Shown here: positions 1 to 53,393 of the stretch, piece by piece | Position numbering within the stretch: the stretch's first letter is position 1 | How the letters are laid out: every line of letters begins with the position of its first letter | Position numbers and translations under genes: made by a program | Assembly (NCBI GenBank): GCA_963661135.1 | Contig: CAVKZO010000003.1 | Coordinates: 1 to 53,393 of the forward strand | Length of the DNA stretch: 53,393 nucleotides | Direction: 5' to 3' | Source: Lachnospiraceae bacterium | GTDB lineage: Bacteria > Bacillota_I > Bacilli_A > RFN20 > CAG-826 | Notes under the pieces: generated by a model | Told to the model about the DNA's origin: nothing | The model's database searches: none | Seen by the model: only the letters and a program-made list of their open reading frames with translations

Positions 1-9
1 AAGTATGAA

Positions 10-39
10 AAAATCAGTATATTTTAAAATACTGATTTT
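10..39 (-). terminator. Second hairpin downstream of rpoC (11-bp stem, 8-nt loop)
   Basis: There is a perfect inverted repeat, aaaatcagtat (10-20) and atactgatttt (29-39). On the minus strand it runs into a T-tract. It could equally serve a convergent plus-strand gene left of the window. Confidence 0.4.
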
Positions 40-86
40 ACTTTAAGAATTTACATTAAAATTTTAAAAGATGTATGTACAAACAT

Positions 87-116
87 AAAAATAAGTGGCT
101 TTCACCACTTATTTTT
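87..116 (-). terminator. Rho-independent terminator of rpoC
   Basis: The stem is ataagtgg (91-98) and ccacttat (105-112) with loop ctttca. It is extended by aaaa/tttt flanks and starts 8 nt after the rpoC stop codon (124-126). Confidence 0.75.
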
Positions 117-123
117 AAATTTG

Positions 124-3100
124 TTAGTTATTTTCTTCTTCTGAATAAACTTCCTCGTGAGTTAAAGAATCAGATTTGAATTTGTTTGTTTCTTTTTCTT
201 CTTCTTCAGTTCTCTCATTAGGTAAGCTTTGCATTTTTGCTACTTCTGGATCAACTTTATCATCATCATAATCGACATCGTGAACGCCGATATAATGTTT
301 CTTGACTTCATCGATTCTTGAAGTTACATCGAATGCATCGACAATTGCATTTCTTTCAGCTTGAGATAATAATCCTCTACCAGCAGGAATAAGTTTACCA
401 GTGATGACGTTTTCTTTTAAACCGTGAAGTGTATCTGTCTTTCCTTTAATAGCAGCATCTGTAAGAACACGTGTTGTTTCTTGGAAGGATGCAGCTGATA
501 AGAATGATTCAGTCTCAAGAGCAGCTTTAGTAATACCAAGGATTAAACTTCTAGCGACAGCTGGATGTCCTCCATTTAATAATACTTGCTTGTTGATGTT
601 GGTGAATTCGATAGTTGAAATTCTTGTTCCAGGAATTAATTCAGTATCTCCTCCATCGACGACGATAACTTTTCTTAACATTTGTTTAACGATAACTTCA
701 ATATGTTTATCGGAAATGTTAATACCTTGGTCTTGATAGACCTTTTGAACTTCCTTGACGATATATGCTTCAACTTTTGCATTGTCGCTACATTCAAGTA
801 ATTTCTTAGGTGAGATAGCACCTTCAGTGATCTTGCCACCGTTAAGGACATGATCGTTGATTTTGACTCTAAGTCTTGCACCATAGTTAGTAGTGTATTC
901 TTTTTCGTCATTATCATTTTTAACAGTAACTGTATAGACACCGCCTTTTTCGACGATATTTGTGACAGTACCTTCAATTTCACTAATTAAAGCTTCACCT
1001 TTAGGGTTTCTAGCTTCAAATAATTCTTGAACTCTAGGTAAACCTTGAGTGATATCTTCGTTAGTAGCAACACCGCCTGAATGGAAGGTTCTCATAGTAA
1101 GTTGGGTACCAGGTTCACCGATTGATTGAGCAGCCATAATACCGACAGCTTCACCAATTTCAACTGGTTTACCACTTGCTAAGTTGATACCATAACAATG
1201 TTGACAGACACCATCTTTTGTTTCACATCCGAATAAGCTTCTAATTTCTACTTTAGTAATACCAGCTTTTTCAATCTTACTAGCGATTTCTTCAGTGATT
1301 AATTTATTGCCTTCAATAATAATTTCTCCGCTATTTGGATCGATTACATCGTGGCAAGAGAATCTACCAACCAATCTATCTTTTAATTTAACAAGGACTC
1401 TATCTTGAGCTTTATCTACGATAGCTTCAACGACAGTTCCGTGATCTGTATGACAATCTTCTTCTCTGACGATAACGTCTTGAGAAACATCGACAAGTCT
1501 ACGAGTTAAGTAACCTGAGTCAGCAGTTTTTAAAGCGGTATCAGCTCCACCTTTTCTAGCACCGTGAGTACCAGTGAAGAACTCTGAAACGTTAAGTCCT
1601 TCACGGAAACATGATTTAACAGGGATTTCGATAGTGTCACCACTAGTTGATGACATAAGACCTCTCATACCCATAAGTTGAGTAAAGTTAGAGTCACTAC
1701 CACGAGCTCCTGAGTTCCACATGATGTAAAGTGGGTTTCTTGTATCGCTTGCTAATTTATTCTTAACATCTTTTTTGATTTGATCACCAGCTTTGCTCCA
1801 AACTTCACAAACTTGTTTATGTCTTTCTTCTTCAGTTAAGAATCCTTCTTCGAATAATTCGTTTATTAAGTTAACTTTCTTATCACCATCTTCAACGATT
1901 GTTTCCTTAGTATCGACGACATTAATATCACTTAAAGCGACAGTTAACCCACTTATTGTTGAATATTTGTAACCTTGGTCTTTAATTTTATCAAGGATAG
2001 CACTTGTCTTTTCAGTTCCATATTTATGGTAAACTGCATCGATAATTGCTGTAATGTTCTTTTTAATAATTGGAGCCTTAATAGGTAAATTAGCGATATA
2101 TTCTTTAATATTTGTTCCTTTTGGTACAAAGTATTCATCTAAATCACTAACTAAGTTTCTAGGATCGTTACTATTTATATATGGGAAATCTTTAGGGAAT
2201 GCAAAGTTGAAGATAACTTTACCGACAGTAGTAATTAAATAACCATCCATCATCTTTTCACTGAAGCAAACCTTTTTCATACTTGAACCACGAAGTGCGA
2301 TACGTGTATGAATATTGATGATTCCTTCTTCGTAAACTTTGACGACTTCGTCCATATCTTTAAAGACTTTACCTTCAAGTTTAGCGAATTCTCTAAATTT
2401 TTCAGCTTCTTTTAAATCACCGACCTTTTCAAATTTTCTTGCTTTATTTTCAAAATCTTGTTGGTTAGCTTCCATTGTTAAATAGTAATTACCAATAAGG
2501 ATATCTTGTCCAGGAGTGACGATAGGTTTACCATCTTTTGGAGCAAGAATATTATTACTTGCAAGCATTAAGTCGACAGCTTCTTCTTGAGCAGCTTTTC
2601 CTAATGGGACGTGAACTGCCATTTGGTCACCATCGAAGTCAGCGTTGAATCCAGTACAAACAAGAGGATGTAATCTTATAGCTCTTCCTTCAACAAGTAC
2701 TGGTTGGAAAGCTTGAATACCTAATCTATGAAGAGTAGGAGCACGGTTTAATAATACTGGGTGTTGTGAGATGATTTGTTCAACTGCATCATAAACATCA
2801 GCATCACGTGCATCGATTTTTTTATCTGCTTGTCTATTCATTAAACATTTACCGTTTTTAACAAGTAAAGCAGCGATAAATGGTCTTAAAAGGTTAATTG
2901 CCATCTCTCTAGGTAATCCACATTGATACATTCTAAGTTGTGGACCGATAGCGATAACACTACGTCCTGAATAGTCGACACGTTTGCCTAATAAGTTTTG
3001 TCTAAATCTACCTTGTTTACCTTTTAAAGCAGCAGATAATGATTTTAAAGGTCTACCTTTAACACCAGTTACAGGTTTTCCATTACGTCTTCCGTTATCG

Positions 3101-4122
3101 ATTAAAGCATCGACAGCTTCTTGAACCATTCTCTTTTCGTTATATAACATAACGCTAGGAGCGTTCATATCACTTAATTTCTTTAAACGATTGTTACGGA
3201 TAATAATACGTCTATATAAATCGTTTAAATCGTTATTAGCAAGTCTTCCACCTTCAAGTTGTAACATAGGTCTAAGATCTGGAGGTATGACAGGAAGAGT
3301 GTCAAGAATCATCCATTCAGGTTTATTTCCTGATTTAATGAATGCATCTAAAACCTCTAATCTCTTTGTTAATTTAGTTAATTTTTGACCAGTGCTACCT
3401 TTAATTTCTTTATTGACAGCATTAAATTCTTCTTTTAAATCAACTTCTTTTAATAATCTTTTAATAGCTTCTGCACCTTCGCCAAATTCAGCGTGTGTCA
3501 TATCGCTAATATATTGGGAGATTTCATCATAAGCAAAGATTGAATTTGGTGTTTCAAGTTCTTTCTTATAACTTTCTCCAGTTAAATATTCTGATGAATC
3601 ATGATCTTCAATACCATCTAAGATCTCATTGATAGCACCTAAGAAAATTACTTTTCCTTCTCTATCATCGATAAATTGTTTATATTTAAGTGCTTTACAT
3701 GTACCTGGATTTAAACAGATATGAGCACTGAAATAGATAATTTCTTCAAGTTGTTTAGCATTGATATCCAACACTAAACCCATTCTTGAAGGAATACCTT
3801 TTAAATACCAGATGTGAGAACATGGTGTAGCGAGCTCAATGTGGCCCATTCTCTCTCTTCTAACATCTTTTGAGATAACTTCGACACCACATTTTTCGCA
3901 AACTACGCCTTGATAACGGATCTTTTTATATTTTCCGCAATGACATTCGTAATCCTTACTAGGACCAAAAATCTTTTCGCAGAATAATCCGTCCATCTCT
4001 GGCTTTAAACTTCTATAATTAATAGTTTCAGGTTTTGTAACTTCACCGTGAGACCATTCTCTAATCTTTTCAGGGGAAGCTAATCCTACTTTAATACTAG
4101 CTAAATCATTAACATTAAACAT
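124..4122 (-). CDS. rpoC: DNA-directed RNA polymerase subunit beta'
   Basis: The translation carries the catalytic [12 protein letters not shown] motif and Zn-finger cysteines (CHCGKY...CEKCGVEV). It follows rpoB. I place the start at ATG 4122 (MFNVNDL...), 8 nt after GGAGG (4131-4135). The ORF-track start at 4137 is a GTG that overlaps this SD. ATG 4128 is an alternative start. Confidence 0.97.
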
Positions 4123-4136
4123 TTTCATAACCTCCA

Positions 4137-7100
4137 CTATAATCCAAGCGTATCTTCATTTGATTCTTCATCAGATTCAGATTCTTTTTCAATATAACCA
4201 ACTTCTTCTTCGCTATGGTTGATTTCACCGTATATTGCTTTCATACTACGATGTTCTTCTTTTTGACCTTGTCTAGCGATAGCGTCCATATCGATTTCTT
4301 TACCTTGCTTATCGATAAGCTCAACATCGAGTCCAAGACCCATCAACTCTTTAGTTAAAACTTTAAATGCTTCTGGGATTGTTGGTTTTGGTAATGGTTT
4401 TGATTTGAATATAGATTCGTAAGCCTTCTTTCTTCCGACTCTATCATCTGATTTGATAGTCATCATTTCTTGAAGTGTATAAGCAGCACCGTAAGCTTCA
4501 AGAGCCCAGACTTCCATTTCACCAAATCTTTGACCACCATTTTGTGCTTTACCACCTAAAGGTTGTTGTGTGACCATTGAGTAAGGTCCAACAGCACGAG
4601 CGTGTAACTTATCATCGACCATGTGAACAAGTTTAATCATATACATGACACCGACATTGATACGGTCATCAAATCTTTCACCTGTTCTACCATCGTAAAG
4701 TGTATATTTTCCATCGCTTGGGATATTTGCTTCGTCCATTAATTGTTTGATTTCATCCATACTGATTCCATCAAAAACTGGAGTAGCAACTTTTAATCCA
4801 CCAAGTTTTTTACAAGCCATACCTAAATGAACTTCAAGAATTTGTCCGATGTTCATACGGCTAGGAACACCTTGTGGGTTTAAAAGAATATCAACAGGGG
4901 TACCATCTTCTAAATATGGCATATCTTGTTGTGGGACAATACGAGAGATGACACCTTTATTACCGTGTCTACCACTCATCTTATCACCTTCAGAAATCTT
5001 ACGTTTTTGAACGACGTAAACTCTAACTTTCATATTGACACCAGCATCGAGTTCATCGCCATTTTCACGAGTGAAAATCTTGACATCTAATACTGTCCCA
5101 GCTCCACCGTGAGGAATTCTTAAGCTGTTGTCTTTTCCTTCTTTAGATCTATCACCGAAGATAGCATCTAATAATTTTTGATCTGGTGTAGGTTCTGTTT
5201 GTCCTTTTGGAGTAACTTTACCAACTAAAATATCACCTTCTTTAACATCTGTTCCTGGAATTACAATACCACGAGAATCGAGATGTGCTTTGCTTTCTGC
5301 GCTAATATTTGGAACATCAGCAGTGATGATTTCTTCACCATTTTTTGTATCTCTACATTCGATATCGTAAGATTCGATATGAATTGTAGTATAAACGTCA
5401 TCTTTAACAAGTCTATCACTCATGATGACAGCGTCTTCGTAGTTGAGACCCTCCCAAGTCATAAATGCGACGACAACGTTTTGACCTAAAGCTAAGTCAC
5501 CATTATCCATACTTGGACCATCAGCGATAATTTGTCCTTTTTTAACAGCATCACCTTTATGGACGATACTTCTTTGATTGATGCATGTGCCTTGGTTGCT
5601 ACCTTTAAATTTTTGAAGGCTATATGTTCTTAATCCTTCTTTTTCTTGAATCTTAATTTCAGTTGAATCAGAGTAAGTTACTACGCCATCTTCACTTGCA
5701 ACAACTGCTAATCCACTATCTTTAGCGATAGTATTTTCTAAACCTGTTCCAACAAATGGAGCATGTGGTCTAAGTAAAGGTAAAGCTTGACGTTGCATGT
5801 TAGCACCCATCAAAGCACGGGTATTATCATCGTTTTCAAGGAATGGAATACAAGCTGCAGCAACTGAGACGATTTGCATTGGAGATTCATCGACGAAGTC
5901 GACATCTTCCCTAGCAGCTAAAATGTTTTGACCATTGAATCTAGCGACGACTCTATCTCCGTGAAGATAGCCATCTTTAATATCATCTCTTGTAGCTTGA
6001 GCGATGATATGATCGTTTTCATCTTCAGCTGATAAATAAACTGCGTCTTCTAAAATTTCTCCAGTTTCTTTATTTACTGGTCTATATGGAGTTTCGATAA
6101 ATCCGTACTTATCAATACGAGCATATGTAGCAAGGTTATTGATTAAACCGATATTTTGACCTTCAGGTGTTTCGATAGGACAGATACGACCATAATGAGT
6201 AAAGTGAACATCACGGACTTCCATACTCGCTCTATCACGAGCTAAACCACCAGGTCCTAAAGCTGAAATTCTTCTTTTGTTAGCAAGTTCAGCTAATGGG
6301 TTTGTTTGATCCATAAATTGAGATAATTGAGAACTTGCAAAGAATTCGTTAATTGCACTTGTTAAAGGCTTAATTGAAATTAAACTCTTAACGTTGAAGT
6401 TATTTCCTTCAGAAGCATTGCCGCTGATAGAAATCTTCTTATCTGTATTTTTAATAATTTTTGTTAAACCAATTCTAAATTGTGTTTGAATAAGTTCGCC
6501 GACACTTCTAATTCTTCTATTGGATAAGTGATCAATATCGTCAGTATTTCCGAATCCATCCATTAAATTTAAGAAGTAAGAGAAGATAGAAAGAATATCG
6601 CTTAATGTAATTCTTGCGATTGTTGAATTTAAATCAGTACCGATTACAGTAGATACGACATCTTTATTTTCATTACTATAAACTTTAACAATATTTACAA
6701 TTGTTCTTTCAATATTTTCAGGATTATCGCTATTTACGATAGCCATATCCTTTAATAATGCTTTGTTCATATGATCTGTTAAATCATATTGGTGAGCACC
6801 TTTTTCAAAGAACTCTTCTTCTTTAAGTGCTTCAACCATTTCTTTAGTTAAATATGTGCCTTTTTCGTAAACGATTTCTCCATCGCTAGAAATTAAATCT
6901 TCAGCGATATATCTTTCGATTAAACGGTCATAAATTCCTAATTTGTTGTTGTATTTAAATCTACCTGCAACACCTAAATCGTATCTTTTACTATCAAAGA
7001 ATTTTTGTACTAAGAAAGAGACGACACCAGCTTCAGTAATTGGTTCGCCTGGTTTTAATTTTCTAAAAATTTCTTTTAAAGCTTTAGATGCGCTATTGAT

Positions 7101-7781
7101 ATCTTTATCTTTTTCTAATGTTAATTCTAATGAATTTCTAACTCCAAAAAGATTTTTGATATCATCATCGCTTTCTAATCCGATTGCCTTTAATAAGACA
7201 CTTGCAGGCATCTTTCTTTGTCTATCAATTCTAACCCAAAGATAATTTTTAGTATCGCTTTCAAATTCAAGCCATGTACCACGGGTTGGAATTAAATCAG
7301 CGTTATATACATATTTACCTAATTTGTTATCGAAAGTCTTTGATAAATATGCTCCTGGAGATCTTACGATTTGAGATACGATAACTCTCTCTTTTCCATT
7401 GATGACGAAAGTTCCACTATCTGTCATCAAAGGGATATTTCCCATGAAAATTTCACTATCAGAGATTTGACCAGTATTTTTATCGACAAGTCTAAAAGTT
7501 ACATAGAGTGGTTTTGAATATGTTAAATCTTTTTCTTTACATTCTAAGAATGAATGTTCTGGTTCTTCTAAACGATGTGAAACGTATTCGATAGATAAAG
7601 TTTTAGAATAGTTTTCAATTGGGAAAACATCTTTTAAAACATCTTCAATACCGACATTTAAAAAGTTATTGTAAGAATCAGTTTGAATCTCAACTAAATA
7701 AGGGAGTGGTAATTTACCACTTATTTTAGAGAAATTAATACGATCATTATTAATTTTTGGATAGTCTCTATATGTTTTCAT
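4137..7781 (-). CDS. rpoB: DNA-directed RNA polymerase subunit beta
   Basis: The 1214-aa product has conserved beta-subunit blocks (GRHGNKGVISRI, NPLAELANKRRISALGPGGL). An AAGGAG SD lies 6 nt upstream of the ATG. The position between the methyltransferase gene and rpoC matches Bacillus. Confidence 0.98.
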   Translation of the reverse strand: MKTYRDYPKINNDRINFSKISGKLPLPYLVEIQTDSYNNFLNVGIEDVLKDVFPIENYSKTLSIEYVSHRLEEPEHSFLECKEKDLTYSKPLYVTFRLVDKNTGQISDSEIFMGNIPLMTDSGTFVINGKERVIVSQIVRSPGAYLSKTFDNKLGKYVYNADLIPTRGTWLEFESDTKNYLWVRIDRQRKMPASVLLKAIGLESDDDIKNLFGVRNSLELTLEKDKDINSASKALKEIFRKLKPGEPITEAGVVSFLVQKFFDSKRYDLGVAGRFKYNNKLGIYDRLIERYIAEDLISSDGEIVYEKGTYLTKEMVEALKEEEFFEKGAHQYDLTDHMNKALLKDMAIVNSDNPENIERTIVNIVKVYSNENKDVVSTVIGTDLNSTIARITLSDILSIFSYFLNLMDGFGNTDDIDHLSNRRIRSVGELIQTQFRIGLTKIIKNTDKKISISGNASEGNNFNVKSLISIKPLTSAINEFFASSQLSQFMDQTNPLAELANKRRISALGPGGLARDRASMEVRDVHFTHYGRICPIETPEGQNIGLINNLATYARIDKYGFIETPYRPVNKETGEILEDAVYLSAEDENDHIIAQATRDDIKDGYLHGDRVVARFNGQNILAAREDVDFVDESPMQIVSVAAACIPFLENDDNTRALMGANMQRQALPLLRPHAPFVGTGLENTIAKDSGLAVVASEDGVVTYSDSTEIKIQEKEGLRTYSLQKFKGSNQGTCINQRSIVHKGDAVKKGQIIADGPSMDNGDLALGQNVVVAFMTWEGLNYEDAVIMSDRLVKDDVYTTIHIESYDIECRDTKNGEEIITADVPNISAESKAHLDSRGIVIPGTDVKEGDILVGKVTPKGQTEPTPDQKLLDAIFGDRSKEGKDNSLRIPHGGAGTVLDVKIFTRENGDELDAGVNMKVRVYVVQKRKISEGDKMSGRHGNKGVISRIVPQQDMPYLEDGTPVDILLNPQGVPSRMNIGQILEVHLGMACKKLGGLKVATPVFDGISMDEIKQLMDEANIPSDGKYTLYDGRTGERFDDRINVGVMYMIKLVHMVDDKLHARAVGPYSMVTQQPLGGKAQNGGQRFGEMEVWALEAYGAAYTLQEMMTIKSDDRVGRKKAYESIFKSKPLPKPTIPEAFKVLTKELMGLGLDVELIDKQGKEIDMDAIARQGQKEEHRSMKAIYGEINHSEEEVGYIEKESESDEESNEDTLGL

Positions 7782-7804
7782 TTAATGCTCCTTTATATAA
7801 GTTT

Positions 7805-8392
7805 CTATTTAGCTAAAATCACGTAATATCCTTTTTCTTTATATATAACGCTAACGTTTTGAAATAAAGAAGAAAGATATTTCATATGAGATAAAGCGCC
7901 TTTATCTTTCCTAATAACTACATAGAAACAACCATTATCATTCAAATGCTCCTTTGCGCCTATATACATCTTATAAATAATTTCTTTTCCACAAGATATC
8001 GGTGAATTTAAACTGATAATGTCGAAAGTATCTTCGATGTTAGTGAATGAATCTGAAACGATGGTTTTACAATCTAACTTATATTTATCCTTATTTATAT
8101 TAGTGCATTCAATGCATCTAGAATTAACATCAGATAAAGTTACATCTAAGTTAGGAAATATCATTTTCATCGTTAGTCCAATCGGTCCATATCCACATCC
8201 TAAATCAAGAAAACTTCCTTTTAGATCATTACTTGCAAGCACTTTCATCAAGATAAATGTGCCCGGATCTAATCTTCTATTTGAGAAAGTATTTCTATCA
8301 GTTATTAATGTTATATTCCTATCCAAAAAGCAAAAATCTATATTTCGATATTCGTTTTTGTCGTTTGGATCGTTTATAAAGTAGTGATTCAT
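7805..8392 (-). CDS. Class I SAM-dependent methyltransferase (RsmC/YbxB-like)
   Basis: It has the SAM-binding motif LDLGCGYGPIGL. The size (195 aa) and position between rplL and rpoB match B. subtilis ybxB. Confidence 0.8.
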   Translation of the reverse strand: MNHYFINDPNDKNEYRNIDFCFLDRNITLITDRNTFSNRRLDPGTFILMKVLASNDLKGSFLDLGCGYGPIGLTMKMIFPNLDVTLSDVNSRCIECTNINKDKYKLDCKTIVSDSFTNIEDTFDIISLNSPISCGKEIIYKMYIGAKEHLNDNGCFYVVIRKDKGALSHMKYLSSLFQNVSVIYKEKGYYVILAK

Positions 8393-8410
8393 ATACTTTC
8401 TTAAATAGGC

Positions 8411-8444
8411 AAAAACCTGCCCTTAATAGATAAAGAGCAGGTTT
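8411..8444 (-). terminator. Terminator/attenuator hairpin between rplL and the methyltransferase-rpoBC genes
   Basis: The stem is aaacctgc (8413-8420) and gcaggttt (8437-8444). On the minus strand it is followed by TTTTT. A partial terminator at the rplL-rpoB junction is well known in other bacteria. Confidence 0.6.
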
Positions 8445-8459
8445 AATTGAATTTAATAA

Positions 8460-8834
8460 TTACTTAACTTCAACTTCAGCGCCAGCAGCTTCAAGAGTTT
8501 TCTTGTGTTCTTCAGCTTCAACTGGTGAAATCTTTTCTTTAATGACACTTGGGACTGCATCGACAAGTTTCTTAGCATCCATAAGTCCTAAACCTGTGAT
8601 AGCTTGGATTGCTTTGATAACTGCAACTTTAGCTGTTCCGAAGCTCTTTAATGTTAAAGTAACTTCAGTTGGTCCTTTTGGAGCTTCTTCTTCAGCAGGA
8701 GCAGCAGCACCTGCGACTGGAGCAGCAGCTGTGACTCCAAATTCTTGTTCAATAGCCTTAACTAATTCGTTAAGTTCAACGACTGTCATTTCTTTTAATG
8801 AAGCGATAAATTCTTCTGTGTTAATTTTTGCCAT
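8460..8834 (-). CDS. rplL: 50S ribosomal protein L7/L12
   Basis: The 124-aa product has an Ala-rich hinge (AAAPVAGAAAPAEEE) and a C-terminal KLVDAVP...LEAAGAEVEVK. A GGAGG SD is present. Confidence 0.97.
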   Translation of the reverse strand: MAKINTEEFIASLKEMTVVELNELVKAIEQEFGVTAAAPVAGAAAPAEEEAPKGPTEVTLTLKSFGTAKVAVIKAIQAITGLGLMDAKKLVDAVPSVIKEKISPVEAEEHKKTLEAAGAEVEVK

Positions 8835-8859
8835 AATTTTAATCCTCCGTAATTAGCAA

Positions 8860-9345
8860 TTAATTTTGTTTCTCTGCAATTTGTGAAATGCTGTAAGCTA
8901 AGTTTCTCATAGGTGCTTGAAGTACACTGAGTAACATAGAAAGCATTCCTTCTTTTGATGGTAAGTTTGCGAGAGTCTTGATGTAATCAGCATCTTTAAC
9001 TTGTCCATCGACTAATCCACCTTTAATAACTAAAGCTTCATTCTTTTTAGCAAATTTAGCTAAATCTTTTAAGCTTCCGTTAGTGGCATCTTTACAAAAA
9101 ACGAATAAGTTTGGTCCTTGTAAATAAACGTTTAAATCTTCATTTTCGCCAGTAGCTCTAGCAACTAATGTGTTTTTATAGACATTAGCATGAGCTTCTT
9201 TTTCCTTTAAAAGATGCCTTAATTCGCTCATCTTTTTAACTGTTAATCCACGGTATTCGCAGACTACGACAGCTTCACTAGCAGAAACTAAATCTTTAAC
9301 AGTATTAACAACGGATTCTTTTTCCTTTAATACGTCTTTATTCAT
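8860..9345 (-). CDS. rplJ: 50S ribosomal protein L10
   Basis: The product is 161 aa and sits immediately upstream of rplL. An AGGAGG SD is present. The motif VVCEYRGLTV is typical of L10. Confidence 0.95.
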   Translation of the reverse strand: MNKDVLKEKESVVNTVKDLVSASEAVVVCEYRGLTVKKMSELRHLLKEKEAHANVYKNTLVARATGENEDLNVYLQGPNLFVFCKDATNGSLKDLAKFAKKNEALVIKGGLVDGQVKDADYIKTLANLPSKEGMLSMLLSVLQAPMRNLAYSISQIAEKQN

Positions 9346-9481
9346 TGATTTACCTCCTAATATATTTTGAGGCTAAATATACAAATGAGGATCTATTAAC
9401 AACCTCGGTAACATTATTAAGACTATCCAATCGTCCGTTACTGTCTATGGTATATTCTGCCTTCTAAACTAATTTATTCAA
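9346..9481 (-). promoter_or_regulatory. Candidate rplJL leader (L10-leader type autoregulatory 5' UTR)
   Basis: A 136-nt non-coding gap separates rplA and rplJ, although neighbouring genes are packed within 25 nt or less. It is relatively GC-rich (ccgaggttgttaatagatcctc) and lies where L10(L12)4-binding leaders occur in Firmicutes. The structure was not verified. Confidence 0.4.
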
Positions 9482-10168
9482 TTAGATGTTGTAATCAACA
9501 CTAATTGATGGACCCATTGTTGTATGGATCTTACAAGTATTAACGTAGTTACCTTTAACAGTTTGAGGTCTTACTTTTAATATTTGTTTGATGATAGTTG
9601 TAACGTTTTCAATTAACTTATCATCTTCAAATGAAATTTTACCAACTGATAAGTTGATGTTTCCGTCTCTATCGGCTCTGTATTCAACTTTACCAGCTTT
9701 TAATTCAGATACCATTTTAGCGACATCCATTCCGACAGTGCCAGTTTTTGGGTTTGGCATCAATCCTTTAGGACCTAAAACTCTACCTGCTTTACCGATT
9801 TCACCCATCATATCTGGAGTAGCACAGATAACATCGAAATCGAACCATTTTTCAGTGATAATTTTGTCTAATAAATCTTTTCCACCGACATAATCTGCTT
9901 TAGCTTCAGTAGCTTCTTTAGCTTTAGTATTTGTTAATACTACGACTTTAACATCTTTACCAGTTCCACCAGGAAGAACGACTGTTCCTCTGATTTGTTG
10001 GTCAGCTAATTTTGTATTGATATTTAAATTGAATGAAATATCAACTGATGAATCAAATTTAACTGTAGAAGTTGTTTTTACTAATTTACATGCTTCTTCA
10101 ATTGAATAAACTTTTTTAGTATCGATCAATTTAAGAGCTGCTTGATATTTTTTACCAAATTTCTTCAT
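9482..10168 (-). CDS. rplA: 50S ribosomal protein L1
   Basis: The 228-aa product lies downstream of rplK. It has a GGAGGAAGG SD and L1 blocks (GTVVLPGGTGK, LGPKGLMPNPKTGTV). Confidence 0.97.
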   Translation of the reverse strand: MKKFGKKYQAALKLIDTKKVYSIEEACKLVKTTSTVKFDSSVDISFNLNINTKLADQQIRGTVVLPGGTGKDVKVVVLTNTKAKEATEAKADYVGGKDLLDKIITEKWFDFDVICATPDMMGEIGKAGRVLGPKGLMPNPKTGTVGMDVAKMVSELKAGKVEYRADRDGNINLSVGKISFEDDKLIENVTTIIKQILKVRPQTVKGNYVNTCKIHTTMGPSISVDYNI

Positions 10169-10182
10169 AACCTTCCTCCAAA

Positions 10183-10593
10183 TTAGTCGATGACTTCAAT
10201 GCCCATATTCTTTGCGCTTCCTTCGATGATTTTCATTGCTTGTTCAATGTCATCTGTATTCAAATCAGGAAGTTTGTATTGAGCGATTTCCTTAATTTGT
10301 GCTTTAGTAACTTTACCAACGATAGTTTTTTGGTTGCTAGCACCTTTTTGAATTCCTGCAGCTTTGAGTAAAAGACCTGTAACTGGAGATGTTTTGATTT
10401 CCATCTCGAATGTCTTATCTTCAAATGCAGTGATAATAACTGGGACGACTTGTCCTTTTCTGTCTGCTGTCTTAGCGTTAAATTCTGTACAGAACTTTGG
10501 CATAACGACACCAGCACTTGCAAGTTTTGGTCCTGGTTTAGCTTCTCCACCAGGAAGTTCCATCTTGACAACTTTTGCGACTTTTTTTGCCAT
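10183..10593 (-). CDS. rplK: 50S ribosomal protein L11
   Basis: The 136-aa product has an L11 N-terminal block (PGGEAKPGPKLASAGV). An AAGGAG SD is present. The nusG-rplK-rplA order is conserved. Confidence 0.97.
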   Translation of the reverse strand: MAKKVAKVVKMELPGGEAKPGPKLASAGVVMPKFCTEFNAKTADRKGQVVPVIITAFEDKTFEMEIKTSPVTGLLLKAAGIQKGASNQKTIVGKVTKAQIKEIAQYKLPDLNTDDIEQAMKIIEGSAKNMGIEVID

Positions 10594-10663
10594 TTTGAAA
10601 TTCTCCTTTCACAATAGTTTGTAGTATGAAGTAGTTCGCCTCTTCTCCTACATTTTTTACATT

Positions 10664-10688
10664 CGCGTGTCCGTATACATAACACGCG
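10664..10688 (-). promoter_or_regulatory. GC-rich hairpin at the 5' end of the rplKA leader
   Basis: The 7-bp stem is cgcgtgt (10664-10670) and acacgcg (10682-10688) with an 11-nt loop. It begins at about the predicted transcription start, 70-95 nt upstream of the rplK ATG. It may be an L1 autoregulatory site; this is an inference only. Confidence 0.35.
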
Positions 10689-10694
10689 TGTTTT

Positions 10695-10723
10695 ATTATA
10701 TATAAAAAGCCGCTCTTAATCAA
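10695..10723 (-). promoter_or_regulatory. Putative sigma-A promoter of rplKA
   Basis: The minus strand reads TTGATT, a 17-nt spacer, then TATAAT. The -35 hexamer sits in the loop of the nusG terminator hairpin. Confidence 0.5.
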
Positions 10724-10733
10724 GCGGTTTTTT
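10704..10733 (-). terminator. Weak terminator after nusG
   Basis: The core stem is ccgct/agcgg with A/T-rich extensions. On the minus strand it is followed by CTTTTT. One C-A mismatch weakens the extension on the minus strand. Confidence 0.45.
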
Positions 10734-10754
10734 AATATTCGAGAATAAATTTGA

Positions 10755-11351
10755 CTAGTCTTTTGCGATTTCAGTAAAATCAACTTCGACTGGAGTGTGT
10801 CTTCCAAAGAATACAGCGTCGATTTTAACGATTCCTTGCTCTTTATCAATGCTTGTGATAGTTCCATCGATTCCTTCAAAAGTACCATGAACAATTTTGA
10901 CATTGTCACCAATATGGTATCTATCGTACATTGAATTATCAACGTAACCCATAATTTTAAGGACACTCTCCATTTGTTTAGGAGTGACAGGAGCTGGTTT
11001 TTGACCACCGCCGCTACTTCCTGCAATACCAGTAACTAGTGGTGTGTTTCTAACCATGAACCAACTTTCATCTGTCATAATCATCTCAACAAAAACATAA
11101 CCTGGAAAAAGATTTTTAGCTTTTGTTTTTTGAACCATTTCACCAGTTTCTTTATCTTTGACCATCTTTGGTTGACCGGTCTTTTTATCAATTTCTACTT
11201 CTTCTTCCTCAGCGACTATAACTCTAAAAACATAGTCTTGAAGGTCCATAGATTCGACTCTTCTAAGAATGTTCTCTTTAGCTTTTTTTTCGTTGCCACT
11301 ATAAGTTGTGACTATATACCACTTTTTTTCAGCATTGATATTTTCAGACAT
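10755..11351 (-). CDS. nusG: Transcription termination/antitermination factor NusG
   Basis: It has an NGN domain start (KKWYIVTTYSGNEKKA) and a C-terminal KOW motif (GDNVKIVHGTFEGIDGTITSI). It lies between secE and rplK. Confidence 0.95.
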   Translation of the reverse strand: MSENINAEKKWYIVTTYSGNEKKAKENILRRVESMDLQDYVFRVIVAEEEEVEIDKKTGQPKMVKDKETGEMVQKTKAKNLFPGYVFVEMIMTDESWFMVRNTPLVTGIAGSSGGGQKPAPVTPKQMESVLKIMGYVDNSMYDRYHIGDNVKIVHGTFEGIDGTITSIDKEQGIVKIDAVFFGRHTPVEVDFTEIAKD

Positions 11352-11362
11352 AATTCACCTCA

Positions 11363-11563
11363 CTAAATATTTTTAAAAGCTTCTTTAAGTTGATTGATAA
11401 TCGTATTAGCAGCATAGTCTTCAAGATAAATGAAAACAGCAGCAAAAACCATTACGCATAAAACTACTGCAATAGCAGGTAATAATTCATCCTTTTTTGG
11501 CCATCTAACTCTTTTAGCTTCACGGCCGACACCTTTGAAGTAATTTATTGGACTCTTTTTCAT
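11363..11563 (-). CDS. secE: Preprotein translocase subunit SecE
   Basis: The 66-aa product has the motif GREAKRVRWPKKDEL followed by a single TM helix. It lies between rpmG and nusG. Confidence 0.88.
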   Translation of the reverse strand: MKKSPINYFKGVGREAKRVRWPKKDELLPAIAVVLCVMVFAAVFIYLEDYAANTIINQLKEAFKNI

Positions 11564-11571
11564 ATTTCCTC

Positions 11572-11721
11572 CTACTTGCTCTCTTTGTGAATCGTGTGTT
11601 TGCTACACGTTGGACAGAACTTATTAAGTTCTAGCCTTTCACTAGAAGATTCAACTTTCTTAGTTGTTGTATAATTTCTCGATAGGCATTCAGTGCAAAT
11701 TAAAATAACTTTCTTTCTCAT
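11572..11721 (-). CDS. rpmG: 50S ribosomal protein L33 (Cys4 zinc-ribbon form); absent from the supplied ORF track
   Basis: My own translation of the minus strand gives [49 protein letters not shown] followed by TAG. That is 49 aa, with the CxxC...CxxC pair typical of L33. It sits 8 nt upstream of secE, as in Bacillus. Confidence 0.9.
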
Positions 11722-11751
11722 ACTTATCGAATATTTTAATACAACGATAAA

Positions 11752-11780
11752 ATTTTATCTAGACATAAAATAAAAGTCAA
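11752..11780 (-). promoter_or_regulatory. Putative sigma-A promoter of rpmG-secE-nusG
   Basis: The minus strand reads TTGACT (11775-11780), a 17-nt spacer, then TAAAAT (11752-11757). This places the start about 25-30 nt upstream of the rpmG ATG. Confidence 0.5.
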
Positions 11781-11955
11781 TATTTATATTGACAAAAATA
11801 TAAAAAATTTTACCTTGAAAATTAAGTCTATTTTAATTATATTTTTGATAAAATTTTTATTGATAATTTTAAAAATTTTATCGACCAATTCGATGTTTTA
11901 ATTGATTTTAAAATTTATTAAAATGTGAGTAATAACAATTCATAGGAGCAATTTT

Positions 11956-12513
11956 ATGGAGCAACTTTTTTACAAAGATTTTAATAATTTTTTTATGGAG
12001 AATGTATTTTCAAATAATATTGCAGAAAGATACTTTCTCAAGAAAAACTTGAATCGAAGATTATTCAATAAAACGTTTCTATCCAAGAATATTTTTATAG
12101 ATAATTACATTAACTGGTTCTTTTATAAATATTATAATATGAATGAGTGCCACCATATAACATTTAATGAATTTATAGAGAAAACATCTAGTTTATTCGC
12201 ATTTACTATAAAAAATAATATAAGTAAGATTCATAAAAATGATAGGGAATCTATAGTTATATTTATAAAAAATATAAGATGTACATACATAAAAGTAGCT
12301 ATGAAAAGATTTAAAAATAAATATGCATATATCGGAGATTATTTTGTAAATATCAAGCATTACTTGAAATTGTTCTTTGCATTTTTTACTTCTATTATTC
12401 TCGATATTATTAAAGATGAAGATATAAATTATTCTCAATTAGACTTACCTTTATTAATGTCTTTATGTCTAGAAAGAAGATTTGCATTAACTATATTAAG
12501 AAATAAATATTAA
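11956..12513 (+). CDS. Hypothetical protein, 185 aa, with extreme Asn/Lys/Phe/Ile/Tyr bias
   Basis: It is an open frame with an AGGAG SD 7 nt upstream of the ATG. I recognise no family motif. It is noticeably more AT-rich than its neighbours and is divergent from rpmG. Confidence 0.5.
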   Translation: MEQLFYKDFNNFFMENVFSNNIAERYFLKKNLNRRLFNKTFLSKNIFIDNYINWFFYKYYNMNECHHITFNEFIEKTSSLFAFTIKNNISKIHKNDRESIVIFIKNIRCTYIKVAMKRFKNKYAYIGDYFVNIKHYLKLFFAFFTSIILDIIKDEDINYSQLDLPLLMSLCLERRFALTILRNKY

Positions 12514-12542
12514 TTATTTTTTAAAAGTTATAAAATTTATTT

Positions 12543-15443
12543 GTGAAGCTTAAATTTAATAAAGAAAAAATAAATAAAATTTTAAGATATATATTTTTAG
12601 CAGGATATATAACTTGTTTCATCACTTTAGTAGTTGAATCTTCTATGAATGGAGAAGTTTCAGCAACGCAATCAAATTCTTTAGGGAATAAAATCGCTGA
12701 CCTGATTGAAGGAGATGACAAAGATCCGGATCCCATTAATCCTACCTCTATAACCATCAATAATAAAATAAATGAAGCTTATGTAGGTGAAGAGTATACA
12801 TTAAATACATTAATATACCCTGATAATTCAACTTATAAAGGGATAAATTACGATATTTCTAATAAAGAGTTAGCTACTATTAATAGCGATGGTAAAATTT
12901 CTTTTTTAAAAGAAGGAGATATAACAATCACTGCTTCGAGTTCTTTTGATTCATCGATTTACGATGAGATGGATGTAACTATTAAAAATGTGATTGGAAC
13001 GTCTTTAGATGTGTCTTTATCGATTTATGAAAATAATAAATTCAGCAATATCAAAGAAGACAAAAATAATTACTACACGTTATATTCTAATAAAAATTAT
13101 CAAATTAATTCGGTTATTCAACCAGAAAATACCACTATTACGACTATTGACTATAGCCCTATTAAAAATGAATATTTTTCAATAAAAAACAATACATTAA
13201 CTACACTTAAATCAAGTGATGATTACATATCTTTGAATATCGAATCAAAGTACAATAATTTAATTAGAACAATTTATTTAAAGATCGTTGAAGATGAAAC
13301 AAATTTTGTACCTTTTGAATCTATCAAATTTGTTAATGAAGCTAAATTAAGTTTAATTACATCATGCTCATATTCATTAAAAACAAATAATTTTAGTTAC
13401 ATAATAAACAATAATTCATCAATACCAACATATTCTGAAGTAGACTTTTTAAGTGGTGATACGACGATTATAAATATCAAAAACAATATGATATACGCTC
13501 TAAAAGAAGGAAACGTTACTCTAACCTGTAGAAGTGTGAAATACAATAATATTTATTGCACTAAAGATATAGAAGTAAAAAACCAATCTTTGAAATCTAT
13601 GTCGATAACAATAGACGGAGTTAAAAACAAAAATAGTCTTTATATAAATACAACAAAAACATTTTTAGTTTCGTTTTCCCCTACTATTTTCACTCATTAT
13701 TCAAAAAATGATGATACTTTAGCATTTACATCGAGTAATGAAGATGTAGTTAAAATAATTGATAAGCAGAAAGGAAAGATACAGGTCGTAGGTTTAGGAG
13801 AATCTATAATAACTGCAACAATTAAAAATATCGAAGGATTTGATGATGTAACCGCAACATATACAATTGAAGGAATGGAGAAAAAATCATCAATAACTGG
13901 ATATGATTTAAATATAAAAACAATCGAGAAATCAGTAGATAATCAACAATATTTATTAACAAACAAAACATATAATTTATCAAATTATATCTCTATTGTT
14001 ACGTTTGAAGGTGATATAGATGAAAAAGAAAATATACCAAAAAAATTATCTTTTAAAATCATTAAGCTTTATAATCAATTAAATAACGAGATTGAAGAAG
14101 AAAATTACGATCAATATTTTTCTTTAACTAACACTAATTTGTTTGTAAAACAAAACTGTTCATTTTTACTTAAAACAATTCATGACGAAACAAAAATTGA
14201 ATACACTTCATCATTATTGAAATTCATAGTATATTCAAATCCTCTATTAGTTAATTCTTACGATATAAATAAACAAAACACATATGTAAATCCAACCTCT
14301 TTTAAAGTTGATAAAACTTATCAATTAGATTTTAATGTCCCAATTAACTATATAATATCATCTACGTCGACTCCTATATCGAGATTAAATTTAATTAATG
14401 ATAATAAATCAATTCAAATTACATCAGATGACATCGATAACTTCGATTTGATTATATTATCAGATACAAACCTGCCAGAAGAATTAGGCACTACTATTAA
14501 TATTCAATTTTCATATGTTTTACTCACTGGTTTTAAGCTAAATATATTTGATGACTTAAAAAACAAAATTGAAATAGCTAACAATAAAATTGATTTAATC
14601 AACAAAAATTCATATGACTTTACTATTGAATTAGATAACATACCTACAAAAAGTTTACTAAATATATATTCTTTAAATGATGATATTTTAGAAGTTAAAA
14701 ACGAAAAGTTAATTGTAAAAGACATAGGAAATACATCACTAATCATAGAAGATTCAGTTTCTAAAGTAATTGAAACATATGAGATTAGATGTATAAATTT
14801 AATAAAATTAAAAGAAAACGAAGAATATACCATCTCAGGAAATTCAAAATATTATGAGATTGATAACGAAGGAAAAATAACAATTTTAAAAGGATATTCT
14901 ATTAAAATTAATCCTAATTTTATAAATGATTCGACATATAAAATAGCAAATTATTCATCGTCTAATAAAGATGTTGTCGATGTTTCTAGCGATGGCGTAA
15001 TCACACCAATAAATAGTGGTTCAGCTTTGATAAACATTAAAATAGATGATGGGTTCTCTAATAAGATTGAAAAAGAAATCCAAATTGAAGTTAAAAGTTT
15101 AAATACAATTCAAAACATTGACAGATTTTTATTTCTAGTTAGAAAATCCCTTGGTCATTTTGGTGCTTTTTTCATATTAGGCATCTTTTCTTCTTTATTC
15201 TTTTTATTAACATTTAAAGGCGAAAAACGGATATTTAGTATTCCAATTAACTTTATTCAAGGATTCACAATTGCAAGCTTAACAGAATTAATTCAATGTT
15301 ATGTAATAGGAAGAAGCGGATTAGTAAAAGATGTAGGAATCGATATGTTTGGTTTTTTAATTAGTAGCATAGCGATAACTATCATTATATTAGCTATTTA
15401 CTTTATCAAGAAATATAAAGAAATACATAAAAAATTCAAATAA
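12543..15443 (+). CDS. Membrane-anchored surface protein: N-terminal TM helix, several Ig-like (Big_2-type) repeats, and a C-terminal VanZ-like 4-TM domain
   Basis: The N-terminal hydrophobic helix is ILRYIFLAGYITCFITLVV. Big_2-like strands recur: ATINSDGKISFLKEGDITITASS, IYALKEGNVTLTCRS, KIQVVGLGESIITATI, LIVKDIGNTSLIIEDS, DGVITPINSGSALINIKI. The C-terminus (about 15100-15440) has VanZ-like motifs: RKSLGHFGAFFILG and TELIQCYVIGRSGLVKDVGIDMFGFLIS. The start is GTG with no evident SD; a TAA at 12531 prevents any start further upstream. Confidence 0.75.
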   Translation: MKLKFNKEKINKILRYIFLAGYITCFITLVVESSMNGEVSATQSNSLGNKIADLIEGDDKDPDPINPTSITINNKINEAYVGEEYTLNTLIYPDNSTYKGINYDISNKELATINSDGKISFLKEGDITITASSSFDSSIYDEMDVTIKNVIGTSLDVSLSIYENNKFSNIKEDKNNYYTLYSNKNYQINSVIQPENTTITTIDYSPIKNEYFSIKNNTLTTLKSSDDYISLNIESKYNNLIRTIYLKIVEDETNFVPFESIKFVNEAKLSLITSCSYSLKTNNFSYIINNNSSIPTYSEVDFLSGDTTIINIKNNMIYALKEGNVTLTCRSVKYNNIYCTKDIEVKNQSLKSMSITIDGVKNKNSLYINTTKTFLVSFSPTIFTHYSKNDDTLAFTSSNEDVVKIIDKQKGKIQVVGLGESIITATIKNIEGFDDVTATYTIEGMEKKSSITGYDLNIKTIEKSVDNQQYLLTNKTYNLSNYISIVTFEGDIDEKENIPKKLSFKIIKLYNQLNNEIEEENYDQYFSLTNTNLFVKQNCSFLLKTIHDETKIEYTSSLLKFIVYSNPLLVNSYDINKQNTYVNPTSFKVDKTYQLDFNVPINYIISSTSTPISRLNLINDNKSIQITSDDIDNFDLIILSDTNLPEELGTTINIQFSYVLLTGFKLNIFDDLKNKIEIANNKIDLINKNSYDFTIELDNIPTKSLLNIYSLNDDILEVKNEKLIVKDIGNTSLIIEDSVSKVIETYEIRCINLIKLKENEEYTISGNSKYYEIDNEGKITILKGYSIKINPNFINDSTYKIANYSSSNKDVVDVSSDGVITPINSGSALINIKIDDGFSNKIEKEIQIEVKSLNTIQNIDRFLFLVRKSLGHFGAFFILGIFSSLFFLLTFKGEKRIFSIPINFIQGFTIASLTELIQCYVIGRSGLVKDVGIDMFGFLISSIAITIIILAIYFIKKYKEIHKKFK

Positions 15444-15445
15444 AA

Positions 15446-15477
15446 AAATCCCATTATTTTAAAAATAAATGGGATTT
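15446..15477. terminator. Bidirectional terminator between the convergent 966-aa gene and the yceD-like gene
   Basis: The 10-bp stem is aaatcccatt (15446-15455) and aatgggattt (15468-15477). A-runs and T-runs flank it on both sides. Confidence 0.75.
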
Positions 15478-15487
15478 CATATAATTT

Positions 15488-15958
15488 TTATAAATCTAAA
15501 TCATCTAACACATCAAATGGTGAAGATTTTTTAACATCATCTTCTTTAATTACATCTACACCATTAACGTTTGGTAATTTCTCACCTTTTATATGAACAT
15601 TTAAAGGGATCATCGTAATAATTAAAGAATAAATACATTCATCCAAATTGATTACATTGTTATCGATATAAAATACATCATCATTTTCTAATTCTTCTAA
15701 ATCAGTGAAATACAAAGTATCATTCAGTTTATAATTTGAATCAAATTCTTTTAATGTATAAGAAGAAATAAGTGTTAAATCAATATCTAATTTAAATTTA
15801 ATAGTCACAATATTAGAAACTTTGTTAGTAATTATTTCTCCGCTTACACCATTAAATTTCTTGATGGAAAAATAACTATTCAATTCATTTAATCCATCAA
15901 TTTCATTATAAGAAATAACTTCTTCTTTATTACCTATTGTTGAATATAATAATCTCAT
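15488..15958 (-). CDS. YceD/DUF177-family protein
   Basis: The product is 156 aa with an acidic C-terminus (PFDVLDDLDL). Its size and pattern (DECIYSLIITMIPLN) resemble DUF177. Its ATG overlaps the pheT TGA stop (ATGA). Confidence 0.6.
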   Translation of the reverse strand: MRLLYSTIGNKEEVISYNEIDGLNELNSYFSIKKFNGVSGEIITNKVSNIVTIKFKLDIDLTLISSYTLKEFDSNYKLNDTLYFTDLEELENDDVFYIDNNVINLDECIYSLIITMIPLNVHIKGEKLPNVNGVDVIKEDDVKKSSPFDVLDDLDL

Positions 15959-18330
15959 GATCTTAAATTTACATTAAATTTCTTATTTAATGTCTCCACT
16001 ATTTTATTATTAGCTTCTTCAATTTCGTTTTCTTTTAATGTGTGATCAAAAGATTCAAATGTAACTGTTAAAGCTATAGATTTATGATTTTTAACGATGT
16101 TACTACCTTTATAAACATCAAATAAATGAACATCTTTAATTAAAGAAGAACACTTTTTAATTTCACGTTTAATATCTAAAAAAGAGATAGAATCATCTAA
16201 TAAGAATGCGTAATCTCTACTTGATTGAGGGAAAGAAGATATTGGTTCAAACTTATTATTTCTCGATTTAGTGGAGAATAATAAACTTAAATTCATCTCT
16301 AATAAAATTAAAGCATCTTTATTATCTTTTAACGTTGGATAAATATCTCCCATAACACAAAGTGGTTTATTATCTAAAGTTACTAAAGCGCTTCTATTAG
16401 GATGAAATTCTTCACCTTTTTCTATACGAGCATATTTAATTCTTGTAGAAGAAATATTAAATGCATTTAAAATATAATCTAATATACCTTTAACATCGTA
16501 ATATGAATAATCCCTATCAACTATTTCATCACTTAAATATTTTTTACCACTCAATACGATTGCTAAATGATCTTCAATTCCTTTATCTGTATCAACTTTA
16601 GAAATTTCATAAAGTCCAAAATTCTTATTTTGATGATTTAAATTATATCTTGCAGATTCTAATACGCTACTTAATAAATTAGTTCTAACATACATATGAT
16701 CTTCAGTTAAAGGGTTTTTAATGACGTAATTAGCACCTTTATTTAAATAATTAAAACCTTCAGATTGTTTCTTATTTATTAAAGTATATGTAATTACTCT
16801 ATATAAACCATTATTAGATAAGAAATCAGAAATAACTTTTTCTTTTTCTTCATTTAAATTTCTTCCACCGACTGTAGTTTCCATAAATGGTAATGTAGAA
16901 GGAATGTTATCGATTCCAATATATCTAATAACTTCTTCACTTAAATCAGCTTCACCTTCAATATCGATTCTTTCTTTAGGAACTAAAACTTTAAAGTTAT
17001 CTCCATCTTCTTCTACAAATTTAAAATAAAGGGAAGACAATACATTTTTAATTTCTTCAAAACTAAATGAAGTTCCTAACCTATTGTTAATGTATGTTTT
17101 GCTTGAAGATATATATTTATCTTCGTGTTTTAAACAATCATATTTAACAATATTACTAATTGAATCGTAAGTTGAAACTTCTTTTAATAATTTAGTAGTT
17201 AAATTTAAAACATAATCTGTTTGATCTTTATTTAAACCTTTAATAAATCTTTGGCTTGAATCGCTTGATAAACCAAGTCTAGCACAAGTTTTTCTAATTG
17301 AAACGTGATCAAATATCGCTGCTTCTATAGCAATATTTGTTGTAGTATCAGAAATTTCACTATTTTCTCCACCTAAAATTCCAGCGATACACATACTGTC
17401 GCCATTAGATGTAACAACTAAATCGCCATTTAAAATATCGTGCACTTTTTCATCTAACGCAACATACTTTAAAGATAAATCATCTTTTACAATAAGTTCA
17501 TGTTTAGGAAGTTTATCACTATCGTACATGTGAAGTGGTTGCCCAGTTAAAAGCATGATGTAGTTGCCTAAATCAACGATATTATTGATACTTTTAATAC
17601 CTTCACTTCTTAAGCAATTTTTAAGCCATAAAGGTGATTCTTGAATCTTAATTCCTCTAACTTCTTTAATTGCAAACTCTTTACATTTATCAGTTTCACT
17701 ACCTACGACAAAATCACTTGTAAATGTATGGTCATCACTAGCGATAGGTAAATTAACTTTTCTAGAAAATAATGCACCAAGTTCTTTAGCGACATTAAAT
17801 AGAGCGTAGCAATCACTTCTATTCGCTAATAAGTTTAAATCTAAAATATCGTCATCGAGTCCTAATTTAGCTAAAACTTCAGTGTCACCAACTTCAAAAC
17901 TATCATCTAATATTTCAATACCTTTAATTTGTTCATCTTTTAAATATTTTTTATCTACGCCAAGTTCATTTAAAGCGCATAACATACCATTACTAACTTG
18001 CCCTCTAATCGAACCTGCTTTAATTTCGCCTCCAGGAAGTTTAGCACCAACTTTAGCGACTATTACTTTGATTCCTTCTTTACAATTTGGAGCACCACAA
18101 ACGATATCTAATACTTCATCACCAATATCTACTTTAGTCACGTGAAGGTGATCGCTATCAGGATGAGGAAGACAAGAAATAACTTTACCAACTACTAGAT
18201 TAGTAGCGCTACTCATCCTTTTAATTTCTTCAACTTCAATTCCGCTAAATGTGAGTCTTTTAGCGATTTCTTCAGCACTTATGCCCTCTAAATCGACATA
18301 TTTTTTTAATTCTTGAACACTAACTAACAT
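15955..18330 (-). CDS. pheT: Phenylalanine--tRNA ligase beta subunit
   Basis: The 791-aa product has an N-terminal tRNA-binding domain (GKVISCLPHPDSDHLHVTKVDIG) and B3/4 and B5 regions. It lies directly downstream of pheS. Confidence 0.97.
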   Translation of the reverse strand: MLVSVQELKKYVDLEGISAEEIAKRLTFSGIEVEEIKRMSSATNLVVGKVISCLPHPDSDHLHVTKVDIGDEVLDIVCGAPNCKEGIKVIVAKVGAKLPGGEIKAGSIRGQVSNGMLCALNELGVDKKYLKDEQIKGIEILDDSFEVGDTEVLAKLGLDDDILDLNLLANRSDCYALFNVAKELGALFSRKVNLPIASDDHTFTSDFVVGSETDKCKEFAIKEVRGIKIQESPLWLKNCLRSEGIKSINNIVDLGNYIMLLTGQPLHMYDSDKLPKHELIVKDDLSLKYVALDEKVHDILNGDLVVTSNGDSMCIAGILGGENSEISDTTTNIAIEAAIFDHVSIRKTCARLGLSSDSSQRFIKGLNKDQTDYVLNLTTKLLKEVSTYDSISNIVKYDCLKHEDKYISSSKTYINNRLGTSFSFEEIKNVLSSLYFKFVEEDGDNFKVLVPKERIDIEGEADLSEEVIRYIGIDNIPSTLPFMETTVGGRNLNEEKEKVISDFLSNNGLYRVITYTLINKKQSEGFNYLNKGANYVIKNPLTEDHMYVRTNLLSSVLESARYNLNHQNKNFGLYEISKVDTDKGIEDHLAIVLSGKKYLSDEIVDRDYSYYDVKGILDYILNAFNISSTRIKYARIEKGEEFHPNRSALVTLDNKPLCVMGDIYPTLKDNKDALILLEMNLSLLFSTKSRNNKFEPISSFPQSSRDYAFLLDDSISFLDIKREIKKCSSLIKDVHLFDVYKGSNIVKNHKSIALTVTFESFDHTLKENEIEEANNKIVETLNKKFNVNLRS

Positions 18331-18333
18331 AAA

Positions 18334-19377
18334 TTAATCCTCAACTTTCTTATTAAATTCATTAATAAATTTAATATCATTTGAATAGATTCTTCTAATA
18401 TCATCAATTCCGTATCTAAGCATAGCAACACGTTCGACACCTACTCCAAAAGCAAATCCAGAATATACATTTGGATCATAACCATTCATCTTTAATACAT
18501 TCGGATGAACCATACCAGCACCTAAAATTTCAATCCATCCGCTACCTTTACAAGTTGGACAACCTTTTCCACCACATTTAAAGCAAGATATATCAACTTC
18601 AACACTTGGTTCAGTAAACGGGAAGAAACTAGATCTAAATCTGACTTTACTATCTTTACTAAACATCGATTTAGCAAATAATTCTAACGTTCCTTTTAAA
18701 TCGCTCATTTTGATGTTTTCATCGATAACCAAACCTTCAACTTGAGCGAATTGATGAGAGTGAGTTGCATCATCATCATCTCTTCTATAACATTTTCCAG
18801 GACAAATAATTTTAATAGGTTTACCACCTTTTTTCTCCATAACATAAGCTTGAACAGCTGAAGTGTGAGTTCTTAAAAGCGTCTCATCATCGATATAAAA
18901 AGAATCTTGCATATCTCTAGCAGGATGTTCTTTAGGAATATTAACCAACTCAAAATTATATTTATCTTTCACTACTTCTGGACCAGCTTCAACAGTATAT
19001 CCCATTCCTACAAATATATTTTCAATCTCTTCAATAACTTTATAAAAAGGATTGACTGGAGCAGCTTCAATTTTATTACCTGGAAGAGTTATATCGATAA
19101 TATCTTTCTTTAATTCTTCTTCTAACTTTTTCTTTTCGAATTCTTCTTTAAGACTATTCAATCTACCTTCGATAGATTTTCTAACTTCGTTATATTTTTC
19201 TCCAAATCCTTTTTTATCGTTAACATCTTTAATTTTATTCATCATTAAAGAAACTTTACCTTTTTTAGATAAAAATTTAACAAATATCTCATCAACTTTA
19301 GCTAAAGATTCAACATTTTCAATATCTTCATTAGCTTCTTTTTCGAGTTCTTCGAACTCTTTTTTAAAATCTAACAT
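18334..19377 (-). CDS. pheS: Phenylalanine--tRNA ligase alpha subunit
   Basis: The 347-aa product has class II motifs (FRSSFFPFTEPSVEVD, GFAFGVGVERVAMLRYGI). It is preceded by a Phe T-box leader. Confidence 0.97.
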   Translation of the reverse strand: MLDFKKEFEELEKEANEDIENVESLAKVDEIFVKFLSKKGKVSLMMNKIKDVNDKKGFGEKYNEVRKSIEGRLNSLKEEFEKKKLEEELKKDIIDITLPGNKIEAAPVNPFYKVIEEIENIFVGMGYTVEAGPEVVKDKYNFELVNIPKEHPARDMQDSFYIDDETLLRTHTSAVQAYVMEKKGGKPIKIICPGKCYRRDDDDATHSHQFAQVEGLVIDENIKMSDLKGTLELFAKSMFSKDSKVRFRSSFFPFTEPSVEVDISCFKCGGKGCPTCKGSGWIEILGAGMVHPNVLKMNGYDPNVYSGFAFGVGVERVAMLRYGIDDIRRIYSNDIKFINEFNKKVED

Positions 19378-19388
19378 AACATCTCCTT

Positions 19389-19592
19389 AAAAATAAAAAA
19401 GAATTAGTGTGATAAGGAACGAGTTTCCCCGCGGTGCCATCCTAATTCTTAATGCTCTTAATTCTATACTATTAACGCAAGTATTCACGTTTGCTCCAAG
19501 GTGAATTCAAGAATCGTTTATTAGAGAGTTTTCACTTTTTTCTCTCTTCCCTAAAAATAAATACAAAATTCTTTACTACTTCTTTTCTCAGC
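19389..19592 (-). promoter_or_regulatory. T-box leader (Phe specifier) controlling pheST
   Basis: On the minus strand, the stem I region contains AGAGAGAAAAAAGTGAAAACTCTCT. A UUC followed by A (GAAUUCACC; UUC at 19503-19505) fits a Phe specifier. The T-box sequence AATTAGGATGGCACCGCG lies at 19430-19447. The terminator arms AAGAATTAG (19442-19450) and CTAATTCTT (19399-19407) are followed by TTTTATTTTT, and the 5' arm overlaps the T-box (the antiterminator alternative). Confidence 0.85.
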
Positions 19593-19598
19593 AATTAA

Positions 19599-19607
19599 AT
19601 TATAACA
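19599..19607 (-). promoter_or_regulatory. Extended -10 promoter element for the pheST leader
   Basis: The minus strand reads TGTTATAAT (TGnTATAAT). The -35 hexamer is weak. Confidence 0.45.
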
Positions 19608-19641
19608 AATTTAAACTTCAAATAAAGAGGAAACTCCCACT

Positions 19642-21093
19642 TTATTTTATTGATTTATATAATTCAATATATTTTAAAGCGCTATTTTCCCAAGAATGAG
19701 TTAAACTCATAGCGTTTTTAACTAATTTTAAATGCAAATTATGCTTTGTTAAATACGTATTTATAGCTTCTCCACAAGCCATGATGCAACTAGATGGATC
19801 CAATCTTTCAAAACCGAATCCATTAGCTTTATTTTCAATTGAATCATCAGAAATATAATTATAAGGAACTACTGTGTCTTTAAGTCCACCAGTAAGTCTA
19901 ACAATTGGTAAAGTTCCGTAACTTTGAGCGATCATTTGAGATAATCCACATGGTTCAAATGCGCTTGGCATAAGTAAAAAATCGCTTGCTGCATATACTT
20001 TATGAGCTAATTCTTCATTATATCCAATAAATACAGCAACATGCTTACTATTTCTTCTAGATAACTCTAAAAACATATCTTCAGCATGTTTTTCTCCACT
20101 TCCAATTATAATTACATTACTTCCTGTATAAGATAAATATTCAGTTGAATCATACATTAAATTAAGCCCTTTTTGGTCGGATAATCTAGAGATAATACAT
20201 ACAAGAGGTAATTCAGGATTTAAATTATATTTTTTACAAACTTCAACTTTATTAACTTTTTTCCCGTTTATAAAAGAAGAAATAGAATATTTTTTATATA
20301 TCAATTTATCTTTAGAAGGATTGAAAAATTCAATATCCATACCATTTAATATTCCGACAAAATCATCTTTCCTTAATGTTAAATCGTAAGATAATCCTTT
20401 ACTTCCTTCTTGAGTTAATAACTCATCGTGATGTGAAGGACTCACTGTAGTGATTTTATTTGCGTATACGATACCAGCTTTTAAGGTAGAAACTTGATCG
20501 TCTAATCTAACTTTACCTTCATCATATAATTTAACTGGTAAATTGTATAAATCGAATAAAGAATCTTTATTGAGATATCCTTTAAATAAAGGATTATGAA
20601 TCGTTAATACAGTTTTTATATTTTTAAAAACACCATTCTCTTTTAAATTCATATCCATATTTTTAATTAAACATGGGATCATCGCTACTTGATGATCATT
20701 TACATGAACTATATCAACCAAAAATGGTAATTTTTTAATCAATTCAATAATTGCATTAGAAAAATAAGCAAATCTTTCTCCATCATTATAATATCCATAA
20801 TAGTTGTCATTTTTAAAATAAGTATCATTTTCTACAAAATAAAAATCTATCTTATCTTTATATAAATGATATACATTTGTTTCAATGTTTCTCCAATTCA
20901 TTTTAACATTAAACGAATAGATCTTTTTAACACCTATTAACTTCTCTTTATCTTGTTTTTTATAATAAGGTAAAACAATGGATACTGAATGTTTTAATTT
21001 AGCATATTCTTTAGCTAAACTATAGACAACATCAGCTAATCCACCTGTTTTAAAAAATGGTAAACTCTCAGAAGAGCACAATAATATATTCAT
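19642..21093 (-). CDS. glgA: Glycogen synthase (ADP-glucose type)
   Basis: The 483-aa product has the N-terminal KTGGLADV motif. Its ATG overlaps the glgD stop (TAATG). Confidence 0.93.
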   Translation of the reverse strand: MNILLCSSESLPFFKTGGLADVVYSLAKEYAKLKHSVSIVLPYYKKQDKEKLIGVKKIYSFNVKMNWRNIETNVYHLYKDKIDFYFVENDTYFKNDNYYGYYNDGERFAYFSNAIIELIKKLPFLVDIVHVNDHQVAMIPCLIKNMDMNLKENGVFKNIKTVLTIHNPLFKGYLNKDSLFDLYNLPVKLYDEGKVRLDDQVSTLKAGIVYANKITTVSPSHHDELLTQEGSKGLSYDLTLRKDDFVGILNGMDIEFFNPSKDKLIYKKYSISSFINGKKVNKVEVCKKYNLNPELPLVCIISRLSDQKGLNLMYDSTEYLSYTGSNVIIIGSGEKHAEDMFLELSRRNSKHVAVFIGYNEELAHKVYAASDFLLMPSAFEPCGLSQMIAQSYGTLPIVRLTGGLKDTVVPYNYISDDSIENKANGFGFERLDPSSCIMACGEAINTYLTKHNLHLKLVKNAMSLTHSWENSALKYIELYKSIK

Positions 21094-22217
21094 TAAATAA
21101 TACTTCCCCCTTTTATATAAAGCGGTTCATCAAATGTTCCTTCTAAATGAGTTGAACTTTTAAAAACACATCTTTTATTAGCTACAACATTCTTTAAATG
21201 AACTCCACTTTTAACGATAGTATGTGAAAATAATATACAATTCTCTACACTAGCTCCATCTTCAACAATGACATCACGAGCTAAAATTGAATTTTTAACT
21301 GTTCCTGCAATACTGCTTCCGTTTGCTAAAATTGAGGAAGAGACATCCGCATGTTCTCCATAAAGTACAGGTCTAGAATTATGAGTTGTAGTGTAAATAT
21401 AAACATCTTTTGCTTTTAAAAATACATTATCTTCACCTTGTTCTAATAGTAACATTTGATTCTTAAAATATTTTTGGAACGAATTAAAGCACATTACTTC
21501 TTTTGTAAATGGTATACAATTAACTTTATTGTACATTTTATTATAATATTTAATCATATCTTTAATTGAATAAATATCACTAACTTTACTTGATTCTCTA
21601 ATTAATTCATCGAAGAAATCTCTATTAAAGATATAAATATCTAAGTTGACATTAAATTTACTATTTTTATCTTTATCTTGAATTTTTAAAAATTTTTGAG
21701 CGTTTCCAATAGCGTCTATTACGACCTTTTCACATCCTGAAAACATATTTACATCGCTTGTTTCTTTATAAACTAAACTGCAATCAGCTCCTTTTTCAAT
21801 ATGTTTTTCTAATACTTCTTGGAAATTAATATCTAATAAAAAATGGACTGGAGCAACAATTACGTAATCTGATTCATTATCATATAATAAATAATCGTTC
21901 TCTTTTAAATTATTGATATCAGTATTATATAAAGGATTTTGAGCACCATATTCATTAACCAACATCGAAAGGAATCCAGTTTTACTATTTTTTAAATATG
22001 TCGAATCTCGTGAAATATGTTTTGCAATATTTCTTCCGTGATCCTTAACTAAAACTGCTATATCATCAATCTCACTATTTGTAAAACAACTCAAAATAAA
22101 ATCGATGAAAGTATATCTACATAAAATTGTAGTGACAGCTTGAGGACGATTTTCTGTTAATTGCCCTAATGAAACGTCGTTATGTAAATCAACTAAACCT
22201 AAAACTTTATTAAGCAT
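21093..22217 (-). CDS. glgD: Glucose-1-phosphate adenylyltransferase, GlgD (non-catalytic) subunit
   Basis: The 374-aa product has a nucleotidyltransferase-like fold plus a left-handed beta-helix C-terminus, but it lacks the GGxGxRL motif. It lies between glgC and glgA, as in Firmicutes. Confidence 0.85.
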   Translation of the reverse strand: MLNKVLGLVDLHNDVSLGQLTENRPQAVTTILCRYTFIDFILSCFTNSEIDDIAVLVKDHGRNIAKHISRDSTYLKNSKTGFLSMLVNEYGAQNPLYNTDINNLKENDYLLYDNESDYVIVAPVHFLLDINFQEVLEKHIEKGADCSLVYKETSDVNMFSGCEKVVIDAIGNAQKFLKIQDKDKNSKFNVNLDIYIFNRDFFDELIRESSKVSDIYSIKDMIKYYNKMYNKVNCIPFTKEVMCFNSFQKYFKNQMLLLEQGEDNVFLKAKDVYIYTTTHNSRPVLYGEHADVSSSILANGSSIAGTVKNSILARDVIVEDGASVENCILFSHTIVKSGVHLKNVVANKRCVFKSSTHLEGTFDEPLYIKGGSII

Positions 22218-23350
22218 TATTGTAACTCCCTTTCTTTATCGATTAAAATTATTGAATCGCTATCTTTATTGACGACTTCATTCTCTTCAATTTCAGTTCC
22301 TGGACCAAGAATAGCATTATTTACAAAAGCATTTTTACCAATGATAACTCCAGGCATAAGAACGCTTCTTCTTACGATTGCTCCTTTTTCGATAGTAACT
22401 TCATTAGAGATTACACACTCTTCAACGTTACCTAAAATATAAGCGCCTTGATTGATTAAACAATCTTTAATCTTTGCATCTTTTCCGATATATTGAGGAC
22501 GAGATTTTGTATCTTCGCTAAAAACTTGTGGAAAAGTATTAAAAGCGATAGTATTTTCTTTTCTTCTTGAAGGTAATAACTCCATATTTGCTTCGTGTAA
22601 AGAATTTAAAGTACCGACATCTTTCCAATATCCTTTAAATCTATACGCGATAACTTTTTTGTTTTGTTTAAGTAAATTAGGGATGATATTCTTGCCAAAG
22701 TCATGATCAGATTTAGGATCTTTATGGTCTTCAATCAATGCTTTTTTAAGTGATTTATAAGTAAAAACATAAATTCCCATGCTAGCTAAATTACTCTTTG
22801 GTTCTTTAGGTTTTTCAACAAATTTTGTAATATTATCGACATTATCAACTTCTAAAATCCCAAATCTAGAAGCTTCTTCGATAGGTACTTCTAATACGCT
22901 AATCGTACAATCCGCTTTAGCTTTAATATGAGTTGCAATCATATCTTTATAAGTTGTTTTATAAATATGGTCTCCACTTAAAATTAAAACATATTCAGGT
23001 TCTTCACCATCTAAAAAGTCTAAATTTTTATAAATCGCGTCTGCTGTACCATCGTACCAGTTAGCACCTTCTTCAGTTTGTCTAGGAGGTAAAGCTAAAC
23101 ATACATTATCAACTCCATCAAAACCCCAAATTTCTCCATTTGAGACGTAACTATTTAAGACAACTGATTCATATTGCGTTAAAACTCCAACACAATCGAT
23201 TGAAGAATTAGCGACATTCGACAAGCAAAAATCGATAATACGATATTTCCCTCCAAAATAAACGGCAGGCTTAGCAACTTTTTTTGTTAAAGCCTGAAGC
23301 CTAGTTCCTTTTCCACCAGCCAAAATCATCGCGACGACTTTTCTTGCCAT
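22217..23350 (-). CDS. glgC: Glucose-1-phosphate adenylyltransferase
   Basis: It has the ILAGGKGTRL motif. I place the start at ATG 23350 (MARKVVAMILAGG), 7 nt after AAGGAG (23357-23362). The ORF-track start at 23380 would overlap the upstream gene by 20 nt and has no SD. Confidence 0.94.
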   Translation of the reverse strand: MARKVVAMILAGGKGTRLQALTKKVAKPAVYFGGKYRIIDFCLSNVANSSIDCVGVLTQYESVVLNSYVSNGEIWGFDGVDNVCLALPPRQTEEGANWYDGTADAIYKNLDFLDGEEPEYVLILSGDHIYKTTYKDMIATHIKAKADCTISVLEVPIEEASRFGILEVDNVDNITKFVEKPKEPKSNLASMGIYVFTYKSLKKALIEDHKDPKSDHDFGKNIIPNLLKQNKKVIAYRFKGYWKDVGTLNSLHEANMELLPSRRKENTIAFNTFPQVFSEDTKSRPQYIGKDAKIKDCLINQGAYILGNVEECVISNEVTIEKGAIVRRSVLMPGVIIGKNAFVNNAILGPGTEIEENEVVNKDSDSIILIDKERELQ

Positions 23351-23360
23351 ATTTTTCTCC

Positions 23361-26300
23361 TTATTTTTCTGCTTTTTCAAAAAGTTTTACAAAACTTCTA
23401 TTTTTATCATGTAACACGACGAGTGTTTCATCAACTAATTCAGAGATTTTACTTACCTTATCACTAGGAGCGCTGAGAATAACTTGAAGATTGAATTTCT
23501 TTAAAAGTCTAACTGCTTCTTTAAATCTTGTAGGGTCCATTTTTGAGAAGGCTTCATCAAAGATTATAAGTCTAGTTGTATTTGCAATCTCCCCTTCTTC
23601 ATTTGCATGATAAAGTTGAGAGAACGAAGCTAAAATAGCAATGTAGAATGGAGTTTGAGTTTCACCTCCAGATTTCTTTTTAATCATCTTAGAAAGACGT
23701 TGTTCTTCACCAGTCTCATTATTTGTGACTATTAAATCGAAATCTAAATAGCTTCTATAATCTGTGAATTTTTCAATATTTGCTATTAAATCTTGATTCT
23801 TTTTGCTTTCTCCATCACCAACATCGACGATTTGTCTAAATAAATCTTCCATTACATCTTTGTATTTTGTGATGTATTCACTTTCATCTTCTCCAGTTTC
23901 AAGAAGAAGATCGTCTTTTAGCATATCATAATATCTTCTATATACTTGACTTGGTTTAACAGTGAATCTATATGTATCTTTACCGAATACCGATTGAGCT
24001 AAAGCATCGTTTAAATTGTTGATTTGATCTTCAGCATCTTCGATAGCATTTCTTAATTTAAAGATGAAGTCGTCTTTAAATTGTTGTGTTGCTTTATGGT
24101 AACTATCGATAATTTTTTCTTTATATGAAGGAAGTTTAACTTCTTTAAAATCATTTAATTCATTGTCGAATTCTGTATTTTCTTCATTTTCAACATTATA
24201 TGATAAGTGATATGTAGAAGTGTATTCTCTTCTAGCCTTGACAAGACCTGTGAATAAATTATTTACAATATATTGAAGACGAGATAATTGAGCTGAGAAT
24301 AATGAGAATATTTCAATATTATTCTTCCCTTCTTCTTTCATTTTTTCAAATATAGGCATAGCATCATCATCGATCATAAATTGATCGTAGTTTGATTGAA
24401 GATTTGTTTCACGTTGTTTAACGTTAGCTTCTTCAGTTAACATCTTATCTTCTTTAATTTGCTTATTTTCAGTGATTAAGTTACCTTTTTCAATCAATGA
24501 TTTTTCTTTATCATCTTCGATAGCTCTAATATCATCTTCGATATCTTTAATTCTTCTATCTAAAGATTCAAGCAATGTTGTATCGTGTTCACTAAGTTGC
24601 TCTTCAACATACTTTAATGTTTCTTTTAATCCATCTAAAGAAGAAATCTTGTTGATTCTAGAAATGATTGTATCAATTTCGACATTAGATAAAATTTCTA
24701 ATTGGTTAGCGTTTGTAATCGTATCAGATAATTTTCTATAGTAATTTAAATTAGCGATATTATCTTTAAGTTGATTACTTTTTTCAGCAAAAAATCTATC
24801 GCTAACATTTCTACCGATATAAGATTCTTGATATAATCTTGGATTCATTTTTGTCAAAGCGAAATTACGATATAAATCGCATTCTTTTGTGATACCGTTT
24901 CCAAATTCTCTAGCTTCTTTAGCATCTTTTGCTTTATAAAGTCTTCCAATTAAGAAATTAGCGTAAGCTCTAGCGCCTTCATCATCAGTTATAATTTCTT
25001 CAGCTAAAGATTGAGCTTCACAATTATAATCTCTTTCGATAATTCTTTCTTGGTCGACTAAAGCGATGCCGTAAACTCCGTATTGAGATAACAATCTTCT
25101 TAAAATAGAATAAGCATCTAAATAATATTTAGGAGCTACGAAAAGATTAAATTTTTGATTGTATAAATATCCTTCGATAGCATTTGACCAAGATAAATCT
25201 TTAATATCAATCAAATCTGCAAAAATATTAACTTCGATATTTTTTCCATATTTTTCTTCCAATTGTTTTTCAAGTTCTTCTTTGATTGTTAATAAAGATC
25301 TATTGTAAGGCTTATGGCCCATCTTCATATTAGATTCTTCATCTTTCAAGCTTCTAATCTTCTTTTCTAATGTGCTTATTGATCTAGCTAAAGAAATCGC
25401 TAATGTGGATACTTTTTGTTTAAAAGAAGTCATTTTAATTTTTAATTCTTTTAATTCTTCTTCGGTGATATTGATGATTCCATCAGCGCATTTAGATGCA
25501 AAATCACCCATATATTTAAATGTTAATTTAGCTTCATCGATTAATGCGTTAATCTCTTCAAGTTTATCTTCATCGACGCTTTCCTTATTAATTAAGGATA
25601 GGTTATCTAAAATGCTTTTTGCATTCTCTTTATAATTTTCAACATATTTTGAAAGCGAATATGTAACTTTGACGATCGAATCCTCGATAAGTTTAATTTC
25701 ATCTTCACTCTCTTTCTTTTGTTTATATAAATCTTCGGTTAATTTTTGAGTTGAATTGCTAGCTTTATCTTGGATTAAAGCAATCTTTTTTCTATTTAAA
25801 GTCGCTAAATTCTCACCAAAATCAGCAAGTTCTAAATCGATTTGGTTAATTCTTTCTTCGTTTCTTTCAATTTGTTCTTTATATAATTTTAGTTTTTCTT
25901 TGCTTTGTTCTAATTGACATTTTTCGACAATATATTGAGCAATAATATAGTTTTTCTTATTATCTTTATAAGAGTTAAAAAGCTTTTCAACTTCTTCGAG
26001 TTTAGCGATTCTTTCTTCGATAGCTTTAGCTTCTTCCTCTAATCTTTTATATTCTAAAATATTTTCTTGAAGAACATCTAAATTGATATTAGCTTGAGGA
26101 TCGCAAACATATTCTGTGATAAATGTTGTAATATCAGTAATTGGAGTGAATGATGTAGCTTTCTTTAAAAGTCCAAAATATTTATCTTTCAATCCGCCAA
26201 ATTTCTTCTTTAAGAAATCTTGATATGCTCTATTTGAATCAAAAAATTGATAGTTACCATTATAATTTTCATTAAAGAATTTTGATAACATTTTATATTC

Positions 26301-26738
26301 CATCGGAATATTATCTTTAATAAATTCGTTTTCTGGGATTTTATCATCTAAACAAAAATATCTATGTTCTTCACTTCCATCATCATAAGAATCGAAAACG
26401 ATACCCATAGTGAAATCTGTATTATTTATATCATTATGAAATTCAAGTGCGATATAAGAAGTGAATCTTCCATTACGTAAATATTTAAAACCACCATCGA
26501 TCGTATCACCGATTTCACCTTTTAAGTAGCCTCTTAAAGTACGAGCAGGTTTATCCATAGCAGCTTTGTTAAAAAATCTACCAGTTGTATCACCTAAAAG
26601 AACAATTTGTAAAGCATCGATTAAAGTTGATTTACCACTAGCGTTAGCACCAGTTAAGAAAACTAAAGGCTTGACTTCGATTGTCTCGTTCCAAAAATAG
26701 TGCCAATTTATAATTTTAATTTTTGTTAAAAGTTTCAT
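23361..26738 (-). CDS. SMC-like ABC ATPase of the MksB/JetC type (1125 aa)
   Basis: The N-terminal Walker A is LTGANASGKSTLIDALQIVLLGD. Two long Glu/Lys/Leu-rich coiled-coil stretches flank a globular hinge-like block (about aa 500-640: LSWSNAIEGYLYNQKFNLFVAP...YIGRN). The C-terminus has KKKSGGETQTPFYIAILASF plus the Walker B RLIIFDEAFSKMD. An AGGAGG SD is present. Confidence 0.8.
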   Translation of the reverse strand: MKLLTKIKIINWHYFWNETIEVKPLVFLTGANASGKSTLIDALQIVLLGDTTGRFFNKAAMDKPARTLRGYLKGEIGDTIDGGFKYLRNGRFTSYIALEFHNDINNTDFTMGIVFDSYDDGSEEHRYFCLDDKIPENEFIKDNIPMEYKMLSKFFNENYNGNYQFFDSNRAYQDFLKKKFGGLKDKYFGLLKKATSFTPITDITTFITEYVCDPQANINLDVLQENILEYKRLEEEAKAIEERIAKLEEVEKLFNSYKDNKKNYIIAQYIVEKCQLEQSKEKLKLYKEQIERNEERINQIDLELADFGENLATLNRKKIALIQDKASNSTQKLTEDLYKQKKESEDEIKLIEDSIVKVTYSLSKYVENYKENAKSILDNLSLINKESVDEDKLEEINALIDEAKLTFKYMGDFASKCADGIINITEEELKELKIKMTSFKQKVSTLAISLARSISTLEKKIRSLKDEESNMKMGHKPYNRSLLTIKEELEKQLEEKYGKNIEVNIFADLIDIKDLSWSNAIEGYLYNQKFNLFVAPKYYLDAYSILRRLLSQYGVYGIALVDQERIIERDYNCEAQSLAEEIITDDEGARAYANFLIGRLYKAKDAKEAREFGNGITKECDLYRNFALTKMNPRLYQESYIGRNVSDRFFAEKSNQLKDNIANLNYYRKLSDTITNANQLEILSNVEIDTIISRINKISSLDGLKETLKYVEEQLSEHDTTLLESLDRRIKDIEDDIRAIEDDKEKSLIEKGNLITENKQIKEDKMLTEEANVKQRETNLQSNYDQFMIDDDAMPIFEKMKEEGKNNIEIFSLFSAQLSRLQYIVNNLFTGLVKARREYTSTYHLSYNVENEENTEFDNELNDFKEVKLPSYKEKIIDSYHKATQQFKDDFIFKLRNAIEDAEDQINNLNDALAQSVFGKDTYRFTVKPSQVYRRYYDMLKDDLLLETGEDESEYITKYKDVMEDLFRQIVDVGDGESKKNQDLIANIEKFTDYRSYLDFDLIVTNNETGEEQRLSKMIKKKSGGETQTPFYIAILASFSQLYHANEEGEIANTTRLIIFDEAFSKMDPTRFKEAVRLLKKFNLQVILSAPSDKVSKISELVDETLVVLHDKNRSFVKLFEKAEK

Positions 26739-26749
26739 AATCTCCTCCT

Positions 26750-27400
26750 TTAATTACCTTTATTTTCATCTAATAAAGGAGTTTGATCATCGCTATTTAA
26801 TTCATCTAATGCGTTGCTCATAGCAATAATTTTTTCATTATCTATAGCGTAAATTATGCTTGGTAAAATATAAAAAGATACATTGCCTTCATCGTAACTT
26901 CCGCTAACTTTAGAAATGATATTGTGATTTGCCATAAAACGTAAAGAACGGCCAATTAATCTACCAGTGATCTTTTTTCCTGGCATTTGAATACCATGAT
27001 CTAACATCATCTTTATTAAACTTGGTGTAGTCATATAAATCGATTGAGATGAACTATTTCCATTCTCTTGTTTTTCATCTTCATAAATCAATCTAAGAGT
27101 AAATAAAATTAAAGATGTTTCTCTATCGATTCTTATACGATTATCTTCATATTCATTATATAAAGAGAAAACTCCTAAAATTAAATCTTTATTTAAAACC
27201 CAACCAGCAAACTTTAAATAATCGTTGATCAGGTCATAATGTCTTTCTACAAATCTAAAATCAGGATTGACTCTAATAAGTTTTTCTCTATTATCAAAAA
27301 CATCTCTAACAATAAAACCTTTGAGCAATAATTTATTTACAATCTCAGCGAACTTTGTTTGATCGCTTCCGCTTAATTTAGAAAAATCTTCACTAAACAT
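26750..27400 (-). CDS. MksE/JetB-like (DUF4194-like) small subunit, 216 aa
   Basis: Its size, its position between the A-like and C-like genes, and its sequence pattern (IVNKLLLKGFIVRD...FVERHYDLINDYLKFAGWVLNKDLILGVFSL...ETSLILFTLRLIYED) resemble DUF4194. This was not confirmed with an HMM. Confidence 0.6.
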   Translation of the reverse strand: MFSEDFSKLSGSDQTKFAEIVNKLLLKGFIVRDVFDNREKLIRVNPDFRFVERHYDLINDYLKFAGWVLNKDLILGVFSLYNEYEDNRIRIDRETSLILFTLRLIYEDEKQENGNSSSQSIYMTTPSLIKMMLDHGIQMPGKKITGRLIGRSLRFMANHNIISKVSGSYDEGNVSFYILPSIIYAIDNEKIIAMSNALDELNSDDQTPLLDENKGN

Positions 27401-27402
27401 AC

Positions 27403-28842
27403 TTACTCTCCTTTACTATCGATACTATCTTTTTTATGAAATATAAAATTTGGAATGATATATCCATGATTTAAAATTTTACTATTATCACCATATTCGA
27501 TATAGTAGAAGCAATCTGGATCATCTTTTTTAACTGTTGCTAAAATAAGCAAAATAAATGCATCGTGATTTAATAATGGAATATCTTCACTTTTAACGTT
27601 ATCTGCACCATTAAAAGCACTATTCATAAATTCATAAACTCTTTCATCGTTATATGAATCTAATGTTTCATTTAAGAAGTTTTGCATAATGATATCACTA
27701 GCTTCTTCAAAATCAACGATTCCTAACGGGACACCTTCCTCTTTATATTTTCTTAATAATGGTAAAGTGACAGATTTACTATCGATATAACCTTGTTCAT
27801 AGTAGCTTAAACAATCTTGCATACCAGAAAGAATCTTAGCTAATTCTCTTCCATTATTTAAACTCTTACCATAGTGTTTAAAAATATTTTCTAAATGTCC
27901 TCTAATAGTCTTATCAGTGTTATTTAAATACAAAATCTTATTTGCACTACTTTTTGTATAAACGTTATTTTCTTTATCGATGTTACTAATCAAACTATTG
28001 ATTGTATCGTAAGTATCGCAAATATAGTTGATCATCGTAATAATTTCATTCTCTAATTTACTCTTATCAGATTCGTGTTTAATGACGCTAGCTTGCATAA
28101 CTAATTTTTCTCTAGTTTCTTTATCTTTTAACCACTTTTCAAGAATCCTAATGATAGGTTTTTTAAATTTTGCAACACTATCAAATGTTTTTAAAGGGTG
28201 ATAATATCTATCGCTAACTTTGTGCTTATATAAATCAAAATAATCATGTAAAACTTTATTTGTATGGAATGTTTTCCCTAATCTATTTTGATAAATTCTA
28301 ATCGTATGAACGATGGTCATCAATTCTAATTTTAATTTTTTAGTAGTCGTATATGCTCTTTCTAAAGTTGTAAAGAACAATTCATCTTTTTCTTCATCTT
28401 CAAGTTTTAATTCCGAATATGTTGAGTGAACTAAACTAACATATGGAGACTCTTCATCGTTGATGATATCTTTCATTCCCTTAAGTAAAAATATTGAATA
28501 TGTAGGAAGAATTACAGTTTCTTCAAAAGTTTCAGGATCGATAGCGATATCAATCCAACCAGTCTCTTCTAATCTTCTTACGATAAAACTAGCTTTGCTT
28601 GAAAGATTATCTAAAATAAGAGTCGAATCATCTTCACCATCAAACTCTTCATCTTCAAAATTAAAATCGATCAAATTTTTGTTTTTATCTTTTAAAGTTT
28701 TTATAAAATCATTTCTAGAAATTAAAGATTCATCATTCTCGAATAAGTCATATAACGTCATCAAACTTTCAGCGTAAATACTCTTATTTTTTCCGCTGAA
28801 TATTTGAAAGTAATTATCTGGTAAAATATTAAATAAATTCAT
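27403..28842 (-). CDS. MksF/JetA-like putative kleisin subunit, 479 aa
   Basis: It is the first gene of the trio and ends 2 nt before the B-like gene. The size matches JetA/MksF. I recognise no diagnostic motif, so the call rests mainly on operon context. Confidence 0.45.
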   Translation of the reverse strand: MNLFNILPDNYFQIFSGKNKSIYAESLMTLYDLFENDESLISRNDFIKTLKDKNKNLIDFNFEDEEFDGEDDSTLILDNLSSKASFIVRRLEETGWIDIAIDPETFEETVILPTYSIFLLKGMKDIINDEESPYVSLVHSTYSELKLEDEEKDELFFTTLERAYTTTKKLKLELMTIVHTIRIYQNRLGKTFHTNKVLHDYFDLYKHKVSDRYYHPLKTFDSVAKFKKPIIRILEKWLKDKETREKLVMQASVIKHESDKSKLENEIITMINYICDTYDTINSLISNIDKENNVYTKSSANKILYLNNTDKTIRGHLENIFKHYGKSLNNGRELAKILSGMQDCLSYYEQGYIDSKSVTLPLLRKYKEEGVPLGIVDFEEASDIIMQNFLNETLDSYNDERVYEFMNSAFNGADNVKSEDIPLLNHDAFILLILATVKKDDPDCFYYIEYGDNSKILNHGYIIPNFIFHKKDSIDSKGE

Positions 28843-28870
28843 CTTTTCAAAAATCCTATTAACAATAAAA

Positions 28871-28899
28871 ATTATATCTAAAAACCTATTCTTTTTAAA
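28871..28899 (-). promoter_or_regulatory. Putative promoter of the jetA-like gene
   Basis: The minus strand reads TTTAAA (28894-28899), a 17-nt spacer, then TATAAT (28871-28876). The -35 hexamer is overlapped by a 7+2+7 palindrome (28888-28903). Confidence 0.4.
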
Positions 28900-28942
28900 G
28901 AATAAAGTTGTCTTTTTATATTGTTTCTAATATTATTTTTAT

Positions 28943-29419
28943 ATGAATACAAAGATTATCAAACCAAAAGCTTCATCAATTCTAAAAGTCTACATTCCTG
29001 TGATGCTAATCTTACTTATTGCAATCTACGGATTGCTATCTTCTAGATTTAAATGGGCTTACGCTGAAGGAGATAAAACTAGTTACATTCTTAAAGATTT
29101 ATTAGTCGTTTTAGGATGGTCAGTTTTATTTGTTGTATTTTTAATTTTAATGTTAAAGAAAAATTATTACGAAATAACAAAAAAAGAATTAATCCATAAA
29201 AGATTTGTAAACGAAGTCACATATTCTTTCGATAATGTAATTTATATCGATGAAGAATATACAATAAAACACAACACCCTTCTCTTTTACAATAAAGAAG
29301 GAAAATCTTTATTCTTAGTAATGGATAAAAAAGGTGAATTATTAAAGATTTTTAAACAAAATTGCCATAATTTAAAAAGTCATGACGAAGTTTTTAAGAA
29401 CAAAGGTATTAAATTATAA
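28943..29419 (+). CDS. Small membrane protein: 2 TM helices plus a bacterial PH-like (bPH_2-like) cytoplasmic domain
   Basis: Two hydrophobic helices are present (VYIPVMLILLIAIYGLL and LLVVLGWSVLFVVFLILML). They are followed by YYEITKKELIHKRF..., which resembles YdbS/YdbT-type PH domains. The gene is divergent from the jetA-like gene. Confidence 0.5.
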   Translation: MNTKIIKPKASSILKVYIPVMLILLIAIYGLLSSRFKWAYAEGDKTSYILKDLLVVLGWSVLFVVFLILMLKKNYYEITKKELIHKRFVNEVTYSFDNVIYIDEEYTIKHNTLLFYNKEGKSLFLVMDKKGELLKIFKQNCHNLKSHDEVFKNKGIKL

Positions 29420-29427
29420 TAATTATT

Positions 29428-29456
29428 TTGATTTTATATTTAAATTGTGATATATT
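29428..29456 (+). promoter_or_regulatory. Putative promoter of rpmB-rpsT
   Basis: The sequence reads TTGATT, a 17-nt spacer, then TATATT, with a TG at -15/-14 (TGATATATT). Confidence 0.5.
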
Positions 29457-29482
29457 TTATAAGCATTGTAGGAGGAATAGAT

Positions 29483-29680
29483 ATGTCAAGAGTTTGTCAA
29501 ATTACAGGTAAACACCCAATTAGTGGTAACAAAAGAAGCCATTCATTAATTGCTACTCGTAGAAGATGGAATGTAAATTTACATACTTACAAAGTTGAAA
29601 TTAATGGAAAAGTATATAAAGTTAGAATGAGTGCTAGAGCTTATAAGACACTTAACAAAACATCAAAGAAAGAAGCATAA
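29483..29680 (+). CDS. rpmB: 50S ribosomal protein L28
   Basis: The sequence [33 protein letters not shown] is a canonical L28 N-terminus. A GGAGG SD (29471-29475) lies 7 nt upstream. The ORF-track start at 29447 adds 12 non-homologous residues. Confidence 0.93.
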
Positions 29681-29695
29681 TAAGAGGTATACAAA

Positions 29696-29962
29696 ATGGC
29701 AAATATTAAATCACAAAAAAAGAGAATTCTCACAAACGAAAAATCAAGACAAAGAAATGTTGCTTATAAATCAAAATTAAGAACTGCAATGAAAGCTGTT
29801 CGTGTAGCTGTTGAAGCTAAAGATGAAAAAGCAGCAAGCGAAAAATTAGTTCTTGCTTTTAGCGTTATCGATAGAGCTGTCAGCAAAGGTATCGAAACAA
29901 AAGGTACTGCAAGCAGACAAAAATCAAATCTCTCTAAACTTGTTAACAGTTTAAAGAAATAG
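29696..29962 (+). CDS. rpsT: 30S ribosomal protein S20
   Basis: The N-terminus MANIKSQKKRILTNEKSRQRN is typical of S20. The product is 88 aa. Confidence 0.93.
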   Translation: MANIKSQKKRILTNEKSRQRNVAYKSKLRTAMKAVRVAVEAKDEKAASEKLVLAFSVIDRAVSKGIETKGTASRQKSNLSKLVNSLKK

Positions 29963-29987
29963 TCGTTCTTCCTAATAATCTACAATC

Positions 29988-30016
29988 AAAAAACTCGATA
30001 ATATCGAGTTTTTTTT
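29988..30016. terminator. Bidirectional terminator between convergent rpsT and holA
   Basis: The arms aaaaaactcgat and atcgagtttttt form a hairpin with a 3-nt loop. An A-run and a T-run flank it. Confidence 0.8.
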
Positions 30017-30018
30017 AT

Positions 30019-30981
30019 TTAAAAATTCAATATAAACAATTCAAAATTATAAAATCTATCCACTTCATTATGCTTTATTTTTTTATCTAAAATAAATAGA
30101 TCGTTTAAAGCTTTTTTAATTTTTAATCCATCTATGCTTCTAAGATTCCTTAAAGTCATCTTAACTCTATAAGGATGAGCATCCAGTTTACTAGCTATAT
30201 TACTTTCTGAATAGTTTTCTTTATCAAGACTATATACCAAATCATAAAATATTAATTGACTTGTAATTAAATTCATTAAAATTACTGGCTCAATACCACT
30301 AGTGATTCTTAATTCTTTATAAATCTTATAAGCTTTTTCTTTATCATCACTCAATAAAGCATTAACGAATTCAAATGCATTATCTTCTAAAGGCTTTGTA
30401 AATATTTTATCTACATCTTCATATTTAATATCGTTCATTTTATAAAGAATCAATTTATTCACTTCGTTATTAAAAATATTTAAATCGTTTTGACTTCTTA
30501 AAACAATCTCATCAATAGCTTTTTGTTCTATTGAAATTTTTCTAGATTCAAAATATTTTTTAACAAATAAAGGCCACTCTTCTTTTGAAACATCTTTTAA
30601 TTCATAAATTTTTCCTTTTTCTTTTATTTTTTTAAATATATTGCTTTTTTGATTTATCTTACTTGAATTTAACACAAAAATTAAAGTAGTCAATTCATTT
30701 TCATTATCTAGATACTTTAAAATATTAGTTTCATTATTATCTACTAAAATCTTTTTAGTAGGTTTTTCACTAGATAAATAATAGGCATCTTTAACTATTA
30801 CAACTTTTTTATCGCATATTAAAGAAAGCTGTTCACATTCATTTCTAACTTCATCTAAAGAATCTTCGTAACCATTAAATTCAATAGTATTAGCTTCTTC
30901 ACCTTGAAAAATATCATTAACAATTTTTTTTAATTGTTTTTTGATCATTAAATTTTGGTTACCAAATAAAAGAATTGCCAT
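30019..30981 (-). CDS. holA: DNA polymerase III delta subunit
   Basis: The size (320 aa), the helical C-terminal half and the convergent position next to rpsT (as with B. subtilis holA/yqeN) support the call. Sequence motifs are weak. Confidence 0.6.
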   Translation of the reverse strand: MAILLFGNQNLMIKKQLKKIVNDIFQGEEANTIEFNGYEDSLDEVRNECEQLSLICDKKVVIVKDAYYLSSEKPTKKILVDNNETNILKYLDNENELTTLIFVLNSSKINQKSNIFKKIKEKGKIYELKDVSKEEWPLFVKKYFESRKISIEQKAIDEIVLRSQNDLNIFNNEVNKLILYKMNDIKYEDVDKIFTKPLEDNAFEFVNALLSDDKEKAYKIYKELRITSGIEPVILMNLITSQLIFYDLVYSLDKENYSESNIASKLDAHPYRVKMTLRNLRSIDGLKIKKALNDLFILDKKIKHNEVDRFYNFELFILNF

Positions 30982-32120
30982 TAATAATTTTTAACCTTTC
31001 CTTTGTAGTATACTTTATCGATCAGTCCTCCTCCTAACATACAACCTTCACTATCGTAAATTACTGCAGCTTGTCCAGGAGTGACAGATTTATAAGACTC
31101 ATCAAAAATCAACTTTATAGTATTTTCATCAACATTAACTAATGTGCACCCATTATCTTTTTGACGATATCTAAATTTAACAAAAACATGAGTATTATCT
31201 TCTATTCTCCCATTAAAGAAATTTAAATTATTAACTGTACAATAATCACCTAATAAATATTCATCTTCATCATTACTAGCAACGTAAAGAACATTATTTT
31301 TAACATCTTTTCTTGAAACGAACCATCCACCTTTATTGTTAACACCTTTAATACCACCGATTCCTAATCCTTTTCTTTGACCTAATGTGTAATACATTAC
31401 TCCATCATGTTTTCCTAAAATTTTATTGGTTCCTTCTTCTTTGATGTCACCTTGTTTACTAGGCAAATAGTTTTCTAAAAATTGTTTAAAATTTCTTTCA
31501 CCGATAAAACAAACTCCAGTAGAATCTTTTTTATCTTTAACACTACTTAAATTTAATTTATGAGCAATTTCTCTAACTTCTTCTTTATCAATATCACCTA
31601 AAGGGAATAAACAACTCGCTAATTGATCATGAGATATTTGGCTCAAAAAATATGTTTGATCTTTATTTAAATCGTGAGCTTTATATAAATATACTTTTCC
31701 ATCTTTATCAACTCTTTTAGCATAGTGTCCCATCGCTATCATCTCACATCCATTTTTCTTTGCAAAATCTAAAAATGGGCCGAATTTAATATATTTATTG
31801 CAAAAAACATCAGGATTTGGAGTACGACCTTTTTTATATTCATCTAAAAAATATGTGAAGACATTATCCCAATATTCTTTAATAAAATCGATCCTTAAAA
31901 ATGGTAAATTCAAGTCTTCAGCAACTTTTTTAGCATCTAAATAATCTTGTTCTTGAGGACAAATATTGTTATTTACAGCAGGATTTCCTAATACATCGTT
32001 ATTTAACATACTATCCCAGTTTCTCATAAAGCAACAAACTACATCGTAACCTTGAGACTTTAATAAATAAGCAGCTACAGCACTATCGACACCGCCACTT
32101 AAACCCAACATAACTTTCAT
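30981..32120 (-). CDS. mnmA: tRNA 2-thiouridine(34) synthase
   Basis: It has the PP-loop GLSGGVDSAV and MnmA blocks (GRTPNPDVFCNKYIKF, DQTYFL). The product is 379 aa. Confidence 0.95.
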   Translation of the reverse strand: MKVMLGLSGGVDSAVAAYLLKSQGYDVVCCFMRNWDSMLNNDVLGNPAVNNNICPQEQDYLDAKKVAEDLNLPFLRIDFIKEYWDNVFTYFLDEYKKGRTPNPDVFCNKYIKFGPFLDFAKKNGCEMIAMGHYAKRVDKDGKVYLYKAHDLNKDQTYFLSQISHDQLASCLFPLGDIDKEEVREIAHKLNLSSVKDKKDSTGVCFIGERNFKQFLENYLPSKQGDIKEEGTNKILGKHDGVMYYTLGQRKGLGIGGIKGVNNKGGWFVSRKDVKNNVLYVASNDEDEYLLGDYCTVNNLNFFNGRIEDNTHVFVKFRYRQKDNGCTLVNVDENTIKLIFDESYKSVTPGQAAVIYDSEGCMLGGGLIDKVYYKGKVKNY

Positions 32121-32569
32121 AAACCTAACTCCTTAGAATCAATAACTAGAGTAAATGGCCCATCATTTATCAAATTAACTTTCATATCCGCACCAAATAC
32201 TCCAGTTTTAACAACATATCCTTCATCAAATAATAACGAATTAAAATATTCGTATAATCCATTAGCTTTTTCATATGCTAAACAATTTACAAATGAAGGG
32301 CGATTTCCATGTCTACAATCTGCATATAGCGTAAATTGAGACACCGATAATATTTCTCCATTAATTGACTTTAAATTTAAATTTGTCTTTCCGTTTTCAT
32401 CTTGGAAAATTCTTAAATTTAATACTTTTTGAACTACTTTTTTAACTATTTCTTCATTATCTCCTTCAGTAAAAGAGACGAGAAGCATATAACCTCTATC
32501 GATTGATGAATATACTTTTCCATCGATTGAAACACTTGCATTTAAAACATTTTGTAAAACGATTCTCAT
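32117..32569 (-). CDS. dtd: D-aminoacyl-tRNA deacylase
   Basis: The 150-aa product starts MRIVLQNV and carries SQFTLYAD and NDGPFT motifs. Its TGA stop overlaps the mnmA ATG (ATGA). Confidence 0.92.
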   Translation of the reverse strand: MRIVLQNVLNASVSIDGKVYSSIDRGYMLLVSFTEGDNEEIVKKVVQKVLNLRIFQDENGKTNLNLKSINGEILSVSQFTLYADCRHGNRPSFVNCLAYEKANGLYEYFNSLLFDEGYVVKTGVFGADMKVNLINDGPFTLVIDSKELGL

Positions 32570-32578
32570 AATAATATT

Positions 32579-34465
32579 CTATAACTTTTTATTCTTTTCT
32601 AAAATATCAACAATCTCTAAATATCTATATTCCAATTCATCCTTTTCTTCTTGTAATTCTTCAATTAATTTATAATTAACAAAATCATCTTCTTCTAACG
32701 ATTTATCAATATCACTCATTCTTAATTCTATATCTTCCATCTCTTTTTCGTATTCTAATATTTTATTATTAGAAAGTTTTTCTTTTTTAACGATAGTAGG
32801 GGTTTCAAGTTCTTTAATTGAAGCAACTTTTAACTCTTCATTCATCTTTTCTAAACAGTGATATAAACGATTGTAATCACCTTCTATAAATAAAATATTA
32901 TTTCTAGATAAATATAAAACATTAGTAGCTAATTCGTTAATAAAATAACGATCGTGAGAAATAAAAATAATTGCTCCATCATAGTTTTTTAAAGCGTTAA
33001 TCAAGCATTCTTTTGTTATCATATCTAAATGGTTTGTAGGTTCATCAAGCAATAATAATTCATAACCTGATAGAGAGAATGAGCAGAGAATTAATCTCAT
33101 TTTTTCGCCATTAGACATTGAAGAGGTATTTTTATAAACATCCTCACCTTTAAATTGAAATCTTCCTAAAATAGTGCGTAATTCCTTATCTAATTTAGCT
33201 GGATATTTGTTTTTTAAATAAGATAAAGCAGATTCATTTTCATTAAAAATATAATCATTTTGTTTTATGTAACCATAGTTGATTTTTCTAACTTCTTTTA
33301 TAGTTCCATTAATTGGTTTAATCTCGCCTAAAAGAGTTTTTATAAGTGTAGTTTTCCCAATTCCATTATCACCACAAACCGCTATTTTATCTTGTCCATA
33401 GCAAGAAAAAGAAAATGGAGGAGTAAGTGGGAAATCATATCCAATTACTAAATCTTTTACCTCTAACAATTGCTTATTTTTTAGATTACTACCATCTATT
33501 TTAAGCTTAATGCTTTTGTCTTCTTTTGTAGGTAATTCAACTCTATTTTTTTCTATTTTTTCTAACTTGTGTTCTCTATCTTTCGCTCTAGAAGTAAATC
33601 TTGGTTTAGGTTTATAAAATTCGATGAATCTTTTAATTTTTTCAATCTCTTTCTCTTCTCTTTTAGCTAATTTTAAAAGTGAATTATACCTTGTTTCTTT
33701 ATCGACTAAATAGTGATTATAATCCATATTATATATCTCAATTTTATGATTTTCTAATTCAAATACCCTAGTCGCTAAAGATTCTAAAAAATATCTATCG
33801 TGAGAAATAAAAAATATGGTTCCGTTATATGATTTTAAAAATTGTTCTAGCCATTCAATCGTCGATATATCTAAATGATTAGTAGGTTCATCTAAAAGCA
33901 AAACATCATAATTAAATAAAAGAATTTTGATGAAAGCTATCTTCATTCTTTCTCCACCACTTAGACTTTTAATAATTCTATTTTTGATAGATAAGTCAAA
34001 ACCAAATTTTGAAATCATCTCATTAATTTCAATTTCGTATGTGTATCCCCTCTCTTTTTGAAAATCTTTCAATATTTCATCATATTTAATTAAAAGATTT
34101 TCGTCGTTGGGGTTATCTTTAATTTTTCCTGTAATAGCTTCGAGTTGCTTTTGTATTTCAAATGTTTTTTTAAAAGCGTCTAAAAGTTCTTCATAAACTG
34201 TAGACTCAACGTTTTTAATAGCATTTTGATCTAAATAACCTACTGAGATACCGTTTAAAATCGAAATATCCCCAGGTTTATCTTCTTTTGCAACAAGTGT
34301 AGGTTCTTCTTTTTTTAAAATCATCTTAAAAATAGTTGTTTTCCCTGCACCATTATTTCCGATTAAAGCAACTTTATCTCCTTTGTTAACGCTAAAACTT
34401 ACATGATCTAAAATCAAATCATTAATATAATATTTAGTAACATTAGAAAAAGAGATTAAAGCCAT
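32579..34465 (-). CDS. ABC-F family ATPase (translation-associated, Uup/YdiF-like)
   Basis: It has two NBDs (Walker A GNNGAGKTT and GDNGIGKTT; signatures LSGGERMK and MSNGEKMR) and no TM segments. A linker of about 80 aa and a charged coiled-coil C-terminal extension are present. Confidence 0.9.
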   Translation of the reverse strand: MALISFSNVTKYYINDLILDHVSFSVNKGDKVALIGNNGAGKTTIFKMILKKEEPTLVAKEDKPGDISILNGISVGYLDQNAIKNVESTVYEELLDAFKKTFEIQKQLEAITGKIKDNPNDENLLIKYDEILKDFQKERGYTYEIEINEMISKFGFDLSIKNRIIKSLSGGERMKIAFIKILLFNYDVLLLDEPTNHLDISTIEWLEQFLKSYNGTIFFISHDRYFLESLATRVFELENHKIEIYNMDYNHYLVDKETRYNSLLKLAKREEKEIEKIKRFIEFYKPKPRFTSRAKDREHKLEKIEKNRVELPTKEDKSIKLKIDGSNLKNKQLLEVKDLVIGYDFPLTPPFSFSCYGQDKIAVCGDNGIGKTTLIKTLLGEIKPINGTIKEVRKINYGYIKQNDYIFNENESALSYLKNKYPAKLDKELRTILGRFQFKGEDVYKNTSSMSNGEKMRLILCSFSLSGYELLLLDEPTNHLDMITKECLINALKNYDGAIIFISHDRYFINELATNVLYLSRNNILFIEGDYNRLYHCLEKMNEELKVASIKELETPTIVKKEKLSNNKILEYEKEMEDIELRMSDIDKSLEEDDFVNYKLIEELQEEKDELEYRYLEIVDILEKNKKL

Positions 34466-34467
34466 AA

Positions 34468-36228
34468 TTAATTTTCAAATTGAGCATTAAATAATTTTGA
34501 ATAAAATCCATTTTTATTCATTAATTCACTATGATTTCCTGTTTCAATTATATGTCCATCTTTCATGACAATTATAATATCACTATTGATAATTGTAGAG
34601 AGTCTATGAGCGATAATAAAGCTAGTTCTACCTTCTGTTAAAGAAGCGAAAGCTTTGACAATCTTCTTTTCAGTACGAGTATCAATATTACTTGTAGCTT
34701 CATCTAAAATAACGATTTCTGGTTTTGCTAAAATGACTCTAGCGATAGTGATCAATTGTTTTTCTCCGCTGCTCAATCCTGAATCATCACTTATGATAGT
34801 GTTGAAACCATTAGGTAATCTAGATATAAAACTATATGCATTCGCTTGCTTTGCTGCTTCAATAACCTCTTCATCACTAGCATCTTGTCTTGAATATCTA
34901 ATATTATCAAAAACCGTTCCTTTAAATATCCAAGTTTCTTGTAAAACTAAACCAATATGTTTTCTAATTTCTTTCTTTTTAAATTCAACACTTGGAGTAT
35001 TATTAAAATCAATGCTTCCAGAATTAGTATCGTAATATCTCATAATTAAGTTAATCATTGTAGTCTTACCACATCCTGTAGGTCCAACGATAGCAACTTT
35101 AGTACCTTTTTTAACTTCTAACGAAAAATCTTCAATCAATGGTCTATCTTTAACATAACTAAAGAAAACATCATTGAATTTAATATCTTCGACTAATTCA
35201 TTTAACTCTTTATTACCATTATCAATATCATCGGCATTATTTAATACTTCATTTATTCTTTTAAACGAAGTGTATCCTTGCTGAATTTCACCTATACAAG
35301 ATGACATTTCATCTAAAGGTTTAGCAAACTTATTAGCGTATTGTAAAAATGATGTAATAATACCAATTGTACAAGTTGCACCTAAAATATAATCACTTCC
35401 ACCCTTACTACTTACAACGCATAAAATAGTTCCTACAATACATAATATAGCGTAAATTGTATTGTTAATGATTCTTGTACTAGGATTAATTAAGCTTGAA
35501 GAGAATTGAGCTTTTCTACCAACTTTAAACAAATTATCATTAATTTGATAGAAGCTATCTAATGATTTTCCTTCAAAATTAAAAGATTTAATCACATTAA
35601 TATTATTTAAATCTTCTAATATTTTAGCTCCGACTTCACCTTGAATTTTAGCTTGTTTTTTAAAGTCTTTAGATACTGATTTTGCAACTTTATATGATAC
35701 TAAAAATCCAAATGGAGTTAAACATAATACGATTAATGCTAATATCCAGTTAAGCCAGAACATGAATCCAATTGTAAACATAATTGTTATCACACCTTGA
35801 TAAAATTGTTTAAAACATCCATTAATTCCAAGTAAAACATAATCTACATCATTAACTAATCTAGAAATTAAATCTCCATGAGTATGTGTGTCGATATAAT
35901 TAATGCTAACTGTATTAAACTTTTTAAAGATATCGTTTTTCATATCTTTAGTAATGTTTTCAATAATTATTCCAGTTAAAATATTAAATAAATAATTAAA
36001 TAAAACTAATAAAGCAACGAGTAACCCAATAAGTGATAAATAAGTTTTAATATTAGATACGTCGGTCACTTTACCTTCGATATATTTAGCTAAAATATCG
36101 ATGATTTGACCTGTAAAATAAGGAATTAAAACATCACAACAAACAAAAATCAAAGCAAAAAATAGCGAACAAATTAATAATAATTTATATTTACTAATAT
36201 ATTTTAAAAGTCTTTTAATATCGCTCAT
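34468..36228 (-). CDS. ABC exporter permease/ATPase, subunit with canonical Walker B and H-loop but a deviant signature
   Basis: It is a 6-TM N-terminal half plus an NBD. Motifs are GPTGCGKTT, the signature LSSGEKQ (instead of LSGGQ), Walker B VILDEATSNID and H-loop IIAHRLST. Confidence 0.9.
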   Translation of the reverse strand: MSDIKRLLKYISKYKLLLICSLFFALIFVCCDVLIPYFTGQIIDILAKYIEGKVTDVSNIKTYLSLIGLLVALLVLFNYLFNILTGIIIENITKDMKNDIFKKFNTVSINYIDTHTHGDLISRLVNDVDYVLLGINGCFKQFYQGVITIMFTIGFMFWLNWILALIVLCLTPFGFLVSYKVAKSVSKDFKKQAKIQGEVGAKILEDLNNINVIKSFNFEGKSLDSFYQINDNLFKVGRKAQFSSSLINPSTRIINNTIYAILCIVGTILCVVSSKGGSDYILGATCTIGIITSFLQYANKFAKPLDEMSSCIGEIQQGYTSFKRINEVLNNADDIDNGNKELNELVEDIKFNDVFFSYVKDRPLIEDFSLEVKKGTKVAIVGPTGCGKTTMINLIMRYYDTNSGSIDFNNTPSVEFKKKEIRKHIGLVLQETWIFKGTVFDNIRYSRQDASDEEVIEAAKQANAYSFISRLPNGFNTIISDDSGLSSGEKQLITIARVILAKPEIVILDEATSNIDTRTEKKIVKAFASLTEGRTSFIIAHRLSTIINSDIIIVMKDGHIIETGNHSELMNKNGFYSKLFNAQFEN

Positions 36229-36229
36229 A

Positions 36230-37975
36230 CTATTTATTCCTCACTTGTGATTCATAAATCTCTTTATAAATTTCGCAATTATTCATTAAATAATCGTTAT
36301 TTCCGCTTGCAACAATTTTACCGTGATCCATAACATAAATCACGTCACATCCTGAAAGAGATGATACTCTTTGAGAAATGATCAATGTTGTTTTATTCGT
36401 CATTTTAATATTTGCTCTTACTTCTTTATCAGTTAAGTAATCTAATGCAGAAGTAGAATCGTCTAAAATTAATAATTCAGAATCTTTAATTAAAGATCTA
36501 GCGATGGATAATCTTTGTCTTTGACCTCCAGAAAAGTTTCTACCATTTTCTCTGACTGGATGATTTATTCCATCACTATATGAAGAAACAAACTCATAAG
36601 CTTTTGATTGTTTTAAAGCTTCAATAATTTCTTCATCACTAGCGTCGCTTTTTCCCATTAAAATATTTGATTTAATTGTGCCATTCATCAATGAAGCTTT
36701 TTGATCAACTAAACTCACTTCATCTCTTAAAGAAATTAAATTATAATCTTTAATATTTACACCTTTATAAATAACTTCACCCTTACAAGCATCTAAAAAT
36801 CTTTCAATCAATTTAATAATCGTTGTTTTACCAGCACCAGTTCCCCCGATTACTCCGACAGTTTGACCTTTATCAATCTTAAAATTAATATCAGATACGA
36901 CATAATTTTCTCCGCTATATGATACGCTAACATCTTTTAATTCAACTAAAGTATCTCCGCTATTAATTTTTATATCTTTAATTGTTCCTTCGTTTTTAAT
37001 AGTTAGTTCATAATTTAAAAGATTATTAATTCTAGTATTAGAAGCAAATCCTTTTGTAAATGCAACAATTAAGTTGCATACGACAATTAACGCCAATAAT
37101 ATTTGGTTTAAATAAGAAATTAAAGCGACTACATCACCTTTTAATAAGCTAGATTGCGAAGGATCAATTGATCCAGTTATAATCTTGGATGATAGCAATA
37201 AAACGCCAATAATAGCGACATTAACAATTAACATAGTCAGCGGATTTATCAATTCATTAACAAATATAGCTACTTTGCTTTCTTTATAGTAGTTATTTGT
37301 TAATATTTTATATTCGTCAATTTCTTTATCTTCATTATTAAAAGCCTTTATTACTCTAATACCATTAATATCATCATTAGCTTTAGTTACGATCTTATCG
37401 TTTTCCTTTTGAACTTTTAAATATTGTTTGCTAGATACTTTAAGAATAATAAAATATATAGCTACAACTAAAGGAATGATTGCTAAATAAATCAAAGAAA
37501 TCTTCCAATCGATTAAAGCCGCACAAATTAAAGATCCAATAACTAACACAGGAGCTCTAATAACAAGTCGAATTAACATAGCGATCACTGTTTGAATTCT
37601 ATTAACATCATTAGTTAATATATTCATTAAATTTCCTTTATCTAATTTTTCTAAATCAATAGTAGATAAACTCATTATTTTCCTATAAACTCTATTTCTT
37701 AAATCTGTCCCAGTTCCTTGAGAAGCGATACTTGCAAAATATTGACATACGAATGTTGTGCCATATCCTGCTAAAGCAAATACAATCATCAATACTCCAG
37801 GAATAATAATGTGATTATAATTTCCATATTTTATAGCGTTAGTTAATCCAGTATCGACAATATATTTCATTAAAAAAGGGGTAAGTAATTCAAAAACGAC
37901 CTCTATGACTTTAAACATAGGCCCAAGAATCATATATTTCTTATATTTTTTTGTTGAATCGAACGCTTTTTCCAT
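36230..37975 (-). CDS. ABC exporter permease/ATPase, subunit with degenerate catalytic residues
   Basis: It is a TMD plus an NBD. Motifs are GGTGAGKTT, the canonical signature FSGGQRQR, Walker B LILDDSTSALD (catalytic Glu replaced by Asp) and H-loop position IISQRVSS (His replaced by Gln). Confidence 0.9.
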   Translation of the reverse strand: MEKAFDSTKKYKKYMILGPMFKVIEVVFELLTPFLMKYIVDTGLTNAIKYGNYNHIIIPGVLMIVFALAGYGTTFVCQYFASIASQGTGTDLRNRVYRKIMSLSTIDLEKLDKGNLMNILTNDVNRIQTVIAMLIRLVIRAPVLVIGSLICAALIDWKISLIYLAIIPLVVAIYFIILKVSSKQYLKVQKENDKIVTKANDDINGIRVIKAFNNEDKEIDEYKILTNNYYKESKVAIFVNELINPLTMLIVNVAIIGVLLLSSKIITGSIDPSQSSLLKGDVVALISYLNQILLALIVVCNLIVAFTKGFASNTRINNLLNYELTIKNEGTIKDIKINSGDTLVELKDVSVSYSGENYVVSDINFKIDKGQTVGVIGGTGAGKTTIIKLIERFLDACKGEVIYKGVNIKDYNLISLRDEVSLVDQKASLMNGTIKSNILMGKSDASDEEIIEALKQSKAYEFVSSYSDGINHPVRENGRNFSGGQRQRLSIARSLIKDSELLILDDSTSALDYLTDKEVRANIKMTNKTTLIISQRVSSLSGCDVIYVMDHGKIVASGNNDYLMNNCEIYKEIYESQVRNK

Positions 37976-37989
37976 ACTAAATACCCATT

Positions 37990-38020
37990 AAAAAAACTCT
38001 ATTTATTATAGAGTTTTTTT
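37990..38020. terminator. Terminator after rpsO
   Basis: The stem is actctat/atagagt extended by a 6-bp A/T stem, with loop ttatt. The whole 67-nt rpsO-ABC gap is taken up by this hairpin. Confidence 0.7.
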
Positions 38021-38042
38021 GTTTTCTTTTCACTAATAATAA

Positions 38043-38312
38043 TTATTTTCTTAAGCCAAGTTTTGCAATTAATTTAGCATAAGCATCTCTGTCTGTTCTT
38101 TCTAAATAAGCAAGAAGAGATTTTCTTTTACCAACTTGAATTAATAATCCACGTCTAGCGATACTGTCTTTATCATTTTTCTTTAAGTGTTCAGTTAAAT
38201 TTTTTATTCTTTCTGTAGCTAAAGCGATTTGAACTTCAACACTTCCAGTATCAACTTTAGATTTACCATAGTTAGCAACTATTTCGCTTTTTTGTTTTTT
38301 GTCTAAAGCCAT
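38043..38312 (-). CDS. rpsO: 30S ribosomal protein S15
   Basis: The 89-aa product has S15 blocks (GSVEVQIALATERIKNLTEHLK, SIARRGLLIQVGKRKSLLAYL). Confidence 0.95.
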   Translation of the reverse strand: MALDKKQKSEIVANYGKSKVDTGSVEVQIALATERIKNLTEHLKKNDKDSIARRGLLIQVGKRKSLLAYLERTDRDAYAKLIAKLGLRK

Positions 38313-38391
38313 ATTTTTCTCCTTTCAATAATATTCGCACAAATCAAAGTATTCGTTGGAGTTTCGAGATACTAAGATTGAGTACTTGATA

Positions 38392-38420
38392 AATATACTA
38401 GTTTTATCTTTAATTATCAA
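38392..38420 (-). promoter_or_regulatory. Putative rpsO promoter; the 5' UTR of about 75 nt may be an S15 autoregulatory leader
   Basis: The minus strand reads TTGATA (38415-38420), a 17-nt spacer, then TATATT (38392-38397). The leader structure was not evaluated. Confidence 0.5.
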
Positions 38421-38501
38421 GAAAAATATATTTTTGAGAATCTTAATAACAATATTAAATTATTGTTTAAATATCCATCTATTTTCTAATATAATAAATA
38501 T

Positions 38502-39182
38502 ATGACTTGGCAACAAATAACATTGATCATTTTCTATATTTTATATACATGCTTTGCATCCATTGATTGTTATGGTTGCTTTAAAGAAAATAGAAAAATA
38601 CATTTGATTTTTAAATGTATACCAATTTTTTTAATAACAATATTATCTTTAATCATCGTACCTCAAAATTACATGTTATTTTTTGGATTTTTATTTGCTC
38701 TAATTGGTGACGCTTTAATATTAATAAAAGATAATAAAAAAGCATTTTTAGGTGGAGCAACTTCATTTTTTATCGGACACGTATTTTTATTCGTATTTTA
38801 TTTATTAATCATATATAAATATAATTCTAATCACATTCCTATTTTTGTTTATATTGTTGCACCACTTATTATTGTCTTTATGGGCTTATTATTCGGTTTA
38901 TTGTTATACAAAAAAATGAAAGCATTATCAATTTTTACAGGTATTTATTACTCTATATTATTTGTAAATTTATTTATGATAATCGTAGCGTTAATATACA
39001 CAAAATCACTATTATTTATCATGTGTATCGTAGGTTATCTATTCTTTATTAGCAGTGATTTTTTAATTGGTATAAGACAATTTAAAGCTAAATTTAAACA
39101 CCAAAACTTTTTAATAATCTCAACCTATTTTGTCGCTCAATTATTAATTAGTTTAGGTTTATTTTTATTATTAATCTTATAA
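38502..39182 (+). CDS. Polytopic membrane protein, YhhN-family-like (lysoplasmalogenase family)
   Basis: The product is 226 aa with about 7-8 TM helices. The motifs FALIGDALIL and FFIGHVFLFVFY resemble YhhN signatures. The family call is tentative. Confidence 0.45.
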   Translation: MTWQQITLIIFYILYTCFASIDCYGCFKENRKIHLIFKCIPIFLITILSLIIVPQNYMLFFGFLFALIGDALILIKDNKKAFLGGATSFFIGHVFLFVFYLLIIYKYNSNHIPIFVYIVAPLIIVFMGLLFGLLLYKKMKALSIFTGIYYSILFVNLFMIIVALIYTKSLLFIMCIVGYLFFISSDFLIGIRQFKAKFKHQNFLIISTYFVAQLLISLGLFLLLIL

Positions 39183-41639
39183 TTAATTTTTGTTTTTTAA
39201 ATATTTTATGGCTTTAATAAAGTGGCCATTGGCAAGTTCAACTACAGCGTAGCTAACATTAATATCAAACATTCCTCCGCTACTTTGCACTAAACTTCTC
39301 ATAGAATTATGTTTTGTCGCTTCAATTAAAAAGAATCTATTTTTAATTAATGTATCTCTAATTTTTTCGTCTTTAATTTTGTTTATTTTTTTAATTGTTC
39401 GAACATCTTTTGGCAACACACTATTTATAGTTATTTTATTAACTATTTTATACACTAATTTACCTAAAAATTTAACGTTATAGTCGCATAAAGGGGTTTC
39501 GATATCAATATGTTTTGTTTTAACTTTATGATTAATTTTTTTTCCTAATAATAACTCATATTTTTCGTTAGATATATCAAAATCAGTTAGGTTTTGATAT
39601 ATTTTCTCAATTTCTTCACAATATGAAGGCTCTACTTCTTCCCCTGTTAAGTCTATATTTTTAATTAAAGTTTCGTTAAATGAATCTTTTCCTACAACAA
39701 CACCATAAGTTCCGGATTCTAAAACAAAACGATTAAGTTTTGCATTAAAATATTTAAATTCTTCTTTATTAATATTTACTTTAATTTCTTTTTCTTCATG
39801 AGGCTTTAATTCAACCTTAATAAAATCAACTAAATATTTTTTAACTTTGAAATCTTTTGAATTAGTATTGTTTTTAATATAAATTTGAGCTACTTCCTTT
39901 CCTTTAATTTCACTGTCATTTCTAATTTTAAAATTAACTTCAATACGATCATCAAACTCAACCAAATTTAAATCATTATAAAGAAAATTAGAATAAGATA
40001 ATCCATACCCAAAAGGATATAAAACTTTATCTTTATTAAATTCAAAATATTTATATCCTACGAAAATACTTTCTTTATATATTTCTTCATCTATTTTTCC
40101 AAAAACACTATTAAATGGTATGTCTTTTTCTTCTTTAACCCATGTTTCACATAATCTTCCTGATGGATTTTCATTTCCATATAATAGATTAAAGCAAGCT
40201 TCTCCCCCGCCTTCTCCAGGTACATACATATCTAATATAGCATTCATTTTATCAATTTCAGGAATAATAATTGAAGATCCGCCAAATAAAACAAGAACAA
40301 TCTTTTTGTTTAACTTAACTAATTTTTTAATTAAAGATATCTGATTTGTTGATATATTTAAATTTTCCCTATCAAATCCTTCGCTTTCCTTTAAATCAGT
40401 CAAACCTCCAAAAAATAAAATTAAATCATGATTTTTAGCTTCATTTATTGCTTCATTCTCTAATTTAGCATCAATTTTATCTTCTATTTCGTTATAACCT
40501 CTTTTAAAAACATATTCTATTTCATTTTTGTCGAATGCATTTTTAGGACTTGTAACATATCTTGGTTTAATTAAACTACTTCCTGCACCTTGATATCTCA
40601 TCTTAGAAAATAAATCACCAATAATTAAAACTTTTTTACTCTTGTTTAAAGGTAAAATATTATCATAATTCTTTAATAAAACTGCGCTTTCTTCTGCGCA
40701 TTTAACTGCTAATTCATAATGTTTTTTGAGCAAAACATCAATATCTTCCTTCTCTATATTTTTATTTTGATGTTTTGAAACCAGCTTTAAAACATTAATA
40801 ACTGCTTTATTTAAATCATTTATATCTAACGTATTATTTTCAATAGCTTCCTTTAGTAATTTAGAATTGTATTTAATTTGACCAGGCATATCTAAATCTA
40901 TACCACATTGAATACCTTTAACTCTATTCTTAGTAGCTCCCCAATCTGTCATTACTAAGCCCTTAAAATTAAAAGTATTCCTTAACATCACGTTATTTAA
41001 GAAATTATTCTCGCTACATTGCTCATCATTTACAACATTATATCCACACATTATTGCATCTGGATCACTATTTTTAATAGCAATTTCAAACCCTTTTAAA
41101 TATGTTTCTCTTAAAGTTCTAATATCGCAAATAGAATTAGAAGTATATCTATAATTTTCACTATTGTTTAATGCGTAATGTTTTAAACACGCTCCAACTT
41201 TTTTTGATTTTAAACCATTAACAAAATTATAAGCCATTATTCCGCTTAAGTATGGATCTTCGCTATAATATTCAAAATTTCTTCCACATCTAGGGTTTCT
41301 TTTAATATTCATTCCAGGAGCTAAAAGCAAATCTACATCATAAAAATTACACTCTTTCCCAATCGCTTCTCCAATTTTATACGCTATATCTTTATTAAAT
41401 GAGTTAGCAACATTACAAGGAGCGATAAAAGCTGTTGATTCATAAGAATTTCCTAAACCTAAAGCCCCATCTTTATCATCTTCTTTCTTCTTTCTTAAAC
41501 CTAATGGGCCATCTGTTAAATAAATAGAAGGAATATTTAACCTAGGAATTGAATTAGTATTCCAAGATTCATAGCCTTCCACTAATTTAATCTTCTCATC
41601 AATTGTTAATTCTTTTAATAATCCATCGATATTTTCCAT
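39183..41639 (-). CDS. Glycoside hydrolase family 3 beta-glucosidase (BglX-like) with a C-terminal Fn3-like domain
   Basis: It has GH3 blocks (TDGPLGLRK, LKHYALNN) and a nucleophile region GLVMTDWGA. The product is 818 aa and has no signal peptide. Confidence 0.9.
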   Translation of the reverse strand: MENIDGLLKELTIDEKIKLVEGYESWNTNSIPRLNIPSIYLTDGPLGLRKKKEDDKDGALGLGNSYESTAFIAPCNVANSFNKDIAYKIGEAIGKECNFYDVDLLLAPGMNIKRNPRCGRNFEYYSEDPYLSGIMAYNFVNGLKSKKVGACLKHYALNNSENYRYTSNSICDIRTLRETYLKGFEIAIKNSDPDAIMCGYNVVNDEQCSENNFLNNVMLRNTFNFKGLVMTDWGATKNRVKGIQCGIDLDMPGQIKYNSKLLKEAIENNTLDINDLNKAVINVLKLVSKHQNKNIEKEDIDVLLKKHYELAVKCAEESAVLLKNYDNILPLNKSKKVLIIGDLFSKMRYQGAGSSLIKPRYVTSPKNAFDKNEIEYVFKRGYNEIEDKIDAKLENEAINEAKNHDLILFFGGLTDLKESEGFDRENLNISTNQISLIKKLVKLNKKIVLVLFGGSSIIIPEIDKMNAILDMYVPGEGGGEACFNLLYGNENPSGRLCETWVKEEKDIPFNSVFGKIDEEIYKESIFVGYKYFEFNKDKVLYPFGYGLSYSNFLYNDLNLVEFDDRIEVNFKIRNDSEIKGKEVAQIYIKNNTNSKDFKVKKYLVDFIKVELKPHEEKEIKVNINKEEFKYFNAKLNRFVLESGTYGVVVGKDSFNETLIKNIDLTGEEVEPSYCEEIEKIYQNLTDFDISNEKYELLLGKKINHKVKTKHIDIETPLCDYNVKFLGKLVYKIVNKITINSVLPKDVRTIKKINKIKDEKIRDTLIKNRFFLIEATKHNSMRSLVQSSGGMFDINVSYAVVELANGHFIKAIKYLKNKN

Positions 41640-41703
41640 ATTTAAAATCCTTTTAATTTATTATAAAGAAATTGTCTTCTTTATTAAAGAAAACAATTAA
41701 TAA

Positions 41704-41729
41704 AACGATATAAATTAATTTATATCGTT
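41704..41729. repeat. Perfect 26-bp palindrome in the divergent GH3/pncB control region (candidate operator)
   Basis: The palindrome is aacgatataaatt|aatttatatcgtt with no mismatch. Its right end overlaps the -35 position of the putative pncB promoter. Confidence 0.6.
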
Positions 41730-41756
41730 AGTATTTTTATAAATATTTGATATAAT
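41728..41756 (+). promoter_or_regulatory. Putative pncB promoter (extended -10)
   Basis: TGATATAAT lies at 41748-41756 (TGnTATAAT). The -35 hexamer (ttagta) is weak. The GGAGA SD is at 41766-41770 and the ATG at 41777. Confidence 0.5.
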
Positions 41757-41776
41757 AAATTTTCCGGAGAAAAGTT

Positions 41777-43294
41777 ATGATCGAATGCAAACCTTATTTA
41801 CCAAATGATGAATATTACAATCCAGCCATGATTGTAGATTTTTATGAATTTTCTATGGCAAACTCTCTATTTTTAAATGGTATGAAAGATAAAGTATTAG
41901 TCTTTGATATGTTCTATAGAAAAAATCCTGATAATTTAGGTTATTCAATAATTGCTGGACAAGAAAAATTAACTAAATTTTTATTAAATTATCATTTTAA
42001 TGATGAAGATATTGAATATTTAAGATACAAAGGAATGAGCGAAGAATTCTTAAAATATTTATCTACATACAAATGGAAAGGCTCGATGTATGCTTTAAAA
42101 GAAGGGTGCGTTGGATATCCTCAAATTCCTATTGTAAGAATTGAGTGTGATATGGTAGGAGCTATTTTAATTGAAACATATTTATTACAAACGATAAATT
42201 TTGCTTCTTTAATCGCTACAAAAGCTACTAGAATCAGCGGCTTATCTACACACAAGAATAGAAATATATTAGAATTTGGCGCTCGTAGAGCTCAAGGAGA
42301 AACAGCATCGATCTTTGGCGCATATGCTTCTATTATCGGAGGATGTATCGCTACTGCTAACTGCTTAGCTGAAATGAATTACGGAAGCGAAGTTAAAGCA
42401 ACTGGAACTATAGCTCACTCTTATATCGAATTTTTTCCTACTGAATATGATGCATTTTTAGCATATGCAAATACATACCCAGATAATGTTTCTCTTTTAC
42501 TCGATACATATAATGTCTTTGAATCAGGCTTACCAAATTTAATAAAAATAGATGATTATCTAATCAAAAAATATCCTAATGATTTAAATAAAAGAGTAAA
42601 ATCAGCTAGAATCGATTCAGGTGATTTATCAAGATATTACAAAAGATTAAGAAAAGAATTAGACAAAGTAGGTAAACAATACATTAAACTTGTCGCATCT
42701 AATGCGCTTGATGAAAAAAAGATAGAAAACATGGAAATGTACGAAGATGCTAAATTCGATTTTTATGGTGTTGGAGAAAATTTAATAACTAGTGCTTCTG
42801 ATCCGGTTTTTAGTGGTGTCTATAAACTTGTCGCTATTAAAAATGATGACGGAACTTACACTCCTAAGATGAAATGTTCTGACTCTAAAACTAAAGCTAT
42901 AATTCCTGGAAAACTTATGGTTTATAGAATTTACGATGAAGATGATAAAGCACAATGTGATATCATTGCTTTAGATAATGAAGTTATAGAAGAAAATAAG
43001 CCTATTAAAGTTTATAATTTTAACCCTGATGACTTCCATAAATTTAGAATATTAACACCTAAAAAGATTGAAAAATTACTAATTCCATATATTGAAAATG
43101 GCAAATTTGTATATGAAATCCCTTCTATTTCTAAAAGAAAAGAATATGTAAAATCACAAATTGAAAAACATACACGGGAATCAGAGTTAAGATTAGAAAT
43201 GCCTCATGTTCACTATGTAGATTTAACTGAGAAAGTTTATGAATTAAGAGAAACTCTATATGAAGAGTTACACGGAGGAAAATTAGTTGATTAA
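41777..43294 (+). CDS. pncB: Nicotinate phosphoribosyltransferase
   Basis: The 505-aa product resembles Firmicutes-type NAPRTase (FGARRAQG, GTIAHSYIE, ARIDSGDL). It is followed by nadD and nadE. Confidence 0.9.
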   Translation: MIECKPYLPNDEYYNPAMIVDFYEFSMANSLFLNGMKDKVLVFDMFYRKNPDNLGYSIIAGQEKLTKFLLNYHFNDEDIEYLRYKGMSEEFLKYLSTYKWKGSMYALKEGCVGYPQIPIVRIECDMVGAILIETYLLQTINFASLIATKATRISGLSTHKNRNILEFGARRAQGETASIFGAYASIIGGCIATANCLAEMNYGSEVKATGTIAHSYIEFFPTEYDAFLAYANTYPDNVSLLLDTYNVFESGLPNLIKIDDYLIKKYPNDLNKRVKSARIDSGDLSRYYKRLRKELDKVGKQYIKLVASNALDEKKIENMEMYEDAKFDFYGVGENLITSASDPVFSGVYKLVAIKNDDGTYTPKMKCSDSKTKAIIPGKLMVYRIYDEDDKAQCDIIALDNEVIEENKPIKVYNFNPDDFHKFRILTPKKIEKLLIPYIENGKFVYEIPSISKRKEYVKSQIEKHTRESELRLEMPHVHYVDLTEKVYELRETLYEELHGGKLVD

Positions 43295-43919
43295 CGCTCT
43301 ATTTTTTGGAGGTGCTTTCAATCCCCCTACTATCGCTCATATTCAACTAGCAAAATACGCTATGGAGAAAATTAACTTTGATAAAGTTATTTTTTGCCCT
43401 ACAAAAAGCAAATATATTTTAAATACTGAACATAAAGACTTTTCATTTAATGAAGAAACTAGGTTAAATATGTTAAAAGACATAGCAAATAATAATTCAT
43501 TTATGATTGTGAGTGATATTGAAATTAAAATGAAAGAACAATCAAGAACATATTTCACTTTAAAAAAACTTTCTAGTGAAGGATACAACCTTAAACTACT
43601 TATCGGAAGTGATTGGTTAAATAAATTAACTACCGAATGGAAATACGTAGAAGAAATCGCAAAAGAATTTGGAATCGTCGTGTTAAAAAGAAATAATGAT
43701 GATGTTGATACTTTATTCAATACAATTCCTCTTCTTATAAAAATTAAAAAGTATGTAACTATTATTGATGCACCTAATAATTTTAAATTTGTTTCATCTA
43801 ACAAAATAAGAACATTACTTAAAGATTATGATACAAATAAAGATGAAATTAATAAAGATTTACCAAATGAATTACACAATTTAAATAAATATTTAAAGGG
43901 GGATTTATATGAAAAATAG
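43287..43919 (+). CDS. nadD: Nicotinate-nucleotide adenylyltransferase
   Basis: It has the N-terminal motif GGAFNPPTIAH (GxFxPxH). The start is TTG, 8 nt after GGAGG, and overlaps the pncB stop by 8 nt. Confidence 0.88.
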   Translation: MINALFFGGAFNPPTIAHIQLAKYAMEKINFDKVIFCPTKSKYILNTEHKDFSFNEETRLNMLKDIANNNSFMIVSDIEIKMKEQSRTYFTLKKLSSEGYNLKLLIGSDWLNKLTTEWKYVEEIAKEFGIVVLKRNNDDVDTLFNTIPLLIKIKKYVTIIDAPNNFKFVSSNKIRTLLKDYDTNKDEINKDLPNELHNLNKYLKGDLYEK

Positions 43920-45861
43920 ATTTATAAAAATAGCTTCTTCAGTTCCAAATTTAAAAATTTCGAATATAGATTTTAATACTAATGAAATAATAAAAATTGC
44001 AAAAAATAACACCGATTGTGCAATTATTGTTTTTCCTGAGCTCACATTAACAGGGTACACATTAGGTGATTTATTTTTTCAAAATTCTATTTTAGATGAA
44101 GTATATAAAAGTATCAGAATATTAAAAGTAGAAAGTAATATTTCTTTTAAAGATACATTAATTGTTATTGGTGCTCCATTATTAAAAAATAATAAATTAT
44201 ATAATTGCGGAATATTTATTGAAAACGGAAAAATATTAGGTGTAGTTCCTAAATCTTTTATACCAAATTATCAAGAATTTTACGAAAATAGATGGTTCAC
44301 AAGTGGTAAAAATATCGAAGTATCTTCAATCAATATTAACGAAGAAGAAATTCCCTTTGGAACTAATCTAATATTTAAAGATATTAATAATGGTGCTCAA
44401 ATAGCATGTGAAATTTGTGAAGATCTATTTGTTCCTAATAAACCTTCCATTAAGCATTCATTAAATGGAGCCAATATTATATGTAATCTCAGTGCATCTC
44501 CTGAAAACATTTTAAAAAGTGAATACAGAAAAAATCTTATTTTAAATCATTCTTCCAATATTTTTTCTACTTACATATATTCTAGTTCAGGAAATGACGA
44601 ATCTAGCACAGATTTAGTTTTTAGTGGCCATTCTATTATCGCCAATAATGGTAAATTGTTATCTGAATCAATATTTAAAAAAGATATTACAAATAAAGCA
44701 ATAATCGATTTAGATGATAATATCTATAACAGAATGCATCAATCAACTTTTGAAAATGAAAATGACAATTATTTATTTATTGATACAACTATAAAATCTA
44801 TAGGAAATACATATGAATTTGATCATAATTTAATTTTAAATACTTTAAAAGAATCAAATTATAAAATTTCAAAGAATCCTTTTTTACCAAATGATGAAAA
44901 TGATAAAAAAGAAAGATTTAAAGAAATAATGAACATTCAAGTTAATGGATTATTAACAAGATTATATAATTCTAATATTAAAAATATAGTAATTGGAGTC
45001 AGCGGAGGACTTGATTCTACTCTTGCTTTACTTGTAGCATACGAAGCTAAAAAGATAGATAACACTATAAATATTTTTCCTATAACAATGCCTAAAAAAG
45101 GGAACACTTCTTCTGTCACTTTAAATAATTCTATTAATTTAATCAAATCATTATCGTTAAATCCTATTATAATTCCTATCGAAAACACATTGATTTCCCA
45201 TCTAAATGATATTGAGCACGAAGATAAATGTTTAAACAATAACGATACAACTTACGAAAACGCTCAAGCTAGAATTAGAACTTTAATCTTAATGGATTAT
45301 GCTAATAAAGAAAAAGGAATCGTGTTAGGTACAGGGGATTTAAGCGAACTTGCTTTAGGATGGTGTACATATAATGGTGATCATATGTCGATGTACAATG
45401 TCAATTCATCAATTCCTAAAACATTAATAAAATATATTGTTGAATATTACGCAATTAACTCTTCTTCAAACCCATTAAAAGAAACTTTAATATCAATAAT
45501 TAATACGCCTATATCTCCTGAATTAACTCCTTCAAATAATGATAAAATTAACCAAAAGACTGAGGATTTAATAGGAAATTACAATATTAACGATTTTATT
45601 TTATATTATTATTTAAGATATGGATATTCCCCTAAAAAGATTTATATTTTATTATCTTTAGCATATAAAGATTTGTCAAAAGAAGATATTAAAAATTATT
45701 TAAAAAGATTTTATACTCGTTTCTTTTCTCAAGCTTTTAAGCGTAGCGTAATGCCTGATGGAGCAAAGGTTGGAACAATTTCTTTATCTCCTAGAGGAGA
45801 TTATAGAATGCCTAGTGATGCTAATTGTTCTTTATTTATAAAAGAGATAGAATCGATATAA
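43909..45861 (+). CDS. nadE: Glutamine-dependent NAD+ synthetase (CN-hydrolase plus synthetase domains)
   Basis: The N-terminal nitrilase-like domain carries FPELTLTGY (Glu) and ACEICEDLF (Cys). The synthetase PP-loop is VSGGLDST. The product is 650 aa. Confidence 0.92.
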   Translation: MKNRFIKIASSVPNLKISNIDFNTNEIIKIAKNNTDCAIIVFPELTLTGYTLGDLFFQNSILDEVYKSIRILKVESNISFKDTLIVIGAPLLKNNKLYNCGIFIENGKILGVVPKSFIPNYQEFYENRWFTSGKNIEVSSININEEEIPFGTNLIFKDINNGAQIACEICEDLFVPNKPSIKHSLNGANIICNLSASPENILKSEYRKNLILNHSSNIFSTYIYSSSGNDESSTDLVFSGHSIIANNGKLLSESIFKKDITNKAIIDLDDNIYNRMHQSTFENENDNYLFIDTTIKSIGNTYEFDHNLILNTLKESNYKISKNPFLPNDENDKKERFKEIMNIQVNGLLTRLYNSNIKNIVIGVSGGLDSTLALLVAYEAKKIDNTINIFPITMPKKGNTSSVTLNNSINLIKSLSLNPIIIPIENTLISHLNDIEHEDKCLNNNDTTYENAQARIRTLILMDYANKEKGIVLGTGDLSELALGWCTYNGDHMSMYNVNSSIPKTLIKYIVEYYAINSSSNPLKETLISIINTPISPELTPSNNDKINQKTEDLIGNYNINDFILYYYLRYGYSPKKIYILLSLAYKDLSKEDIKNYLKRFYTRFFSQAFKRSVMPDGAKVGTISLSPRGDYRMPSDANCSLFIKEIESI

Positions 45862-45862
45862 C

Positions 45863-46435
45863 ATGAATTATTTATATTTTATTAGACACGGCGAAACCAT
45901 AGCTAATTCATTAAATTTAGTGCAAGGAAGACAAGATTACCCTCTAACTAAAAAAGGTATAGAAACAACCTTAAATACTGCTAAAAATATTAAGATTATA
46001 AAGTTTGATGTAGTTTTTTCTTCACCATTATTAAGAGCTTTAGATACAGCAAAAATTTTAAATAAACAATTAAATCTTAATTTAAATATTAATATCGACG
46101 ATAGATTGATCGAAAGATGTTTTGGAGTATTAGAAGGCAAAGACTTTTCTATAGCCAGACCTTATTTTGTTAATAATAAAGAAGATGAAGTTGAAGGATT
46201 AGAAAATGATGAAACCGTATATTTAAGAGTTAAAAGTTTCTTAGATGAGATCAATTCAAAATATGACAATAAAAATATTTTATTAGTAACTCATTCAAAT
46301 ACTATTTTATGTTTATTAAAAACTTTAGACTCTACAATTTCATCAACTTTTAGAGTGCCAAATTCATCTTTAACGTTATTGGAAGATGATAAAAATAATA
46401 ATCTTAAAATAATTTATATCGGTAAAATCTTTTAA
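45863..46435 (+). CDS. Histidine phosphatase family protein (PGM/CobC-like)
   Basis: It has the RHGET motif at the N-terminus (YFIRHGETIAN) and a second His in VTHSNTI. It starts 1 nt after the nadE stop. Confidence 0.8.
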   Translation: MNYLYFIRHGETIANSLNLVQGRQDYPLTKKGIETTLNTAKNIKIIKFDVVFSSPLLRALDTAKILNKQLNLNLNINIDDRLIERCFGVLEGKDFSIARPYFVNNKEDEVEGLENDETVYLRVKSFLDEINSKYDNKNILLVTHSNTILCLLKTLDSTISSTFRVPNSSLTLLEDDKNNNLKIIYIGKIF

Positions 46436-47763
46436 GCTATTACTTCTTTTATCTCTATAACTTTATTATTTTTAGCTTCTAAAATTGTAAATAAAATACC
46501 TAAAATACTAACTATTCCTTGAGAAATTGGAGTAGAAAGCCATATACCATCTGTAGACATAAATAATGGGAAAGTAAATGTTATAACTGTAGCAATGATT
46601 ATTTCTCCATATACTAAAATAAATGCATATAAATTTTTCTCTTTAGCATATAAATAAGATGTTGAACTTTTTATAATTGCTACACAGATACTACTACTGC
46701 CCATTATAATTAAACATCTATAAAATATTTGCTTACTTTCTTCCGATAAACCGAATATATTGCCTAATGGAATATATGCTAATTCTAAAACTAATGTTGC
46801 GATAATTCCTACAATAAAACATATACTTTTTGATAAAAATAATGTATTTAATTCATCCTTTTTATTATTTTCTCCGTAGTAATAAGAATATAATGGTTGT
46901 GATCCGTCTCCGACTCCTTGAACAATTCTCATGATAATAAACGTTATATAACTAACTGCAGTATATGCTGCAACTGCTTCACTTCCTCCGTATATCTTCG
47001 CTTCAAAATTAACAAACATCAATAGTAAATTAGGTGCAAAAAATAATCCTAACGGAGAAACAGCGTTCTTTAAAATATTTAAAATATATTTAAATGAAAA
47101 ACTAATGATTGGTCGATTCTTTTTAAACATTAAAACAATCAAACACATTATCGATGTTATAAATTGAGATACAAGTGTACCTATTGCAGCTCCAGATAAA
47201 GACATATCAATAATATAAATTAAACAATAATCTAATATTAAATTGGCAATAAACCCACAAGACATCGATATCATTGTGTACAAGTTATATTTATAATTTC
47301 TTAATAAACACACTAATCCCTGTCCAAATACCTGGAATAATGTTCCATATAGAATTATAGTAATATATTTATTTGCTAAATCTAATTCATCTCCTGATGC
47401 TTTAAAAAGAATTAAGATCTCTCTTTTAAAAGGAAAGATTAATGCAAATATGAGAACTGAGAAAATTAACAAGAGAATATAAGTATTAAATAATATTTTC
47501 TTTTCTTTTTCTTTATCATTTTGTCCGTTAGCGATAGAAATAGCGATACTTCCACCCATCCCTATACCAAATCCAACTGCTTGAATAAACGCTGTAATCG
47601 GCCAAGCAAAATTGATGCTAGATAAACCTATATCACCAATCTTATTTCCGATAAATAGCCCATCTACAATTGAAAATGTACCTAAAACGACGCTAGAAAT
47701 AATTGCAGGTATTACAGAATTAAAATACTTCTTTAAAAATTCTTTACTTATTTTTTTCTTCAT
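46432..47763 (-). CDS. MATE family efflux transporter
   Basis: The product is 443 aa with about 12 TM helices and a two-fold internal repeat typical of MATE. The N-terminus FLKKYFNSVIPAIISSVV resembles the MATE N-terminal helix. Confidence 0.8.
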   Translation of the reverse strand: MKKKISKEFLKKYFNSVIPAIISSVVLGTFSIVDGLFIGNKIGDIGLSSINFAWPITAFIQAVGFGIGMGGSIAISIANGQNDKEKEKKILFNTYILLLIFSVLIFALIFPFKREILILFKASGDELDLANKYITIILYGTLFQVFGQGLVCLLRNYKYNLYTMISMSCGFIANLILDYCLIYIIDMSLSGAAIGTLVSQFITSIMCLIVLMFKKNRPIISFSFKYILNILKNAVSPLGLFFAPNLLLMFVNFEAKIYGGSEAVAAYTAVSYITFIIMRIVQGVGDGSQPLYSYYYGENNKKDELNTLFLSKSICFIVGIIATLVLELAYIPLGNIFGLSEESKQIFYRCLIIMGSSSICVAIIKSSTSYLYAKEKNLYAFILVYGEIIIATVITFTFPLFMSTDGIWLSTPISQGIVSILGILFTILEAKNNKVIEIKEVIA

Positions 47764-47834
47764 ATTAAAAATATTTCTTATTAAATATCATTTTATTTTT
47801 TTAAAAAATATATGTTTTCTTATCGCTTTTTAAA

Positions 47835-48752
47835 TTAATATCCGTAAGCACCAAGAGGTTCTAAGCTATAGCTAAATAAAGAATTGTTAATTTTATAAAC
47901 ATCGTAATTCTTTTGATCGATATAAAAGTTAACAATCGAATCTAATAAATTAGATTCTACTAAGTTATATCCGCAGCTTTGTAATAAGTTTATCGTATCT
48001 TTCCTATTCAATTTCATCGCGATAGCAAATGCTAAACATACTGTTTTATTAGGAATAAAGCTAGGATTTGTAACTAATTCAGAAAATAATTTCCTAGATA
48101 AATTACCATCCATTATTAATTGTTCGTCACTTGTATTAGTTTCATTTTGATATTTCCTAACTGTATCAACAAATTTTAAATTGTCTTTAGCTATTGTTAA
48201 ATCTTTATGTTCTAACTTGCTTGAATATGTGCTTGTAATAAATTTTGTTAATTCATCTTGTAAAGCATCATCAACCGTAGTAGGGAAATTTTTATACATA
48301 ACTAAATAAATCGTATTTTCTGGATGTGTTTTAAGATATTCCATTATAACTTTAAAAGCAACATGATAAGCATCTTTTAAAGGATAATTAAATTCTCCGC
48401 TCAATAAAGGAAAAGCTATAGAATGTAAATTTTCTTCATCTAATATTTTAAAAGCTTTTTTATATGTAGAAATTAATAATTTTTCTTCACCGTGTTTTCC
48501 ATTCATATAAATTGGAGCAACAGCATGAATTATGATTTTACAATTTGTCATATTAAAACTTTCTGTTTTAACAGCATCTCCAACTTTGCAACTTCCTATA
48601 TTTTTACATGCTGCAGTCAATTCTTTATCTCCAGCTTTATGGAAAATTGCTCTACCAACACCTTCAACCATTTTTAAATTGACATTGCTAGCATTAACTA
48701 TAGCATCTACATTCATCGTTACTAAATCACCTTTTAAAACATAAAATGGCAT
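47835..48752 (-). CDS. Macro domain protein (MacroD/YmdB-like, divergent) with a C-terminal HTH-like domain of about 130 aa
   Basis: The N-terminal macro domain blocks are GDLVTMNVDAIVNASN, GVGRAIFHKAG, IIIHAVAPIY and SIAFPLLSGEFNYP. The C-terminal part (...TVCLAFAIAMKLNRKDTINLLQSCGYNLVESNLLDSIVNFYI) resembles XRE-associated helical modules. Confidence 0.75.
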   Translation of the reverse strand: MPFYVLKGDLVTMNVDAIVNASNVNLKMVEGVGRAIFHKAGDKELTAACKNIGSCKVGDAVKTESFNMTNCKIIIHAVAPIYMNGKHGEEKLLISTYKKAFKILDEENLHSIAFPLLSGEFNYPLKDAYHVAFKVIMEYLKTHPENTIYLVMYKNFPTTVDDALQDELTKFITSTYSSKLEHKDLTIAKDNLKFVDTVRKYQNETNTSDEQLIMDGNLSRKLFSELVTNPSFIPNKTVCLAFAIAMKLNRKDTINLLQSCGYNLVESNLLDSIVNFYIDQKNYDVYKINNSLFSYSLEPLGAYGY

Positions 48753-48811
48753 AACATTCTCCTTACTTTTTAAATTCTAACAAAAAATTATATATATTTA
48801 AAACAAAATAC

Positions 48812-49591
48812 CTATAAAAGGTCAAATTTCTTTAAAGTTTTATATATTCCATCATCATTTATATCCTCACAAATATAGTAAGATACTTTTTTTAATTCTT
48901 CTTTTCCGTTTCCTACACAGATTCCATATTTTACTGCATTAAACATATCGATATCGTTAGTATCATCTCCAAAAGCCATCGCTTCATCTTTAGAAAAACC
49001 ATAATATTTTAAAATAGCATCTACACCTTCTTTTTTAATAAATGGTTTAGATGATAATTCACTAGTAACATCAAAAAATCTATTTAATACAACATTCGGA
49101 AATTTATTTTTAACTTTTTCATCAAAATTAGAATCTGCAAAATATGTAATTCTTAACGCTTCTTCACCTTGGTATTTAGAAATATCTATAGATTTAGGTT
49201 CATCAAATGTATTATGGAATTTATCAACGTTACCTAATTCAAAAGTCTTTCCGTATGTTATTTTAAGAGTAGTAATTCCATAGCTTATTTTATTTTCTTC
49301 TAAAAAATTTATTATTTCATCACACAATTCTTTTGGAAAATAATTAGCATATAATACTTTATCATCAACTATAGCAGCACCACCGTTACTAACTACAAAT
49401 CCATCAAAATTCAATGTATAGAGTATCTCTTTTTCCATTAAAGAGTAGTAACTTCTACCTGTGTTAATTACTATTTTTATACCTTTATTTTTTAATTCTT
49501 TTATACCTTTTAAAGTGGTTTCGTTTATAGAGTGACTCCTGTGGTCAAATATCGTCCAATCAAAATCAAAAAATACAATCTTAATACTCAT
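48812..49591 (-). CDS. Cof-type HAD-IIB family hydrolase (sugar phosphatase-like)
   Basis: Motif I is FFDFDWT (DxDxT), motif III-IV is GDDTNDIDMF, and a cap domain lies between them. The product is 259 aa. Confidence 0.85.
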   Translation of the reverse strand: MSIKIVFFDFDWTIFDHRSHSINETTLKGIKELKNKGIKIVINTGRSYYSLMEKEILYTLNFDGFVVSNGGAAIVDDKVLYANYFPKELCDEIINFLEENKISYGITTLKITYGKTFELGNVDKFHNTFDEPKSIDISKYQGEEALRITYFADSNFDEKVKNKFPNVVLNRFFDVTSELSSKPFIKKEGVDAILKYYGFSKDEAMAFGDDTNDIDMFNAVKYGICVGNGKEELKKVSYYICEDINDDGIYKTLKKFDLL

Positions 49592-49643
49592 ATGTTTAAT
49601 ATTTTAAACATTATAATTGATTAATACAAATTATATTAGTATT

Positions 49644-49671
49644 AAAAAAAGAGGTTTAAACCTCTTTTTTT
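49644..49671. terminator. Terminator downstream of the 176-aa membrane protein gene
   Basis: The sequence is aaaaaaa-gagg-tttaaa-cctc-ttttttt. It has a short GC stem and long A/T flanks. Confidence 0.6.
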
Positions 49672-49691
49672 AAAATTTAAATTTAAATTAA

Positions 49692-50222
49692 TTATTTTGC
49701 TTTTTTGCTAAATAATGGGCCGATAGCAACTACTATACCAGCAAGGATTGAGCAAATACCAGCAAATATTGTACAAGCACCGATTGAATATTTAACACTT
49801 GCACCAGCTGAAATTGTTCCGCTTCCTATAGTAGCAGTTCCACTTGCGACTGTTCCTAAGAAGAACATTAATACACCAGCAACGACAAATAACAATGCAG
49901 GAACACAATTAATAAATTTAATCTTTTTAGCTTTTAATAAGTCTAATGCAATTAAGAATAAAGCAAGAACAACAGCTACACCTAATATAACTAAAACAGC
50001 GATGCCTAATCCTTTAAATTTATCTCCGTATCCACCATCTCCTAAACCTTTATAAAATGATAAAGATTCAAAATTTTCAACAAGAGTCCAATCTGTTGAA
50101 AGTGTTGAGATGCTAGCCTTTGTATAAGCCTTTCCAAATACTGGTCCTAATAAGAATAAGTAAGCGACTGCGCCTAATAAAACGCTGCATCCATTAACGA
50201 TAACTCCTAAAAATTTTTTCAT
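49692..50222 (-). CDS. Hypothetical membrane protein, 176 aa, Gly/Ala/Val-rich, about 4 TM helices
   Basis: It has four hydrophobic segments and I recognise no family. It is locally less AT-rich because of GCN/GGN/GTN codons, which also opens a long antisense shadow ORF. Confidence 0.5.
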   Translation of the reverse strand: MKKFLGVIVNGCSVLLGAVAYLFLLGPVFGKAYTKASISTLSTDWTLVENFESLSFYKGLGDGGYGDKFKGLGIAVLVILGVAVVLALFLIALDLLKAKKIKFINCVPALLFVVAGVLMFFLGTVASGTATIGSGTISAGASVKYSIGACTIFAGICSILAGIVVAIGPLFSKKAK

Positions 50223-50277
50223 ATTTTTATTTCCTTTCCTATATTAATATACCAAATTAAAAATATCATTTAAACAT

Positions 50278-50328
50278 AAAAAATGAACTAGATAGAGATA
50301 TTTAACTAACATCTCTAAATAGTTCATT
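50278..50328 (-). terminator. Terminator after tpiA
   Basis: The interrupted stem pairs aatgaacta (50282-50290) with tagttcatt (50320-50328) and tagagat with atctcta. On the minus strand it is followed by TTTTTT. Confidence 0.75.
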
Positions 50329-50335
50329 AATTATT

Positions 50336-51094
50336 TTATAAAAGATTTGTTAATAACTCTTTATATGATGTTGGATCTAATGAAGCTCCACCAACTAAAG
50401 CACCATCGACATCTTTTTGAAGTAAATATTCTTTAATGTTATTTGGTTTAACGCTACCACCATAAAGAATTCTAATTCTGTTACTAACTTTAACATTATA
50501 TAATTCTTTAATAACATTTCTGATATATTTGCAAATATCTTCAGCGATCTCTTTTGATGCGCTCTTTCCTGTTCCAATTGCCCAAATTGGTTCATATGCG
50601 ATTACAACTTTAGCTGCATCTTCTTCACTAACACCCTTAAAGCCAGTTACGATTTGTTCTTTAACAAATTCTTTAGTTTTATTAGCTTCGTATGTTTCTA
50701 AAGATTCACCACAGCAATAAACTGGAATCATATTATTCTTTAATAATGCTAAAATCTTTAAATTACATTTTTCGCAAGTTTCATTATCATATTCTCTTCT
50801 TTCGGAGTGTCCAATAATACACCAAGAAATGTCTAAATCTTTCAACATTGGAATTGAAATTTCACCAGTATATGCACCTTTTTCAAGGTAATGGCAATTT
50901 TCAGCACCAACGATTAAAGAATTTTTTAAAATCTTTTTAACAGGTGCTAAATCGACACTAGGAACACAAACTCCCATGTCGATCTTGTTACTTTTAGCAA
51001 GTTTTCCTAATTCTTTTGCACTTTTTGCAAATTCACAAGCTTCGGTAACTGTCTTATTCATTTTCCAGTTACCTAATAATAATTTTCTTCTCAT
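50336..51094 (-). CDS. tpiA: Triose-phosphate isomerase
   Basis: It has the motifs GNWKMN, IGHSERR and AYEPIWAIGTG. The product is 252 aa. Confidence 0.96.
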   Translation of the reverse strand: MRRKLLLGNWKMNKTVTEACEFAKSAKELGKLAKSNKIDMGVCVPSVDLAPVKKILKNSLIVGAENCHYLEKGAYTGEISIPMLKDLDISWCIIGHSERREYDNETCEKCNLKILALLKNNMIPVYCCGESLETYEANKTKEFVKEQIVTGFKGVSEEDAAKVVIAYEPIWAIGTGKSASKEIAEDICKYIRNVIKELYNVKVSNRIRILYGGSVKPNNIKEYLLQKDVDGALVGGASLDPTSYKELLTNLL

Positions 51095-51098
51095 AAAA

Positions 51099-52331
51099 TT
51101 AACCTATAACATCAATTCCAGGAAGATGTCCATCATTTTCAATCATCTCTAATGATGCTCCGCCACCTGTAGAAACATGTGAGAACTTATCAGCATAACC
51201 AAATTCTTTAGCAGCAGCTGCACTATCTCCTCCACCAATAACACTAAAACAATCTTTATTAGCTGTGATAGCTTCACAAATTGCTCTTGTACCAGCTTGG
51301 TATTCAGGTTTTTCGAAAACACCGACTGGACCATTCCAGAAAATTAATTTAGCTTTAGCGATTTCTTTTTTATATTTTTCAATAGATTTAGGACCTACAT
51401 CGAGACCTTCAAATCCATCAGGAATTTCAACGTTTTTTACACCTTCTTCGATATTTGTGTCGACAACTTTAATTTCAGTTGGATTATCAAAATCATTAGC
51501 ACATTTACAATCTACTGGAAGAACAATCTTTCCACTTGCATAGCATTTTCTAGCATAATCAAGTTGATCTTCTTCGTATGGTGAATTACCAATATTCATT
51601 CCTAAAGCTTTCTTAAATGTATAAGTCATAGCTCCACCGATTAAAATCTTGTCACATTTCTTTAATAAAGATTCGATGACTTTAATTTTATCTGAAACCT
51701 TAAATCCACCTAAAATAGCGATATAAGGATGGACATCACCACTTACACAAGCTCCAAGATTCTTAACTTCTTTTTCCATTAAGAAGCCTAAAGCAACTGG
51801 TTTTCCTTCGGCTTTTAAAGCTTCAGGTACACCATATGTTGAAGCGTGAGCTCTATGAGCGCTCCCGAATGCATCCATTACGAATCCATCAACATAGCTT
51901 GCCCATTCTTTACTTAATTCAGGATTATTTTTAGATTCACCTTTTTCATAACGTGTATTTTGGACAAGTAAAACTTCTTTTTCTTTTAATCCAGCAATAG
52001 CGTTCTTTAATTCTTCACCGTGAGTTGCATTAACAAATTTAACATTATATCCTGCTAATAACTCTTTTAAACGAGGGTAAACAAATTCCATGTTGTTCTT
52101 TTTCTTTTCAGCTTCAATTTCAGCATCATCAACTTTTCCCCATTTAATCTTTCCAAGGTGGGACATTAAAACTAAGCTAGCACCTTTTTCAAGAAGATAT
52201 TTGATAGTAGGTAAAGCTTGAACAATTCTATTATCATCTCTAATTTGATCACCTTTTAAAGGAACGTTAAAATCGACTCTAACTAATATTTTTTTTCCTT
52301 CAATGTTAGTTAATTTTTCAATTGTATTCAT
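51099..52331 (-). CDS. pgk: Phosphoglycerate kinase
   Basis: It has RVDFNVP and the C-terminal blocks STGGGASLE and IGGGDS. The product is 410 aa. Confidence 0.97.
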   Translation of the reverse strand: MNTIEKLTNIEGKKILVRVDFNVPLKGDQIRDDNRIVQALPTIKYLLEKGASLVLMSHLGKIKWGKVDDAEIEAEKKKNNMEFVYPRLKELLAGYNVKFVNATHGEELKNAIAGLKEKEVLLVQNTRYEKGESKNNPELSKEWASYVDGFVMDAFGSAHRAHASTYGVPEALKAEGKPVALGFLMEKEVKNLGACVSGDVHPYIAILGGFKVSDKIKVIESLLKKCDKILIGGAMTYTFKKALGMNIGNSPYEEDQLDYARKCYASGKIVLPVDCKCANDFDNPTEIKVVDTNIEEGVKNVEIPDGFEGLDVGPKSIEKYKKEIAKAKLIFWNGPVGVFEKPEYQAGTRAICEAITANKDCFSVIGGGDSAAAAKEFGYADKFSHVSTGGGASLEMIENDGHLPGIDVIG

Positions 52332-52354
52332 ATTATTCTCCTTTATTTAGATAG

Positions 52355-52380
52355 AAAAAGGCCTAGAAAAAGGCCTTTTT
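52355..52380 (-). terminator. Hairpin between gap and pgk (terminator, attenuator or processing site)
   Basis: The 9-bp stem is aaaaaggcc (52355-52363) and ggccttttt (52372-52380) with an 8-nt loop. The pgk SD (AAGGAG) follows directly. Confidence 0.55.
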
Positions 52381-52392
52381 CAATAATTTAAA

Positions 52393-53393
52393 CTACTTTA
52401 ATTCAGCAAAGTATTTGATTGTACGAACCATTTGGCTTGTATATGAATTTTCGTTATCATACCAAGAAACGACTTGGACATGGTAAGTATCTTCATCAAT
52501 CTTTGAAACCATAGTTTGTGTAGCATCAAATAATGAGCCTTGAGTAATTCCGATAATATCTGATGAAACTAATGGTTCTTCAGTATATCCGAATGATGGA
52601 GTTGTATGTTCTTTCATATAAGCATTGACAACTTCAGGAGTTAAATCTTTTCCTTTAACAACTGCAACTAAAATTGTTGTTGAACCTGTTTTTACAGGGA
52701 CTCTTTGTGCACTTCCGATTAATTTTCCGTTTAATTCAGGAATGACAAGACCGATTGCTTTAGCAGCACCTGTTGAGTTAGGAACGATATTTTCAGCAGC
52801 AGCTCTTGCTCTTCTTAAATCACCTTTTCTGTGAGGTCCATCAAGAACCATTTGATCACCAGTATATGCGTGAACTGTTGTCATGATACCACTGACGATT
52901 GGAGCAAGTTTATTTAAATTGTAAGCCATTGGAGCTAAGCAGTTTGTTGTACAGCTAGCTGCAGAAATGATTGTATCGCTAGCACTTAATGTTTTTTCAT
53001 TAACACCATAAACGATTGTTGGTAAATCTTTTCCAGCTGGAGCGCTGATAACAACTTTTTTAGCACCTGCATTGATGTGAGCCATAGCTTTTTCTTTGCT
53101 TGTGTAGAAACCTGTACATTCAAGAACTACATCAACACCAAGTTTTCCCCAAGGGCAGTTATTTGCATCCTTTTCTGCGTAAATTTTAATTTCTTCACCG
53201 TCGACGACGATTGAATCTTCTTTAGCTTCAACTTTATCAGCTAATGCATATCTACCTTGAGCTGAATCATACTTTAAAAGATGAGCTAACATTTTTGGAT
53301 CTGTTAAATCGTTAATAGCAACGACTTCATATCCTTTCGCTCTAAACATTTGTCTAAATGCAAGACGTCCGATTCTTCCGAATCCATTAATTG
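52393..53393 (-). CDS. gap: Glyceraldehyde-3-phosphate dehydrogenase, 5' end outside the window
   Basis: It has the catalytic block [10 protein letters not shown]. The frame stays open to the window edge, where it reads [14 protein letters not shown] (the NAD-binding N-terminus). The Met at 53349 in the ORF track is therefore internal. Confidence 0.97.

What the first reader, a model, noticed from the sequence alone, without database searches (positions are those of the whole stretch)
23361..28842. JetABC/MksFEB-type SMC-like module without the JetD/MksG nuclease, sitting in a housekeeping neighbourhood
Seen in sequence:
- Three co-oriented genes of 479, 216 and 1125 aa, separated by gaps of 2 and 11 nt.
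- The 1125-aa protein has an SMC/Rad50-like layout. It has an N-terminal Walker A (GANASGKST), two long coiled-coil arms around a globular hinge-like block, and a C-terminal SGGETQ signature plus Walker B LIIFDEAF.
- The 216-aa protein resembles DUF4194.
- The 479-aa protein has the size and position of JetA/MksF.

Established knowledge:
- This A-B-C order and these sizes define type I Wadjet and the MksBEF condensins.
- In Wadjet a fourth gene, jetD (Toprim-type nuclease), follows jetC and is needed to cleave plasmid DNA.

Here the jetC-like stop is followed after 10 nt by glgC, so there is no room for a jetD remnant. The flanks are ribosomal and glycogen genes, with no mobile-element genes nearby.

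Inference, three possibilities:
1. A nuclease-free MksBEF-like chromosome organiser in a lineage that normally relies on SMC-ScpAB.
2. A Wadjet whose effector is encoded elsewhere.
3. A variant that uses a different output.

The A-like subunit has no motif I recognise, so it may be a new kleisin family.
Basis: partly seen in the sequence, partly recalled or inferred. Interest (0 to 1): 0.72.

Follow-up and report, generated by a model that had tools for sequence, protein, structure and literature searches.

The report
Nuclease-free JetABC in gut Bacilli
These are three ordinary Wadjet genes (jetA, jetB, jetC) whose DNA-cutting partner jetD was lost long ago; a whole lineage of small-genome gut bacteria has since inherited them vertically beside its glycogen genes, most likely as a defence motor turned into a nuclease-free chromosome-handling SMC complex, a known kind of event seen here in a new lineage.

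Summary
On the minus strand lie jetA (28842-27403), jetB (27400-26750) and jetC (26738-23361), with gaps of 2 and 11 nt, and glgC starts 10 nt after the jetC stop. All three are standard type I Wadjet proteins, including the A subunit (Pfam JetA, E=2.5e-87), so the "new kleisin" idea is refuted. No JetD signal exists in the 53-kb window or within 10 kb of jetABC in 72 related species-level genomes. The JetD-less state is old, not a recent deletion. The crown clade (JetC 49-95% identical) plus four deeper lineages (35-42%) form one group in 200/200 bootstraps, with JetD-bearing systems outside it. Within the group, jetABC sits at a fixed housekeeping site next to glycogen genes. It co-diverges with its neighbours and is under strong purifying selection (dN/dS 0.03-0.04). 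The ATPase motifs are intact. The best reading is a domesticated, nuclease-free JetABC that works like the MksBEF condensins. That origin has already been proposed for P. aeruginosa MksBEF, so this is a new member of a known kind. Whether jetD or smc-scpAB lie elsewhere in these genomes could not be tested. Interest is moderate.

The parts
27403..28842 (-). jetA: kleisin subunit, 479 aa
   Evidence: Pfam PF18982 JetA, E=2.5e-87, over residues 30-471. PADLOC JetA1 PDLC00449, E=5e-120, full length. dN/dS 0.026 against L006.
26750..27400 (-). jetB: KITE subunit (DUF4194/MukE-like), 216 aa
   Evidence: Pfam PF13835, E=2.7e-12. PADLOC JetB1 PDLC00502, E=1.5e-68. dN/dS 0.025.
23361..26738 (-). jetC: SMC-like ABC ATPase, 1125 aa
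   Evidence: PF13555 AAA_29 (1.4e-16) and PF13558 SbcC_Walker_B (3.3e-26). PADLOC JetC1 PDLC00519, 1102 bits over residues 1-1124. The predicted layout is head, arm, hinge, arm, head. Foldseek's best matches are Wadjet JetC and MukB. dN/dS 0.038.
26625..26651 (-). JetC Walker A, GANASGKST (residues 30-38)
   Evidence: Nearly invariant across the clade.
23655..23672 (-). JetC ABC signature motif, SGGETQ (residues 1023-1028)
   Evidence: Invariant in 12 clade sequences.
23547..23570 (-). JetC Walker B, LIIFDEAF (residues 1057-1064), followed by the D-loop
   Evidence: I1058, F1060, D1061, E1062, A1063 and F1064 are invariant.
28871..28899 (-). Promoter-like site (TTTAAA, 17 nt, TATAAT) in the 100-nt jetA upstream region
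   Evidence: a consensus match only. It is the one 10/12 match in the intergenic region upstream of jetA (sequence).
23351..23360 (-). 10-nt jetC-glgC junction holding the glgC GGAG ribosome-binding site; no terminator
   Evidence: No minus-strand terminator-like site lies between jetA and the glg genes. Deep clade members have a terminator hairpin at this position instead.
19642..23350 (-). glgC-glgD-glgA: co-oriented genes that abut jetC and are probably co-transcribed with it; a conserved linkage, not a demonstrated functional part
   Evidence: 63 of 66 informative crown loci have glgC downstream of jetC, 56 of them within 150 nt. The sister lineages are also linked to glycogen genes.
28943..29419 (+). 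Divergently transcribed 158-aa gene with two TM helices and no family match: a conserved neighbour, probably not a subunit
   Evidence: No Pfam or PADLOC hit. Present directly upstream of jetA in 43 of 68 clade loci and in none of the 8 outgroup loci. Lost in one subclade that keeps jetABC.

Best explanation
Shown: this is a complete, intact type I Wadjet motor without its nuclease. It has JetA (kleisin), JetB (KITE dimer) and JetC (SMC-like ATPase). jetD was lost once, in the ancestor of a monophyletic group of Bacilli lineages. Since then the three genes have been inherited vertically at a fixed chromosomal site next to the glycogen genes, under purifying selection as strong as on the neighbouring housekeeping genes.

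Inferred: the complex still assembles as solved JetABC does. JetC dimers are closed by JetA and bound by JetB dimers, probably as a dimer of motors joined through the JetA N-terminal domains. It loads on DNA and uses ATP to extrude DNA loops. With no JetD to dock on the JetC heads it cannot cut DNA. Its retained function is therefore most likely DNA folding or handling on the host chromosome, like the nuclease-free MksBEF condensins of Pseudomonas aeruginosa and Mycolicibacterium smegmatis. In this window's sub-lineage, jetABC is probably transcribed together with glgCDA from a promoter upstream of jetA.
For: Identity: strong full-length matches to JetA, JetB and JetC models. The predicted SMC layout and Foldseek matches point to Wadjet JetC and MukB. 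ATPase motifs are intact and invariant.

No JetD: a JetD profile scores 436-795 bits in 8 of 8 outgroup loci. Its best score is E=0.3 in the window and in all 72 crown loci with 10-kb flanks. There is no JetD in the four deeper JetD-less lineages.

Ancient single loss: crown plus sister lineages group together in 200/200 NJ bootstraps. JetD-bearing P0126, P0137 and the 33-35% outgroup fall outside.

Housekeeping behaviour: the rpmB - jetABC - glgCDA synteny is fixed. Of 66 informative crown loci, 56 have glgC within 150 nt, 3 after 150-600 nt, 4 after one extra gene and 3 have lost glg but kept jetABC. JetC distances track GlgA distances (Pearson 0.85; JetA-GlgA 0.88). dN/dS is 0.025-0.038, similar to glgC at 0.025. 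There are no mobile-element genes or flanking repeats. No relatives occur on viral contigs, and only matches of 34% identity or less occur on plasmids. The genomes are small, with contigs of about 1.07-1.08 Mb carrying the locus.

[quoted passage not shown] M. smegmatis MksB sits in an operon with MksEF and follows the replisome (PMC11329512).
Against: There are no functional data of any kind, and the organisms are uncultured. Whole genomes could not be searched, so a jetD or another nuclease encoded elsewhere is not excluded. The probe with the nearest JetD listed only hits of 39% identity or more, so it could have missed a long-branch copy. The proteins belong to the type I Wadjet sequence family, for which loop extrusion on the chromosome 'has not yet been documented' (PMC10586767). 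Chromosome roles were shown for other Mks subfamilies. Basal members of the JetD-less group carry a conserved 2-TM protein in the former jetD slot, and it could be a partner of unknown function. Strong conservation would also fit a valuable non-nucleolytic defence role.
Confidence: 0.58

Rival explanations
1. It is a nuclease-independent defence or plasmid-control system. JetABC still recognises small circular DNA by extruding it completely and stalling. Instead of triggering cleavage, the stalled complex compacts, sequesters or silences the plasmid, or disturbs its replication or partition. This would be comparable to Smc5/6 silencing of extrachromosomal DNA.
For: All sequence features of the type I Wadjet motor are kept. 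Solved JetABC holds plasmid DNA in a tightly bent U-turn even without JetD (bioRxiv 10.1101/2023.11.03.565488). The review PMC10586767 places Smc5/6 among SMC complexes with roles in immunity against extrachromosomal DNA (abstract). The conservation pattern does not separate this reading from a chromosomal role.
Against: Defence systems are usually patchy, mobile and fast-evolving. This one has a fixed locus, co-diverges with its neighbours and has dN/dS of about 0.03.
Confidence: 0.2
2. It is a conventional Wadjet whose effector is encoded elsewhere in the genome. That effector could be a relocated jetD or an unrelated nuclease recruited to the JetC heads, and the system still cleaves plasmids.
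For: Whole genomes could not be inspected. The JetB N-terminus, which has been predicted to contact JetD, looks similar in JetD-less and JetD-bearing relatives. JetC head conservation is similar in both groups.
Against: jetD overlaps or abuts the jetC stop in all 10 JetD-bearing relatives examined. It is absent within 10 kb in 72 crown genomes and 4 sister lineages. This is weak evidence, because the list stops at 39% identity.
Confidence: 0.12
3. It is a decaying remnant of a Wadjet operon with no function.
For: Only the missing jetD.
Against: The reading frames are full length across at least 72 species. The ATPase motifs are invariant. dN/dS is 0.025-0.038 with dS of about 0.65-0.75. jetABC is retained even where the adjacent glg genes were deleted.
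Confidence: 0.02

Closest known systems
Type I Wadjet, JetABCD (also called MksFEBG or EptABCD); solved examples from E. coli GF4-3 and P. aeruginosa PA14
   Same: The same three protein families in the same A-B-C order and of the same sizes (PF18982 JetA, PF13835 JetB, PADLOC JetA1/JetB1/JetC1). The SMC-kleisin-KITE architecture is shared. Foldseek matches JetC chains 9qxx, 8q72 and 8dk2. The nearest relatives, at 38-39% JetC identity, are complete JetABCD operons.
   Different: There is no JetD Toprim nuclease in cis in any of more than 76 related loci. The locus is fixed, vertically inherited and under strong purifying selection, unlike a patchy, mobile defence island. In sequence it is very far from the solved complexes: the profile hit to 8dk1 is only E=8.5e-4, and JetA and JetB have no PDB sequence hit.
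Nuclease-free MksBEF condensins (P. aeruginosa MksBEF; M. smegmatis MksB with MksEF)
   Same: A three-gene kleisin-KITE-SMC operon without MksG/JetD. [quoted passage not shown] MksBEF is described as scattered over the tree, and only some systems have MksG (bioRxiv 10.1101/2022.10.04.510915).
   Different: The phylum differs (Bacillota, wall-less or small-genome gut lineages). The sequence subfamily differs too: the best models are JetA1/B1/C1, with only a faint MksE hit in one relative. Here the loss can be bracketed on a tree with JetD-bearing sisters still extant. No function has been shown.
MukBEF of gamma-proteobacteria
   Same: An SMC-kleisin-KITE complex thought to descend from a Wadjet-like ancestor. 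It is vertically inherited and acts as a housekeeping chromosome organiser. MukB chains are among the best fold matches (9gm6, E=1e-17).
   Different: The Pfam MukB N-terminal domain scores only 19.6 bits, below its cut-off of 23. There is no evidence here that SMC-ScpAB has been replaced.
Smc-ScpAB
   Same: The same general architecture and the same presumed loop-extrusion mechanism.
   Different: PF02463 SMC_N scores only 16.7 bits against a cut-off of 40. The kleisin and KITE belong to the JetA and JetB families, not to ScpA and ScpB.

Membership tests
Type I Wadjet (JetABCD) | JetA-family kleisin (PF18982/DUF5716) | tested here: met
   PF18982, E=2.5e-87, profile positions 2-434 of 434. 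PADLOC JetA1, E=5e-120.
Type I Wadjet (JetABCD) | JetB-family KITE (PF13835/DUF4194) | tested here: met
   PF13835, E=2.7e-12, profile positions 2-165 of 165. PADLOC JetB1, E=1.5e-68.
Type I Wadjet (JetABCD) | JetC SMC-like ATPase with intact Walker A, signature and Walker B motifs, arms and hinge | tested here: met
   PADLOC JetC1, 1102 bits, full length. Motifs located and invariant in the clade. Layout, fold matches.
Type I Wadjet (JetABCD) | Gene order jetA-jetB-jetC in one operon | tested here: met
   Gaps of 2 and 11 nt, all on the same strand.
Type I Wadjet (JetABCD) | JetD Toprim nuclease (PF09983 JetD_C with PF11795) encoded directly after jetC | tested here: not met
   glgC starts 10 nt after the jetC stop. 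The JetD HMM finds nothing in the window or in 72 crown loci (best E=0.3), but scores 436-795 bits in 8 of 8 outgroup loci. The four sister lineages are also negative.
Type I Wadjet (JetABCD) | JetD encoded anywhere in the genome | not testable with these tools
   Only 10 kb on each side of a gene can be read. The probe with the nearest JetD gave no clade-derived hit, but its list ended at 39% identity.
Type I Wadjet (JetABCD) | Restriction or cleavage of small circular plasmids | not testable with these tools
   This needs an experiment.
Nuclease-free MksBEF-type condensin | Kleisin-KITE-SMC operon that stably lacks the MksG/JetD gene | tested here: met
   Absent in the whole monophyletic group (200/200 bootstraps), with JetD-bearing lineages outside it.
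Nuclease-free MksBEF-type condensin | Evolutionary behaviour of a housekeeping gene (vertical descent, purifying selection, not in a mobile or defence island) | tested here: met
   Fixed synteny, co-divergence, dN/dS 0.025-0.038, housekeeping flanks, and no close viral or plasmid copies.
Nuclease-free MksBEF-type condensin | Acts on the chromosome (organisation or segregation) | not testable with these tools
   This needs Hi-C, ChIP or genetics in a heterologous or cultured host.
MukBEF | MukB, MukE and MukF family domains | tested here: not met
   PF04310 MukB scores 19.6 bits against a cut-off of 23, over residues 7-56 only. There are no MukF or MukE hits for the window proteins.
Sole condensin that has replaced Smc-ScpAB | Absence of smc, scpA and scpB from the genome | not testable with these tools
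The RFN20 papers and their supplements say nothing on SMC.

The most novel reading that the evidence does not exclude
This monophyletic JetD-less JetABC lineage could be a Wadjet caught in the act of domestication. After losing its nuclease it would have become a core chromosome-folding motor of small-genome, largely wall-less gut Bacilli. In at least part of the lineage it may have taken over from Smc-ScpAB. That would be an independent replay of the proposed Wadjet-to-MukBEF/MksBEF transition, with JetD-bearing sister systems (38-39% identical) still available for direct comparison. A further unexcluded twist concerns basal members of the group, where jetD was replaced in the same slot by a small, lineage-restricted 2-TM protein with no known fold relative. 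That protein could be a membrane tether or a new partner of the motor.
Probability: 0.15. Interest if true: 0.75.

Novelty: new member of a known kind. Interest (0 to 1): 0.42.

Why it matters
SMC specialists have proposed that chromosome organisers such as MukBEF and MksBEF descend from the Wadjet plasmid-defence system by loss of the nuclease. The known examples are old and isolated. Here the loss can be placed on a tree. JetD-bearing sisters at 38-39% identity lie outside, and inside is a JetD-less group that has behaved like a housekeeping operon across at least 72 species-level genomes plus four deeper lineages. This gives a natural paired set, motor with nuclease and motor without, for asking two questions: what changes when a DNA-cutting SMC machine is tamed, and whether a type I JetABC motor acts on chromosomes, which has not been documented so far. 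There is also a practical point. Defence-system annotators that see JetA, JetB and JetC hits in these abundant gut MAGs should not count them as a working Wadjet. If these genomes also lack Smc-ScpAB, the case would become a second, independent MukBEF-like replacement.

Tried and rejected
1. New kleisin family: rejected, because JetA is a full-length PF18982 match.

2. Recent deletion of jetD: rejected, because no relative down to 35% JetC identity inside the group has jetD.

3. jetD remnant in the longer jetC-glgC spacers (L058, L059) or in the extra slot genes: no JetD-profile signal. hhalign of the slot family against JetD gives probability 0.1%.

4. Slot gene as a substitute nuclease: the AlphaFold model is confident (pLDDT 81.5) but has no significant PDB match. 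The weak hits are START/Bet v 1-like, and none is Toprim or nuclease-like. There are no PADLOC or Pfam hits.

5. The window's upstream 158-aa 2-TM gene as an obligate partner or a relative of the slot family: it is present in only 43 of 68 clade loci, and hhalign gives probability 1.5%.

6. Mapping the JetD-docking residue (E. coli JetC F919) onto this JetC: not possible. Sequence similarity to solved JetC is too weak, and the fold search gives no residue mapping.

7. Looking for relaxed constraint in the clade's JetC or JetB relative to JetD-bearing relatives: the conservation profiles are similar, with no clear lost patch. Inconclusive.

8. jetD encoded elsewhere, probed with the nearest JetD: no clade-derived hit, but the list stops at 39% identity, so the result is inconclusive.

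9. SMC-ScpAB status from held loci and from RFN20 papers and supplements: nothing found either way.

10. Mobile-element origin: no flanking repeats, no viral relatives, and only distant plasmid-borne Wadjets.

11. Assignment of the clade to GTDB order RFN20: could not be verified from the papers held. It remains my inference from the MAG names.


Full report
**1. Observation**

- 27403-28842, 479 aa
- 26750-27400, 216 aa
- 23361-26738, 1125 aa

The gaps are 2 and 11 nt. The next gene, glgC, has its ATG at 23350, 10 nt after the jetC stop, with a GGAG ribosome-binding site in the gap. The quoted motifs are present: GANASGKST at residues 30-38, SGGETQ at 1023-1028 and LIIFDEAF at 1057-1064.

**2. 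Identity of the proteins**

All three are ordinary type I Wadjet components.
- The 479-aa protein matches Pfam JetA (PF18982) over the whole profile at E=2.5e-87, and PADLOC JetA1 at 5e-120.
- The 216-aa protein matches DUF4194/JetB (PF13835, 2.7e-12) and PADLOC JetB1 (1.5e-68).
- The 1125-aa protein matches AAA_29 and SbcC_Walker_B, and scores 1102 bits on PADLOC JetC1 over residues 1-1124.

NCBIfam has no specific model for them. The suggestion that the A subunit is a new kleisin family is therefore wrong.

By sequence this subfamily is far from the solved complexes. A clade profile reaches P. aeruginosa JetC (8dk1) only at E=8.5e-4, and JetA and JetB have no PDB sequence hit.

An AlphaFold model of JetC has low confidence (pLDDT 65). 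Its secondary structure still reproduces the plan of head, arm, hinge (about 500-645), arm, head. Foldseek's best matches, all at probability 1.00, are Wadjet-II JetC (9qe0, 3e-21), MukB (9gm6, 1e-17), E. coli JetC (9qxx and 8q72, about 1e-11 to 1e-10) and P. aeruginosa JetC (8dk2, 7e-10).

**3. Surroundings in the window**

The window has about 28% G+C, and table 11 translation works. It carries:
- rpoC, rpoB, rplL, rplJ with its L10 leader, rplA, rplK and nusG
- a Big_2/VanZ surface protein
- pheS, pheT, yceD, glgA, glgD and glgC
- jetCBA
- a 158-aa 2-TM gene, rpmB, rpsT, holA, mnmA and dtd
- ABC transporters, a GH3 enzyme, NAD-salvage genes, tpi, pgk and gap

.

The window contains no integrase, transposase, jetD, smc or scpAB. 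No repeats flank the module. The strongest promoter-like site near the start lies upstream of jetA (28899-28871), and no minus-strand terminator-like site separates jetA from the glg genes. Co-transcription of jetABC with glgCDA is therefore likely, but this is an inference.

**4. Is jetD missing only here?**

No. JetC homologues are abundant in uncultured MAGs labelled Bacilli, Mollicutes or Candidatus Onthovivens. Gene contexts at 85%, 71% and 61% JetC identity all show rpmB(-rpsT) - small ORF - jetABC - glgCDA.

A scan of one genome per species returned 80 loci:
- 72 loci form a discrete 'crown' clade with 49-95% JetC identity.
- 8 loci lie at 33-35% in unrelated taxa: Paenibacillus, Desulfosporosinus, Treponema, Spirochaetaceae, Oscillospiraceae and a Firmicutes MAG.

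The eight distant loci all carry a JetD (PF09983) overlapping or abutting the jetC stop. A JetD HMM built from them scores 436-795 bits in all eight. Its best score anywhere in the window or in the 72 crown loci is E=0.3.

Of the 66 crown loci with enough downstream sequence:
- 56 have glgC within 150 nt (median gap 31 nt).
- 3 have glgC after 150-600 nt.
- 4 have one extra gene before glgC.
- 3 have lost glgCDA, so that leuS and tex follow jetC directly, but they keep jetABC.

**5. Placing the loss**

An exhaustive search of 1.8 billion representative proteins showed the crown collapsing into two or three 50%-identity clusters. Intermediates follow at 42%, 41% and 39%, before a continuum at 35-38%. 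Their contexts are:

| Protein | Context | JetD |
|---|---|---|
| P0124 | jetABC followed by glgCDA, with glgB and plsC upstream | no |
| P0125 | jetABC followed by glgCDA, with glgB and plsC upstream | no |
| P0133 | followed by glgA | no |
| P0128 | followed by an alpha-amylase-family gene | no |
| P0126 | JetD after jetC (PADLOC JetD1, 2.7e-125) | yes |
| P0137 | JetD after jetC (265 bits, cut by the contig end) | yes |

In a neighbour-joining tree of JetC, three groupings each appear in 200 of 200 bootstraps: the crown, the four JetD-less sister lineages, and the two together. All JetD-bearing lineages fall outside.

The simplest history is one ancient loss of jetD in a module already linked to glycogen genes.

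**6. Is the module functional and vertically inherited?**

- Between the window and its closest relative (L006; dS about 0.65-0.75), dN/dS is 0.026 for jetA, 0.025 for jetB and 0.038 for jetC. This compares with 0.025 for glgC and 0.088 for glgA.
- Across 60 loci, pairwise JetC distances track GlgA distances (Pearson 0.85; JetA-GlgA 0.88). JetC evolves at about the same rate as GlgA.
- Head and hinge residues, including all ATPase motifs, are invariant or nearly so.
- No relatives are found on viral contigs, and only distant ones (34% or less) occur on plasmids.
- The locus sits on contigs of about 1.07-1.08 Mb that are probably near-complete genomes, so 5.5 kb is being retained in very small genomes.

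This is how a housekeeping operon behaves, not a defence island.

**7. Accessory genes**

*The slot gene.* In the sister lineages, and in the deepest crown members (L061 and L052, with L051 and L077 marginal), the former jetD slot holds a 290-380-aa protein. It has two N-terminal TM helices and a beta-rich domain.
- These proteins form one small family. L089 matches L094 at E=8e-52, and a family profile reaches L061 at 5e-8.
- Only 25 clusters exist among 5.8 billion proteins, and every named one is a 'Bacilli bacterium' MAG.
- The gene lies between jetC and glgC in every context seen.
- It has no Pfam or PADLOC match and no profile similarity to JetD.
- A confident AlphaFold model (pLDDT 81.5) has no significant PDB match. 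The weak hits are START/Bet v 1-like, and none is nuclease-like.
- The window has no such gene; its best six-frame hit is E=4.3.

*The 158-aa gene.* The window does have a divergent 158-aa 2-TM gene upstream of jetA. That gene is present in only 43 of 68 clade loci and is unrelated to the slot family. Neither gene can be called a subunit.

**8. Mechanism**

Shown: an intact JetA-JetB-JetC set without JetD in cis, conserved like a housekeeping operon.

Inferred from solved JetABC(D) complexes:
- JetC dimers are bridged by the JetA kleisin and bound by JetB KITE dimers.
- They form a dimer of motors that extrudes DNA using ATP.
- In JetABCD, a JetD dimer docks on the JetC head 'larynx' and cuts the DNA held between stalled motors.

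Without JetD the motor cannot cut. The most economical reading is a nuclease-free, MksBEF-like complex that folds DNA and acts on the chromosome. There is precedent. [quoted passage not shown] M. smegmatis MksB is encoded with MksEF and follows the replisome (PMC11329512). 'Some' MksBEF systems carry MksG and others do not.

I put this reading at about 0.58. The rivals are:
- a non-nucleolytic anti-plasmid function (0.20)
- a nuclease encoded elsewhere (0.12)
- decay (0.02, contradicted by the selection analysis)

**9. What could not be done**

Only 10 kb around a gene can be read, so jetD, smc, scpA and scpB elsewhere in these genomes could not be checked.
- A search with the nearest JetD returned 120 hits from 100% down to 39% identity. 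All the named ones are Clostridia-type taxa. None is from the clade and none has a matching contig size. A long-branch copy could still lie below the cut.
- Papers on the RFN20 and related lineages describe small genomes and TGA as a stop codon, but say nothing about SMC. Their held supplements contain no smc, scpA or scpB orthologue identifiers.
- The assignment of the crown clade to GTDB order RFN20 is my inference from the MAG names and was not verified.

**10. Verdict**

The module is not a new system and not a new kleisin. It is a type I JetABC that lost JetD once, long ago, and has since been kept as a core-like operon in a lineage of gut Bacilli.

Conceptually this is a known kind of entity: a nuclease-free MksBEF derived from Wadjet. 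I found no description of this lineage in the papers searched. Its value is as a well-bracketed natural example of Wadjet domestication. That value would rise sharply if these genomes prove to lack Smc-ScpAB.

Interest 0.42; novelty: new member of a known kind.

Noticed in passing
L089:11488-12516, L094:10832-11980, L088:12055-12993, L096:7001-8026; divergent copies at L061:13478-14398 and L052:13430-14347: A small protein family restricted to this lineage occupies the former jetD slot between jetC and glgC in the basal JetD-less lineages. It has two N-terminal TM helices and a beta-rich domain of about 200 aa. Only 25 clusters exist among 5.8 billion proteins. It has no Pfam or PADLOC hit, and a confident AlphaFold model has no significant PDB match (the weak hits are START/Bet v 1-like). 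It is absent from the window.
   Followed up: yes
window 28943-29419 (+): A 158-aa protein with two predicted TM helices and no family match is transcribed divergently from jetA and shares its 100-nt upstream region. It is conserved at this position in 43 of 68 clade loci, including the deepest ones. It is absent from all 8 JetD-bearing outgroup loci and has been lost in one subclade.
   Followed up: partly
L088, L089-L091, L096-L099 (sister lineages): In the sister lineages the gene order is glgB - plsC - jetABC - slot gene - glgC - glgD - glgA. The module therefore sits inside a glycogen operon. The linkage between jetABC and glycogen genes persists across lineages with 26-50% G+C and only about 35-42% JetC identity. 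No functional reason is known.
   Followed up: partly
L053:13379-13481, L078:13385-13465, L058:13385-13584, compared with window 23351-23360: Deep crown members have a clear terminator hairpin with a T-run (GACCAC...GTGGTCTTTTTTT) right after jetC. In the window's sub-lineage the spacer has shrunk to 10 nt holding only the glgC ribosome-binding site. This suggests a secondary fusion of jetABC and glgCDA into one transcription unit.
   Followed up: partly
window 11956-15443 (+): A low-G+C stretch (23-24%, against about 33% for the region to its left) shows reversed AT skew. It carries two plus-strand genes among minus-strand housekeeping genes: a 185-aa ORF with no family match and a 966-aa Big_2/VanZ surface-type protein. 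A Big_2/VanZ gene also lies next to yceD in the relative L004.
   Followed up: no
L006, L016, L019, L020, L027, L031, L075, L079 (record titles): Several species-representative assemblies that carry this low-G+C Bacilli locus are titled as unrelated organisms: Lachnospiraceae GAM79, Slackia isoflavoniconvertens, Acutalibacteraceae, Parabacteroides goldsteinii, Phocaeicola dorei, Bacteroidaceae and Gemmiger formicilis. The organism names of these 'cleanbin' records look wrong.
   Followed up: no
L086:50-1922: About 6-8 kb upstream of jetA in the P0037 genome, two type I restriction specificity (Methylase_S) genes flank a phage-integrase-type recombinase. This is the layout of an invertible hsdS shufflon.
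   Followed up: no
window 9338-9468 (-): An Rfam L10_leader match (44.8 bits against a gathering score of 44) lies upstream of rplJ. It is an ordinary ribosomal-protein autoregulatory leader.
   Followed up: no
L046, L055, L084 (13360-18260): Three crown genomes have lost glgCDA and the following DUF362 gene, so leuS and tex follow jetC directly. They still keep jetABC and the upstream 2-TM gene. Retention of jetABC therefore does not depend on the glycogen genes.
   Followed up: partly
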